Positions 1 to 64,000 of a DNA stretch of 64,000 bases are shown here, in pieces. Origin of the DNA: the human T2T-CHM13v2.0 reference genome, Homo sapiens; the NCBI RefSeq assembly GCF_009914755.1, contig NC_060947.1, one strand, 5' to 3'. Position numbers and translations under genes: made by a program. Every line of letters begins with the position of its first letter. The stretch's first letter is position 1. The notes beneath the pieces were generated by a model. The model was not told the DNA's origin. It worked only from the letters and a program-made list of their open reading frames with translations, and did not search any database.

Positions 1-184
1 CCTTTTTCACAGGCTCTGAAGTTTAGTCCTTCCCCCAAGCCTATGGAACTTCCAGAAGCCTTCCTCATCTTTTCAGCTTCTTAAGCACCACCATCTGCTT
101 GTCTTCTTTGCTTCTCAGACACAATATTTTGCTCAGCTTCCTGGCCTCTCAGAAGGCAGTTTGGATTTTCAAAGGCCTTGAAGT

Positions 185-695
185 ATGTATATTATCTTCC
201 TATTGTGGCTTAAAACAAAACACATTTATTATCTCATAGTTGCTGTGGGTCAGGGGTCTGGGCCCAGCTTGCCTGGGTGCTCTGTTAAGGAACTCACAAA
301 TATGTGATCAAGATGTTATAGAGGCTACATTCTCATCTGGAGGCTTAACTTAAAGAATCTGGCAGAATTCATTTCCTTAAGGCTATATGATTGAGGGATC
401 CAGATTTCTGCTGGCTAGAGGTCATCTTCAAGTCCTAGAGGCCACCTGCTCTTTCCTGCCATGTGACCTTCTCTGCTGGCAGTTCACAACATGGCAGGTT
501 GCTTCTTAAAGGCCTGCATGAGAGTATCTGTCTCCAAACAGCTAAGATAGAGTCTTACATAATGTAACCTGATAATGAGAGTGACAGCCAGCACCTTTGC
601 TATATACTATAACCAAATTAGGTTAGTGAAATCTCATTTCCTATTCCATATGCTATTGACTAGAAGCAACTCAGAAGTGCCATCCACACTTAAGG
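185..695 (-). mobile_element. MaLR LTR (MLT1E/F-like), 5'-truncated
   Basis: MLT1-type reverse motifs 'tggcttaaaacaaaacacatttattatctcatagtt' and 'ggcagaattcatttcctt'. Abuts ERVL internal sequence at ~695. Confidence 0.7.
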
Positions 696-1515
696 CCTCA
701 GGGTCGTATGAATTCCTGTAATGCCTCCAAAATGTGGTACTGGTTTTTATTTATTATTTTCATAGTTAGAAGCAGTTCTAGTGGCTTTCATTTGGCCTTT
801 TCTTCCATAATAGCCTTCTCTATATATGTCACAGAACCAATGTGGTTATTGTGCCAGTTACTGAGCATGTCTATTCCAGGTATATATATTTTAAATGGAG
901 AAATAGACCCTTGATGGGTATGGATACCCACTGGGACCACTTTGGGATAGAACTGAGCTGAAATTCCATCACCTGACCTTTTACCTCCATAAGCGCGTAC
1001 TCTAAGTGTGTGGACATCAGTGACATTTTGGGTCTTCAGGAATTAGTGTCAATTCAGAGCCAGCATCTAGTAATTCCCCCAAAGACTGATTATTTCCCCT
1101 TCCCAAATGTATAATCACCTAGGTAAATAGTAAAAGTCTGCAAGTAACTCTGGGGAAGGCTAGTAGGAAGACTAATAGAATAAATTTGTGGCAGTGTATT
1201 AGGCTCTTTCCTCAAGTGGGCCCGATCTCCCCTTTGTTCAATCAATTTTAGGTTGGTGAACTGGCTCAAATCTGGGAATTGACTCAAGGGTTATCATATT
1301 TTAGGGATTCAAGTAAGGCTTCCGTTCACTAAGGCTAGATCTGTTCTGCTTATATAGATCAAGTAAGAATTTAGTAAACTGTCCATCTATTTTTTTTTAG
1401 AGGCACTGTGATCAACCAGCCAACACTAAAGATTTCTGTGAGCCAGACTCTTCTAATCACTGCTTTGACTCTGCTGGCAATTATGGTAACTATACTAATC
1501 TTGTCTTAGGCAATT

Positions 1516-1972
1516 TGTATTAGTTTCTTAGGTTTGCCATAATAAAGTACCACAAACTGGGTGGCTTAAAACTATAGAAATTTATTCTCCCACATTATGG
1601 AGGCTAGAAGGCTGAAATCAAGGTGTTAGCAAGGTTGGTTCTTTCTGAGGCTCTGAAAGGGAATCTATTCCATACCTCTCTTCTAGCTTCTGATGAGTGC
1701 TGGCAATCCTTGGCATTCCTTGGCTTGCAACTGCTTTGCTCCAACCTCTGCCTTCGTCATGACACAGCATTCTTCCTGTGCATCTCTATGTCTAAATTTC
1801 CCTCTTATGAGGACACCAGTCATTAGATTAAAGACCACTTTAATCCATTACAACCTCATCTTAATTTAATTATATCTACACAGATCCTATTTTCAAATAA
1901 GGTCACATTCACAAATACTGGGGGCTAGGACTTCAACATATCTTTTTGAGGGAACACAATTCAATTTACAAA
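1516..1972 (-). mobile_element. MaLR solo LTR (MLT1C-like)
   Basis: Starts 'tgtattagtttcttagg...accacaaactgggtggcttaaaac'. Typical MLT1C body of ~460 bp. Confidence 0.85.
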
Positions 1973-2408
1973 GGCAATTAAGTGCTGCCACTGCCACTTG
2001 GCCTTTGTCGTCTCAAGAGTCTATCATTGTTATTACATTTAGGGATCCTAGTTTATGGTAGCAGTTCCCATGATAATTTCTGGTCTATAATGAATAGTCA
2101 GCACAAAGCTCATCAAGGATGCTGGAGCTCCCCTTACAGATTTATTTCTCATAGCCAGGGTAAAGGGTGTGTTCTGAGAGCCCTCTCAAGGTGAATGAGT
2201 AGGTCTTATATGATAAAGACACTCCAACATTCAAATGTTTCTAAGCCTTTAGATATCTTCCTCTACAGTATACCCCAAAAGTTCTGGCATATTTTGATTT
2301 CATTTATTGTAGGTCACTTTTGGGTCCATGTTTCAGCCAACCAACCAAGTAAACTGTCAAGCCCCTCAACCTGAAACACTGAATCTAGAATATTTGCTTA
2401 GTTGGCCC

Positions 2409-2802
2409 TGTTATGGACTGCATTGTTGCCTCCTCCCCAAAATGTGTATGTTGAAACCCTAACCCCCAATGTGACTATATTTGGAGATGGGGATAATTAA
2501 GTAAAATGAGGTCATAAGGGTGAGGCCTTAATTCCATAGGGCTGATGTCCTTATAAGAAAAGGAAGAGACATCAGCGCTGTCTCTCTCTCTCTCCACGTG
2601 AATGCCCAGAGGAAAGACCATGTGAAGGTACAGTAAGAAGGTAGCCATCTGCAAGCTGGAAAGTGCCCTCCACAGAAACTAAGCCTGTTGGCACCTTGAT
2701 CTTGAACTTCAATCCTCCAAAATTGTAAGAAAATAATTTTTTTGTTATTTAAGCCACCCTGCCCATGGTATTTTGTTATGGCACGCCAAGCTGATGAATA
2801 CA
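2409..2802 (+). mobile_element. MaLR solo LTR (MLT1B-like)
   Basis: TG...CA ends and a perfect 5-bp TSD GGCCC (2404-2408 / 2803-2807). MLT1A/B motifs. Confidence 0.85.
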
Positions 2803-3564
2803 GGCCCATATCAACTAATTCTGCCCAATCCAACTTCATTTTCCTTTCACTTTGACTCCATATCTTTAAAATTGATTCCTATGCATATCCCCCAGGTTTC
2901 TGACTATATAAAGTGATAAAACTGTACAATGCTTTTGGTATGCATAGCAGCTCCTCATGGGTTACACTTTGTACTTTACCCCTCTGAGCCCGCTGGGACT
3001 TCAGGTAAGTTATAGGTTTAGAAGCAAAGAGAGGTGGTGGGGGTAGGTCTTAAAGAGGATCAGCAGTGCCTTACCAGTCAACTACCTCAGGAAAGGCAGG
3101 CAAAGGAGGGCCAATCTTCTCAAGACAGGAGTAGAAAGGCTGCTTCTACTGGCAAAAAAGGCTCAGCAGAACTCAGGGGTTAGAGTCCCCAGCTTTGTGA
3201 GAATCTGCCCATAGGATCCCATTCCAGCTTTATATTCATACAGAGGCTACAAGGCTGAGAAATCACTTTGCATCATTCAGCCACTGGCAGGGCGGAGACT
3301 CTGAATTTTGGTTTTCAGGGCCCTGTGGCTATGGAAGGAAGATAAGAATTTCTTTCAGGGCAAACAGAAGCTTTCAGTTTCTTTATGTGGACTTTGAGCT
3401 GATAATTCAAATTCCCGAGCCTATCCTTTCCCTACTTTCTCCCACGCAGTTAGGAGCAAACAGCCAACCTCATTGTACTCCTTGGTTTGACTAAAATGTG
3501 CTAAGGCATCAAATACATGGTCACCCAGAACCTTGTCTTCTGTAAGTGTTTGATTAGGAGTAAC

Positions 3565-3978
3565 TGTAAGGGATAATTGGAAGGATGGCCGAGAAAGGAA
3601 TGAGGCCAATAGACCCAAGTTCAGGCAAGCTGATTTATTGTCAGTCCTGCCAGGCCACCTCTTGACAAAAGCAGAGGAGGCAGCCCCACTTACAGGCTAT
3701 AGCAAGGTTTTATAGGGTGTAGAACTGGGTCAAGGTGAAGGAAAAAGAAAAGAGACGGGGCGGGGGGGGGGGTCCTTTGTGCCAGGTGTCTGACCACTTC
3801 CTGGAGATGTTTTTCTTGCCAGTTCTGTTGTGCAAGGTAGATGTCTTAACCACATCCTGGAGCAGCTGGCCTCTGGTCAAACAGTTACAGGAGGGTTTGG
3901 GGTAGGGTGTTTTGCTTTTGGCCTTTGGGGCTTAGATCTATGGGAGGGGGAAACAGTCCAGTTGGGTGGACCCTAACA
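3565..3978 (-). mobile_element. Solo LTR, probably ERVL/class III (subfamily uncertain)
   Basis: TGTAAGGG...CCCTAACA inverted ends and a perfect 5-bp TSD GTAAC (3560-3564 / 3979-3983). Minus-strand TATA (~3710) and AATAAA (~3635). Confidence 0.8.
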
Positions 3979-4168
3979 GTAACCAGTGGGGATATTTTGT
4001 GTATCTCTATTGCCACATCATGCCATTGACTACCAGTGCCCTTCTTACTGCTAGAAGTAGACTCATTAGTGCTTTTAAATTTAATCATATTAGAGAAGAC
4101 TCAAAACCAAGTCAGAGAATTCATACTTAAGATTCTATCCCCCTGGAACCACTCTTGGTATTAAAATC

Positions 4169-5058
4169 TGTATCAGTTAGCATTTAATCAGAGAAGCAAA
4201 AACTAGTATCTATCTATATCTCTATATTTATATCAGATATTCTGCAGAGTGGCATTATTGACTTTTGGGCTGGATAATTCTTTGTTGGGGTGTGAGGGTG
4301 GGGGACAGTCCTGTGAATTGTGGGTTTATCTATGGCCTCTACTCACTATATGCCAGTAGCACAACTCTCTACCCTCCACCAAGTTGTAACAACCAAAAAC
4401 GTATGCAGACACTGCCAAATGTTCCCTGAGGGTGAAAATTGCCTCCAGCTGAGAACTACTGGTATCTCTATATTATCTATATTTTTATTTATAGCTATAT
4501 GTATCTCTTCCTCTATCTGAGAGAGAAATTGGTTATACGGAATTGGCCTTATGCAATTGTAGGAGCTGGCTAAGCAGTCTCTGTATGGCTGTTTTCTCAC
4601 ACATGATGCTGAGGCTTCAAGATCACAGGGATGGCAGTCAGAAAAGGAAAAACACAAGCAGGCTGGAACCAACAAGCTTAAGCTGGAACTCCGTGGAGAA
4701 GGACTAAAACCTGTGTTCATTCTTGTTGCCTCTAACCTTGGTAATGAGGGTATCCAGCAGAAGTGGGGCCCTTTGTCACAAAGTGAAACACACACCCCTG
4801 GTCTAGGAGTCTGAGAAGCTGAAAGAATATCAGCGGCAGGTAGAGCAGCCACAGAATCAGATGCTGCTTCACACCAGTAGGGTGAATCTACAGATCAGCA
4901 ACAATATGTGTGAGCCACAAAATGGCCACTGCTTCTCTTTCAGCCTCTAAATGTCTCAAGAATCTTCCCTATGTCTTACCTCAACTCAAAACAAATGAGA
5001 AAAAATTCTGGGAAATGCAATTCAGCCTAGACAAGGTGACATATGAGAAAGCCATTAC
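4169..5058 (-). mobile_element. MLT2 (E/F-like) LTR, the 5' LTR of the ERVL relic
   Basis: MLT2 motifs 'ggaattggccttatgcaattgtaggagctggctaagcagtc'. Directly adjoins the ERVL leader and is interrupted by MER20. Confidence 0.75.
4243..4461 (-). mobile_element. MER20 (hAT-Charlie non-autonomous DNA transposon)
   Basis: Reverse complement matches the MER20 consensus pattern (CAGTGGTTCTCA...GGGACATTTGGCAATGTCTG...CAACAAAGAATTATCC). Confidence 0.85.
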
Positions 5059-5644
5059 AAGATAGTTTGCTCAAAGTAGGATCCAAATTATGTCCATACT
5101 CAAATGAAAATATTATCCAAGCTGGGAGAATGTGTGGTTCCAAAGACTGACTACAAAATAAATTATGAGCTTAAATGGATTAAAATCATATTAAATATGT
5201 AGAAACTTCAAAACTCCACAAATCAAAAGTATGTCATGTACGGATAGAAATTTTTTCTTCACTGATGAGATAGAAAAAGGATTTGTCTGGCACAATGTAT
5301 GACCCTTTGTCTATTCAAAAATGATCACAGCTAATGCAAAACATTTAACAGAAAGATAAATTTAATGTTAACAAGCACATTTGATAATTGTCCCAGGAAA
5401 GATTATAGGTAACTGGATGGAAGTATTTTTCAAGTAATCTAGGATAGTCAACATTTTAAATGCACCACAGAGACATTTATCTCAGCAATTCAGCAAAGCA
5501 GCATCAACTCTTGAGTCAGAATAAAAGCTTTCAGCTTCTCTTTTGAGAAGATTCTGAGCATTTACTTCATTTATAGTAAGGCTCTCTCAAATTTTTCTCT
5601 AAGATTTCCCAGAACCTTTCTGAGGCTTCATGCAATTTATATAA

Positions 5645-6475
5645 GTCACTTAACAAGCACTTGTTGAGCTGTTACCATGTGTCTGGCACTCTTCTAGGTG
5701 CTCTCTATAGACAAAGAATAAAATAGACAATCTATTCTCAAGAAACAAGCCTTCAGTGAATCAATAAACAAATATATATACACACATATAGTTGTGACAA
5801 GTGTTAGGAGGAAAAATATGACTGGGCAAAAGGATGGAGAGTTATACAGAGGAATGCTCATGCCTTTTTATATCAAGTATTCAGGTCTTTATACTTCATA
5901 TCAAGTATTTACTTCAAGATACTTTATATCAAGTATTCAAAGTCCACTAAAGATTATCTGTAAGTAGAGATTTGAATCAAATGACGAAGTAAGTGAGTGA
6001 GGATTTCTAGAGGGGAAATCCTAGCATTCTAGGAGAGGGAATCATAAATGCAAAGGCCCAGAAGATTGGAGCTGTTAGCATGTTAGAGGTCCAGCAAGGA
6101 GTACCTGGAGTAGAAGGAGCCAGGGAAAGAGAGTTGGGAGGTGAAGTCAAGAGAGATCCAGGGGCCAGACTCAGAGACCATGGTTAAGATTTTCTTCTGA
6201 GAGACAAGAGAAGCCACTGGAGGATTTTGAGCAGAGTGGCAAGATGTGAGTTTTGTTTTTAAAGGATCTTTCTGTTTGCTTTCTGGCAAGTTGACATTAA
6301 GGGGACAATGGTGGAAACAGGGAGACCAGTGAGGAGGCTATTGCAATAATTCACTATACTAGGGTGGTAGTGATGAAATAAGGTGGGATAGTCAGATTCT
6401 GGAATTCTGGGTATATTTTAAAATAGAGATTATGGGATTTGCTTATAGATGCTATGTGGGATGTAAGAGAAAGGG
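5645..6475 (-). mobile_element. L2 LINE 3' fragment
   Basis: L2-typical 'aacaagcacttgttgagc...catgtgtctggcactcttctaggtgct', 'caaaggcccagaag' and 'gaagccactggaggattttgagcag'. Confidence 0.75.
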
Positions 6476-6851
6476 GTCAAATAAATGTAATTATGTTTAA
6501 AAACTTCGTATTTAACTTCTCTCTTCCTTTTCTTCAACAGAGTTATCATTTCTCTCTCTCCAAACACTCAGCACCCTACCACTTGCCTCTAGCTGTCTAA
6601 AACTCTTACCATTCCCCCTACCCCTATAATGAGACATCCAACCCAACTCTACAACTTCTATTTGTCTATTTTTGCTATAAAAATCCTCCCTTTCTGCCTG
6701 TTCCTTATTCAATGCTCACCCCATCACTCCATTCAAAGCCTTTATGCTCTGAGACTAACTTTTTTCGCTCACATCTTAAACAGAAAGTATCTGATGTGAG
6801 TAATTCAGATTCGGGTAGAAATGACTAATAATTTAAATTAAAATAGTTTAC

Positions 6852-7180
6852 TTTTCAGGGAGGTATTTTAAAAAGCTTTGAAATCACCCAAAGAAGCCCT
6901 TTTCTTGTAAACACGCCTAAGTTCTATGATCACCTACAAATTACACTTACCCTTTTCTTGTGGTAAACACTCCATGAGTTCTATGATCACCTGCAAATTA
7001 CACTTAGTTGCTGACTGCCCCCCATCCATGCAGGCCTTATGCTGACATTATCGAGGCTCACGCTTTATCGGAAAAGGAAACTACAGGAAATGAATCATGA
7101 ATCATTATTTTTAAAGAGCAACTCCATCACAGCTTGCTTATCATTATTAATAAATGAAGAAAAGAGCTAAACATGTGAAC
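6852..7180 (+). repeat. Left arm of a long inverted duplication (with an internal ~53 bp tandem duplication at ~6897-7007)
   Basis: Reverse complement of 8731-9006, with only a few mismatches across the 6980-7160 core. Confidence 0.95.
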
Positions 7181-7537
7181 TTACATCACAAGAAGAAAGA
7201 TTGAAGTCTCTTAACATACCCGGACAGACTTGTCATAAACTATTGCCTGCTCTGTGGACCCAGCAGACTTTGTCCCAGGCCATTGAATGTTCTGAGCCCA
7301 TTGAATTCCCCTAAGAATCATTTACTACTCCCCCTAAAATCATCCATGTTTCCCTATCTCCCTTTCCACTAAGAAGAAGGGTAAATAAGCATCTCTACCC
7401 AATTGTGTGGTGGGGTAATCTCTCTGTGATTTTTCCCTTCGTGCACATGAATACATTTGTATGCCTTTTCTCTTACTAATCTGCCTTTTCAGTGGGGCTT
7501 CAGAAGGTGAATGGGAAGTTTTCCCTTGGTCCCTACA
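7181..7537 (+). mobile_element. 3' half of a MER34-group ERV1 LTR (inverted relative to its 5' half at 9007-9213)
   Basis: Ends 'ttcccttggtccctaca'. Collinear with the 3' half of the related LTR at 45520-46228. Confidence 0.75.
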
Positions 7538-7699
7538 AGGTCTTAGTTACCTGGCCAAACCTAGCAGCAAAAGTTGGGAAATTTTTAGCCAACTTTAGAG
7601 AAGAAATGCTAAGTGAATATTATTTTGTTATCAAGGTAGCCCTGATGAAGTAGCTGGGAAAGTTCTTTTACTTACTGTTTTTCTTCAGCCCTTATTTAT

Positions 7700-8171
7700 A
7701 GGTACAGCCACTTAAAAAAAACAGATGAGCCCCATGATGGAGTCAGAGCTTCCTGACCCCTGACCAGATACCAGAGGGAGATAAGACCCTGAAACCAACC
7801 CAAACTGGAAGAGATAACCCCAGTGGCCTTTAGATCATTAACATATCATCATAATGCTAAAATTCCCACTACAGAAAGAAAATTTCTGCCATTTTATGTA
7901 CATGGGTTGTACGAAGATGTGTGTTTATGAGTTAAGTCTGCACATGTGTAGTCCCACCCTACACATGCTAACCTTCCTTCTTGCTCCTTGGACCCAGCCC
8001 TTAAAAACTCCATGTCTTCTATTGGTCGGGGAGAAAGGGTCTTTAGAGTGTAAGCTTACTCCTTCTTCATTTCTGGAAAGAGATAAAACCTGCTTGCCTT
8101 TTGTTCCAATTGGGTGTTCTTTCTCTGTGACCAATACAAAGTAGGGAAAAAAACTCAATTTGCCAGTGACA
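7700..8171 (+). mobile_element. Old LTR, probably ERVL class (subfamily not assigned)
   Basis: TATA-like 'ttaaaaac', poly(A)-signal-like 'gataaaacc' and a 3' end 'ccagtgaca'. Confidence 0.5.
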
Positions 8172-8730
8172 ATACGAGCAACTAGCAATTTGAGCAAGTA
8201 TAGCCAGCTTATTTTCCCTGTACCATTCCATTTGAGATAATGTGCGCTTCTAAGGATATATGCTTTTATTGTCATGATGGAACTGAAGTGGATGAAAGTG
8301 CCTCTAGCTGCTCTGTATCTAGTTATTCAGTGGATCCCCAAATCCGGTTATAAAACCTATAAGATTTTATTTGTTCATATTTCCCAAATGAAAAAAAGAT
8401 TTAGTTTTATTTTCTTTTTGTCTCCTCAAACAAACAAACAAAAGCTAAGCTAGATTTGACACAAAAGTATCTAGGTTCTTCTCCCCATCGCACCCCCAAC
8501 CCCCAAGAAACTTACGCTGAAAAGAGAGAATAATAGAGATTAAATGTCAGCTGTGTCAATCTATAATTCAAAGTGATAAAATGAAAAGAGACCCCCAATA
8601 TCACCCTGGCTCAGGTGATATAGCAGGGTAAGTGGCAAGCCCTTATCTAGGCATCTATTCCAAGACAGGCTACTGTGAGGTGATTTCAAAATTGCTGGCT
8701 CTAAACAGAGACAAAGATCTTAGGGGCTTT

Positions 8731-9006
8731 GTTCACATGTTTTACCTCTTTCTTCATTTATTAATAATGATAAGCAAGCTGTGATGGAGTTGCTCTTTAA
8801 AAATAATGATTCATGATTCATTTCCTGTAGTTTCCTTTTCTGATAAAGCGTGAGCCTCGATAATGTCAGCATAAGGCCTGCGTGGATGGGGGGCAGTCGG
8901 CAACTAAGTGTAATTTGCAGGTGATCATCACTACTTAGAAGTGTTTACCACAAGAAAAGGGCTCATTTGGGTGATTTCAAAGCTTTTTAAAATACCCCCC
9001 TGGAAG
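8731..9006 (-). repeat. Right arm of the long inverted duplication
   Basis: Reverse complement of 6852-7180, without the internal tandem copy. Confidence 0.95.
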
Positions 9007-12000
9007 AGACCAGAGGTAATTGTTTTCTTCTTTGATGGGTCTAGACTTTGGGCAGATAAGAGAATTTCAGAGAAGAACTTCATCCAGTGCTTTGAGAGAG
9101 ACAAAGAATTGAGAGAAAAGAGTGGGGGAGGTCAGAGAAATCTTGACGCTTCTTATTCAGTTCAGCATGTCGAAGTGTCACATTTTGGGAGTATTAGTTT
9201 TTGCGACCCAGCATTCCCCTGTCTGAAACTTACCAAGAAGTTTCACACCTAGAGTTTGTGGCTATGGAGAAAAAATTGAGCCAGTAGCTGAATGGCAAAG
9301 GATCCCACCAAACCAGTCTCTCATTTTTGGGACTAGGCCAGTTCAACTAAACAGCTGTGCCTCATTTTAGAAGACGGTGTTGCAGATGGCTCTCAAAGCT
9401 AGGCCACTATATTATGTAGGAAAACAGATCTTTAATAAGAGGCATCTCTATGGAAATAGAAGGGAAAGAAAGCCAATGTCTGAAGCAGTCTGCAAGCTAG
9501 TCCTTCTAAAGTTTGGAGGGCAGCCAGTTGAGAAGACCAGTGGCAACCTGACAGATTTTCCTAGATTGTAATTTGCGTGTAAAGTGTGTCCAAATATGAG
9601 CTATTGCAATGATTTTTCTCCACAGCCAATTTGACTAGCCTCAGCTTGCAGGGCTTCAGGAAAAAGGCATTTTTAATTTCAGTAAGTCCAAGTCAGAAAA
9701 AAAATGAAAGGAAAATTTGGAAAGATTACTTTGAAGACTTGTCACCAGGAAACAATTCAAGATTCAGCCCAAATTGCAAGCAGATAATAAAAACTCAAAA
9801 ACAATGAACAAGGCAAGAATCTAAGAACAGATGTACTATGGTTTTCTTCTGAAACATAATTTTCTCCCTCCAGTACTCCATTTTTCTAAAGATAAAACAC
9901 GGTAGGACGAATCTATTTGCAAAATAAGCTTTAGTCTTATTATACTTGGTTTGATTATTTGTATAAAATACAGCAAGAATAGTGATTGGCTATACAGGCT
10001 CTTTTAAAGTTAGCTTTGGTGGGACTTTTTCGTAAGAAATCTCAGATTTGACTTTTAAAATCCAGTCAAGGACAAGAAACCAAGGCAAGGATTTGCCATC
10101 AGGCTGTACCTATAATACCTGTACAAATTGGGAAAATCCTTCTATTCCTAAGGTCCCCAGAATATCTTGAGTTTCCTGGGCCTGTGAGAGAGTAACATTC
10201 TTTACTTTCCACAAGGTTAGGAACCTTATAAAATAACTGCATAGACAAGGTAACAGGCCAGTCTTTATCCAAGTCTATTGGCTTAGTAAAGTCAATCCCA
10301 ATCATTTCAAGCAGTTTGATCACAGATGAAAACATGCTATTCTAGTCAAAGCCTTGGTAAAATAATCAGTATCTCCAATTGTGTCCTGTTACCAAAGAAA
10401 ACAGATTCTTGTTAAACTTATGCAAATAACTATTTTGCCATAAAATAAGAATTCTCGTGAATAGTTTCTGAATTCTGGAGAAATCAGGGTAGAGAGAAAG
10501 GTATGGGTTTACATTTTTCTTACCAAAGTATACTTAACCCAATTGCTGTAAGCTATAAATAACTTAAAAAAAAATTTTCTTAACTCTGGAAAATAAAACA
10601 TACAAATAATAAGTAATGTTTCAAACAAAAAGATTATTAAAAAATCTTTTCAGTCCTCTATCGGTTCGGTTCCATGTAATTAATTTTTATTTAGCTTGAT
10701 GTTGGCTTAGTAATCTTCATAAACCCATCAGTTTTCTTTTTTTAATTAGAGTTTTGGAAGGTTTTACCTAGTTCAATAATATAATCTCCAGAATTATCAG
10801 AAACCTATATTCAAGAGTACTTGTTAGGGTTCTTTCCATGAATTTCACTGAAGACACAACACTTCAGGATTTGCAAAATGCTTTTAGAAAAAAAAAAAAC
10901 AGAAACAACTTACTTCTTATACTAAAACATATCAGATTTTTAGAAATCTCATACAATTTTGAAACACATTTCAATAATATATCTATACAAATATAACCAA
11001 AGAATACTAAAGTTTTGTGAACTTGAAAAGTATTTGGGCTAGTTTCTTGGCACTCATTTATTTATAATTCAATTTGGTACAATAAGGACAATATACAAAC
11101 AGACATCTATACACACGTATGCATAAAAATACAGACACAAATAAAGACCTTAAAGCTTTGATTTTAAAATTTTAGTTATGAAACAGGTAAAACTCACTAG
11201 TTTAAAAAGACAGTTTAATTAAATTGTGCCTCTGTAAAAGGAACAAGTTAGTTTGTTTGTCCCACACTGCCAAAGCCCTTACTAAGTTTTAGAGAAAACA
11301 GGATAGCAAATTTCCATTTCAAAGCACAGAGACAGAATTTATGTTTTTCTTAAGAATGAGCTTGGGTTTGTTAGTTAGAGAAGGTTAAAAATGCCGAGGT
11401 GACACAAAATTATAGAAATTTACCACAGTATTTTCTAAGGAGATTGATTGTATTTAGATAGGTAGTTTCTAATTTAGTCTCTGTTTTCTAACTGGACCAC
11501 TGAGCTTAGGGTGGAGCTCATCAATGAATAATAGGGCTGATGAAGCATTTGCAGTTTTCAGGGCCTAATATTTAAATATGAGAAAAGCAGGTGCAGCTGG
11601 AAGGCAGGGCATCTAGATCTCCAGAAATCAATAATTCTGTTTTTACACTGAATCTCAGCTCCCACAAAATCGGGCAATATCACAGGACAAGGCTGCACAA
11701 GACTTCCACAATGCATCTTGCTACAAGGATGCTCCAACACCAATCAGCCCTCTCTGTGATAAGTCCACCCCCATAGGAGTCTTATCCCTTGGTGCTGAGT
11801 GTTTCCACAGCCTCCAAGTATTCAAACTGTGCCTTTCTTAAATAAACTTGCAAAGAAACAAATAGACTCCTACAGTAATAACCACTCATTGAAACCACTG
11901 TTAGCCATCTCAAACACTGTAGCCCTCATCAGTGACACAGAAGCCATACCATATACAAAGGTCAAGTACTTTCTCACAGTACAAAATATCCCCTGGTATC

Positions 12001-12574
12001 CCACAATGCCAAACAGACCAGGTAATAGCATGCAAAAGAGGGCAGAGCTGTAGACCTAAGAGGAAACTGCCATGACTCCTGGGGTTCCATTTGGAAAACA
12101 GGAGAACTCAAAAAAGGAGTCTGTGCCACCTTTTTTCTGTGTTCCTCAAGAGGTCTCAGAGTCACTAGAAGTCCCTTCTAGATCTTTTCATGTGGTATTG
12201 AAGGTGGCAAAAAAGAAGGAGGAATAGAAGAAAATGGGAGAACAAGTCTTAGAACAGTCAATTTCAGGAGATTTTAAGCTTCCCAGAAGGCCAATGAACT
12301 TTTACATTTTTCTCAGCAAAAATTAGACCAAGAAAGAAAGCAAACAAAGGGACTAAACATATAAATAAAAGAGGGTTTTGATCAACTGAAAACAATTCTC
12401 AGAAACAGGATCCAAAAGAGAAAAAGCAGAAAGATGTTTTTAAAAAATTTTATCTTGAATATCAGTTTTTAATTAAGCAGACTTCTGACTATAGAGGTCT
12501 TGAAAAAAATATTTCCAAATCTCTTATTATCACATTTTAGCTGGGACAAACAGCCAATATTCCTGGCTTTTGAA

Positions 12575-12598
12575 CTGTTTTTATTTTCTTTCTTTCCT

Positions 12599-12654
<56 letters not shown>

Positions 12655-12802
12655 TTCTTTCTTTCTTTTTCTTTCTTTCTTTCTTTCTCTTTCTTTTTTC
12701 TCTTTAATCCCCCTTCCCTTCCCTTCCCTTCCCTCCTTCCCCTCCCTCCTCTCCCCTCCCCTCCCCTCCCTTCCCCTCCCTTCCCCTTCCCTTCCCTCTT
12801 TT
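12575..12802 (+). repeat. Compound polypyrimidine microsatellite (TTTC)n + (CCCTT/CCCCT)n
   Basis: Read directly from the sequence. Confidence 0.95.
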
Positions 12803-13211
12803 AAACCAAGGATACCTTTGCAAATGACTCACCAAAACCAATAAGCTTTAACCAAGGTTATGACTTAACCAAGAATGTACAAGGTACATCCAAGGAGGTG
12901 CAAAGCAATCCTCACAAGTCCAGAACCATCCCAAAGACAGCTCAAAAAAACCAGTTTTGCTAACCACAAATGGGGTACAACTCATATTTTTGTCTGGCCA
13001 TGTTTTCTGGGGTCTCCACTTCTTAACTGACCCTAAAGCCTTATGTGCCTTCTACAAATGGAGGAAAACAGAAAATCCAAAGCCGTCTATGAAAGGGAAA
13101 AAGATCAATAACAAATGGGCACTCCCAAAAGTCAAAAATCACACAAATATCAAAACAAGTTTTCAATAAATGTTTCTTTTCCTCAATTAGAGGACATAGA
13201 TCTGCAAGAAT

Positions 13212-13284
13212 TGGTTCTCTGACTGAGAATCAAACCTAGGTCATGGTGGTGAACTTGTCGAATTCTAACCACTAGACTACAGGA
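13212..13284 (-). pseudogene. Degenerate tRNA-Glu(TTC) copy with encoded 3' CCA, inside the ERV internal region
   Basis: Minus strand TCCTGTAGTCTAGTGGTTAGAATTCGACAAGTTCACCACCATGACCTAGGTTTGATTCTCAGTCAGAGAACCA aligns end to end with tRNA-Glu (TCCCTGGTGGTCTAGTGG...GGTTCGATTCCCGGTCAGGGAA+CCA). Many of the changes are CpG decay. Confidence 0.8.
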
Positions 13285-13400
13285 TGGAGTGCACCTTATT
13301 GTAAATCCGTCAGGGAGTCCAAAGTAGGTAGTTTTAGTGTACAAAGGATTTTAACTTTGTTTTAGGTCAGATTTTTTTCTCTTTAATTTTCTCAAGAGAA

Positions 13401-13704
<304 letters not shown>

Positions 13705-14377
13705 ATTGTCAAGAGAAGTTCTAAGGCTAGCCATGACACTAGTCATGTGTCTTTTTAAAATTTGATCCTCTCATAGATACAAGGTAATTGTTTAGAATGA
13801 GAGATCTCTAAAATCTTTTTTTTTTTAAATTAATCGTCTTTATAAGTTGAAGGATCCATCTTTTGCTCACTGACAATTAGAATTTCCAATCATGTACTTA
13901 CTTATTCCAGTAGCAATTGAATCCAAAAAGCCTTTTCATGGAAAGCCTAAGAGGTGATTTTCCAAGTTTAGAATAAGTTTTTAGCACATAAGCAAGCGGT
14001 GTTCCTGGAGAGGGCATAGAAGAGATATTCTTAATAATTCCAAAAAAACTTATTCCCAGGAAGAGGCTAAGCCAGTGAAAGACTTGTTGCCATAGATACT
14101 TAAGGATGGTGTTTGTATGTCCTGTTCCACCAGTATCCCACAAATTTGTGGGGGCCTGCCAGTTCCAGACCCATTAATTCATGACACCAGGCTCTCCTGA
14201 GATTGGACTTTCCCAGGACAAACCAGGCAACCACAGTTGAAACAACAAAAACTCCTATGAATGGAGCTTCTTATTTAAGACAAACTCCCCTAAGAGATTG
14301 GTACATTCAGAACAAAACATGTGCTGCTTAAAATCTTATGTGCCTCAGCTTTCCAGCCATTTTCATATGTGACTTGA

Positions 14378-14860
14378 AAATGAGGACTGTGATGGTTATA
14401 AGTATTTATTCCTTATTTTGGTGTTTTTATTTAATAATTTAATTTTACATAAAATTTAATAATTTAATATTTTAATTTAATTTTACCTCTGTCATTCCCT
14501 TATCATCTAACATGACTTGTTAATAATTAACTTGATATTATATTTAAGTTACAAAATATAAAACAGGGAGTATGAACCAGGAAGAAGAAAATGAACATCA
14601 CCCAAAGGCACAAAAGGGACTCTACACCCTCTTCTGGGAAAATAATTAGTTTGTTATGTAGGATTATTATATCATTTTTGATGGAAGTAGGTCTTTTGTT
14701 ATTGTTTTTATTTGGAGATTAAGTGTGGTTCAAGGAAGCTTATTTGAGGTCAAAGTTGCCAAGAATGGACTGTGGTAGCTTTATAATGTGTCAGCTTGGT
14801 TAGGTTTAACTACATTTCACAGAATTTATCATTTTATTTCTGGTGAGGTTGAGCCACATG
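14378..14860 (+). mobile_element. ERVL internal 3' end plus start of an MLT2 LTR (from 14771)
   Basis: 'aagttgccaagaatggac|tgtggtagctttataatgtgtcagcttggttagg' resembles the ERVL purine-tract/MLT2 junction. The LTR start resembles the minus-strand start of the LTR ending at 5058. Confidence 0.65.
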
Positions 14861-14920
14861 TATACTCTTTATACCAATTGCATTATTTCTCCACTGTTGT
14901 AACTCAATCATTAATGTATC

Positions 14921-15410
14921 TACGGTTGATAGAATAAAGGACCAAAAAATATACTTATTCTAATTCCTAGAATCTATGATACGGTATATTACATGGCAAA
15001 GGGAAGTTAAGGTTACAGATAGAATTAAGATTACTAATCAGATGACCTTAAATAGGGAGATTAGGATTATCTGGGTGGGCCCAATGTTATCTCAAGGTCC
15101 TGAAAAGTGAAAGTAGGAGACAGTGTCAGAGTGATTTCATGCGAGAAAGAATTGACTAGTCATTGCTGGCTTTGATGAAAGGGGGCTACAGTCAAGAAAT
15201 AGAAGAGCCTCTAGAAGCTGGAAAAAGCAAGAAAATGGATTCTGCCCTAAAACCTCCAGGAAGGAACATAGCCTTACCTACATCTTGATTTTAGTCCAGT
15301 TAGCCTGGTTTCAGACTTCTGACATACAGACCTATAAGAAAATAAATTTTTGTTTTTGTAAGCTGCTAAATTTGTGCAAATTTGTGATGCAGCAATAGTA
15401 ACCTAATGCA
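14921..15410 (+). mobile_element. MaLR solo LTR (MLT1D-like)
   Basis: 'tattacatggcaaagggaagttaaggtt...ggattatctgggtgggcccaatg...gcagcaatagtaacctaatgca'. Confidence 0.85.
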
Positions 15411-16066
15411 GTAACCTTTTATTGGCCTTCCTCCATTCGGTGCTTTCAACTACTCACTTTCTTACTATTTTTATTGGGTCATTTTCCAAATAAACAACTG
15501 TACTTAAATCATTGTCTCAGTTCTGCTTTTAAGAAATTCAAATGAAGACAGTCTTTCTCCACAACAAATTCTACTGGTATGACCAAGGGTATGTAAAAAT
15601 AGGATATAATCTGTACAGTGATTAGGAGATATGGATAGATATTATTAGTAACAGGCCAAAAAGGCAGCGTGCAAATGGGCTTAGATTGAGGGAAGTGAAA
15701 ACTATCTCATATTTCAATAAGATTAGTTGCAAGAAAAGGAAGTAAGCAGAACTAGGAAAATCTCCACCTCTGAGAAGGAAGGGCTGGTAAAAAAAAAAAA
15801 AAAAAAGGGCCTTCGGGACAAAGTAGATGTGATGAAAGTCAAAGCACACCAAAATTCCTCAGAAAAGTCAGCTACATGGAGAATTCACTCTCAGCTTTCT
15901 CTTGGTGCAAGCAAAAGAAAGTGAAAATGTCATTATACTGGATTTCTATATATGTGAATCTGACAGAAGCAGTATATTGGGCTCTTACAACATAATCATA
16001 AAAATTAAAATGAAATAATTCAAAGAAGAAACAGCTCCTTTTCTATTAAGTTGTCCTCTTACTAGC

Positions 16067-16099
16067 TGTATTAGAGTCAGGGTTCTCCTGAGAAACAGA

Positions 16100-16143
<44 letters not shown>

Positions 16144-16930
16144 CACGTACACGCACGTGTGTGTGTGTGTGCATGTGTGTGTGTATGTGTCTTGGGAGAG
16201 GGAGGGAGATTTTTAAGGATTTGGCTCTCATGATTGTTGTAGCTTGGTGTCTTAGTTCACTTTGCTAAACAAAAATCCCATAAACCGTGTAGCTTTTAAA
16301 CAACATAAATTTATTACTCACAGTTCTTTAGTCTGGAAAGTACACAATCAAGGTACCAGCAGATTCAGTGCCTAGAGCAGATCCTTTTCCTTGCTCACAG
16401 GTGGTGCCTTCTCACTGTGTCCTCACATGATGGAAGGGGCAAGAGAGCTCTCAGGCCTCTTTATAAGGGCACTAATTCAAATCATCTGGGCTCTACTCTC
16501 ATGACCTGATCACCTCCTAAAGGCCCTGCTTCCTAATATAATCATCTTGAAGGTTAGGATTTTGACATATGAATTGGGAGGAGGGGGTTCACAAACATTC
16601 AGACCATAGCACATGGTAAATATAAAGCCTGATAGAATAGACCAACAGACTGGACATACAGAGAAGAGTTGCAGTTTGATTCCAAAAGTGCTCTCTGCTG
16701 GCAGAACTCTTTCTTGCTTAGAGGAAGTCAGTCTTTTTTCTAGTAAGGCCTTCAATTGATTGGATAAGGCCCACCAACATTATGGAGGGTAATTTGCTTT
16801 ACTCACAGCCCACCAATTTAGATGTTAATCTTGTCCACAAAACACCTTTGTAGAAACATCTAGAATAATGTTTGACCAAGTATCTGAGCACCATGGCCCA
16901 GCCAAGTTGACACATAAAATTAACCATCAC
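16067..16930 (-). mobile_element. MLT2 (D-like) LTR containing a (TG)n tract (16105-16190) and a nested MLT1A
   Basis: Ends 'tgtattagagtcagggttctcctgagaaacagaac' and 'caagttgacacataaaattaaccatcac'. Confidence 0.85.
16248..16612 (-). mobile_element. MaLR solo LTR (MLT1A-like) nested in MLT2
   Basis: 'tgtcttagttcac...cacaaacattcagaccatagca', with TSD-like CTTGG/CATGG. Confidence 0.85.
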
Positions 16931-17794
16931 GCTAGTTCCCAGGCTTCTTCCTAGAAAGGAATATCTTCATGGGAAAATGTGGTTCTGTCCTGACACATGA
17001 ACACCATGAACACCATGTCTCCAGTGTATATGAGCTAGTCTGTGGGGGAGGTTATTTGAAACCAATCTGAGTCCTACAAAGTTGTTTGAGCTGCACCCAT
17101 CAGAACTCATATATGTAGCCAGTGAAAAGAAACCATTTGGAAAATCAATGAACTTTCCTGTCATGCAGCTTTTCTCTCCATGGCTCACTCCCCATTCATG
17201 TGGACAATTTAATTCAACCTGTAACAAAATATTGCTATAGCAAACAGGAACACCTTTATATTCCCATTTTCTGGGAATAAAAGATTTGAATTTTGACACA
17301 GAATCATCTCAAATTTCAGAATTTGAAGAAGTTGGAGTCTCCTCAGTAAAGCTGAGGCTACAAAAATACTATTGGACTTTTGAAAAATGCTCTGAACATC
17401 TAAACAAAATAAAAGGGCCATTTGGGGATTCAGAATAAGTTTATCTATGTGAAACAGCTTTATGCCAAGAAAAGTTAACAGTTAAAAAGTCTTATTTGCA
17501 TTTCAATAAGATTTCTTGAAATTCTACACCCATTGGAAAAAAAATCATATAACATTAGGAAAGACAGCATTCAAATAAAAACTAAGATTACTAAATTTAA
17601 ACATGTAATGGAAGCAGTAAAGAGTAGATTGAAAAATGCAAAAAAAAAAGTTCTCTCAGAACAATTAGGAAAATGACGACTGAAGGGATGAAGCAATAAA
17701 GCTTATAGATAAAAATATGTGCATGTTTTTCTAATATATTTTCCAAAAAAATCAGATGATGCAGACTAAATGTCATAAGAATTTCAGGAAAACA

Positions 17795-18255
17795 TCTTGT
17801 TTTCTCCTTTAGATCCACTCAGCCCTTTCCCAGCCTGCTCTTTGTCCCATGAAGCTGACCTGTATAAATGGTTTCAAGGGACTAGATGCTTGGTTCAGTC
17901 TATGAGAAGCAGTCACAGGAGATGGGAGCGTACGAGGAGTGCAAGCCCCAGATTTCTCCAGTTGGCCATAGTTAACTGCCTACATTCCCCTAGGGAAGGT
18001 TGCAGTTCCTGCACATAGCCCTCTCACAGACACAATAACACGGCTGTGGTCTACAGCACTTTCCAAGTCCTGAAGACTACTTTTCTCAACCCTTTCAGAT
18101 CCATGGGTGGTAATAGATCCCCGGCTATTTTGTTCTAGGTTCTTAACCATCCCTTTGGTTTCCTTTAACCTTTTCGATACCATTGCAAATCATTAAACTC
18201 TGCTCAATTTTCCTGTTTGAGAATTTCCACCATTTTCACGTTACTGACTGATATA
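17795..18255 (+). mobile_element. Old ERVL LTR (LTR33-like)
   Basis: 3' end 'cattaaactct...ctgactgatata'. The body resembles the LTR33 family. Confidence 0.5.
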
Positions 18256-19482
18256 AGCAAAAATTAATAGCAGGAATAGAGGAAAAACTTGAGGCTTTAG
18301 ATCAGAGTGGCTCATGTAATAGAAGGAGTTAATAAAAGAAGTTCTTGCTTTAAAATTTAAAAAGCAATCCTTAGGATATAGCAAAGATTTTTTTTAACTG
18401 TAAAATCATCCAGGCAAGGGGAAAATAAGTTACCTATGGTAAAATAATCTTAAAAGGTCAGCCTGACATCAAAACTTTCTTCTGCAATACTAATTGTCAG
18501 AAGGCACTAAAACATCATCAACAAAATTGTGAGCCATTCATAGCCATGAAAGAACTTAAAAAGTATACAATCAGCAAAGAGCTCTGAATAACGTTTTTAG
18601 GAAAATGGTAAACTGACAAACCAAAAAAAAAAAAAAGAATCACAATAAATAATTCCAATAGAGAGAAAATGTAATTTAAAAGCAATTGTGGTTACTACTG
18701 ATATCAGTAATATGTATGCATAATGTTAAAATATTTGCTAACATGTGAAACTTAATGAACATCAATTTTTAAAAGACATGATATGTAATTATAAAATAAA
18801 TTAATCTAGTTATATTAACCGAGATTATTCCAACAAAAACTGTGATGTGAGGGGAGGGAAATAAAAATAAAATGTACAAGTATTTCTTTATTCTTCCTAT
18901 TTAAATAAAAATAATTGAGCTCACCATTTTTCAATTGTGTAAAAGAAAAAAAATCTATGTTAGTGTATAGAGAATTACCAAAAAAAAAAATAAGACTTCT
19001 AAATTACAAAAAAAAAAGAGCAAGTTATAGTAAAATGTCTGAGTGTCCATATGGTAAACTATTAATAATGCATACTTCTGAATTGTGAGATCTTGGAGAT
19101 TTTCACTTTTCATATTTTGTTTATCTATATTTTTATAATGCACATATGTTTATGAGTGTATGAATAAACATTTACATAAACTTCTATATCTTATAAAATG
19201 AAATTAAACCATAATGCTTTTAATTTCTTGTGTCTCTTGTTTTTCTCACAAGTATTTGAAGCAGTTAACAAATAGATTTAAAATGTGAGTAAGACAGACA
19301 ATGGATCTGGATCAAGTTCTGTAAATTTTGGTCTTGAGGATTCCTTGGAATTTAAGAGCAAGAAGGAACCTGAAGTATAAGTAAATGTACTATTTAAACA
19401 ATGTAATCTTTTAAAAATATATAAAAATGCCCTAGAAATAACTAAAGTCAAAAAAATTATTTCTAAAAATTAATAATCCTAA

Positions 19483-19799
<317 letters not shown>

Positions 19800-20044
19800 A
19801 CTATGTAACTTCTGCTAGACATTCTGTGGTGTACATATTTTGCATTTTCTGCTCAACTCTCCTTTTCTAATAATTTTCCTCCCCTCATATACAAAATGGC
19901 AGTATAAATGGCTACATGCCATGTTGTTATGGTGAGAACACATGGAACCAAACTGGTATCCAGACTCAGGCCTGAGAGAGTCAAGCCATTCTCTCTCCAG
20001 AAGTTTCACCTATTAAACACATAACTGTGAGACTTTGGTGGCAA

Positions 20045-20781
20045 TGTAATCACCTGACATGTTCTTCCTGATAGCTGCATAGACAAAATCAACTCACTGA
20101 GACCATGGCATTGCTGTAAAGAAAGAGTTTAATTGATGTGAGGCTGGCCATGTGGGAGACAGAATTTCTACTCAAATCAGTCTCCCAAGGTCTTGGAGGT
20201 TAGGGTTTTTATGGACAATTTGATGGCCAGGGGGCTAGGGAATAGGTGCTACTGATTGGTTGGGGATAAAATCATAGGAGTGTGGAATTTGTGCCACTGC
20301 ACTCCAGCCTGGGGGACAGAACGAGTCTCCATCTCAAAAAAAAAAAAAAATCAGATGAGTCAGTTTATTTATCTGGGTGTGCCAGCTGATCCATCATCCA
20401 TCAAGTGCAGGGTCTGGAAAATAACTCAAGCACTTATCTTAGGCTTTACAATAGTGATGTTATCTCCAGGAGAAATTTGGGGAGGGTGGAGGGTTAGAAT
20501 CTTGTAGCCTCCAGTTGCATGACTCCTAAGCCGTAATTTCTTACCTTTTGACTACTTTGTTAGTCCTACAAAGGTAGTCTAGTCCCCAGGCAAGAAGGAG
20601 GTTTGTTTTGGGAAAGATTCTTATTGTCTTTGTTTTAAACTATAAACTAAGTTCCTCCCACAGTTAGTTCAGCCTACACCCAGGAATGAACAAGGACAGC
20701 TTGGAGGTTAGAAGCGAGATGGAGTTGGTTAGGTCAAATCTCTTTCACTGTCTCAGTTATAATTTTGCAATGGCAGTTTCA
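20045..20781 (-). mobile_element. LTR8-family solo LTR (ERV1), containing a 60-bp Alu 3' fragment at 20289-20350 (+)
   Basis: Minus strand begins TGAAACTGCCATTGCAAAATTATAACTGAGACAGTGAAAGAGAT. Homologous to 33181-33872. Confidence 0.85.
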
Positions 20782-20966
20782 GAACTGGCTTGCACCTTTT
20801 GTTCTACCTTGATTTTATCTTTGAGGTTATGTGCTCTACTGGGATCTACAGTAGAACACATTCTACAGGGGTGAGAATGGTCAGAGAAGCATGGAGTTGG
20901 GCAGGGAGAAGAGGCTTCTTGAACTCTCGTTCAGGCATAAAATTGGAAAGCTGGCATTATTACAAG

Positions 20967-21582
20967 TTGTTGGAGCTCAGAAACCAATACCCCAAAATAT
21001 GACATTTTGACAGACTGAACTGAAAAAGACTCAAGGTCCCTCTGACCTTCCCCCCTACCCCATCTTCTCTCCTAAAGCATAAGATAAAGTTGTTCTCTGA
21101 AGTTCTTTTATCTGCCAAAAGTCCAGACCCACCAAGAAGAACATTGTTTTTCTTTCCCCTCCCTGTTATCTTATTATCCTTTCCCTACTATCTATTATCT
21201 ATTCCAGAAATGAAGGCCAAGAATATAATCACACCTGCACCAACCCTTTTATAAAATAATGTCTGTCTCTCAGACTTATCCAAACTCCAAAGAAAACTAT
21301 GAACCAGTTAATCTCTGTTCCCCATTCATTCTCCCTAGTAATCCTTTATCGCTCCTCAACAGAATTCCTCTTCTTTCTCCTCCAATAACCTGTTTTGCCA
21401 GGATCTAATGCCCCATTTTTTCTGTAACCTTAAAATGGTATATAGGCTTCTGAGCCAACTTTGGGGAGTGGGGGCAGGATTGAGTCTTCATTCTGAAGGC
21501 TCCCACATATATGAGTTAAACAAATTTGTATGCCTTTTCTCTTGTTAATCTGCCTCATACCAGTGATTTTCAGCAAACCTAC
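20967..21582 (+). mobile_element. ERV1 solo LTR (MER39/LTR29-like)
   Basis: Begins TGTTGGAGCTCAGAAACCAATACCCCAAAATATG. MER4-group U5 motif 'tttgtatgccttttctcttgttaatctgcc'. Confidence 0.7.
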
Positions 21583-21589
21583 AAAGTGC

Positions 21590-21861
21590 AATGTGGTCCT
21601 AATTCCTCACCCCTCCCTGTATCCATGCCCTTTGACTTGTATCTTTGAAATACTCTCCCACTATGTGAAGGATGTTATACCTTACCTCTGGCTCTAAAGT
21701 TGGCCATGTGATTTGCTCTGGTCATTGGGATTTTAGCAAGTGTGAAACAGGCAGGGTCATAGGAAAGTGCTTGATATTTTTGTTAGATCTCTTGTTCCTA
21801 GGCATTTGCCATGAGAATATAGCCTACTGGAAATGTGATACGTAAATTAAAGCTAAGTAGC
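21590..21861 (+). mobile_element. MaLR LTR (MLT1F/G/H-like), 5' part; continues at 38819-39071
   Basis: 'ccctccctgtatccatgccctttg...ggccatgtgatttgctctggtca'. The matching 3' part 'cttattgtttcaagccattga...agataactgacgca' lies 17 kb downstream. Confidence 0.65.
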
Positions 21862-22192
21862 TGAAAAAGTTCAGGAAATGCCATCCCAAAACATATTGCT
21901 TTGGTATACTGATTACTTTGGTGCCGAAGGCACTTGAAAAGAAACAAATGCAGAGAGGCTTTCTTTCAACTCCCCTTATCTGCCTACACGGAGATTCTCC
22001 AAAAAGAATTCAATTTCCATAAAATCCCCTCCCTGGCAGTTTCATCAGCCAGGGAAGATTAACTCATATAACAGGGCAGAAGACTAAAAGTCAACACCAC
22101 ATCCAGACAAACTTTGTCGCAAGGTATCATCTATTCTTCTAAGGGCCCATTTATCTTTCCCCAAAATCATTTACTCTCTGATAAGTTGCCTA
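21862..22192 (+). mobile_element. MER34-group LTR, 5' part; continues at 38603-38818
   Basis: MER34-like start 'aatgccatcccaaaacatattgctttggtat'. The 3' part ends 'gtcttttctcttctaca'. Split by the provirus at 22193-38602. Confidence 0.7.
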
Positions 22193-24440
22193 AGTCTACC
22201 TAAAAGGAAGAAGCTTAGGTGAAATTAATGTAAGCCGATAGTTTATTTGGTCCAAGCTTTAGGATTGCAGCCCAGGAGCATAGATTCAAGTTGCCCTGAA
22301 TAAATACTCCAATTAGCAGCAGTTACAAGTGCATTTTTAAGGGAAAAAAGTAGGTGACTCAACAATTATTGAGTTGTTTACCAAGAATTTACATTAAAAT
22401 AACATAAATTATTAATTGGCTATACATTGTTTCTTTGTATCACAAGTTCCAGGCACATGAAGATAATGAGTGAGGCAGCTAATGGGGACCAAATTACTTC
22501 AAACAATTTCCCCAAAGTGAGATAGCAAGGGATGGGGCATGATTTAGGTCCCATACACTTATATCTCTGGGCCTGCATACCTCATATAGCTCAGACTACT
22601 CTGACCTATTTTTCTTTTTCGTTTTCCCCCTGTTGATCAAAAATTTTCCCATGAAGCATTGATGATTGATCGCTGAATAGGTTAGAATGATAGACATTCT
22701 TCATCCCTCAGCATCGGGAAAGCTCATTCCTGGAAAGGCTCAGTCAAGTCACTGATTTATATAATGGTCATCACTTTTTGAATCATCTCTAGCCTTTGGA
22801 ATTTCATGCTTTCAGTTTTCTTGTAAGAAGGAAAACAATGAGAGATACATAGTAAAACCTATTCCGTTGGGGATTCAGTCCACATTTTAGGAATATAATT
22901 TAAATGTTTTTAAAATGGTCAGAGCTGGAATCTAACAACAGGTTTTCTATAATTTTTTTCAGAACGTAATTTTTGTCTCCCAAGTTCCCCATTTCTATGG
23001 AAGATAAATCTTAGTAATCTTAGTAGGGCAAATTTACTAGTAAAATAAGTTTTAATATTATACTTGGCCTATTTGCATTAAATGAAACAAGAATAGTGAT
23101 TGGCCACATAGGTTCTTTTAAGTTAGCTTTGCTGGAACTTTCATAAGAAATTTCAAATTAGATCTTTAAAAACCTTGAGGTTAGAAGCCAAGTCAAGGAT
23201 TCACCATTAGATTGTGTCTGCAATTAGGTGAATTATTATCTTCTCAAGGTCTCCATATAACCTTGAGTTTCCCAGGCCTGTCAGAAAGTGACATTTTTTT
23301 ACTTACTGCAAGTTCAGAAACCTTGAAAACTATCCATGTAGACAAGGTACCAGGCCAGTCTTTCTAAGCAGTTTTATTGGCTTTATAAAGTCAACCTAAA
23401 TTCCTCACAGCAGTCTGGATATGTCTGAAAATATGCCATTCCACTCAAAGCTTTGATAAAATAACTAGTTTCTCCAATAGTGTTCTGTTACAAAAGAAAA
23501 CAGATTCATACTGAACTTATGCAAGTAAGTAGATTCACATAAAATAAGAATGCTGATGAATAGTTTAAAAATTTTAGAGAAATCAGAGAAAAAGGCAAAT
23601 GTTTCCATTTTGTTCACAAAGGTATATTTTTTCCAATTACTGCAAGCTATAAGTAGCTCAAAAGAAAGAAAAATTTCTGAGTCTGGAAAACAAAACATAA
23701 AAAGAATCAGCAATGTTTCAAACAAAAAGTCATAAAAATATTTTTAGCCCCCTATCAGTTCAGTCTCATGTAATTAATTCTTCTGTTTGATGTTGGGTTA
23801 CAAAATCTTTATGAACTCATTGGTTTATTAGAATTCTGAAAGTTTTTGCTTAGTCCAATTATATGATCTCCAAAGTTATCAGAAACCTGTATTCAAGGGT
23901 ACTTGTCATAGTCCTTTTCTATGATTTTTCTTGAAGAAAAAGTAAGTTTTGGAATGTAGCCAATTGTAAACAATGTTTTGAGAAAGAATTAAAGCAATAA
24001 TTGCCTTTGGATGGCAAAATTTAGAGTAGCCATGGTTAAAGACACAATTGACAAGAAAACTTGGTTATTTGTGTGGCATACAACAATTTAACATAATAAC
24101 CATAATTATATCTGACATACATTAAGACATACCAGAATTTTAGGAATCTTGTGTAATTTTATAACACATATTAATAACCTAACCAGACTCAAAGAATATT
24201 CAAACACCATTATTTTATTTGACAATGCTTCCCATATAATTTTAATATACTAAATAAACCTAATATGTCTTTCTTGGTATTCCAGTGGTTTCTTCCAGAA
24301 GAAAACTGAATTTTAGAATTTGAAATTGAATTTTTGGAAGAATGTCAAATATTAAAGATTTAAAACACTTGATCAAAATAGAATTCCAGGTCACTGTAAA
24401 ATAATAGTCATTAATTTAGCCAAAGTGAAAATTCAAAATT

Positions 24441-24742
<302 letters not shown>

Positions 24743-25138
24743 GCTTTTATTATTTGATAGAGAGGAATCTCAGCTTTTGAAACAATTGAAAGACCTAATA
24801 AAGACAACATTAGACCAACAGAATTGTTTCCATCTTTTTAATTTTTTTGCAGTTTACTCAAAAGGTGAACAAAAGTCTTATTATCTCCCATTAATATTAT
24901 ATAAATTTTTTTCAAAAGAGAAAATCAAATTCTACCTTTGCATCAGTACCATTTCTATCAGCTTTGATCCTATGAAATAATATTTCCGTAAACCTTTTAT
25001 AATCTCTTACAAGTTTCTGTTAAAGAGAGCTCAGTGTTCTGAGAAAACCCTGTTATTTTGACACAGGCCAAGACACTGGCTCTCTATCAGTATGATTTTG
25101 ATATTAACGCCCAATTTTTAGAAAAAGTAAATAATGTT

Positions 25139-25500
25139 CGTATTAGTCCATTTTCATACTGCTGTGAAGAAATACCCAAGACTGGGTAATTTATAAAGAG
25201 AAAGAGGTTTAATGGACTCACAGTTCCACATGGCTGGGGAGGCCTCATAATCATGGCAGAAGGTGAAGGAGGAGCAAAGGCACGTCTTACATGGTGGCAG
25301 GCAAGAGTGTGTGCAGGGGAACTCCTCTTTATAAAACCATCAGATCTGGTGACACTTATTCACTATCATGAGAACAGCATGGGAAAAACCTGCCCCCATG
25401 ATTTAGTTACCTCCCACTGGGTCCCTCCCACAACATGTGGGGATTATGGGAGCTACGATTCAAGTTGAGATTTGGGTGTGGACACAGCCAAATCATATCA
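25139..25500 (-). mobile_element. THE1 (C/D-like) solo LTR
   Basis: 'tattagtccattttcatactgct...atacccaagactgggtaatttataaag...gacacagccaaatcatatca'. Confidence 0.9.
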
Positions 25501-25756
25501 ACGTCCTTTTAATTTTAGCCAACTTGATTATATATAAAATTTCTTTTACATGATTAATCTTCCACAAATCTTCTGCAACATGCTTAAGCTTTTAGTTTTT
25601 TCCTATATTTTTATGTATATTGACAACCCGCCTTATGACAAAAATTTACTTTTTTTCTTGCTTATTATATTGAACACACAAAATTCTCTCTCATGTATAA
25701 GAAAAGATACTCTCTCTTTTCAACTTTTTTTACATCTTACTTTCCTTATACATTTT

Positions 25757-25991
25757 TGATACAGTCTGGATATTTGTCCCCCACAAATTGCATATTGAAT
25801 TGTAATCCCCAATGCTGAAGGTTTGGACCTGGTGATAGGTGTTTGGATTATGGGGGCAGATCTTTCATGGCTTAGAGCTGTCTTTGTGATAATGAGTTTT
25901 CATGAGATCTGGTCATACAAAAGTGTGTGGCAGTTCCTTGCGCCACTCTCTGTCACATACTCCTGCTTTTGCCATGTGACATGCCTGTTCA
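25757..25991 (+). mobile_element. MST (MSTA/B-like) LTR, 3'-truncated
   Basis: 'tgatacagtctggatatttgtccc...tgaattgtaatccccaatg...gagatctggtc'. Stops abruptly at a hairpin junction. Confidence 0.85.
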
Positions 25992-26497
25992 CATGTCACA
26001 TGGCATTAGACTCATTTTCTGAGTCTAATGACTCAGACATTTTATAATTATCTTTAATTTAACATAACATTAAGTTTCTGAAAAAGATTTTTGAAACTCT
26101 GAAAAGTTTGTTTATAAACTTTTATCTTAACAATTATTTATTTTATTTATTCTTAGAAATTATGCTTGAATAGTTCATTAAACAAAGCTAGCCATCATCT
26201 TAAGTTTTTTCTTTGCTAATCATTTCTATAGCTTGTGAAACCCTAAAGTTAAACAGGTAAGTATTTTGTTGATAAGAAGACACAGCTACTTTTATTAAAC
26301 CAATAAACTAGTATTATTTACCAAAGATGTACCCACATCATGTGAACTAAAAGGCATTTGAGTTAGTTTCTATTTTTCTGATTTAATATTCAATTTAAGT
26401 GCTTGTTGGTTCTTTAAGCCAATTAATTAGAGCTCTTTCATACATTTTGGTAGTGAAATATCACATATGAATGACGCATTTAAACATATAGCTATAA

Positions 26498-26820
<323 letters not shown>

Positions 26821-26898
26821 AGATCTTATAGCTTTATAATGTTCTTCATTTGCCAGTTTTCAAATAATTTCTTTTCTACCCCCTTTAGACTATCAATT

Positions 26899-27197
26899 AT
26901 TTTTATTTTTTTTTTAGATCCAGAGTCTTGCTCTGTTGCCCAAGCTGGAGTGCACTGGTGTGATCTTGCTTCACTGCAACCTCCACCTCCCAGCTCAAGC
27001 AATTCTCATGCCTCAGCCTTCAGAGTAGCTGGGACCATGGGTGTGCACCACCGCACCTGGCTAATTTTTATATTTTCTCTTTAGTAGAAACGGGGTTTCG
27101 CCATATTGGCCAGGCTCAAACTCCTGGCCTCAAGTGATCTGCCCACTTTGGCCTACCAAAGTGCTAGAATTACAGGCATGAGCCATCGTGCCCAGCC
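26899..27197 (-). mobile_element. Alu (old S/J-like)
   Basis: Dimer, TSD TAGACTA(T/A)CAA. Confidence 0.95.
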
Positions 27198-28957
27198 TAG
27201 ACTAACAACCTTTTGATTACCTGTCCCATTACCCTAAACAACTGTTAGGTAGGGAACCCTAAATTTGCATTTCTAAAGACATGACTCTTAGATGAAAATT
27301 TATATCCCAAAGGCACTGAACTTAGCTCTAACACCATTATTTGCTGATACAAAAAGGGCAAGTCAAGACAAGATTACCAGAAAATGTATCTAAACAAAGG
27401 TACAAATTGTTATGTAAACTTTAAGCCAATGTCTTTCCCATTATAAAAGTTTCTAGTGGCTTGAGTATAAGAAGATACCCTTACAAGTGGAGAGTTCCTT
27501 TATAGATTTTCATTTCTTTTATAGATGTTCAAAATAGCCAGTGAAATGCCAGCAAATCATATTTTGGAGACCAAAGTACTTAGATGATCTTTTAAACTTA
27601 GCTTTTTTCTTAATTCCATTAATGATTTAAGGGTGAAGCCCTTCAATGAATAGGGCAAAGAAAGGATTTGCAGTTTTCAGGACCTGATATTGAAATATGA
27701 GAAGAGACACAGCTGGAAGGCAGAGCATCTGGATATTTTAAAGTCAAGAGTCTCACTTTTACATTAAATCTGTGTTCCCAAAACAGAGAAACACTATGAG
27801 ACTGGGCCATACAAGCTTCTGCATTGGATCTCACTACAAAGACATTTCCCTAAGTGTTTAAACTGTGCTTTTCTTATCTAAATGCACAACAAACCAAGCA
27901 GCCCTCTGTGGTAATAACCATTAATTATAAACAACTTCTATTAGTGACCTCCAAAACTGTGGCTCTCATCAGTGACTCATCAGCCGTAACACACGTAAAA
28001 ATCAAGTTCTGTCTCAATACAAAGTATTCTCTGGTACCCTCAAAAGCCAAAGAGATCAAGTAATGCAATACAAAGGATTGAAGAGTTTTAGACCTGAGAA
28101 GAGCCTGTCTGTGACTCTTCAGACTCCACAGAAAGGCAGAAGTTCCCCAAAATGGGTGAATGGTGCCTTTTTCTATGTTCCTTAAGGGGTCTGAGTCATT
28201 AGACATCTTCTCTAGATTTCTTAATGTGGTATCAAAAATGGGAAAAGGAAAGAGGAACAGAAGAGGAAGGAAATAGAACAGCAAGTCTTAAAGGAGTCAA
28301 TTTGGGGAGATTTTAAGCTTTCTAAAAGGCTAAATGAGTTTTACATTTTTCTAAGGAAATATCATTCCAACCAGATAGAAAGCAAAGAGAGGGGTTTAAG
28401 TTGACTGGAAAAAAATTTTTAATAACAGGATCCAAAAGAAGAAGAAGAAAAAAGCAGAAAGACCTTTCCCCCCAAAAAATTATGGCTTAAATATGAGCTT
28501 TTAATTAAGCTGACTTCTGTCCCTACAAAAGAATCTTTTAATATCTCTTCTTAGGAGATTTCAGCCAGGAAAAACATAAGGTAGGTCTCCCATTAAGTTT
28601 GTCTGGTTATCCTTTTTTGCATGCAAATGAATTATTTTAGATATTTCAAAGGATTCCTATTTTGGCTACTGCTGCTCATGACTGTACTGGGTTGGGTGGG
28701 TCCACTTTCCTAGACATTTACAAGAGGATGCCCAATAAATATTATTGAAGCACCCTCATGGTCTGGGATGACACCCAGGGTTCTTGGTCTCATGGCCAAG
28801 GAAATCAAGAATGCAGAGACACCAAGGGTTAGGTTTAGAGCAGAAATTTAATAGAAGAAAGAGAGAGAACAGCTCTCTGCTTCAGGGAGGAATTCCAGAA
28901 AAAGGGTTGCCATTTTTACAGTTGAATGCAAAGCCTTTTATATATAGATAGATAGAT

Positions 28958-29229
28958 AGATGTACCCACATTATGTGAACTAAAAGGCATTTGAGTTAGT
29001 TTCTATTTTTCTGATTAAATATTTAATTTAAGTGTCTGTGGGGGAGGTTATTTGAAACCAATCTCAGTCCTACAAAGTTGTTTGAACTGCACCCATCAGA
29101 ACTCATATATGAGTTTTTTGTTTTTTCTGAGCTGCAGCCAGAGATTGCTGATTGGATTACAGAAACAATGTCATATAATATTATATATTATATATATTAT
29201 ATATTAAATAAACATGTTTAGGTACATGA
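28958..29229 (+). other. Chain of templated insertions copied from 26325-26401, 17038-17115, 30284-30335 and (inverted) 31601-31619
   Basis: Manual alignment gives 74/77, 76/78, 51/52 and 19/19 identities. Confidence 0.93.
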
Positions 29230-29390
29230 ATATACATGTTTAGGTACATGAATATACATGTATATATACACATATATACATATACATGTTTAGGTACATG
29301 AATATACATGTATATACATGAGATATATATATATATATAAAATATATATATATATTATATATATATATATATAATATATATATATATATA

Positions 29391-29679
29391 TTTGAGATGG
29401 AGTCTCACTCTGTTGCCCAGGCTGGAGTGTAGTGGCATGATCTTTGGTCACTGAAACCTCTGTCTCTGGGTTCAAGCTATTCTCCTGCCTCAGCCTCCCA
29501 AGTAACTGGGATTACAGGTGTGCACCACCATGCCCAGCTAATTTTTTTTTTGTATTATTAGTAGAGATGGGGTTTCACCATGTTGGCCAGACTGGTCCTG
29601 TACTCCTGACCTCAAGTGATCCACCCGCCTCAGCCTCCCAAAGTGCTGGGATTATAGGCATGAGCCACCTCACCTGGCC
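29391..29679 (-). mobile_element. Alu (AluS-like) in the MER61 3' LTR; tail converted to (AT)n-rich repeats (29172-29390)
   Basis: TSD ATGCAAAG(C/G)CTTTTATA at 28926-28942 and 29685-29701. The uninterrupted site is visible in the 5' LTR at ~36816-36832. Confidence 0.93.
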
Positions 29680-32600
29680 AATGCATGCAAAGGCTTTTAT
29701 AGGAAACTGATGAAGGCTGGGTGTGTCATTTTAATCAGGTATGAATTTCTGGTAGCTCTACTCCATCTTCCTAATGCGCATGTGGGCCCTTAGCTTGCAT
29801 TACTCCATATTGCTCTGTTCCCCTTACTGCGCGTGTGTCAGGGGACAGAATTTTCCATTGTGAGCATGTCTGGGCAAGACACCTAGGTAGCCTTACTTAT
29901 CTGTGTGGCTGTGGGCATGTCTTAGGTAAGCCCCCCTGTGCAAGTTCCTCTATCTATCCCTGCAGGCTGTTCTTTTGTTTGAAAGGATTCAACCGAGGAC
30001 TGACCAGATTTTTTCCTCTCTCCTCTCTCATTTCCCCCCTCAGGAGTGGAGACCCTGCTTTTAGGGGGAATGGGACAATGATTCTTTTAGCTACTTCCTG
30101 TTGGACAGGGATGCTGTGTAGGAGAACAGCATTAGGATTCCTCCTAGGGGCAATCTAAGGGTCCTTGGAAGGAAGGCACGCCCATGTATGGTTTCATTTG
30201 CATCACCATTTGGAGCAGGGCAGGATTTGCAGGCTTATTGCCCAAAACTAGAGTATTGATCCAGATTTCTACATGACCAATCCTTTTTTGTTTTTTCTGA
30301 GCTGCAGCCAGAGATTGCTGATTGGTTTACAGAAATAAGCAGGTTAGTTTAAAACATAGGCAAGAACTTGAAAACGACTATTGAGATTAGAATTTAATAC
30401 CCAGCATGTAATAAATTTTGAAAAGTATTTTTTCTCTCTCCAGTCCTCATTTTTGTTAAAAACAAATCATGATTGGACTGAGTTGTTTGCAAAATAAACT
30501 ATAGTCTTATACTTGGCCTGATTATTTTCATAAAGTACAGAAAGAATAATTATTTTTACATAGGTTTTTAAAACTGGCTTTGATAGAACTCTGTTCCACA
30601 AGGACTCTCAGACAGGACTTTTTAAAGTGAAGCCCAGCCATGGGTTTGGAACCTCAAATACCTGAGTTGGGTGAATTCCTCTCTTCGTGAAGCCCCAAGA
30701 ACATGGGGTTCCTGGGCCTGTTAGAAATTGATATTCTTGACACATCACAGATCAGGAACCCTGTACTGGGACTGTGTAGGCAAGTTATGAGGCCAGTTTT
30801 CCCAAGGGGCTTTTATTGGCTCTGCAAGTTAAGCTTGATTCTTTAAAGGAAAACACACCCTTCCAGTCAAAGTCTTGCTAAAATAACCAGTTTCTCCAAT
30901 TGTGTCCTTTTGCAAAAGAAAATTGATTTTTATTGCACTGATGAAAACAACTATATTGCCATAAATTAAGAATACTTACAACTAGCTTCCAAATTACAGA
31001 GGAGCCAGGCAGAGAGAAACAAATATGCTCCAAATTTTGTTCACAAGAGTATACCTTACTCAATTGTTAAAAGCTGTAGATAGCTTAAAAGAAAAGTTTT
31101 CTTGATTCTGAAGAACAAAACAAAGATTAGCAATGTTTTAAACAAAGAGTGAAAAAGAACTACTTCAGACTTCTATTAGTTTAGTCCATGCAGTTAACTC
31201 CGGTTTGATATTCATGAACATTTCAGGCTTCATAATTCCTGTATGTTTTCCTTTATTCACCTGTCACAATTTCCAAAGTTATCAGAAACCTGCGTTTTAG
31301 AGCACCTGTACAAGTCCTATAATAATTGTAAATCATTCTTTGAAAAGGATGATTTATAATTAAGACAACAATTATCTGTGAATGATGAAATGTCCAGGGT
31401 AGTTACAGTTAAAAACACAATTGAAAAAGAAATTTGGTTATTTCTGTGGTTTACAATAGCTTAACATAATAACTTTAATTATGATTGATAGCATATACTC
31501 AAACATTAGAATTGTATACATCCCATACAATTTTGGAACATTTATTAATATTATTCGCTAAAATATAAACTGAAGAAGATTAAACATCATTCTGGCAATC
31601 TCATGTACCTAAACATGTTAAATAATCCTGTTTACCTCTCTTCTGGATGCTTCAGGGGCCCTCTGTGGCATCCACAAGCTAGGGGTTAGGAAAGACAATT
31701 GTGAAGCTAAAGTTTGATTTTTGGAAGCCTGCTAAGTGTTAAAGGCTTAAAACACTTGATATTATGAAATACAATACCAGATTATCATAAGTTATTTATT
31801 TTGCCAAAATTATGACTAAAAATTTGAAAACGTGGCAAAAACCTTTGTTCATTAAGAGGGAAGACTTAGCTTTCCAGTTTGTTTCCTGTTTTCTCATTCT
31901 TCTCCTTGGCAGTTTATCCACAAGGCAAATGAAAATTGTTCATTATCCTTCACTATTATATGAAGATTTTGTACAAGGAAGAAAAAGCCAAGTTTTGCCC
32001 TTACATTGGTTTCAAAACAATTCTTTATTCCTAGGCAAGATTTACATTTCCATGCCTTTTTATAATCTTTTACCACAAAAACATTTTACTGTTCCTACAC
32101 ACCTTACATGTATATCTATTTTCAGTAGTCTCATTTACATGTTATAATGGTAACTCTTAGTAATTTTTAACTTTAATGTAAAACATGGTAAGTTGTTTTA
32201 ATTATGTACTAGGTCCAGATAAAGTCTGACATTTTTCAGCATAGTTACGGGTATGGTTAATTTTTTTATGTCTCCAGGCCTTATCAAGTTGTAAAGCAGG
32301 CAGTTTATGACCTTAAAACATTTAGCAAACCTAGTATGTGACTTACATGATTTAGACCACCTATTTACATTTTGATGACATTTGCATTTGACCAATTATC
32401 TTTGAAACATTTTTATTTCTTAAAGATTAAAGTCATGTGAATTAAAAGACATTAAAAGTTTTATCTTTTCTTTAAAAAAATTTGATTTAAGTGCTTAATT
32501 TTCCGTAAGCCAATCAGTTAGAGCTCTTTTTATAGACATCACACACAACACATATATAACTACACATACAAACAGAAGAAAACTTGGTTGTCATAAGATT

Positions 32601-33180
32601 TTTCATTTGCCAAGCTCCTAATTGGATTATTGTCCTCTGGGTGGGGCCCTTTAAGAGCAGGGCTAGGAAAGCATGTAGTTTCTAGGACACAAACAGGTTT
32701 TGAGAGGGATCTATCCACCTTTAATTCTTGGGGTTCCATGAGGAAAACCGAGGTTTCTCCAAAAATGGAATCCGTGGTGCCCTTTCTGTTTTTTACAAGA
32801 AGTCCCAGGCCATCAGAAGTCACTTTGGGGCCTCTTGTGTGTGGAAAACTGGAGAAAAAGAATTAAGTTGACCGAGAAAAAAAACGTTTCTAGAAAAACA
32901 AGATCCGAGAAGAGAAAAACAAGATCCGAGAAGAGAAAAACCTAAAGGCCTTTTAAATATACCTATAACTTGGATATCTACTTTGAATTAAGCTGAGTGC
33001 TCTTTAAGATAATCCTTTTAAGTCCCTTGTTACCCAACTTTAGCTACACCAATCATTTAATATTTCTGGCTTTTGAACTTTACCAAAAGTAACCTCACAG
33101 GCTAAACCAACAAACGTCAATAAGATTATGACTTAACGGCTTGTGTATGGGGTATTTTCAAAGGGGTTGTAAGAAGCTTT

Positions 33181-33872
33181 TGAAACTGCCATTACAAAAT
33201 TATAACTGAGACAGTGAAAGAGATCTGACCCAACCAACTCCATCTTGCTTCTAGCCTCCAAGCTGTGTTTGTTCATTACTGGCCATAGGCTGAACCAACT
33301 CTGGGAGGAACTTAGTTTATAGTTAATAGTCCAAAACGAAGACAATAACAAACCTTTCCCAGAACAAACCTCCTTCTTGCCTGGGAAACAGACAGCCTTT
33401 GTAGGATCAAGAAAACAGTCACAAGATTAGAAACTATGGTTTAGGAGTCATGCGACTGGAGGCTACAAGATTCTGACCCTCTCTAAACTGCTCCTAAGAT
33501 CAGCACTTGAGCTATTCTGCAGACTTTGCACTTGATGGATTAGCTGGCACCACCCAGACCGATAAACTGGCTCATCTGATTTTGTGGCCCCAACCCAGGA
33601 ATTGACTCAGCACAGGAAGACAGCCTTGACTCTCTACAATTTTGTCTCTGACCTGACCAATCAGCATTCTGGCTCACTGGCCTCCCCCTAACCATGAAGC
33701 CATCCTCAGAAAAGCTGATACTCAAATGCTTGGGGAGATTGACCTGAGCAACAACAAAACTCCAGTCTTCTGCACAGCCAGCCCCCGTGTGAATCACCCC
33801 CTCTTCATTGCAATTTCCTAGTCCCAATAAATCAGCTCTGTTTAGGCAATGGACAAAGTGAACCCACTGGAG
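33181..33872 (+). mobile_element. LTR8-family LTR nested in the MER61 internal region, last few bases missing
   Basis: Begins TGAAACTGCCATTACAAAATTATAACTGAGACAGTGAAAGAGATCTGACC. AATAAA at ~33826. Confidence 0.88.
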
Positions 33873-36628
33873 ACCCACACTTTTACAAAATCTAGAATCT
33901 TTAAAGGCAACTCAGAGAAAGAAAGATTTAAGAAAGGGAGCTAGAAGTTGTTTATGGAGGGGAAGAGAATAAGCAAATGGCAAAGGTTATACAGATATTA
34001 ACCTGAAAGTACTTATTCCTTAAGCCAGGAATGAACTCAGGCCACCACTGTAAAATGGCAGAGACTGAAACAAAGTATTGCCACATGGTTACAGGTCACT
34101 CTTCCAATGATGTAAAACAAGATGGAGGCCTGCAGTAAAGTTTGTTACTGACCATTTTACTGGGCTGGCTTGAACAGCAGGCTTATGGAGTTTTAGACTC
34201 ACATTCTGTTCTAAACAGAATCATACAGAAAGACATGCAAAGCACACCAGATTTCTGACAGAATCATACAGAAAGACATGCAAAGCACACCAGATTGACT
34301 ACAGCTTAAGACCAACCTCACAAATCCTTTTTCATTAATTGAAACTTTACAGAGAATATAAAAAGTGACCCTTACCATTCCTTTTACCAGTTTGCACAGT
34401 GAGAGAGAAGCCAAAAGCCCAACTAGTAAAAAAAAAAAAAAAAGCCTTTTACCCTCTGGCTGGCATGTCAGGCTTCTGGGTTTCCTTTCCCTGAGCTCAA
34501 CACTGAGCCAAGCATTTTAAGGTTTGGGAAATTAACTTTTCCCAATTTGGAGGGACATTATAAAAGAAGAGATAGGATCCATTTCAAACCATGAAAGAAG
34601 GATGGAAAAAATACCATAGAAAAGTCTCTGAGGGTTTGGGTGGTAGAACTGGAGGAGCTATGATGTGGATAGGGGGGCAAGAAGAGCCAGGGCATCTGGA
34701 AATTGCATTTGAGGGTTCCCCAGGGCTTTGTTTCTTTGACTTTGGGAAATTATGTCCTATGGGCTTGCCTGATAGGATCGCTAAGAGAGCAGGGTTAATT
34801 TTACAATGCTGACAAAGATCTGGATTGTCTCACAAGGTTAAGAAGCTTTGCACATAGGAGACCTCAGATCATTTGTCCTCTCACCTGCAGAAAAGACCTA
34901 ATTGTCAGATAGTATTGAAATTAGCACTTCCCTGAGAAGACTCGCCCCCACACCCCTTTGTTCTGCAGTTGGTAAGATGGCCATGCCCTAGTGCAAAGGA
35001 ATATGAGGTGCTTTTTCTTTTAGAGTCTGGGGGTCAAAGGAGTCCCAATGATCCAGGCTGCACTCGAGGAGAGTGTAGGCTGAAGACAGGTTGTTAACCA
35101 TTTGGAAAAAGAGGGGAGAAGAAGGTGTCCTTTAGTTTCCTTTCTTCTTTTGGAGTGACCCAGAGAGAAAGACAGAAAGGGTGTTCCTCTTCTCCTCTTC
35201 CCTCCCAACTCCTCTGGGTCCCAGCAACATCATAGATGCCACCCATGGATGCAGGGATAATGCTCACCTATGCATCTGGAGGAGCTAGGTAGCAGAAATA
35301 GTCACGCTCACCTATGAGACCCCAGTTCTCCACTGGTGATTTCCCTTTAATTTCCTTGACTTGTGTAACCTTTGTGGCTCCCTGATAGATGGATCTCAGA
35401 AGAGACTATGTAACAGTAGCATTTAGTCCAGGACCCTTAATGGAGGAAGTATTCTGGGCTGAGCCCTATATTCTGCTATTATGGCCTGGGCTAAAATATT
35501 TATTCTTAAGCAGTGGTTCCAGTTGACTTCCAGACATAAAATCCCCTTTCTATTTAAATACTATTCTAATTGAATGCACATTAGGTGTCTTAAAAAGAAC
35601 GTAGGGACTGAATGGCTGTCTTCTTGCTGATGGAGACAGTATTGAGGTTAAAATTTGGTTCAAAAGACATTTTTCTCCTCACTGTTGAAGACAGAGTTTT
35701 CCCATTCACAGAAGGGGCATAAAGCCTGGTATCTAGTACAGGGGCACAAAAGGGAGAAGAATTGGAAAACTAGAGGTTTTTGGCAAAGGACCGACAAGAT
35801 CACCCATGGAGAGGATTCCCATTCCACTAGGTCACGCTGTGAACCTTGAAATAGCAGGCAGTAGCTGTGTTTCCTTGTGCTCTCCAGACAAAGGGTAGTG
35901 AGAGATCTGAGGCATGGCAGGCTGTCCCCACAATATGCCTCCTAGTGGGAGAAAGTTAGTTTGTCTCATAGAGGGACTATCTAGTTCAACTGGGCAGTAC
36001 AGGCTTCTCGCATGGGAAAATGGAGAGAGGGACATTCACTGGGGGCTAAATAACCTCCTATTTCTAGAAAATTACAAAAACAGCAATCGCTTGAGCTATA
36101 TTCCCAGTTACTATGGCACTTGCTGATCCTAACAGAATCATCTCCCTGGGCTATAAAAATTCCTGCAGCATTGCAAACAGACAGGTGATAGGAGATATAG
36201 TGGCCATGGTAAGAAGAAGGAAACTACTATAGGTAAAGCTTAGAGATCCTGATGACAACACCCACCAGGTGGTCAGGCACTGAGGTTAGTCCATAAGCCT
36301 TTGGGTAACACCAGGGTGAGGCCCCGGCCAGAAACCTTCAGTTGCTTTAGGATCTCTTCCAGCCCTACATGACAGCTAGGCTCTCTGCAAAAGAAAACCA
36401 GAACAGAGCCAACAATCCCAACACCCTGAGGGATCTGGGGGATTAGCTAAGTCCTCTCTGGCAATCCTGTCATCTGAGTCTTTAGACAAGCAGTCCATGC
36501 TAACCACATCTAGATGGCCAACGGATTTTCTGTGTTTTTGCTTGATTTTAACACTGAGGGCAGGAGGTCTCAAAAGTGAAGGTAAAGAGTTGAAGTTCCT
36601 TTCTATTACTCACTCTTTCAATGATCCT

Positions 36629-36646
36629 ATCCTGGTAGAGCCCCCA
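36629..36646 (-). promoter_or_regulatory. Retroviral primer-binding site (tRNA-Pro)
   Basis: TGGGGGCTCTACCAGGAT vs canonical TGGGGGCTCGTCCGGGAT (15/18), 3 nt from the LTR end. Confidence 0.85.
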
Positions 36647-36992
36647 CAATGAAGTGATCTCATTGACTGGGATGACACCCACAGTTCTTAGTCTCATGGC
36701 CAAGGAGATCAAGGACATAGAGGTTTAGAGCAGAAATTTAATAGGAGAAAGACAGAGAACAGCTCTCTGCTACAGAGAGGGGTCCTGTAAAAAGGGTTGC
36801 CATTTTTGTGATTGAATGCGAAGGCTTTTATAGGAAAGTGATGAGGGCTTGGCATCTCATTTGCATCAGGCACGAATTTGTGGTAGCTCTACCCTGTCTT
36901 CCTAATGTACATGTGGACCCTTATTCTAAGTTACTCCATATTGCTTTGTTCCCCTTACTGTGCATGTGTCAGGGGATGGAATTTTCCATTGC

Positions 36993-37064
36993 AGGCATGT
37001 CTGGGCAAGTCACCTGTGTAGCCTTTCTTATCTGTGTGGCTGTGGGCATGTCTTAAGCAAGCTC
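36993..37064. promoter_or_regulatory. Two candidate p53 response elements in the MER61 5' LTR
   Basis: AGGCATGTCT-GGGCAAGTCA (36993-37012; 19/20 to RRRCWWGYYY x2, no spacer) and GGGCATGTCT-t-AAGCAAGCTC (37044-37064; 20/20, 1-bp spacer). Confidence 0.75.
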
Positions 37065-37873
37065 CCCTGTGCAACTTCCCTTATCTGTGCCTGCAGGCTG
37101 TTCTTTTGTTTGAAAGGATTCAATCTAGGACCCACCCTAACTGCCTGCCTGACCAGGTTTTTTCCTTTCTCCTCTCTCATTATTACATAAATCCAGCTGG
37201 TATTTCTAAAAAGAACACTCAGATTTAGAAGATTGATTTCCTGTAATTTAGAAACTTTTCCAAAGTGATTAAGGCTGGGAATGCGTTTAGGGTCTAAGTG
37301 TGATGTGTCTCAGACGGTCTCTAACTGACAGGTGGCAGCAGAGTGCTCAAGGTGTGGGGGACCAGATCCTCATATTATCCCCATCTGGAATAGCAAAAGG
37401 GGGCACACTCTTTAGTTAAGAACTAACAGGAATTGGTCACAAATGAAAGGCTGTCTAAAGTTTTAAGTGATAGAAAACAGCTGCAATCTTAAAAGCATGA
37501 TATGTAAAATGAAACCACCAGTGCCTAAGTGCCAGTTTTTTACCTTAATCTCTGCTGTGAGACAGAGGTAGAAAAACCTTGACCCAAACCTCTGGTCCTG
37601 AGACATAGGCAGAAAAAAATGCAGTTCTCTGCAGAGCTCTTTACCTGAATCTCCTGTCCAAAGACGGAGATTGAATCTTCCACTCTTAATGAGAAACAAG
37701 GGTTTAAAAAACAGCCCAAATGAAGTTTAGACCTTCAATCAGAGTGGGAGGTGGTCCAATTTCAGGAGAACTCCCTCAATACACTCCATAGGACTTCTGA
37801 AGACAGAGAATTTGTGCTGGTAACAAGCACCGCTTTCAGAGAGAAACACCAGGTGGTTGCAGGGAGTCACTCT

Positions 37874-37893
37874 GAATCATACTGACTACACTA
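37874..37893 (-). promoter_or_regulatory. Degenerate primer-binding site (tRNA-Ser-like)
   Basis: TAGTGTAGTCAGTATGATTC vs TGGCGTAGTCGGCAGGATTC (15/20), 4 nt from the 5' LTR. Confidence 0.6.
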
Positions 37894-38044
37894 GACATGT
37901 TGACCTAAAAGGAAGAAACTGAGGCAAAATTAATATAAGTAGAGAGTTTACTTGGGCCAAGCTTCAGGATTGCAACCCAGGAGCATAGGTTCAACTTGCC
38001 CTGAATATACACTTGATTAGCAGCAGTTACAAGTGCATTTGGGG

Positions 38045-38313
<269 letters not shown>

Positions 38314-41064
38314 AGAAGTGTATTTTTAAGCAAAAGAAGAGGCAGTTCTTGAGTTGTTTAACAAGAATTTACATTAAAATAATATAAGCTATTGATTGGC
38401 TATATATTGCTTCTTTGTATCACAAACTCCAGGAACATAAAGATAATAGATAAGGCAGCTAATCAGGAAAAAATTAGTATAAAAAAGTGCCCTCAGGAAT
38501 GCAAGCACGGGCTGGGGCATAGCTGAAGTCCCATGTTCATATATCTCTGGGCCTGTAAACCTCGTATAGCTCAGACTGCTCTGAGTGATTTTTCTTTTCT
38601 CATCTATATCCCCTTTACCTTCTCCTCTATGAAGTAGATATATAAGGTCTTAAATATCACTGATTTAATGGGTATTTACTTTTCTTTCCTGTGATGCCCC
38701 ATGCACATAACAAATTTGTATACTTTTTTCTCCTGTTAATCTACCTGTTGTCAGTTTATTTCCTAGGCTCATTTACCAAACCCTCAGAGGGTAGAGGGAA
38801 AGTCTTTTCTCTTCTACATAATTAAATTGACCCAACTGGGGCTACTCTAAATAAGCTCATCATCAGCCAAACTCCAGAGCCTAGCCAAAAGATCAGAGCT
38901 GCCTAACCAATATGAAATTGACTATAGATGCATGAGTAAGCCCAACTAAGACCAGAAAAATTGCCCCACCAACCCGAGGTTTCATGAGTTGAGAAATTCT
39001 TATTGTTTCAAGCCATTGAACTGTAGAATACTGCATTCACAGCATTTTTAGCAAAAGATAACTGACGCACAAGAAAATCATGGTATAGACAAGGAACCAT
39101 ACCAATAAGAATTGTGTACATTTGAAAATTCTCTCAAGTTATTTTTCTGAACACACTTTATTATCTGTATCTTAGCAGGTTTTAATAATAAAATGCCTAA
39201 AATTGGTAGGGGCTCTGAGGGGTGGAGGTAGAGAGAATTAGGTATGAGTGGAAACACCTCTAAAGAGAAGAGGAAACTTGTGGTTAAAGGAATGTGTGGA
39301 ATCTAGGACAAGAAAGAAGAATGTAGTCAGTGGGACTGAGCATGAAAAGTTGTCTTGAGAAAATAACAGTTAAAGAATCTGTAGTAGAACCTGATTTTTC
39401 ACTTTGCTTTTTAACTATGCACTGATTCCTACTCGAAGTGATGCACTCAACCATTACTATATTCCACAGGTGTTAGTGTGATCCCAGATTGAGACCCTTA
39501 GTTGAGTCTTCAGTCTAAGTCTGCCAAGCCAATTCTTAGAGGAAGATCTTTAAGCATGTTCCCTTGCTGTAGTCTAGCGTATGAAAGACAGGGCTACTCT
39601 TCTTGGAAACAATAGCTGTGTGGGGATCTAGGTTGTTTCAGCCTGTTCTAAATCCCAACCCTTGAATTTAGAATGTCATGAAAGTGCTTTGGGCTGTAGC
39701 CTTTTTAGAAAACTGGATTCTGATTCCTTACTTTTATTATAGTTCCTTATTATTTTAAGACAAATAATAAAGTATTTAGAAGACACTATGTGTGTGTAAT
39801 ATTGGTGCATTATTCAATGGAAGAATCAATTAAAAATTATCAAGAGAATAATAGACCTGATTAAGTAGAAACAAAAAGCATTTGCATTACAAAATGAAAT
39901 AAATCAAAATTAAAAGCAAATAATGAATAAAATATTTACAATGTATATGACAGACATGGATTTGATATATATGAAACTTATCTAAAATAATGAGAAGTAA
40001 CAAATTACTACAGTAGAAAAAGAAGTAAAACACATAAACTGCCATTTTACATAATAATAAATACTGTGGTCAGTAGGTATATAAGATATTCAAACTCACT
40101 AGTAATAAAGAATGCAAATTAAGACTTTTGCTTCTGGCCAAGATGTAGTAACAGGGACTGAATTTACCTTCATACCTGAAACAACTAAATAAAAGGGAAA
40201 TAAATATATAAAATGATGGTTTTTAAGACACTAGATATCAGACAATGAAGGATGCAGATTCCTATGAAAAGGGAAACAAATGAGGTGAACCCTGTGATTG
40301 CACCAGGTTGCTGCCTGAACAGTTTCCTGGCTGAAGCACATATAGGGGCAATCCAGGGGGGTCATGAGAAACTCCCTGAGTCGGGGAGAGAGCTGAGAAT
40401 CCAAAAAGACCAAGATATCTAGAGTTTACAGGACAGAATACCAGAGGAGAGAGATTCACAGAGAGGGAACCCCAGAGATCCAGAGATCTATAGAGAGCCC
40501 TTAAGTACTCAGCAGCATGTTGATCAGAGATCCAATAGTTTGTGATAGGAAAGTACCCAAAGCCAAAAGAAGAAACATTTAGAAGGATTAAAGTATTACA
40601 CAGTACTCACAAAAGGCTGGGAATAGTGCTGTTTTGCACAAGCCAGATGAAAAATAATTGTAATTCATGGGATATTGGATGGACCAGTTAGAAAGTTAAA
40701 AGTTAGAAAGTACAAGTTAGAAAGTACAGGAGAATAATTAGCCCTGCACAGGGCACAGCTCCAGACCTAACAAATTATAAAAGCAAGGCATAAGGCATCA
40801 AGTATTTTCAAGTACTGTAATTATATTCCAGTATAGAAAGCTTAAAAATATTTACAGAAATAGAAAAATATCCAGGACTCAACAAGGTAAAATTCACAAT
40901 GTATGCATTCAATAAAAAATTTCCAACTCTGCAACTCACAATTTATTATAGACCTAAATGTAAAACTTAACCTCTAAAACTTTTAGAAGAAAATATAGGC
41001 AAAAATTGGTGAGACCTTGAGCTTGGTAATGAGTTTTAAGATACAAGACCAAAAGCATGATCTA

Positions 41065-41494
41065 TGTGATGGTTAATGCTGAGTGTCAACTTGATTGGAT
41101 TGAAGGATGCAAAGTATTGATCCTGGGTGAGTCTGTGAGGGTGTTGCCAATGGAGATTAACACTTGAGTCAGTGGGCTGGAAAATGCAGACACACCCTTA
41201 ATCTGAGTGGGCACCATCTAATCAGCTGCCAGCATGGCTAGAATATAAAGCAGGCAGAAAAAAAAAAAAAAAAATGTGAAAAGACTAGACTGGCCTAGCC
41301 TCCCAGCCTACATCTCTCTCCCATGCTGGATGCTTCCTGCCCTTCAGTTCTGGAACTCAGACTGGCTCTCCTTGCTCCTCAGTTTGCAGACGGCCTATTG
41401 TGGGACCTTGTGATCATGTGAGTTAATACTTAATAAACTCCCCTTTATATATATATATCCTATTAGTTCTGTCCCTCTAGAGAACCCTAATACA
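41065..41494 (+). mobile_element. MLT2A solo LTR (HERVL)
   Basis: TGTGATGGTTAATGCTGAGTGTCAACTTGATTGGATTGAAGGATGC...CCCTAATACA, with a perfect 5-bp TSD ATCTA. Confidence 0.93.
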
Positions 41495-41976
41495 ATCTAT
41501 GAAAGAAAAAAATTGGTAAGTTGTACTTTATCAAAATTAAAAACATTTACTCTGCAAAAGACCCTGTTAAGACTATGGGGAACAAAACCAAGCTACAGAC
41601 TGGAAAAAAAAATATTTGCAAATCACATATCTGATGAAGGACTTGTATCCAGAATATATAAATAACTCAATAATAATAATCATACAATCCAGTTAAAAAT
41701 GGCCAAAAGATCTGAACAGATACCTCACCAAAAATGATACATATAGATGGCAAATAAGCGTATAAAGTGATGCTGAATATCACTTGCTACTAGAGAACTG
41801 CAACTTAAAATCACAATGAGATACCATCATACAACTATTCAAATGGCTAAAATAAAACTAGTATCTGACAACAGCAGGTGCTGATGAAGATGCAGAACAA
41901 CTAGAGCTCTCATATTATACATTGCTGGTAGAAGTGGAATATGATACAGACACCTGGAAAATGGTTTCATAGTTTC

Positions 41977-42246
41977 TTTTTTTTTTTTTTGAGACAAAGT
42001 TGCACTCTGTTGCTCAGGCTGTAGTGCAGTGGCATGATCTCGGCTCACTGCAACCTCTGCCTCCCAGGTTCAAGGATTCTCCTGCCTCAGCCTCCCGAGT
42101 AGCTGGGACTACAGGCGTGCACCACCATGCCTGCCTAATTTTTGTATTTTTAGTAGTAGAGATGGGGGTTTCACCATATTGGTTAGGCTGGTCTTGAACT
42201 CCTGACCTTGTGCTGGGATTATGGGCATGAGCCACCATGCCCGGCC
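41977..42246 (-). mobile_element. Alu (AluS-like) with an internal deletion in the left arm
   Basis: 'cctgacct|tgtgctgggatt' lacks ~30 nt of consensus. Confidence 0.93.
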
Positions 42247-42843
42247 TAGTAGTAAACATGTATTTTTCATATGACCCAGTAGTCTCACTATAGGTTTTTA
42301 CCTTAGAGAAATAAACATTTATAGTTACGTAAAATCCTGTTCATGAATCTCTATAGCAGTTTGAATCATAATTGCCCTAAACGAGAAATAACTCAAATAT
42401 GCATCCACAGCTTAGTAGATAAACAAACTGGTATATTCATATAATGGAATACTACTCAGCTATAAAATGTAACAAACTATTGATACATGCCATTACATGT
42501 ATAAATCTCAAAGTCACCATCTATGTGAAAAAAAGCCTCAAAAGATTGTATACAGTATAATTTCAATTATATGGCATTTGAAAAAGTCAAAATTGTAGGA
42601 ACAGAGAATAGATCAGTGATTTCCAGTGATTAAGGGTGAAGGGAGTTTGTGACTACAAAGGGTCAGTATGAGGGAGTATTTTGGGGATGATGAAGCAGTT
42701 CTGTATCATTATTCTGGTGGTAGTTTTATATGAATCTACACATGTGTTAAAACTCATAGAATTGTATACACACATACACAACAACAAAATACTACTATAC
42801 ACCCATCAAGATGGTTAAAATGCAAAAAATTGACAATATCAAA

Positions 42844-43106
42844 TATTGGCAAGGATATGTAGTAATTGCATTTCTCATATATTTCTGGTGGGGTACATAT
42901 TTGTAAAATTATTGTAAAACTATTTAGTATCATTTACTAGATTTGAACATATGCATGTCCTATTACCCAGCACTTTTATTGGCAAGGATGTGTAGTAATT
43001 TCATTTCTCATATATTTCTGGTGGGGCACATATTTGTAAAATTATTGTAAAACTATTTAGCATCATTTATTATATTTGAACATATGTATGTCTTATTACC
43101 CAGCAC
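42844..43106 (+). repeat. Tandem duplication, 2 x ~130 bp (period 133)
   Basis: 42844-42973 vs 42977-43106, 8 mismatches. Confidence 0.95.
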
Positions 43107-43386
43107 AGTTCTGGAGTCTAGAAAGTCCAAAATCAAGGAACTGGAAGATTCTGTGTCTCGTGAGGGTCATTTCTCACAAACAGTGCCTTCTCACTGCATA
43201 CTCACATGGTGGAAGGGGCTAACTAGCTCTCTGCCTTCTCTTTTATAAGGACACAGTTCTATTTATGTGCACTACACTCTTAAGACATAATCACCTCCCA
43301 AAGGCCACACATTCTAATCCCATCACCTTGAGGGTTAGGATTTTTACATTTGAATTGTGAGGGACACAAACATTCAGACCATAGTA
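43104..43386 (-). mobile_element. MLT1A-like LTR lacking its 3' ~70 bp
   Basis: Homologous to 16318-16612. Confidence 0.85.
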
Positions 43387-43486
43387 AATACTGTATATAA
43401 CAAAGAGAATTAATAAATGACTGCTATATCTGACAGCATAAATGAATCTCAGAAACATAATATTAAGCAAAAAAGCAGACACACAC

Positions 43487-43830
43487 TGCTAATGCTTTGC
43501 ATGATTTTCCCTTCAAAATTCATGTTGAAATGTAATTGCCATTGTAATCATATTAAGAGGTGGGGCTTTTGAGAGGTGATTAGGACATGAGGGCTCTGCC
43601 TTCATAGGTGGGATTAATGCCATCATAAAAGGGCAAGTTCAATCCCCTTTTACCTCTTTGCCCTTCTGCTTTCTGCCATGTGATAATGTAGCAAGAAGGC
43701 CCTTGCCAGATGCCAGCAACTTGACTTTGGACTTCCCAGCCTCCAGGACTGTGAGAAAATAAATTTTTGTTTATTATAAATTGCCCAGTCTGAAGTATTC
43801 TATTATAACAGCACAAAATGACTGAGACAC
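43487..43830 (+). mobile_element. MST (C/D-like) solo LTR
   Basis: 'aaaattcatgttgaaatgtaattgcc...ttggacttcccagcctccaggactgtgagaaaataaatt...gactgagaca'. Confidence 0.85.
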
Positions 43831-43847
43831 AAACATATGCTCCTACT

Positions 43848-44479
43848 ATTGTGGCTCAGGATATAATACCCCAAATTATTCCACTTTTTCATGCTGAATT
43901 ATTTGAACTAAAGATCAGAAGAGCCTCAGAAGCAAGAAGTTCTCTTACTTTCTCCTGCTCTTCTTTCTTCATCCACCATTTATCCCCCAAAGAAGATCAT
44001 AGAAACTAGAATTTTTCTTCTCCAAGGTGGTTCATAGAAACTAGCTTCCCTAAAGCAAGCTATAAAACCTAGAGAGGTCACTCTCTGAACTACCTCTTCT
44101 GAAAGTAGACTATAAGACCCTCATTCCAGAAACGTCCTGCTTCAGAGTTGGGGGAAAGAATACTACACAGAGAGATCAAGAAGAATCTGAACAAACAGGC
44201 CTTGATAAGTTCCCCCCAGTTTATTACCATTAGATCATTTCTTTTTTGTCTACTCACATTTCTACATGGCTATCAATTCTTCATCAAACCTAAGCATAAA
44301 AACATTTAGTTTTCCCTGGGTCTTCAGATCTTCATTTGTGAAGGCTCTTGTATCTTGTAAAACTTTGTTCAATAAATTTGTTATGCTTTTCTCTTGCTAA
44401 GCTGTCTTTTTTTCAGAGAAGTCAGCTGTGGACCTTGAAATGGGTGAAGAAAAGTTACTGTACCTTTTTGTTCCTATAC
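43848..44479 (+). mobile_element. ERV1 solo LTR (MER31-like)
   Basis: 'ggctcaggatataataccccaaa...gcctcagaagcaag'. AATAAA at ~44371 followed by the MER4-group U5 motif. Confidence 0.7.
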
Positions 44480-44788
44480 AACTGCACGATTTCATATATA
44501 GAAAGCTCATAAAAGAGGAATTCTAATATATTATAGATCAAGTTAGTGATTATCTTTGGAGAGAAAACAGAGTTTTTAGAGCTGCAGGCTGTGATGTAAT
44601 GATACAGGATCATTCTTATGGTATTGGTAATATCCTGTTTCTTTTTCTGTCTGATTATGACCGTTAAGACAAAAAGTAAGCAAAGTAGATTGTCATATCT
44701 AAAGGTGCAACTGATTATCTATTTAATTTTTGGCCATTTGTTCTTCTATTAAAGCCAATAAGCTGGAGCCATTTTTGTTTATTGGTAT

Positions 44789-45380
44789 TGTAGGGGAAGA
44801 AAAATATCTTTTCCTACTACACATTGTAGGACTATTGGCTGAGACCCCTGTAACAAAAGACAGATTAACAAGAGAAAGACAAACAAAAGTTTATTAACAT
44901 GTATACCTTATGTATATGTGGGAGATATCCAGAAAATATGTGTAAGCCTCCAAAGAAATGGCTTTTAATTCAGGCTTAAATGCCATTTTCTGCTGAAACA
45001 AAGAAAGAAGAGTGTATGTGTGTCTTAGGGGGATCATATATGGGGAGGTGACCAGAAACACATAGTAAACAAGGGTAAGGTTTGTCATGCAGATTTAAGT
45101 CGGTGTCTTCTCCATTGATAAGAGTCTCTTGTGATTTATTTATCCTACTTTTCCTGGTACAGAGGGGGAGACATCCTTATAAATGGAAGTTTCCTTTATA
45201 AACATACATTTCTCTTACAAAAGAATAATTTCTTGTCTATTTTCAGAGCTTCTTATGTGTCAGTTATTTCTCAAAATAATAAACTCAAAATAATGTTTAT
45301 GCCAAAGCAGCATAATTTGGAGTAGCACATTCTGGTCTCCTACTGTCATGTTTTGGGGTGGCATATTCTGGTTCCCTATA
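44789..45380 (-). mobile_element. ERV1 solo LTR (MER34-group)
   Basis: Minus-strand start 'tatagggaaccagaatatgccaccccaaaac'. U5 motif 'aaaagacagattaacaagagaaa' on +. Confidence 0.7.
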
Positions 45381-45519
45381 GTACCAATAAAATGTAAACT
45401 TAAACACTGCCTAGAAATACCAGTAATAAATATAGAACATGCAAAACTGCCTTCACCAGAGTAGTAGGACTTCCAGGTTTATGAAATCTTCACCCACTTC
45501 TGGGCATTCTACGTGCCCA

Positions 45520-46228
45520 TAGTGGGTGGATGGGCCAAGGGAAAGCTTCCTGTCTGTCCTCTGAATTTTTGCTGAATATGGACTGACAATAGACCTATTA
45601 ATAGCATAAAAAGTCATACAAAATTTATTTTAACATGTATAGCATGGGGGAATCACAGAAGAATGTTTAACCAATAACCCAATGAGGTCCAGATGCTTAC
45701 ATACCCTTCTTCATAGAAGAATGGGAGATAGAGCAGTAGAAGTGAATTATTTTCTGGGAAAATGAATGAGCCCAAGGAACAGTGGCCTGGGACAAAGTTC
45801 TGAGCTCTGCAGGAGGTAATGGGAAGGTGCAGGGAGGGGTGTGGAACTTTACTTTGAATGAAGGTTGTCTTATGTAGATAAAGCCTCCCAGGTAATCTCT
45901 CAGTATTTCCCTCAGAAGAATAGATTGAAAGTCTGTCTAGGCATGGTGACAACTTCCATTCTCTTCTCCTCTTTAATGGTTAATCTTTCATGATTATTTA
46001 ATGAGACTCCTAGGAAGGGGGAAAGACAATTGCATTTCTTTTGGAAAGAAATTTTCCTAGTCAGATAAGGAGATTCCAGCAAGAGTACCTAGTGGTGCCT
46101 TGGAAAAATAAGAAGGTCAGAGAGACATGGAGGCAGGGGGAGATCAGAGAGAAAACTTGAGGTTTCTCTTCTTTAGTTCAGCATGTCAAAGCACCATATT
46201 TTGGATTATTGTCTTCTGAGCCCCAACA
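45520..46228 (-). mobile_element. ERV1 solo LTR (MER34/MER39 group)
   Basis: Minus-strand start TGTTGGGGCTCAGAAGACAATAATCCAAAATATGGTGCTTTGACATGCTGAAC. Confidence 0.75.
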
Positions 46229-47339
46229 TGAGTATGTATTCTTCATGGAAAGAGCCCTCCAGGAATTACTTGCATGAGTGTTTAAGTTGGGCCAATTGGC
46301 ATGAATAATTTAGAAAGAGGGACTAAGGAACTGTATTGAAATTTTCTTCCATTATTGACCTGGACTGGTGTTGAGAAAAAAAAAAAACTTATAAGTAGAA
46401 GCTAAAGGGGATATTTTCTTGAGCATCACCCATTTTATTTCCATTCCAATGTCCCAAAGCATTTGGTTTAGTAATTTCAAGACCTCCATAACTTTGGGGT
46501 AGTATTTTAAGCCTTTCAGTGTGCATTGAACATAGTAAAAGTCCAGTGAATCTGAATTTATTTCATGGAAGAAAAAAATAAGAAGGATGAAAGGAAGAAA
46601 GTGAGGGACAAACATTTTTCATAAGAGTCCTAGAACAAGCATAGATGAAATGGTGGCAAAGCACTATTTGAAATAAAAATACTTAGAAGTTACTAGGACT
46701 GAAGAAAGACATGGGTCTTATCAAAAAGCATTCAAAGTACCAAACAAGATTAATAAAAATAATTTTTCTGGAAACATGTTAGTGAAATGACAGAAATCAA
46801 GGATAAAGATGATAACCTTAAGAGAGTAAAGGCAGGACAATTTTTCTGTATAAATGGAATGTACTTTTGCCTGGATGATATTTTAAATCTATGCTTTTAA
46901 TGTCTCTTCTGCTTTAAGCACATAAGAGTGATGGAAATATATTAAAAAGAGAACATAAGAAGCTACAACTGGGCTTATAGGCAAGATAAGCATTGCAAAA
47001 AATAATAATAAGATGTGAAATAGAAACCAGAATTGGGAACAGGGCTGAAGTCACAAGCTGGCTGGACATTAAGGCTGAAAACAGAGATGACCAGGTTTAA
47101 AATCTTCATGTAAGTAGGCAGCCAGAATCAAGGCCCATCCCTGAGATTATCCCTTCTGAAAAGAGGTTGAAAATTGCCTCTGCCAGTTTCTAACTAGGGC
47201 ATCAGCTCATGAAACACAGAAGACCCAGGACATTATAGGACATAGAGTTGCCAGATATCCCTGTAACTGAATTAGCCACACTCAGAATAGCACCATGATA
47301 CAAGTACTGCCAATTGCCAAATTTGACCTAGATGGGGAA

Positions 47340-49356
47340 ACTAGGCAACTTGAGTGCAGCAATAAGAGGAGAGAGACAGCAAGAGGGAAAGAAACAAGTG
47401 AAGAGCTTCACTAGGCCTACATTGCTTGGGTGAGCTGTGGCCATCATCCCCATTGCTGTTAATGAGCCAAACTATGTGAGTACTCCTCCTAACATCAGCC
47501 CTGGCCCACAGAGGATAGCCACCACGGAACTCCTTAGTAGTGTTGGTGCTCTTCCCAACAGTGCACACCTGATGGCTTTGGTCAATATTGTGTCCTCTGG
47601 GCCTTTTCAGGGAATATAAACCTCTGGTAAGTCTTCTGGCTTCACATAACATACATATTCCAGCATGGCCATTTCTCTGACTTTTTAACTTTATTCTTCC
47701 ATTCTTTGCTAGGAAATCTCAGGCATCTCTACTTTGTTCCACATAGGCTATAACTTGGACTCTTAAGAGTCATACTAGTAGAAACTTTGTTTCATCCCCT
47801 GAGAGTTCTTGCCTGGGTATTATTTTCTTTGTCCTAAAAGAATGGGCCCAAGTCAGTGAACTCTTGCTTATCCTATATTATATTCTGGCCCACTTGATCA
47901 AGCACCCTCAAAATCTAATTCCATGTACACCCCCTTGGTTCCTGCCAGTAAATACTAGCCAATTCTTGCAGTTCCTATTGGGTGCAGTCATTTTCTTTCC
48001 TTGTTACACGCAGCATGACCCCAGCCAGTGTATATTAGAATTTAGCCTTAGTTATCAATCTGGTACACAAAGGAGGAGATGGGAGAAGCTTCTGAGGGGA
48101 GCACCTTTTGCCCCACATGAGAGAGGCCCCTGTAGTGCTTTTCACACAGGGGAATTGTTGTCTTTTAACCTATTTATGCCTAGTGTTCCATTATTGGATG
48201 CTAAGCATGTGGGAGTTATTTATATCCTACTGCTCAAGGTCATTGCCAAGGTCTGATTGCAAAAATTCCAAAAATTACCAACTCAGGCATAAATGGGTTA
48301 ATAAGGTGCCTGGGCCACCTATACAGCCTCCTTATGTTTCAGAGAAGTCTGTCTAGCCATAATCCTTGGGAATATACACCCAGAAGTCTTCATCTCACAT
48401 GTTAGGGTTCTAGACTTTTCTAACTTTTTCTGTGACCTTCGTGTAATAGACTTACTTTGAGCATTGACTTGTCTTTGAAGCTCCTTAATCCTAACTATCA
48501 GATCTTGAGATTTTTTTCTCAGCTGGTGTATCTGTAAGCTACCAAAAAGGTCCTCATATTTAGTGTTAATCTATTTTTTAAAATGCCTTTATTTTCTCAT
48601 TATTCTTCTGTAGGTTTCCCATGCAACTTAATGATAATTATTCAAGCTCATTATCCTAGTATATTTTGCTCACCTCATACCTTTCCAATATTTGTGACAT
48701 CCCATTGATCAGAGTGTTTCATTTCATCAGAATGCTATTTGCAGTCATTGCCAATTAACGTTTTAGCAATTTTGCCACTATTTTATGCCCAGGATTATCT
48801 GTAGTACTCCACATACCACTTGAGATGGGGTTCTCTTTTCTAGCCAAGTAATAAGTTAGTCAATCTCTAAATTTTATCTTAATGCATGCTTTCTTGTACC
48901 ACTTCTGATAATAAGTTGTGTCAGTTGAGGTCCTTTGATAAGTAGATGCTAAGATAGAATTAGAAGTGCAAGAATTTTATTGCAACTAACACCTTTGAAA
49001 GATAAGAGGAAATGAAACAAGTCAACAGGGAAAGCCTTCATGCTGCAATGCATGTCTGACACCTGATAAAGGAGTGGAGCAAGGATATTATGTAGAAAAA
49101 AAGTTCAGTCTGAGGAGCATCTCTGAGAAAATCATGGCCAGTGCAACAAGGCACCTCAGTGTAAAGGCTGTTTCTAGAGGAATTCTACCTTAGGTGGTAA
49201 CGGCTAGGTCCTGGCACTCCTGTTGTGCTTAGTCTGCCACTGGAGCTGCCTGGAGAGAATGTGCCCTTGACTCATACACTGCAGTAAATCTCAAAGGTGC
49301 TGCAACAGGTTTTCACTGAATGGAAATCTGAGGGAATCACTTCTATGGCTGCCACA
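47340..49356 (-). mobile_element. Very old ERVL-class relic: degraded internal region plus LTR16-like 5' LTR (~48917-49356)
   Basis: LTR ends 'tgtgtcagttgaggtcc...ggctgccaca'. The adjacent minus-strand leader 'tatcagaagtggtacaagaaagca' is PBS-like. Confidence 0.5.
48169..48297 (+). mobile_element. MER85 piggyBac-family MITE
   Basis: TTAA on both sides (48165-48168, 48298-48301). 13-bp TIRs CC(T)ATTTATGCCT / AGGCATAAATGGG. The body matches the MER85 consensus. Confidence 0.93.
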
Positions 49357-49359
49357 CGA

Positions 49360-50219
49360 TTTGAAAATGTAACTTAAAAACAATAATGTTCAAAATAACA
49401 AGAAACCTCTAGAAAAAAGTCTAACAAAATATGTGCAAGCAAAGTTATAAAACATAATGAAAGGACATTAAAGAAATACTGATCAAATAGACTATGTTCA
49501 TGAAGAAAACAAATCAATACAATAGCATGTCAATTCTGACCTCTGAATTTAATAACATTACAATCACAACATTCAACAAAACTTTTCTTGAAACTTACCA
49601 TGATAATCCTAAAATCCACATGGATTTTTAAAGGTGATTTTAGTGTCCAAAAATAATCAAGTTAATAAAAGAAATAAAACAAGTGCAGAGACTCACACTA
49701 GCAAATGTTAAGATTTATTCTAAAGATACAATAACTAATAATGGTGAATTATTGTCACAGAGATTGGCAAATAAACTCAACAAACAGAATAAGGAGGCCA
49801 TGAACAAACGCATGCCTATGTGGAAGCTTGGTATATGACAGAGTTGTCATTACAAATCAATGGGAAAACACAGACTGATCTATACGTTTTGCTAGGACAA
49901 CCGGAAATTTAAAAATTCTAGTGAATAAAATTGAGATTTACCCTCCCCCAAACTTCTTTAAAATGTCAGTTAATTTAGACATAATTATAGAACCTAATGG
50001 AAGTAAGATAGCCAGACAGAACCAGAACAGATGCTGCATGAATCAGAAGGGCCTTTTTATTTTCCACTTCCCCTAAATTTACAAAGTGTGAACACCTGCC
50101 AGACACCTCAGAGCAGAAAATGGCTGAATTCTTACTGGGTTCCTGTCCTGTTATATGCGTGCTTATATCAGTAGTCCAGAGGACTTTCATTAGCAATCTA
50201 GTGCTTCTGTTTAGGAAAT

Positions 50220-50293
<74 letters not shown>

Positions 50294-51230
50294 TTGGTCT
50301 GCTTTCATAAAATTATAATCAGCAAGATCTAATCCAATCCCTTGTCTAGTGTGAGGAGGAATAATTATAGTCCAGATCAACACCTTTATCTCTATCTTGC
50401 TATAAACCTGTCTCTCCATAGACCTCCTCCTAACCCTAGTTTAATATCCTTTTACTTCAATGGACTTGGACACTACATATAATCTAAAGGCCATAATTTC
50501 AAATTCTTTCCTCACAGTTATTTATAAAAAATAACAACTAAGTGTGCTGAAAACTTTACAATATAATTAAAAATAAATTCCAAGCGGAATAAAACCCAAA
50601 ATTTGAAAAAACAAACTAAAATTTCAAAATTACTTATGGGAAAATATGCATGTGACTTTGGGTTTGAGATTTATTAAGCTAGAAACAAAACATCTTCATA
50701 AGGCAAAACACTGATACATTTTTACTAAATTAACATTTTTTTTTTTTTTATAAATCAGAATACCATTAGATAAGTGGAAAGATTAGAGATAAGGCACAGC
50801 TTGGGAGAATATATTTGCAATGCATGCAAATAGCAAAGTATTAGCTTCCAGAATGTATAATTATGCCTACAAATCAATAAATAACACAAATAACTCAATA
50901 TCTAAATGAGCAAAGAATGTGAACAAGCAGTTAAGAGGAAACTAAAATTGCCGATACATTTTTAAAAATCCTCTACCTTGCTGGAAGTCAGGAAAATGAG
51001 AATTTAGAAAACAGTGCTACATCATGTCAGAGTTATCTGGTTAGCAAAAAATAATATTTCACAATATTTGTGGATGAAGATGTAAGGAAACGATAATTTT
51101 AGTACACCATCAGTGGGAGCTTAAATTGATAATACTAATTTGGGAAGTAATTTAGCAATGGTTAGAAAAGTTGAAGACGCGTATCCTACAACCCAGTAAT
51201 TTCACTTCTAATTGTTTTCTAGTAAACACT
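49360..51230 (+). mobile_element. Highly degraded L1 (L1ME-like) ORF2/3' fragments
   Basis: A-rich sequence with L1 ORF2-like motifs ('ggtatatgacagagttgtcattacaaatcaatgggaaaa', 'gggagaatatatttgcaatgc'). Confidence 0.6.
50221..50291 (+). repeat. (TC)n(CA)n compound microsatellite
   Basis: Read directly from the sequence. Confidence 0.97.
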
Positions 51231-52132
51231 TATGTCAGGAATTGAATATTTTCATGTTTTTGCACTGTTTGACTTCCTGAGGAGAGAAAATTGACTTGCT
51301 AGAGAAAGCCTCCCTAACCTCAGACCCATTGGCTCCTCAAATTCCTAGGGTATTAGATTGAAGCCATCTGCTCCTTTTCAAAAGACAAAACATCTCCCTT
51401 GTGCCATGAAAATATCTCAGGGGTTATAAACCTGAGGACAGAGATTTTTGTCTTATCTTCCTCTTGAAGACATTTATTTACATTTCAAAGTCTGGAGACC
51501 TTCCCCTTCTTTTGTCCAAGGAGAAATTGTTTATATTAGGGAGATTGCAGTCCCCCTCTGGGGATGGGGTATAATGTCTATATAAGTTCCCAGATTCATA
51601 TTTTTGCGTTCCTCACCTACAGTACAGGACATGGTATCAGTAGGATGACACCTGGCTCTCATCGCATCACCTTAGAATAAGGAAGATTTGTGCCAAAGGG
51701 AAACCAATGAGGTTATTGCTGTAAGTAATCATAATCTACCTTGTTCCAGAAATCTTGAGTTTACTTTTAGGAAAATATGAATACATATAAATATTAAAAA
51801 TGTATTGGTTTGCACATGTGCACAAGGAGAATGCATGGAAATTTTTTCTAACATTGTTTATAAGAAAAATTGTATAAATATAAAATGCCCATTCAGAGGA
51901 GACTTGATAGATTTTCTTAAATTCAGATAATAAATACATACAGCAAGAAAATCAATAGATTTAAGTTCTAAGTATAAATATTAGTAAACCATAAAAATGT
52001 AATACTTATTAAAAAAGAAAATTGTGAAACAATATATACAATATGATAAAATTTATTTCAAATTAAAAAAAGGTCAAATGTCTATCAGCTACTGATAATT
52101 AAACCAATTGTAGTTCACTTATTCCATGGCAT

Positions 52133-53040
52133 TGTACAGGAGGAAAAATAAATTTCTCTTTATCTGTTCTGAGTTCTTAGCTGGAACCCTGTAACAAAAG
52201 ACAGATTAACAAGAGAAAAACAAACAGAAGTTTACTGACATGTATACCTCATATATATGTAAACTAAAAGTCCTAAGCCCTCCACCAACTGCACAGACCC
52301 TCTCTTGGCCAAAGGGACCCCAAAGAAACCTTAAAAACTGAGTTCCCAGCTGTGATGGGAAGGGAGGTCAGACACGCCTCATTATACACCCTCCCTTTTG
52401 GAGTTTAGGCACAACTGACCAGCACTGATGTTAAAACAGAGATCATAAGAATGACAAAAGAGACTCTGTGGCAATAAGATACTAAATTATAAACAAGACC
52501 TAAGGCCATATAAGGCAAGGGTTAAGTCACATCTGAAGGCCATCAATCTTGCCACATAACATCCTTAACTTAAAACATTCCTTTCTGTTGACTCAAAGTG
52601 TTAGACAGAGCCTTACTCTTTTAACCAAATGCAAATTAAAGAATCTCTGAGTCCACCTATAACCTGTAAGGTCCTGCTTCAAGTTATCCCACCTTTTTGG
52701 GCCAAATCAATGTATATCTTCCATATATTGCTTTGTGCCTTTGCCTATACCTGCTGCCTCCCTGAAATGTATAAAACCAAACTATAATCTGACCACGTTG
52801 GGTATACTTTATCAGGATTCCTTGAGACTGTTTCCTCAAGCTGTGTTCACTCCTATTGGCTCAGAATAAACCCTTTAAGAGTCTAGCTTTTCCATTAACA
52901 TATACATAGGAAATATGCAAAGAATTAGTACTTTTCAAAACAGTGGCTTAGAGTTCAGGCTTAAATACCACCTTCTGTTGAAACAAAGAAAGAAGGATAT
53001 TGGAAGGTGAGGAGGAGTTATGAAGATATGACCAGGAAAA
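52133..53040 (-). mobile_element. MER34/MER67-group LTR 3' portion, interrupted by a MER4-type LTR
   Basis: Homologous to 44789-45060. Confidence 0.7.
52258..52900 (+). mobile_element. MER4 (D/E-like) solo LTR
   Basis: TGTAAAC...TTAACA with 4-bp TSD TATA. TATAAAA at ~52770 and AATAAA at ~52865. Confidence 0.85.
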
Positions 53041-53354
53041 GTGTCCTTATCTCCAAAGACACAGGGAGAACGAGAAGAATCTAAACACACAGGCCTTGCT
53101 AAGTTTTCCCCAGCTCATATCCTTTCATCCTATTATAATTCTCTATGACTTTCTACTCTATCAAACCTAGCATTAAAAACACTCAAGTTTGACCACTTCT
53201 TTTGATCTTCATTTACTTATGAAGGCTCTTATGTCATGTAAAACCTATATTAAATAAATGGGTATACTTTTCTCTTGTTAATCTGTCTTTATTATAGGAG
53301 CCCCAGCCAAGAACTCAGAAAGGTAGAAGGAAAATATATTTTTCCTCCTCTACA
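53041..53354 (+). mobile_element. 3' half of a MER31/MER67-group LTR
   Basis: Homologous to 44170-44479. Ends 'tttcctcctctaca'. Confidence 0.65.
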
Positions 53355-53569
53355 CTTACCTGGAATAAATTTGAAAATTTATATTCTTTGAGAAAATCAA
53401 CCATTTTATGCAGAATCACAAATGTATTTGTATGGAGATGAGCAAATTAATGTCATACAATTCTTTTAATTTCCTTGGTATCTGTGGTTATTTCTTGATT
53501 ATATGTATTTTTTATTTAGAGTATTTGTACTTTCTCCCTTTCTTCCTTGATTAAGTTAATTAATGATTG

Positions 53570-53977
53570 TTATAGCCATTTCACTGTAACCCACAGGTAT
53601 TTAGTTCTGCTCTCTTTCCAGGGCATATGGAAGACCATACCTTTCATATGATTAGTTCTAGGCAACAATCAGGTAGCAGTAGGGAGAGGGGCATGTGTCA
53701 CATCCAGGCTGAGGGTGAAAAGTCCTGAAATCTTCCAGAGTTTCTTCCTTACTTGCAGTGAGCATGGAGGGCATGTGTGGATAGAGCAGAACCCCAAGTC
53801 AAAGAAAACTGAGTCGTTGAGTTACTATATGGAAAAAAAAAAAAAAGCTGCCTTGGAGAGTCTTTTAACCCACAGTAGACTTTGAGTGCATGAGAAATAA
53901 AATTTATGTGATAAGCCACTAACATTTAGGGATTGTTTACAATTAAAGTTGAAGCTCAGTTTATTCTGACTAATACA
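53570..53977 (+). mobile_element. Old MaLR LTR (MLT1I/J-like)
   Basis: 3' end 'gtagactttgagtgcatgagaaataaaattt...taagccact...tctgactaataca'. Confidence 0.6.
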
Positions 53978-54879
53978 GTGATGTTATTCCTTTTATTGAC
54001 ATTTCTAAATAATTGGCTCTTTGATTTATTTTTTCAATCTAGCAGATTTGTTTTTACTTAATTTCCTTTCTCCTTACCTTAGATTTAATATGTTCTTTTC
54101 CTAACTTACTGAGTTTAATTTATATTTATTTTTCTTGATTATTATAATAAGTATTTGGGGCTAAGATTTTTATTCTGAGCAATGCTTTAATTTTTATCTG
54201 ATATATAGCAGTTATATAATGGTATGCATTTATTTTTGGGCTGATAGTTTTCCCTCTTATATCGGTTGTTGGGAAAAAAAGTTGTATTTCACTTTAATTT
54301 AGAGGTGAATTTTTTTCATTTTACTTTTGTTGTCAACTTCCACTTCTGTTTTATTGTGGTCAGAAAATATTTTCTGCTTCTTCTATAAATGTCAAAGCAA
54401 ATGAAAATTGTGTATCATATTGTTCAAATCTTCTGCTTGTTTCCTGCTTGTTCTAATTTGACATGCATAAAAGATTGACTCTTCAAATTGTAGATTATTT
54501 TCTTACAAGGACACATGAGTCATTTACGAAAATTTACCATTTAACATATTTCAAAGGAATAAAATTATTCAGAGTACATTTCTTATGACAATGGAAGCAA
54601 GCTAGACATTATTTTTAAAAAGATAACCAGAAAATTCCCATGTTTCAAAATTTAAAAACACACCTTTAAATAGACAATAGGTCAGAGAAGAAATAATAAT
54701 ATTAATTATAAAATATTCCAAATTGAATAACAATTAAAACACAAGCTGTCATAGCTTATGGAATGCATTTAAAGCTGTATATGTAAGGGAATTTGTAACC
54801 TTAAATGCAAATATTTTTCTTATTCCTTGGGATATGTGAAAAAGTAATTAACCTTATTCATTATTAAATATGCAAATTA

Positions 54880-55180
54880 GGCCAGGCCTGGTGGCTTATG
54901 ACTGTAATCCTAGCACTTTGGGAGGCCGAGGTGGTAGGATTGCTTGAGCCCAGGAGTTTGAGACCAGCTTGTACAACATAGTGAGGGTCTCCACAGAAAA
55001 ATAAAAAATAAAAAATTAGCTGGGTGTGGTGGTGCATGCCTGTAGTCCCAGCTTCTCTGGAGGCTGAGGCAGGAGGATGGCTTGGGCCCAGGAGATTGAG
55101 GCTGCAGGGAGCCATGATCATGCACTCCAACCTGTGCAACAGAGTGAGACCCTGTCTCAAAAATAAATAAAAAATAAAAA
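54880..55180 (+). mobile_element. Alu (AluJ)
   Basis: J diagnostics 'ggattgcttgagcccaggagttt' and 'gagaccctgtctc'. TSD ATGCAAATTA. Confidence 0.93.
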
Positions 55181-55880
55181 TGCAAATTAAAAAGTCACAA
55201 TGAGATATCACAACATACTAGAATGGCTAAAATTAAGAAGAATGAAAATATCAAGCATTTAAAGGATTTGGAACAGCTACAACCCTCATATATCATGGGC
55301 ACTACTGTAAATTGGTACAACCACTTCTGAAAATTGGGAGTTTTACTATTTACTGCATATCCTATGAAAAATAATTTTTAGATATATGCCCAAAGAAATA
55401 CATATCTATGTGCATCAAAAGTCATGTGCAAGACTGTTCATAGACACATCATTCATAATAGCCAAACACAAAAAATCACTCAGATATTCATTAGTCGAGT
55501 GGATAAATGAATTGAGTATATTCACGTAAAATATAGCAATAAAAATTAATGAACTATTGCTATGTGCAATGATAATGATGAATTGTCCCCATAAATATAA
55601 TGTTGGGCAAAATATCCAGACATAAAAGAGCACATACTGCATGCTTCCATTTATATAAAATTCACACAGGAAATTAACATGGGGTTAAGAAACAAGATAT
55701 TGGTTACATCTGGGAGGAGAGTGGGGTTTGCACTTGGGAGGGAACACAGGGATCACTTGCGGAATGCTGGTAATGTTTTGATTCTTATTTGGATGGTAAC
55801 TCATTATTATTTTGTGAGCTGAAAACCTGTGATTTGTGCCATTTATTTCATGTATTTTATATTTCTTTAAAAATGTTAAG
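55181..55880 (+). mobile_element. L1M-type 3' end fragment
   Basis: 'atgcaaattaaaaagtcacaatgagatatca...tagaatggctaaaattaa' and 'catactgcatgcttccatttatataaaattc'. Confidence 0.75.
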
Positions 55881-56299
55881 CAATTGAATTGGAAACTACT
55901 ATTTTGTTATATATGTCAGATACAAAAAGGTAATACTGATCTGAACCAAATTTGAGGTGCAGAGACAGAGCAAGAGAATGCTTAGGCTGAAAAAAGGAAC
56001 AATTTGAATTTGCAAGCTCTCACTGCATTAGCTCCTGGAATTGTGTTTTGAGTGATAATGTGCTACATGATCCTTCTTCCAAATAATTCAGTTTTAGTCA
56101 CATTAAAGATTTGCTCTTTTATTTAACCTCCTTCTGTAATTTTACTTTTAGTGATCCTGCTAATTTGCATAAGCTAACTTTCTCCTGCATCTTGAAACAT
56201 CTTTGGTCTACTCTCAAAATGTATTAAGAATACAACAAGGTCTCACCCTCTCCACCCCAGTTTGCCTGGTCAAAGACACTTTATCTCTCCCCTAAAGAG

Positions 56300-57030
56300 A
56301 TAACATATACTCCTAAAAGTCTCTCTGCTTTCCCACTCCCCTCTGGTCTAGCCTACACAAAGAAGCCAGAGGGATTCCAGTAAAGGTAAGTTAGATAAAG
56401 TTACTATTCTACTCAAAACCAGAGGGATAACCATTAAAGGTAAGTCAGATAAAGTTACTATTCTACTCAAAACATTCCAACGGCTTCTCATTCACTAAAA
56501 GTCAGATTTGAAACCTTTACTCTAACTTACAAGACCATACAAATATCTGACCTCATATCTTACCCTTCTGCTCTCACTAACGCTATTTTAACATCACTGG
56601 TTTCTTTTCTACTCCTGTAAAGTGATTAGCAAAATTCTACCTCAGAGTCTTTGCACTTGATGTTCCTCCTACCTATTATTCTCTTCCACAGATGGCCATT
56701 TTGCTTACGCTTTTTTTCTGGATTCTGCCCAAATGTCACCTGCACAGAGGTCTTGCTTGACCACTCTATCTAAACTATTGCACTCCCTCACACACAAATC
56801 ACCCACTGCTCCTTTTCCCTGCTTTATTTTGTTTCTTCACAGTATTTATTACTATATAGCATTATATTATAAATCTTAATTATTTAGATTTCTGTTTCCT
56901 GTACTAGAATGTAATTTCTATGAGACCATGGAATTTTTCCCATTCCAACTTATATCTTCAGCATGTAGAATAATACTGGGCAGAAAGTAGGACCCAATAA
57001 ATAAGTATTGAATGAATGAATAGCTGAATG
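56300..57030 (+). mobile_element. L2 LINE 3' fragment (with a ~54 bp tandem duplication at 56366-56473)
   Basis: Ends in the L2 tail 'caataaataagtattgaatgaatgaat'. Confidence 0.75.
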
Positions 57031-57061
57031 ATAGAGTAAGTGTTAATGTGAGTGGTTAGAC

Positions 57062-57438
57062 TGTGATACAAACAAAACTGGCCCGATTGTCTTATCTTAG
57101 TTTCTTCCTCAGGAAACTGACCCTCAGACAAGAAACTGAAACCCACCGGATCACTGCATCCAGACAATGAGATGCCAGACCCCTCATTCATCATGATTGT
57201 TTCCTTACCTCTCCCTATTTCCTGTTTTCCCACATGTAGTTACATGCCTTACCGGCTATGTAAACCCCCAATTTTAGTTGGTTTGAAGAAATAGATTTGA
57301 GGCTTGGCTCCCATCTCTCTGCTTTACATCACCCAAATAGAAAGCCTTCTTCCCTGGCAATACTCATTGTCTCAGTGATTGACTTACTGTGCAGTGAGCC
57401 ATGGGACCTAGACCAACCCCCTGGTGTTTTGGTAACAC
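57062..57438 (+). mobile_element. Solo LTR (MER72/LOR1/LTR47-like; uncertain)
   Basis: TGTGATACA...CCCCCTGGTGTTTTGGTAACA ends. Confidence 0.7.
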
Positions 57439-58278
57439 AAATTTGGCAGATGTATTTTCTAAAATAATCTATTGAATCAACACAGCTCATTTCACACCAG
57501 GAGTAGATCATTTTTTAACAACCCTTTCCTTTATGTGATAACATTATTGCAGTAATAACTATGCAATAATAAATAATAATGACCATTTTCTTCATTTGGT
57601 CTTTAGTTTTAATACAAAGAATTAAAAATTAAGAAGATGAATATATTTTAATTTTAATGATATTATTTAAATTCAATAAGATGATTTCATCTATAAACTA
57701 AATTTCAGATTTACCAAACAAAAATATCTCTCCTTACAATTCACATCCTGTTTCATCATTTTAAAGTTTAAACACAAATGAAAATTCTAAGTGTTTGCAG
57801 AGATCGACAGAAATAGCAGAATTAAAGTAACTCAAGCTCTCTTTATTTTTATAATCATCATGCTATCATTGTTTATTTCAAATCTATTATATACACACAA
57901 TAATGTGTAATAACACAGGGATTAGAGACGGAAACTGTGCTGAAGTGAGCTTGAATGATTCTGAACCATTATGGACTTATTCTTGAGAGGAATGTGGAGC
58001 TGATTCGGCATGTGTTGAGGACCCACCATATAAATGGGAGTTCTCTAAATTAATTTTCATTAATTTGAATACAAAATTTATTAAAGAAATGTTACAAAAA
58101 TGTGCTAATTTGAAGTGTATATATAAATGATTGGAGCCTAACAATAAGCATAGTAATTGCTTAGAACTTAGACCAATAAAATATTTTGAGGGTAGAGAGG
58201 AATATTTAATCACTGACGTTGTGTAATGTTGTTGACAAAAGGTGAAACAAAAAACCTTGTCTAAGAAAGAAGAAAAAA

Positions 58279-58595
<317 letters not shown>

Positions 58596-59021
58596 TTAAT
58601 GTTATACATACATAGAAAATAATACATAGAAAAAAAGTTATAATACATAGAAAATAGAAGGATAACTTAAATTACTCCGTGAAGAAACAATCAGACAAAT
58701 CAAGCATGGATGATATTCTATAGAATAACTGGCCTAAAATCTTCAACAATCGATGTCATAAAAATGAGGATGGGGAGAGGCATAATAGCTAAATGCAATG
58801 CATAAATTGGATTGGACCCTCATTTGAAAAAAGAAAACCATAGAAGACATTATTGAGATACTTGGGGCAATGTTAATATGTACTGAATATCTGACAACAT
58901 TATTAAATTATTGTTAATATTTGTGGGAAATTGTTTATCAATACTAGTAACCAAAATTCCAAATTTTTAAATTAGACACTATTTATTCCCTATTTATTGG
59001 CAATGATTAAAAAGAATTCTA

Positions 59022-59319
59022 GGCCACGTGCAGTGGCTCACGCCTCTAATCCCAGCACTTTGTGAGGCCAAAGCAGGAGAATTGCTTGAGGCTAGGAGTT
59101 TGAGACCAGCCTGGGCAACATAGCGAGACCTCATCTCTACAAAATGTTTTTAAAAAACAATTAGCTAGGAGTGGTGGCATAAATATAGTCCCAGCTGCTT
59201 GGGAGGCTGAGGCAGAAGGATCCGTTGAGACCAGAAGTTCAAGGTTGCAGTGAGTTAGGATCGTGCCACTGCACTCCAGCTTGGGCAACAGAGCAAGATC
59301 CCATCTCTTAAAAAAAAAA
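59022..59319 (+). mobile_element. Alu (AluJ)
   Basis: J diagnostics, TSD-like AAGA(A/G)TTCTA. Confidence 0.93.
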
Positions 59320-60311
59320 GTGTAAGAGTTCTAAATTATAAAGAATTTAGCATTCTAAAACTTGAAAAAGATTTTTAATTCTAAAGGATTAAAAAGAGTT
59401 TTGGTGGTATAGCAAAATGACTCTGCAAGGGAATGAGCTGCTAGTGCATATGAATAATAACTGTCCACTTAAACCACTTCCAGAAACTGAAAATAGTCAT
59501 GGATATAAACATGGAAACAACCTCATGATAACCATTCTGTATTTACAAAATCAAACTTATTCAACATGGTATTAGTTAAATAGGAGACAAGTGTAGCCAT
59601 CAAAAATGATAATACAGGCATATTTTTATTAAGAAGGATAGAATTTCATTATATATCAATAAGGTAAGACAATGGGTTACAAATAGTGCATAGCATTTCA
59701 GCCCATTTTATCATATATTTATTTACAGGTATATGCTCAAGAATAGAATAATATAAAATAGAAACTGCATATTTGAGTAGCAGAATTGCATTTGGCTTAT
59801 TTTTGCTTCTCTGTATCTTTGAAATTTTTAACCTAGCATATATTTTCATAAAATGAAATTATCTAAAGTAATTAACTTCTTTTTAAAAGCCATTATTTCG
59901 GTTTCTAGGCATTTTAAAACATTAGTTAATTGAAAATGGAAATGGAAGTCTGAGACCCTGGCAGTTTGTAGGAAGGGCTAGTGGCCACTGCTGCAGTGGT
60001 TCTTGTCCCAGTGCACAGCAGAGATGGCGGCTTTGGTGCTGGCAGAACAAGTTGTAGTGTGTCACCCCCACATTTCTGGGGATCTGTAAGTCCTACCTGG
60101 CTCATGGTGGGGTGAGGAACCCACACTTGCCAGGGCTGAAGGGCAGGAGTGAACATGGTCCCCTTAGAAATTTAAACCTTCTCTCAGAAGTGTACAGTAG
60201 AACTAAAGAATACAAACCACCAAGGGTAATCTAAAATTGTGATTGGCTCACTAATAATCCCAGGACAAAATGAGAGGTCATTAATCAAGAATAAGTGAAA
60301 CTGCTATAAAG

Positions 60312-60536
60312 ATGTTTGATATAAAAGCTTGGGCTGAATACGTTGTATAATGGGGCTGCAAAGGACCCATATGGTTTTCTTACAAAAGACATTTTGGCCT
60401 TTCCTCCACTGTTACTGGCAGGTGCTGTACTGTTTTGGAAATTGGCCAAGATGATTGAGGCCAGTGAAAGGAGCAAAAGAAGAAACAAAAACATCAAGAA
60501 AATATTGCAAAAGCTAAACAACCATAAAAGGACTGA
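60312..60536 (+). pseudogene. SMIM15: Processed pseudogene of SMIM15 (small integral membrane protein 15), CDS-equivalent; the full retrocopy with UTRs probably spans ~59945-62540
   Basis: Reconstructs as [71 protein letters not shown], matching the 74-aa SMIM15 as I recall it. Premature TAA at 60348-60350, +1 frameshift at ~60354, -1 frameshift at ~60468 and a second stop near the end. AT-rich 3'UTR-like tail with AATAAA at ~62503. Confidence 0.92.
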
Positions 60537-61338
60537 AAAAATGTGCAGGCTCTACAATCAAAGGAAAATAATTTGGAAAATTATGCAGCCTTGGAAAGAC
60601 CTATTAAGATTTCTTCTTTCGAGTTCATAACAGTCTTATTTAGCAAACAAAATCTGACCATATGGAAGAACTGTGTTAGTTCTAACCTATTACTATAGCA
60701 ACTTCTAGGCTTGGGTATAGAAGTTTGTTGGTATCTATTGACAATTCTTGTAAATTAGCACTTATTATGGTACAAATTATTTATAACTGACTTAGTCATT
60801 TGCCATTTTGCAGCTTTGTACTGAAATGAAAATATCTTTTGGAGAAAAATGACTTTTGATTATGAACTCTATTCAAATAATGGTTTAAAATGGGGCCCTG
60901 TTCTGCGTAAAGAAAATTAAGAATGTTAAAAGTCAGGATTGTCTTCTCTGAGATGAAAAGTGTGCTTTGGCTTAAAAGAGATACAGTACATTAATCACAT
61001 ATCTTATTATTATTGCTTATTTCTTGGAATAGAATCATTTCTGGCTTTATCAAAGCAAAGTAATATTAATCAATAAGTACATCTAATTGATGCATTTTTC
61101 TGATTTTAGTCTTTCAGACAACTAGTAATTATCAAGACATTCTGCATTTTTAAAACATAATTTTATAAAAAATTCTTTTATTTTGACTGTGTAGAATTTT
61201 GCCTACTAGATATAACAGTTTTTGTACCTAAAAGCACTGCCATTTTTTTAGAGATAACTTGTTGAGAAAAGTGACATTATTATTTAAAGCTTGCAATAAA
61301 TATGCCAAACGCTGTAGTAACTTGGAACCAGTTTATTC

Positions 61339-61648
<310 letters not shown>

Positions 61649-61969
61649 AAGAACCAGTTTATTCGTATGCTAAGTACCACTGTGAAATAGAATGTACTAT
61701 CCCATAATTTGCTGTTTATATAGATTCCACTTTCGGTTTTTTATCCCATTCTCTGTTTTAATTTATGTGGTAGTAATGTTCAATATTTTTTGATCGAATA
61801 GGTTCAAGGTGAGACTTAAGACTTCAAATGATGTTTCAAGAACTCTCAAAGAACTCTCAAAGAGTTAACAGTTAAGTCATACTTCATAAGTAGTAAAGAA
61901 CGTCTTAAAATTTGGAAAATTTCATTGGGCATAGTAGTAATTGGGTAAGAATAAATTATTTAAAAATAA

Positions 61970-62302
<333 letters not shown>

Positions 62303-63396
62303 TAAAGCATGTTTCTTTTAGCTAAGTAGTGTAACTGGAGCTTCTTACTATTAAACCTGGCATTTATAAATACTTGGTCCAGTAATTTTATCCACTGTCA
62401 GTATTTAATAACTGGTTAATGTTTTATGCACCTCTGATAATTAATTTTAAGTTACAAACAATTGTCCAACAGCTCTAATTTTAAAATGAAACTACATATT
62501 AAAATAAATTTGATACTTTTTTATGAAGAGAAAAAAATTAGAAGAGAAACCTCTTAAAATGCCATAAATGTACATCTAGTAGTGAACAAGAAGTCATATT
62601 TAGACTTCAGGAGGATTTTTTATTAGCACACAAATATTATTTTTTAGAAAGACAATGTAACACTCTGAGCATTTTTCTCAGGGAATGCAGAAACAACCCC
62701 TGAATCCCAGAACACCCAAAATAAGTTGGCATTTCAGATTCCAGTGGCATGTGATGTTTACTAGTTGTGCCTGCTTCTAAACTTACAGGGGCTCAGAACA
62801 AGAAACTTGGACTAGACTCCCAGACACCTGGGTTGGTCATAAGGGTGGAGATTAGAGCCAGGCAATGATGTAGAGACATAGATTACAACCAGATTTTGAG
62901 CTAGCAAATACTTAAAGCCAATGTCCTTTAGTTTTTTTTTATTGAAAGTGAGACAGAAGTTGCTTTTCTATTAGTCAACTTTGTATCCCGCTTTATGTTG
63001 AAAATAAAGAATTTCATAAAGTTTAGCTTATTTTCAATTGTGTTATTCTACACTGTTCTCACTATAAATAGTTATCAAAAGTTAATCATACTAAGAACGT
63101 GACAACTGCATTCCTGAACTGGGGCCTTTGCACGAGCTTCCTATTCCCTCTGCCTGGTCCACTTCTTCCAGATGACTGCACAGCAAACTCCCTCACTGCT
63201 TTCAGTTCTATGCTGAAATGTCACTTCCTCAAAGTTTGAACTAAAATGTCTCATTCAATACTTGAATGTTCTATTTTTCTGGTTTCAGGTTGAGAAAATC
63301 ATTGCATTTTTTAGGTCATGCTTTCCACTAGTTTTCTTTCGTGATTTTTAAAAAAATTTTCAGACAACTTTTGGGAAAGCATATTAAAGGGTTTAA

Positions 63397-64000
<604 letters not shown>

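What the first reader, a model, noticed from the sequence alone, without database searches (positions are those of the whole stretch)
6852..9213. Inversion with a ~300 bp inverted duplication that cut an LTR into opposite-facing halves
Seen: 6852-7180 and 8731-9006 are near-identical inverted arms 1.55 kb apart. The 3' half of an ERV1 LTR starts immediately after the left arm on + (7181-7537). The 5' half of the same LTR type starts immediately after the right arm on - (9007-9213) and is still attached to its internal region. Against the related intact LTR at 45520-46228 the halves are complementary, with roughly 40 bp missing. Inference: ancestral A-B-C became A-B'-A'-C, an inversion with duplication of one flank (staggered break or replication template switch), with new junctions at 7180/7181 and 9006/9007. 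The near-identical arms could support recurrent flipping of the 1.55 kb spacer or stem-loop formation.
Basis: partly seen in the sequence, partly recalled or inferred. Interest (0 to 1): 0.7.

Follow-up and report, generated by a model that had tools for sequence, protein, structure and literature searches.

The report
Old inversion splitting a viral repeat
On the human X chromosome a 1.55-kb stretch lies flipped between two mirror-image copies of a 276-base piece and splits the end-repeat of a decayed virus into two halves that face opposite ways; it is likely an ordinary DNA repair or copying accident, millions of years old, with no known effect.

Summary
The structure is real. The arms 6853-7180 and 9005-8731 are 95.6% identical and occur nowhere else in the genome search. 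The LTR pieces 7181-7537 (+) and 9007-9213 (-) come from one family: in 32 of 34 distinct genomic copies they lie in line, a median 26 bp apart (not about 40). A 5-nt microhomology marks junction 7180/7181, so about 16 bp are absent. The result is an inversion with one duplicated flank, a known class (dupINV/INVdup). One is a short inverted duplication into the LTR followed by a recombination flip between the new arms (favoured, 0.5). The other is a single long template switch (0.38). A 177-bp central tract without non-CpG differences hints at gene conversion between the arms. The arms are about 4.4% diverged, against about 16% for a related LTR pair, so the event is old but later than the insertion. 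No polymorphism here was found in the two inversion lists I could check. Primate orthologues were not available. New member of a known kind; low interest.

The parts
6853..7180 (+). Left arm (A), unique sequence, likely still attached to its original left flank
6897..7006 (+). 53-bp tandem duplication inside the left arm (two units); the right arm has one unit
6984..7159 (+). Central 177-bp tract: 3 differences between the arms, all CpG transitions; longest perfect run 92 bp (7071-7162)
7176..7180 (+). 5-nt microhomology at the junction: ends both arms and also precedes the 3' piece in intact LTR copies (exact in 15 of 32, at most one mismatch in 26 of 32)
7181..7537 (+). 3' piece of the broken ERV1-like LTR, ending in CA
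7181..8730 (.). Inverted segment (1550 bp) between the arms
   Evidence: orientation of the LTR pieces against 32 of 34 collinear copies
7622..8178 (.). Second, unrelated interspersed repeat (LTR-like) carried wholly inside the inverted segment
   Evidence: 44 other matches at 69-88%
8731..9006 (-). Right arm (A'), 276 bp; likely still attached to its original neighbour at 8730/8731
9002..9006 (-). Junction overlap: the first 5 nt of the right arm match the LTR continuation (exact in 20 of 32 copies) but only 3 of 5 match the left-arm donor
9007..9213 (-). 5' piece of the same LTR, starting with TG directly after a polypurine tract: the 3' LTR of its provirus
9214..14360 (-). Decayed internal region, interrupted by an Alu and a simple repeat; ends without a 5' LTR (matched to 14256, end approximate)
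8515..9430 (.). RefSeq enhancer annotation spanning the right arm and junction 9006/9007
   Evidence: hub annotation only; not tested

Best explanation
A 1.55-kb segment is inverted and flanked by two opposite-facing copies of a 276-bp unique piece, with an old ERV1-like LTR split at the two new junctions; it most likely arose in two steps, a short local inverted duplication into the LTR and a later recombination flip between the two copies. Step 1 (inferred): a break or stalled fork in the LTR was repaired by copying piece A from about 1.9 kb away on the opposite strand. The copy rejoined the LTR through 5 nt of microhomology, and about 16 bp of LTR were lost. Step 2 (inferred): recombination between A and its copy inverted everything between them, which turned the 3' LTR piece round. 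Shown: geometry, junction positions, microhomology, one LTR family, arms single-copy by search. Inferred: order of events, exchange between the arms, an age of roughly 10-35 million years, fixation in humans. No function is indicated.
For: The arm of 276 bp matches the commonest resolved class among 733 human inversion-type variants: inverted duplications, 277 events, median 284 bp, mostly with 1-15 bp microhomology. An inversion with one duplicated flank is not among the classes named in that text (PMC12350158, passages). The 5-nt microhomology has a chance of about 0.005 for a random join under equal base frequencies. Non-CpG differences are absent from a 177-bp centre and crowd the arm ends. 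The permutation P is 8e-5 with 11 events and 0.013 with 6 merged events, as conversion between the arms would give. Validated inversions exist with inverted repeats down to 140 bp (PMC13629690, passages). Local templated copying happened elsewhere in this window (28958-29165).
Against: It needs two events where one template switch suffices. The clustering loses significance when differences within 10 nt are merged (P 0.08-0.18), and error-prone synthesis near junctions or short template switches could also cause it (a 5-bp hairpin explains one cluster in the right arm). The 24 homology-driven inversions of PMC6748972 have repeats of 654 bp or more. No flipped allele was found in either list. 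I could not see Fig. 3b of PMC12350158, and 21 of its events are unclassified complex ones. Nothing in the human sequence alone separates this route from the one-step route.
Confidence: 0.5

Rival explanations
1. One replication event with two template switches (four-point type 1-3-4-2, FoSTeS/MMBIR). The strand left the template inside the LTR, copied about 1.85 kb backwards on the opposite strand (A, spacer, 3' LTR piece), then rejoined at the start of A through the 5-nt microhomology.
For: One event explains both junctions, the 16-bp loss and the microhomology. Type 1-3-4-2 is defined as giving an inverted repeat with an inverted spacer and made up 23% of filtered human-chimp events (PMC5453318, passages). 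dupINV/INVdup are recognised subclasses (PMC5338099, passage). 18 of 45 human inversions carry small indels put down to one FoSTeS/MMBIR event (PMC6748972).
Against: The examples seen in PMC5453318 are short, tens of bases. The class is not named among 733 long-read-resolved events. The route alone does not explain the clean central tract.
Confidence: 0.38
2. Two breaks, one staggered by about 276 bp around A and one in the LTR, rejoined in inverted order by end joining with fill-in.
For: It gives the same geometry. The staggered-break model for inversions with inverted duplications is described in Drosophila (PMC1885836, search listing only; details recalled).
Against: It needs a 276-nt single-stranded overhang and two breaks within 2 kb. 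I found no sign specific to it.
Confidence: 0.08
3. The arms are two independent insertions of a rare mobile element, or the ends of one, and the LTR pieces are from separate insertions.
For: None found.
Against: The arms match only each other in the genome search. The sequence shows no poly(A) tail at either arm. The pieces are complementary, non-overlapping parts of one family (32 of 34 loci).
Confidence: 0.02

Closest known systems
CNV-flanked inversion, dupINV/INVdup (Collins et al. 2017, PMC5338099)
   Same: An inverted segment with one flank duplicated and two new junctions.
   Different: Here it is an old event in the reference, read from a broken repeat and not from a variant call; it is small, with a 16-bp loss at one side.
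Four-point template switch type 1-3-4-2 (Loytynoja and Goldman 2017, PMC5453318)
   Same: [quoted passage not shown]
   Different: The back-copied tract would be about 1.85 kb; a single event is not shown.
Short dispersed inverted duplications (Schloissnig et al. 2025, PMC12350158)
   Same: Size (276 against a median 284 bp) and short microhomology.
   Different: In that class the sequence between donor and copy keeps its orientation; here it is inverted.
Inverted-repeat-mediated recurrent inversions (PMC6748972; PMC13629690)
   Same: Arms over 90% identical flank a spacer of 1-2 kb, like HsInv0072 on chrX.
   Different: The arms are short and unique, and were made by the rearrangement itself. 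No second orientation was found in the lists checked.

Membership tests
dupINV/INVdup complex inversion | A segment inverted relative to the ancestral state | tested here: met
   LTR pieces collinear in 32 of 34 family copies, opposite here; ancestral state inferred from paralogues, not orthologues
dupINV/INVdup complex inversion | One flank present twice, in inverted orientation | tested here: met
dupINV/INVdup complex inversion | An allele or species without the event | not testable with these tools
   no other primate genome is held
Four-point template switch 1-3-4-2 | Inverted repeat with inverted spacer | tested here: met
Four-point template switch 1-3-4-2 | Made in a single event | not testable with these tools
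   the two-step route gives identical junctions
Short dispersed inverted duplication | A few hundred bp with 1-15 bp microhomology | tested here: met
   276 bp; 5 nt exact at 7176-7180, imperfect at 9002-9006
Short dispersed inverted duplication | Intervening DNA keeps its orientation | tested here: not met
   the spacer is inverted today; it can only have been a first step
Recurrent polymorphic IR-mediated inversion | Inverted repeats over 90% identical at both breakpoints | tested here: met
   95.6%
Recurrent polymorphic IR-mediated inversion | Both orientations present in humans | tested here: inconclusive
   absent from the T2T list of 41 samples and, by estimated hg38 place, from 612 candidates; the list for 1,019 genomes was not held
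ERV1 (class I) LTR | TG...CA ends, polypurine tract before the 3' LTR | tested here: met
ERV1 (class I) LTR | 4-bp target-site duplication (typical length recalled) | tested here: inconclusive
   exact 4 bp in 3 of 16 copies with both ends resolved, none of 5 or 6 bp; not testable for this insertion, whose other LTR is lost
ERV1 (class I) LTR | Named Dfam/Repbase family (LTR29/MER39/MER34-like, recalled resemblance only) | not testable with these tools
   no repeat library held; PMC5753468 lists these names but gives no sequence test

The most novel reading that the evidence does not exclude
A 276-bp inverted duplication seeded its own inversion: the arms have gone on exchanging sequence by gene conversion, and the 1.55-kb spacer has toggled during primate evolution, so some primates carry both arms with the spacer unflipped. 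It would be a dated example of a common small variant class creating a recombination substrate far shorter than the usual inversion repeats, beneath an annotated enhancer. With the chain of three local templated pieces at 28958-29165, the region may be a hotspot of local template copying.
Probability: 0.25. Interest if true: 0.5.

Novelty: new member of a known kind. Interest (0 to 1): 0.27.

Why it matters
As it stands it is a clean fossil of a complex rearrangement: the broken LTR acts as an internal ruler that gives the junctions, the lost bases and the microhomology without an outgroup. It also shows that an 'inversion with a duplicated flank' cannot be assigned to one event from junctions alone. 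It would matter more if primates showed both orientations, since that would bear on how short an inverted repeat can be and still flip its spacer, or if the annotated enhancer depended on the new junction. No gene is disrupted: the nearest annotated exon ends at 5077.

Tried and rejected
Target-site test linking the 3' piece to this very insertion: impossible, because the internal region ends near 14360 without a 5' LTR. Continuity across the presumed old junctions (6852 and 8730/8731) through a spanning repeat: no homologue found. The LTR at 45520-46228 as yardstick: too distant and gappy, replaced by 34 closer copies. Inversion lists: the supplement of PMC12350158 holds no inversion table and was cut; the macaque inversion supplement of PMC7605249 could not be searched; PMC9563103 is not held. 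Those unseen files may list this locus. A paper search for LOC105373188 gave 0 papers. A motif scan of 7000-9500 found no octamer or AP-1 site, and the short SOX, GATA and TEAD matches had no control, so nothing is claimed about the enhancer. Cruciform extrusion was rejected by reasoning: the spacer is 1.55 kb, and PMC5398296 (abstract, sections 6 and 12) treats spacers over 1 kb as unlikely to form hairpins. The computed arm duplex is strong (-394 kcal/mol as RNA), but no transcript covering both arms is annotated. Mobile-element and twin-priming origins were rejected (rival 3). Earlier scan findings were not open.

Full report
Observation. The window was read from 6000 to 10500 and scanned for repeats. 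The pair at 6853-7180 and 9005-8731 is the most nearly identical inverted pair in the 64 kb; no other inverted hit reaches 90% in the self-comparison at 88% or more. The gapped alignment gives 261 matches, 12 mismatches and 5 gaps. One gap is a 53-bp tandem duplication in the left arm, so the unit copied is 276 bp. The spacer is 1550 bp. A DNA search of the whole genome with the left arm returned two places, the arms themselves. Searches with the left flank plus arm and with the right arm plus spacer end found only this locus. The tool skips very common words, so single-copy status is well supported, not proven.

The LTR. Searches with 7181-7540 (+) and 9007-9215 (-) returned 41 and 40 matches, from 40 scored candidates each of 618 and 243, and several elements appeared in both lists. 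I kept the 19 best non-self loci of each search (38; 34 distinct after 4 duplicates were dropped) and aligned each piece on its own. Both pieces lay in line with a gap under 100 bp in 32 of 34 loci; the other two had gaps of 386 and 842 bp; the median gap was 26 bp. Median identity was 0.81 for both pieces. They are therefore complementary, non-overlapping parts of one family of about 590 bp. The 5' piece starts with TG after a polypurine tract and the 3' piece ends in CA. Internal sequence matching a natural relative runs from 9214 to 14256 and gives way to unrelated DNA near 14360. The 5' LTR is gone, so the flanks of this insertion cannot be compared. That both pieces come from the same insertion is inferred from their complementarity and closeness. 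Exact 4-bp target-site duplications were seen in 3 of 16 copies with both ends resolved, none of 5 or 6 bp, which weakly fits ERV1. The family name could not be tested; a likeness to the LTR29/MER39/MER34 group is recalled only.

Junctions. The last 5 nt of both arms (7176-7180) also precede the 3' piece in intact copies: exactly in 15 of 32, within one mismatch in 26 of 32. The chance of 5 nt or more at a random join is about 0.005 with equal base frequencies. At the other junction the first 5 nt of the right arm match the LTR continuation (exact in 20 of 32, within one mismatch in 30 of 32) but only 3 of 5 match the left arm, so this overlap is imperfect. Counting these, about 16 bp of LTR are absent. 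Each arm meets LTR sequence at one end, so the joins at 6852 and 8730/8731 are taken as the old ones. No spanning repeat was found to test this.

Age. The arms differ at 12 of 273 columns (4.4%, 95% interval 2.3-7.6%). The two LTRs of a related natural provirus differ at 92 of 563 (16.3%). The rearrangement is thus far younger than the insertion. With recalled divergences (human-chimpanzee about 1%, human-macaque about 6%) it falls at roughly 10-35 million years. The differences are uneven. A 177-column centre has three, all CpG transitions; the other 96 columns have nine substitutions, and all five indels lie outside the centre. A permutation test on the longest clean run gave P 8e-5 with 11 events, 0.013 with 6 and 0.077 with 4, depending on how neighbouring differences are merged; leaving one event out gave 0.0003, 0.032 and 0.18. 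The Fisher tests use a centre chosen after the fact and are not relied on. Gene conversion between the arms would give this pattern; so would error-prone synthesis near junctions or short template switches (one right-arm cluster makes a 5-bp hairpin). All three copies of the tandem unit carry private changes, which leans to an older event with a converted centre. This is a hint, not a proof.

Mechanism. Three routes give the same two junctions. (1) Two steps: A is copied in inverted orientation into a break in the LTR, then recombination between A and its copy flips the spacer. (2) One replication event with two switches, type 1-3-4-2 of PMC5453318 (passages). (3) A staggered break with end joining. 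In PMC12350158 (passages), 277 of 733 resolved events are inverted duplications, median 284 bp, mostly with 1-15 bp microhomology. Another 257 are balanced inversions, median 1,565 bp, 45 of them flanked by inverted repeats. No class with one duplicated flank is named, though 21 events are unclassified complex ones and I could not see the figure. Step 1 of route 1 is therefore a very common event of this size, and the possible conversion tract suggests the arms have recombined. Against it stand parsimony and the short arms: homology-driven inversions in PMC6748972 have repeats of 654 bp or more (passages), although PMC13629690 includes validated cases down to 140 bp (passages). I give 0.5, 0.38 and 0.08; these are judgements, not computed values.

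Polymorphism. Table S1 of PMC10150506 (CHM13 v1.1/v2.0 coordinates, 41 samples, 373 regions) goes on chrX from 26.37 Mb to 45.10 Mb with nothing between. I saw the first 30 of 85 chrX places, and searching all three files for 42352-42355 gave none. That table holds chrX inversions of 1,338 and 1,781 bp, so this size is within reach. For PMC13629690 (612 candidates, hg38) I estimated an offset of about +590 kb by taking row 338 as HsInv0072 (inferred), which puts the locus near 42.943 Mb. No chrX entry began with 4290-4297. The list for 1,019 genomes, the macaque supplement and PMC9563103 could not be read and may bear on this. The locus looks fixed, on limited evidence.

Function. None is shown. 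The arms could pair if transcribed together (RNA duplex -394 kcal/mol, longest perfect run 92 bp). The only annotated transcript nearby ends at 5077, and an AATAAA lies at 7149 in the left arm. The RefSeq enhancer 8515-9430 covers the right arm and one junction, but my motif scan had no control and supports nothing. A paper search for LOC105373188 gave no paper; I did not find this locus described in the searches, which cover open-licence papers only.

Comparison and verdict. The end state is a CNV-flanked inversion (dupINV/INVdup, PMC5338099, passage) and has the geometry of a 1-3-4-2 switch. It is not a plain inverted duplication, since the spacer is inverted, and it is not shown to be a recurrent polymorphic inversion. 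It is a new, well-resolved member of a known kind, interest 0.27. The boldest reading left open is that a 276-bp duplication seeded its own inversion and has toggled in primates (probability 0.25, interest 0.5). A side result, a chain of three short local copies inside an Alu insertion site 20 kb away (6 differences in 206 bp), shows that local template copying of similar age occurred again in this window; a link to the inversion is untested.

Noticed in passing
window 28958-29165: Three short direct copies abut: 28958-29033 from 26325 (3 differences in 76), 29034-29111 from 17038 (2 in 78), 29114-29165 from 30284 (1 in 52). For each piece the best genome-wide match is the local one. The joins have a 1-nt overlap and 2 untemplated nt. 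The chain lies next to a TA-rich tract at the tail of an Alu (29391-29682, minus), inside a 17-bp target-site-like repeat (28926-28942 and 29685-29701, one mismatch). It looks like a chain of templated insertions, of similar age to the arms; it may deserve its own look.
   Followed up: partly
window 42844-43106: 133-bp tandem duplication, 8 differences in 130 bp.
   Followed up: no
window ~14360: The provirus internal region stops abruptly and its 5' part and 5' LTR are missing; unrelated AT-rich DNA follows.
   Followed up: partly
window 8921-8931: A cluster of changes in the right arm makes a perfect 5-bp hairpin with a 1-nt loop that the left arm lacks, as a short template switch would.
   Followed up: partly
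window 7149-7154 and its copy in the right arm: An AATAAA hexamer in the arm is duplicated by the event, so one copy lies on each strand; no evidence of use.
   Followed up: no
window 20950-21596, 22871-24264, 27630-28576, 30388-31581, 45520-46242: Several further related LTR and internal ERV fragments; the region is dense in old ERV remains.
   Followed up: no
window 29173-29392: Long TA-rich, self-complementary tract in place of a plain Alu tail; such tracts are recalled as fragile.
   Followed up: no

What the first reader, a model, noticed from the sequence alone, without database searches (positions are those of the whole stretch)
28943..29390. Chain of templated insertions stitched from four nearby loci inside an Alu tail
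Seen: between the left TSD (28926-28942) and the body of a minus-strand Alu lie back-to-back copies of other parts of this window. 28958-29034 = 26325-26401 (74/77). 29034-29111 = 17038-17115 (76/78; donor 12 kb away, 1-bp junction overlap). 29114-29165 = 30284-30335 (51/52). 29211-29229 = reverse complement of 31601-31619 (19/19), and this last motif recurs three times. The chain is embedded in (TA)n/(GATA)n and is absent from the sister 5' LTR. Established: serial short templated insertions are a signature of template-switching repair (polymerase-theta end joining, MMBIR/FoSTeS), and (AT)n tracts are break-prone. Inference: a germline break in the (AT)n-converted Alu tail, or during Alu integration, was repaired by repeated invasion of physically nearby DNA. 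This leaves a fossil record of local contacts. The 6 mismatches in 207 bp suggest an old event rather than an assembly join.
Basis: partly seen in the sequence, partly recalled or inferred. Interest (0 to 1): 0.8.

Follow-up and report, generated by a model that had tools for sequence, protein, structure and literature searches.

The report
Patchwork of local DNA copies in Alu tail
A 211-base stretch in the tail of an old Alu repeat on the human X chromosome is stitched from short copies of three nearby sequences, an ancient scar of error-prone DNA repair of a kind already known, with no sign of a function.

Summary
Between the target-site duplication and the body of a minus-strand Alu lie three head-to-tail direct copies of window sequences: 28958-29034 = 26325-26401 (74/77), 29034-29111 = 17038-17115 (76/78), and 29114-29168 = 30284-30338 (53/55, 3 nt longer than reported). 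A 19-mer (29211-29229) equals the reverse complement of 31601-31619 and was later tandemly triplicated.

In the whole T2T genome the local sites are the best matches. Fragment 2 has no other match. Fragments 1 and 3 share private variants with their local donors against 28 family copies each. The donors sit inside longer old repeat copies, so the direction is donor to chain.

The 7 mismatches in 209 bp fall on both lineages, so this is an old event and not an assembly join. It looks younger than the Alu (Fisher p = 0.017, rough). Junctions show 4, 1 and 0 nt of microhomology, the last with a 2-nt filler. The adjoining AT-rich tail folds into strong hairpins (z = -4.1).

Best reading: a germline break or fork collapse in the hairpin-prone tail, repaired by iterative template switching onto DNA within 12 kb. 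Capture of free fragments cannot be excluded. This is a new example of a known mutational class. No primate orthologue or second human assembly could be checked.

The parts
28926..28942 (+). Left copy of the Alu target-site duplication (17 nt). The first 14 nt end in TTTT, so the nick may have been at TTTT/AT.
   Evidence: 16/17 identical to 29685-29701. A single copy is present in the sister repeat at 36816-36832.
28943..28957 (+). Short TA/(GATA)n linker between the TSD and the chain. The ATAG array spans 28940-28961.
   Evidence: TRF: period 4, 5.5 copies. The last AGAT overlaps the first 4 nt of fragment 1.
28958..29034 (+). Fragment 1: direct copy of 26325-26401 (74/77), 2.6 kb upstream.
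   Evidence: Best genome-wide match: 96% over all 77 nt, against at most 93% over partial lengths elsewhere. Shares C at 28969 (family A in 9 of 9 covering copies) and T at 29016 (family T in 1 of 28) with the local donor.
29034..29111 (+). Fragment 2: direct copy of 17038-17115 (76/78), 11.9 kb upstream. Shares 1 nt (G) with fragment 1.
   Evidence: The only other match in the 3.1-Gb genome is the local donor (2 of 2 candidates scored, at max E = 10).
29112..29113 (+). 2-nt filler AG. Together with the end of fragment 2 and the first TT of fragment 3 it completes a perfect 16-nt palindrome at 29100-29115.
   Evidence: The chance that AG fits the palindrome is 1/16, so this is only suggestive of an inverted (snap-back or sister-strand) switch.
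29114..29168 (+). Fragment 3: direct copy of 30284-30338 (53/55), 1.1 kb downstream.
   Evidence: Best genome-wide match: 96% against at most 92% elsewhere. Shares four states with the donor that are in the minority among 28 family copies: 29123 (4/28), 29151 (4/28), 29158 (7/28) and 29163 (3/28).
29169..29210 (+). AT-only spacer (95% A+T). No donor was found.
   Evidence: There are no exact matches of 14 nt or more elsewhere in the window. The genome pattern search gave 17 hits against 8 for the control, none convincing.
29211..29229 (+). Fragment 4: 19-mer equal to the reverse complement of 31601-31619 (2.4 kb downstream). Its 18-nt core is repeated at 29234-29251 and 29284-29301, within the tandem array 29207-29327.
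   Evidence: There are 5 exact copies in the genome: the chain, the local site and 3 distant members of the same repeat family. One distant copy matches 20/20.
29323..29390 (.). (TA)n tract that forms a long, near-perfect hairpin. It is part of the 29166-29395 AT-rich block.
   Evidence: TRF. DNA fold of 29166-29395 gives -40.6 kcal/mol, z = -4.1, with 0 of 200 shuffles folding as well. One search shows self-complementary hits.
29391..29679 (-). Alu body (dimeric 7SL-derived SINE). Its 3' end faces the AT-rich block.
   Evidence: two Metazoa_SRP matches on the minus strand (58.3 and 46.9 bits, below the gathering score of 70, as I would expect of an Alu (own expectation, not tested)); 12 further copies in the window.
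29680..29684 (+). 5 nt (AATGC) between the Alu 5' end and the right TSD. Either a 4-nt duplication of the TSD start or filler.
   Evidence: read directly.
29685..29701 (+). Right copy of the target-site duplication.
26325..26401 (+). Donor 1, inside a longer old repeat copy.
   Evidence: all 28 family alignments overlap the piece, and 26 of 28 extend past both of its borders (about 26027-26543).
17038..17115 (+). Donor 2, a sequence unique in the genome.
30284..30338 (+). Donor 3, inside a repeat copy that begins at 30219.
   Evidence: 28 of 28 family alignments span the piece. 25 of 28 start exactly at 30219, and the alignments run to 30700-30738 (query end 30738).
31601..31619 (-). Probable donor 4, inside a repeat copy 78-87% identical to three distant copies.
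36816..36832 (+). Empty-site equivalent in the second copy of the flanking repeat.

Best explanation
An Alu inserted by the usual L1-driven route into an older repeat, and its A-tail decayed into a long, hairpin-forming AT-rich microsatellite. Later, very roughly 10-35 million years ago, a germline double-strand break or collapsed replication fork arose in that tail close to its outer end. The broken or stalled 3' end was extended by copying short stretches of DNA from the same chromosome neighbourhood. It jumped from template to template with almost no homology. The order of templates was 2.6 kb upstream (77 nt), 11.9 kb upstream (78 nt), possibly a 2-4 nt turn-back at a palindrome, then 1.1 kb downstream (55 nt), before rejoining the AT-rich tract. 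A fourth, inverted 19-nt piece from 2.4 kb downstream belongs either to the same event or to a second one, and was later amplified by tandem duplication. The donors stayed intact, so this is copy-and-paste. The result is a neutral scar with no evident function.

Shown: the copies, their local origin, the direction of copying, the junction anatomy, the old age and the hairpin potential. Inferred: the break, its cause, and the replicative FoSTeS/MMBIR-type pathway.
For: Copies and junctions:
- The matches are 74/77, 76/78, 53/55 and 19/19.
- The junctions show 4 nt (AGAT), 1 nt (G) and 0 nt plus an AG filler.

Local origin:
- Fragment 2 matches only itself and its donor in the whole genome.
- Fragments 1 and 3 match their local donors best and share private variants with them.
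- No other locus in the genome holds two of the fragments (40 of 233 candidates scored).

Direction of copying:
- Donors 1 and 3 are embedded in longer family-wide alignments.

A single event:
- The three pieces abut with 0-2 nt between them.
- Their divergences are alike: 3/77, 2/78 and 2/55.

Old and real:
- There are 7 mismatches in 209 bp, none at a CpG site.
- 2 are chain-specific, 3 donor-specific and 2 unpolarised.

Later than the Alu:
- The Alu differs at 13 of 253 flagged non-CpG sites from the majority of 13 window Alus.
- The chain has 7 changes in 420 lineage-sites, giving Fisher p = 0.017.

Fragile context:
- The fold of 29166-29395 has z = -4.1, with a hairpin of about 70 nt of (TA)n.

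Known mechanism:
- Iterative template switches with templated insertions and junctions of 0-6 bp homology are described for germline rearrangements (PMC5120786, passages).

Rarity here:
- 3 of the 5 high-identity pairs in the window belong to this spot.
Against: - No pre-event allele was seen, because no primate orthologue or second human assembly could be searched. The break position, any deletion and the order of events are therefore inferred.
- Blunt and 1-nt junctions with a 2-nt filler fit end joining of free fragments equally well.
- The chain lies only 15-18 nt from the TSD, at the very point where reverse transcription of the Alu began. That would also fit an integration-time event.
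- The age comparison rests on a crude majority string from 13 mixed-subfamily Alus that includes the Alu itself, with only 11 CpG pairs flagged. It could be biased either way.
- The genome searches scored only 40 of 100 candidates (fragment 1) and 40 of 129 (fragment 3). A better distant match is unlikely but not strictly excluded.
Confidence: 0.55

Rival explanations
1. Fragment capture. A double-strand break in the AT-rich tail was sealed by end joining that ligated in several free DNA or cDNA pieces derived from the neighbourhood. These could be resection or replication by-products, or reverse-transcribed local RNA, as in class 2 templated sequence insertions.
For: - The junctions have 0-4 nt of microhomology and a 2-nt filler.
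- The donors are retained.
- Class 2 TSIPs are described as patches with microhomology and non-templated nucleotides whose donor sites stay intact (PMC5110952, passages).
Against: [quoted passage not shown] Here all four donors lie within 12 kb.
- Three direct-orientation pieces in a row would need three or four ligations.
- No gene is annotated across the donors (hub table), so an RNA source is unsupported.
Confidence: 0.22
2. Integration-time event. At the L1 endonuclease nick, the free 3' end, or the L1 reverse transcriptase itself, first copied local DNA or nascent RNA templates and only then engaged the Alu RNA. On this reading the chain and the Alu are the same age.
For: - The chain lies 15-18 nt from the TSD, at the priming end of the Alu.
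- The target reads TTTT/AT, close to the TTTT/A preference quoted in PMC5110952.
- All three main pieces have the same orientation, as expected for one growing strand.
Against: - The chain appears younger than the Alu: 7/420 against 13/253, p = 0.017.
- 225 nt of AT-rich sequence, including a further templated piece, lies between the chain and the Alu body.
- I know of no described L1/Alu product with foreign pieces between the tail and the TSD. This is recall. The three searches listed none, but they were not aimed at that question.
Confidence: 0.1
3. Several independent insertions into the same fragile tail at different times.
For: - The AT-rich tail is hairpin-prone.
- Fragment 4 is separated from fragment 3 by 42 nt of AT-only sequence and is inverted, so at least that piece could be a second event.
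Against: - Fragments 1-3 abut directly with 0-2 nt between them and no AT-repeat remnants.
- Their divergences are similar: 3.9%, 2.6% and 3.6%.
Confidence: 0.08
4. Assembly artefact or chance resemblance.
For: AT-rich repeats are hard to assemble. No second assembly or read set was available here.
Against: - E-values are 1e-20 to 1e-33.
- The mismatches are polarised onto both the chain and the donors. A chimeric join of reads would be identical to its sources.
- The whole structure sits inside a clean TSD pair.
Confidence: 0.02

Closest known systems
Iterative template switching (FoSTeS/MMBIR) with templated insertions at breakpoint junctions of germline complex rearrangements
   Same: - Several consecutive pieces are copied from other loci and the donors are retained.
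- The junctions have 0-4 nt of microhomology or small fillers.
- The templates lie nearby on the same chromosome.
- Repeats and secondary-structure-prone DNA sit at the site (PMC5120786, passages).
   Different: - There is no large copy-number change or rearrangement. The only product is a 211-bp patchwork.
- It is an old event in the reference sequence, not a clinical de novo one.
- It lies inside an Alu tail microsatellite.
[quoted passage not shown]
   Same: - Templated filler at a repaired break and minimal microhomology.
- A possible inverse switch at a short palindrome. [quoted passage not shown]
   Different: In that data set the templates lay within about 20 bp of the break and were typically under 10 bp in total. 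Here the pieces are 55-78 nt, from 1.1-11.9 kb away.
Class 2 templated sequence insertion polymorphisms (TSIPs)
   Same: A patch of copied sequence at a presumed double-strand break, with the donor intact, end-joining-like junctions and no TSD or poly(A) of its own (PMC5110952, passages).
   Different: [quoted passage not shown]
- This one is a chain of four pieces, all from within 12 kb, with no annotated transcript over the donors.
- Whether it is polymorphic is unknown.
L1/Alu 3' transduction and chimeric retrotranscripts
   Same: Extra non-element sequence lies inside the TSDs of a retrotransposon insertion.
   Different: - Transduced sequence, as I recall it, is one contiguous stretch from downstream of the source element and ends in its own poly(A).
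- Here there are three non-collinear local excerpts with no terminal poly(A), and they appear younger than the Alu.

Membership tests
Alu SINE inserted by L1 target-primed reverse transcription | Dimeric 7SL-derived body of about 280-300 nt | tested here: met
   two Metazoa_SRP matches on the minus strand, at 29562-29678 and 29392-29538; 12 other copies in the window at 76-84% identity.
Alu SINE inserted by L1 target-primed reverse transcription | Flanking target-site duplication and an empty site elsewhere | tested here: met
   a 17-nt TSD at 16/17. The paralogous repeat copy has the sequence once, at 36816-36832.
Alu SINE inserted by L1 target-primed reverse transcription | T-rich endonuclease target (TTTT/A) at the tail end | tested here: met
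   the target reads CTTTT/ATAGG. The consensus is quoted from PMC5110952.
Alu SINE inserted by L1 target-primed reverse transcription | Poly(A) tail abutting the TSD | tested here: not met
   there is no A/T homopolymer. Its place is taken by 448 nt of AT-rich repeats plus the chain, read here as later decay and insertion.
Iterative template switching (FoSTeS/MMBIR-type) insertion | Inserted pieces are copies of other loci whose originals remain | tested here: met
Iterative template switching (FoSTeS/MMBIR-type) insertion | Two or more consecutive templates in one junction | tested here: met
   three abutting pieces, with a possible fourth.
Iterative template switching (FoSTeS/MMBIR-type) insertion | Microhomology, blunt ends or short fillers at each switch | tested here: met
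   4 nt, 1 nt, and 0 nt plus a 2-nt filler. The fourth junction cannot be read because it runs into AT repeats.
Iterative template switching (FoSTeS/MMBIR-type) insertion | Replicative synthesis (dependence on break-induced replication factors), as opposed to ligation of fragments | not testable with these tools
   Sequence alone cannot separate copying from capture.
Polymerase-theta end joining templated insertion | Short templates close to the break (about 20 bp away, typically under 10 bp; PMC11541566) | tested here: not met
   pieces of 55-78 nt, copied from 1.1-11.9 kb away.
Class 2 TSIP | [quoted passage not shown] | tested here: not met
   all donors lie within 12 kb. No gene is annotated over them (hub table).
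Class 2 TSIP | Insertion polymorphic among humans | not testable with these tools
   Only one human assembly is held.
3' transduction | One contiguous source segment ending in its own poly(A) next to the TSD (definition recalled) | tested here: not met
   three non-collinear sources. The TSD-proximal end is TA/(GATA)n.

The most novel reading that the evidence does not exclude
Hairpin-forming (TA)n tracts that grow out of Alu tails may be recurrent germline break sites. Their repair may sample DNA over a kilobase range in cis (here 1-12 kb) in 50-80-nt bites. If so, patchworks like this one form a distinct, minable class of fixed 'local patchwork insertions' in complete genomes, and their donor maps would record which sequences lay close together in ancestral germ-cell chromatin. 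A bolder variant is that the copying enzyme was the L1 reverse transcriptase hopping over nascent local RNA before it engaged the Alu RNA.
Probability: 0.12. Interest if true: 0.6.

Novelty: new member of a known kind. Interest (0 to 1): 0.35.

Why it matters
This is a clean, datable example in the reference genome of multi-template copy-and-paste repair. It has four donors within 12 kb, readable junctions, and outgroup sequences that polarise the later mutations. Single cases like this do not change what is known about template switching. They do show that complete genomes hold such scars inside AT-rich microsatellites, where short-read surveys search only 100-500 bp around a break (PMC8421209; PMC11541566). 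A systematic count could measure how often kilobase-range templates are used in the germline. No gene, exon or RefSeq functional element overlaps 28943-29390 (hub table), so no phenotypic effect is expected.

Tried and rejected
- Spliced or linear RNA origin. The donor order 26.3 kb, 17.0 kb, 30.3 kb is not collinear on either strand, and I saw no consistent splice-site dinucleotides at the donor borders (read). Rejected as the simple explanation.
- Collapsed local duplication. Rejected for the same reason: the order is not collinear.
- Repeat-consensus origin. Fragments 1 and 3 belong to repeat families, but the chain carries the local donors' private variants, and fragment 2 is unique in the genome.
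- A fifth donor for the spacer 29169-29210. Exact-word search in the window, a 22-mer genome pattern search allowing up to 2 mismatches (17 hits against 8 for the control) and follow-up alignment gave only AT-rich chance matches.
- ERV/LTR identity of the flanking repeat. Of 139 stop-free pieces, 137 had no Pfam hit. The other 2 had only chance-level hits (E about 0.007, below the cut-offs) to unrelated families. An earlier set of 12 ORFs gave none. The label stays untested.
- miRNA-like hits in the ACATGT/TA repeat are far below the gathering scores and were set aside as low-complexity hairpins.
The within-window control is the only background.
- Earlier findings of the scan were not open.
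- Primate orthologues, other human assemblies and long reads: no tool here holds them.
Full report
**1. Observation**

- 28958-29034 = 26325-26401, 74/77
- 29034-29111 = 17038-17115, 76/78
- 29114-29165 = 30284-30335, 51/52
- 29211-29229 = reverse complement of 31601-31619, 19/19

A blastn self-comparison of 28850-29450 against the window gives E = 1.5e-31, 3.6e-33 and 1.1e-20 for the long pieces and 7.4e-4 for the 19-mer. With low-complexity filtering, the whole 64-kb window contains only five non-self pairs at 92% identity or more. Three of them converge on this 211-bp spot. The other two are an inverted repeat at 6950-7180/8731-8961 and a tandem duplication near 42.9 kb. Chance is therefore excluded.

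**2. Anatomy**

The + strand reads, in order:
- Left TSD copy, 28926-28942.
- A 15-nt TA/(GATA)n linker.
- Fragment 1, 28958-29034.
- Fragment 2, 29034-29111, sharing one G with fragment 1.
- A 2-nt filler, AG.
- Fragment 3, 29114-29168.
- A 42-nt AT-only spacer.
- A tandem array (29207-29327, period 22/50) that carries the 19-mer once and its 18-nt core twice more.
- A (TA)n tract, 29323-29390.
- The Alu body on the minus strand, 29391-29679.
- 5 nt, AATGC.
- Right TSD copy, 29685-29701, matching the left copy at 16/17.

The Alu label rests on two Metazoa_SRP matches on the minus strand (58.3 and 46.9 bits, below the gathering score of 70, as I would expect of an Alu) and on 12 other copies in the window.

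The Alu sits in a repeat of about 530 bp (28755-28942 plus 29690-30032). A second copy of that repeat at 36659-37181, about 80-82% identical, runs straight through a single copy of the TSD sequence at 36816-36832. That is an empty-site equivalent.

No repeat library is at hand. 12 ORFs and 139 stop-free pieces from 9.5-13, 16-18.5, 22-27.5 and 30-36.7 kb gave no retroelement Pfam domain. Two chance-level hits to unrelated families were all that appeared.

**3. Are the local sites the true sources?**

The window's own 3.1-Gb assembly could be searched.
- *Fragment 2:* only two places match, even at max E = 10. They are the fragment itself and 17038-17115 at 97% (2 of 2 candidates scored).
- *Fragment 1:* the local site matches at 96% over all 77 nt. 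The next best matches are 91% over 69 nt and at most 93% over 57 nt (40 of 100 candidates scored).
- *Fragment 3:* the local site matches at 96% over 55 nt. The next best is 92% over 51 nt (40 of 129 scored).
- *All three together:* a search with the whole 298-nt stretch found no other locus holding two of the pieces (40 of 233 scored).

Fragments 1 and 3 therefore belong to interspersed repeat families, and I compared each with 28 other family copies.
- Fragment 1 and its donor share C at 28969 (family A in 9 of 9 covering copies) and T at 29016 (family T in 1 of 28).
- Fragment 3 and its donor share states held by a minority of the family at 29123 (4/28), 29151 (4/28), 29158 (7/28) and 29163 (3/28).

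The family copies also align to the window well beyond the borders of the pieces. For donor 1, 26 of 28 extend past both borders. For donor 3, 28 of 28 span it, 25 of them starting at a common repeat end at 30219. The donors are thus ordinary parts of older repeat copies and the chain holds excerpts. The direction is donor to chain.

The 19-mer is less secure. It occurs exactly five times in the genome: in the chain, at the local site and in three distant members of the same family. One of these, on C6, matches 20/20. Only the closeness of the local copy (2.4 kb) argues for it.

**4. Age**

Over the 209 chain positions of fragments 1-3 there are 7 mismatches (3.3%; Poisson 95% interval 1.3-6.9%, computed over 210 sites). 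None is at a CpG site (read). With the repeat families as outgroup:
- 2 are changes in the chain: 28972, where the family is split C 9 / T 4, and 29156.
- 3 are changes in the donors: 29017, 29024 and 29166.
- The 2 in fragment 2 cannot be polarised.

Changes on both lineages are what an old duplication leaves and what an assembly chimera would not. From recalled figures, 3.3% is of the order of human-orangutan to human-macaque divergence on the X, roughly 10-35 million years. No call supports that conversion.

As a rough comparison, the Alu differs from a majority string of 13 window Alus at 22 of 275 sites, and at 13 of 253 outside flagged CpGs. The chain has 7 changes in 420 lineage-sites, giving Fisher p = 0.017. 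The comparison is crude:
- The Alus are of mixed subfamilies.
- The Alu under test is itself included in the majority string.
- Only 11 CpG pairs were flagged.

It suggests that the chain is several-fold younger than the Alu.

**5. Junctions**

From:
- *Linker into fragment 1:* AGAT is shared between the (GATA)n repeat and the donor, 4 nt.
- *Fragment 1 into 2:* one shared G.
- *Fragment 2 into 3:* no overlap, with AG between the pieces.
- *Fragment 3 into the AT tract:* not readable.

The end of fragment 2, the AG and the first TT of fragment 3 form a perfect 16-nt palindrome at 29100-29115. After copying the 8-nt palindrome at the end of donor 2, the growing end may have switched to the opposite strand for 2-4 nt. 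It may then have used TT as microhomology for donor 3. Only the AG is unexplained otherwise, so the chance fit is 1/16 and this is a suggestion, not a result. Fragment 1 also contains a 14-nt perfect palindrome at 29014-29027.

**6. Context of the break**

The AT-rich block 29166-29395 folds as single-stranded DNA to -40.6 kcal/mol, against -28.9 +/- 2.9 for 200 shuffles (z = -4.1, none as stable). It includes a hairpin of about 70 nt made of the (TA)n tract. AT-rich palindromes are named among the structures underlying recurrent rearrangements in the abstract of PMC4195946 (search listing). That long (TA)n tracts are cleaved as cruciforms in some cell types is my recall, not something I read here.

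**7. Mechanism**

The best fit is a break or collapsed fork in the hairpin-prone tail, after the Alu had inserted. It was repaired by a 3' end that copied three or four short stretches from DNA within 12 kb, switching templates with 0-4 nt of homology, and then rejoined the AT tract.

This is the signature of iterative template switching (FoSTeS/MMBIR). Passages of PMC5120786 describe microhomologies, blunt ends, small insertions and templated insertions from several loci at germline junctions. They hold that iterative switches are what distinguishes this mechanism.

Polymerase-theta end joining in its usual form fits less well. In PMC11541566 (passages) templates lay within about 20 bp of the break and were typically under 10 bp. 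That paper does note rare inverse insertions at short palindromes and suspects multi-template copying.

Three rivals remain open:
- *Capture of free DNA or cDNA patches by end joining,* as in class 2 TSIPs (PMC5110952, passages), cannot be excluded from sequence alone. What speaks against it is that all donors are local and in series.
- *An integration-time origin* is suggested by the position of the chain, 15-18 nt from the TSD at the priming end. It is disfavoured by the age comparison and by the 225 nt of AT-rich sequence between the chain and the Alu body.
- *Serial independent insertions* are unlikely for fragments 1-3, which abut directly and have like divergences. They are possible for fragment 4.

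**8. Comparison with what is known, and novelty**

This is a new example of a known mutational class, not a new kind.

The three literature searches (20, 15 and 15 papers listed of 48, 50 and 62 found) showed nothing on this locus or on chains of local pieces in Alu tails. They were not exhaustive, and most subscription literature is not held, so I do not claim it is unpublished. Tools in print search for templates only 100 bp (PMC8421209, one passage) or 500 bp (PMC11541566) from a junction, so kilobase-range donors like these would be missed.

No annotated gene or RefSeq functional element overlaps the insert (hub table), so no function is expected.

**9. What could not be done**

- No primate orthologues, other human assemblies or long reads are held by any tool here, so the pre-event allele was not seen.
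- I did not look at the supplementary files of the papers cited. Junction tables there may hold comparable cases.

Noticed in passing
window 6950-7180 and 8731-8961: Inverted repeat, 94.85% identical over 233 bp, with arms about 1.55 kb apart. The right arm lies inside the RefSeq 'enhancer' 8515-9430.
   Followed up: no
window 42844-42973 and 42977-43106: Tandem duplication of 130 bp at 93.8% identity.
   Followed up: no
window 29233-29323: The ACATGT/TA-rich tandem array gives sub-threshold matches on both strands to the mir-297, mir-466, mir-3149 and mir-1277 models (28-42 bits against gathering scores of 81-100). These look like low-complexity hairpins, not evidence of a miRNA gene.
   Followed up: partly
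window 29014-29027 and 29100-29115: Perfect palindromes of 14 nt (inside fragment 1) and 16 nt (spanning the fragment 2/3 junction). The present-day donor of fragment 1 no longer has the 14-nt palindrome, because of its own later changes at the sites corresponding to 29017 and 29024.
   Followed up: partly
window 30219: The repeat copy that holds donor 3 has a sharp end here. It is shared by 25 of 28 family alignments, so an element terminus lies 187 bp beyond the end of the flanking repeat at 30032.
   Followed up: no
window 28755-30032 and 36659-37181, and the 6.6 kb between: The two copies of the flanking repeat are about 80-82% identical. Nothing between them, nor in three other stretches sampled, gave a retroelement protein domain. 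Reading them as the two LTRs of one provirus is therefore unverified.
   Followed up: partly
window 29680-29684: Five bases (AATGC) lie between the Alu 5' end and the right TSD. They look like a 4-nt duplication of the TSD start or like 5' filler.
   Followed up: no
window 32433-32529 vs 26338-26438; 30430-31550 vs 9860-10683 and 23224-24176: Old (65-75% identical) collinear similarities link the regions around donors 1 and 3 with two other stretches of the window. Several decayed copies of the same long repeat families therefore lie side by side here.
   Followed up: no
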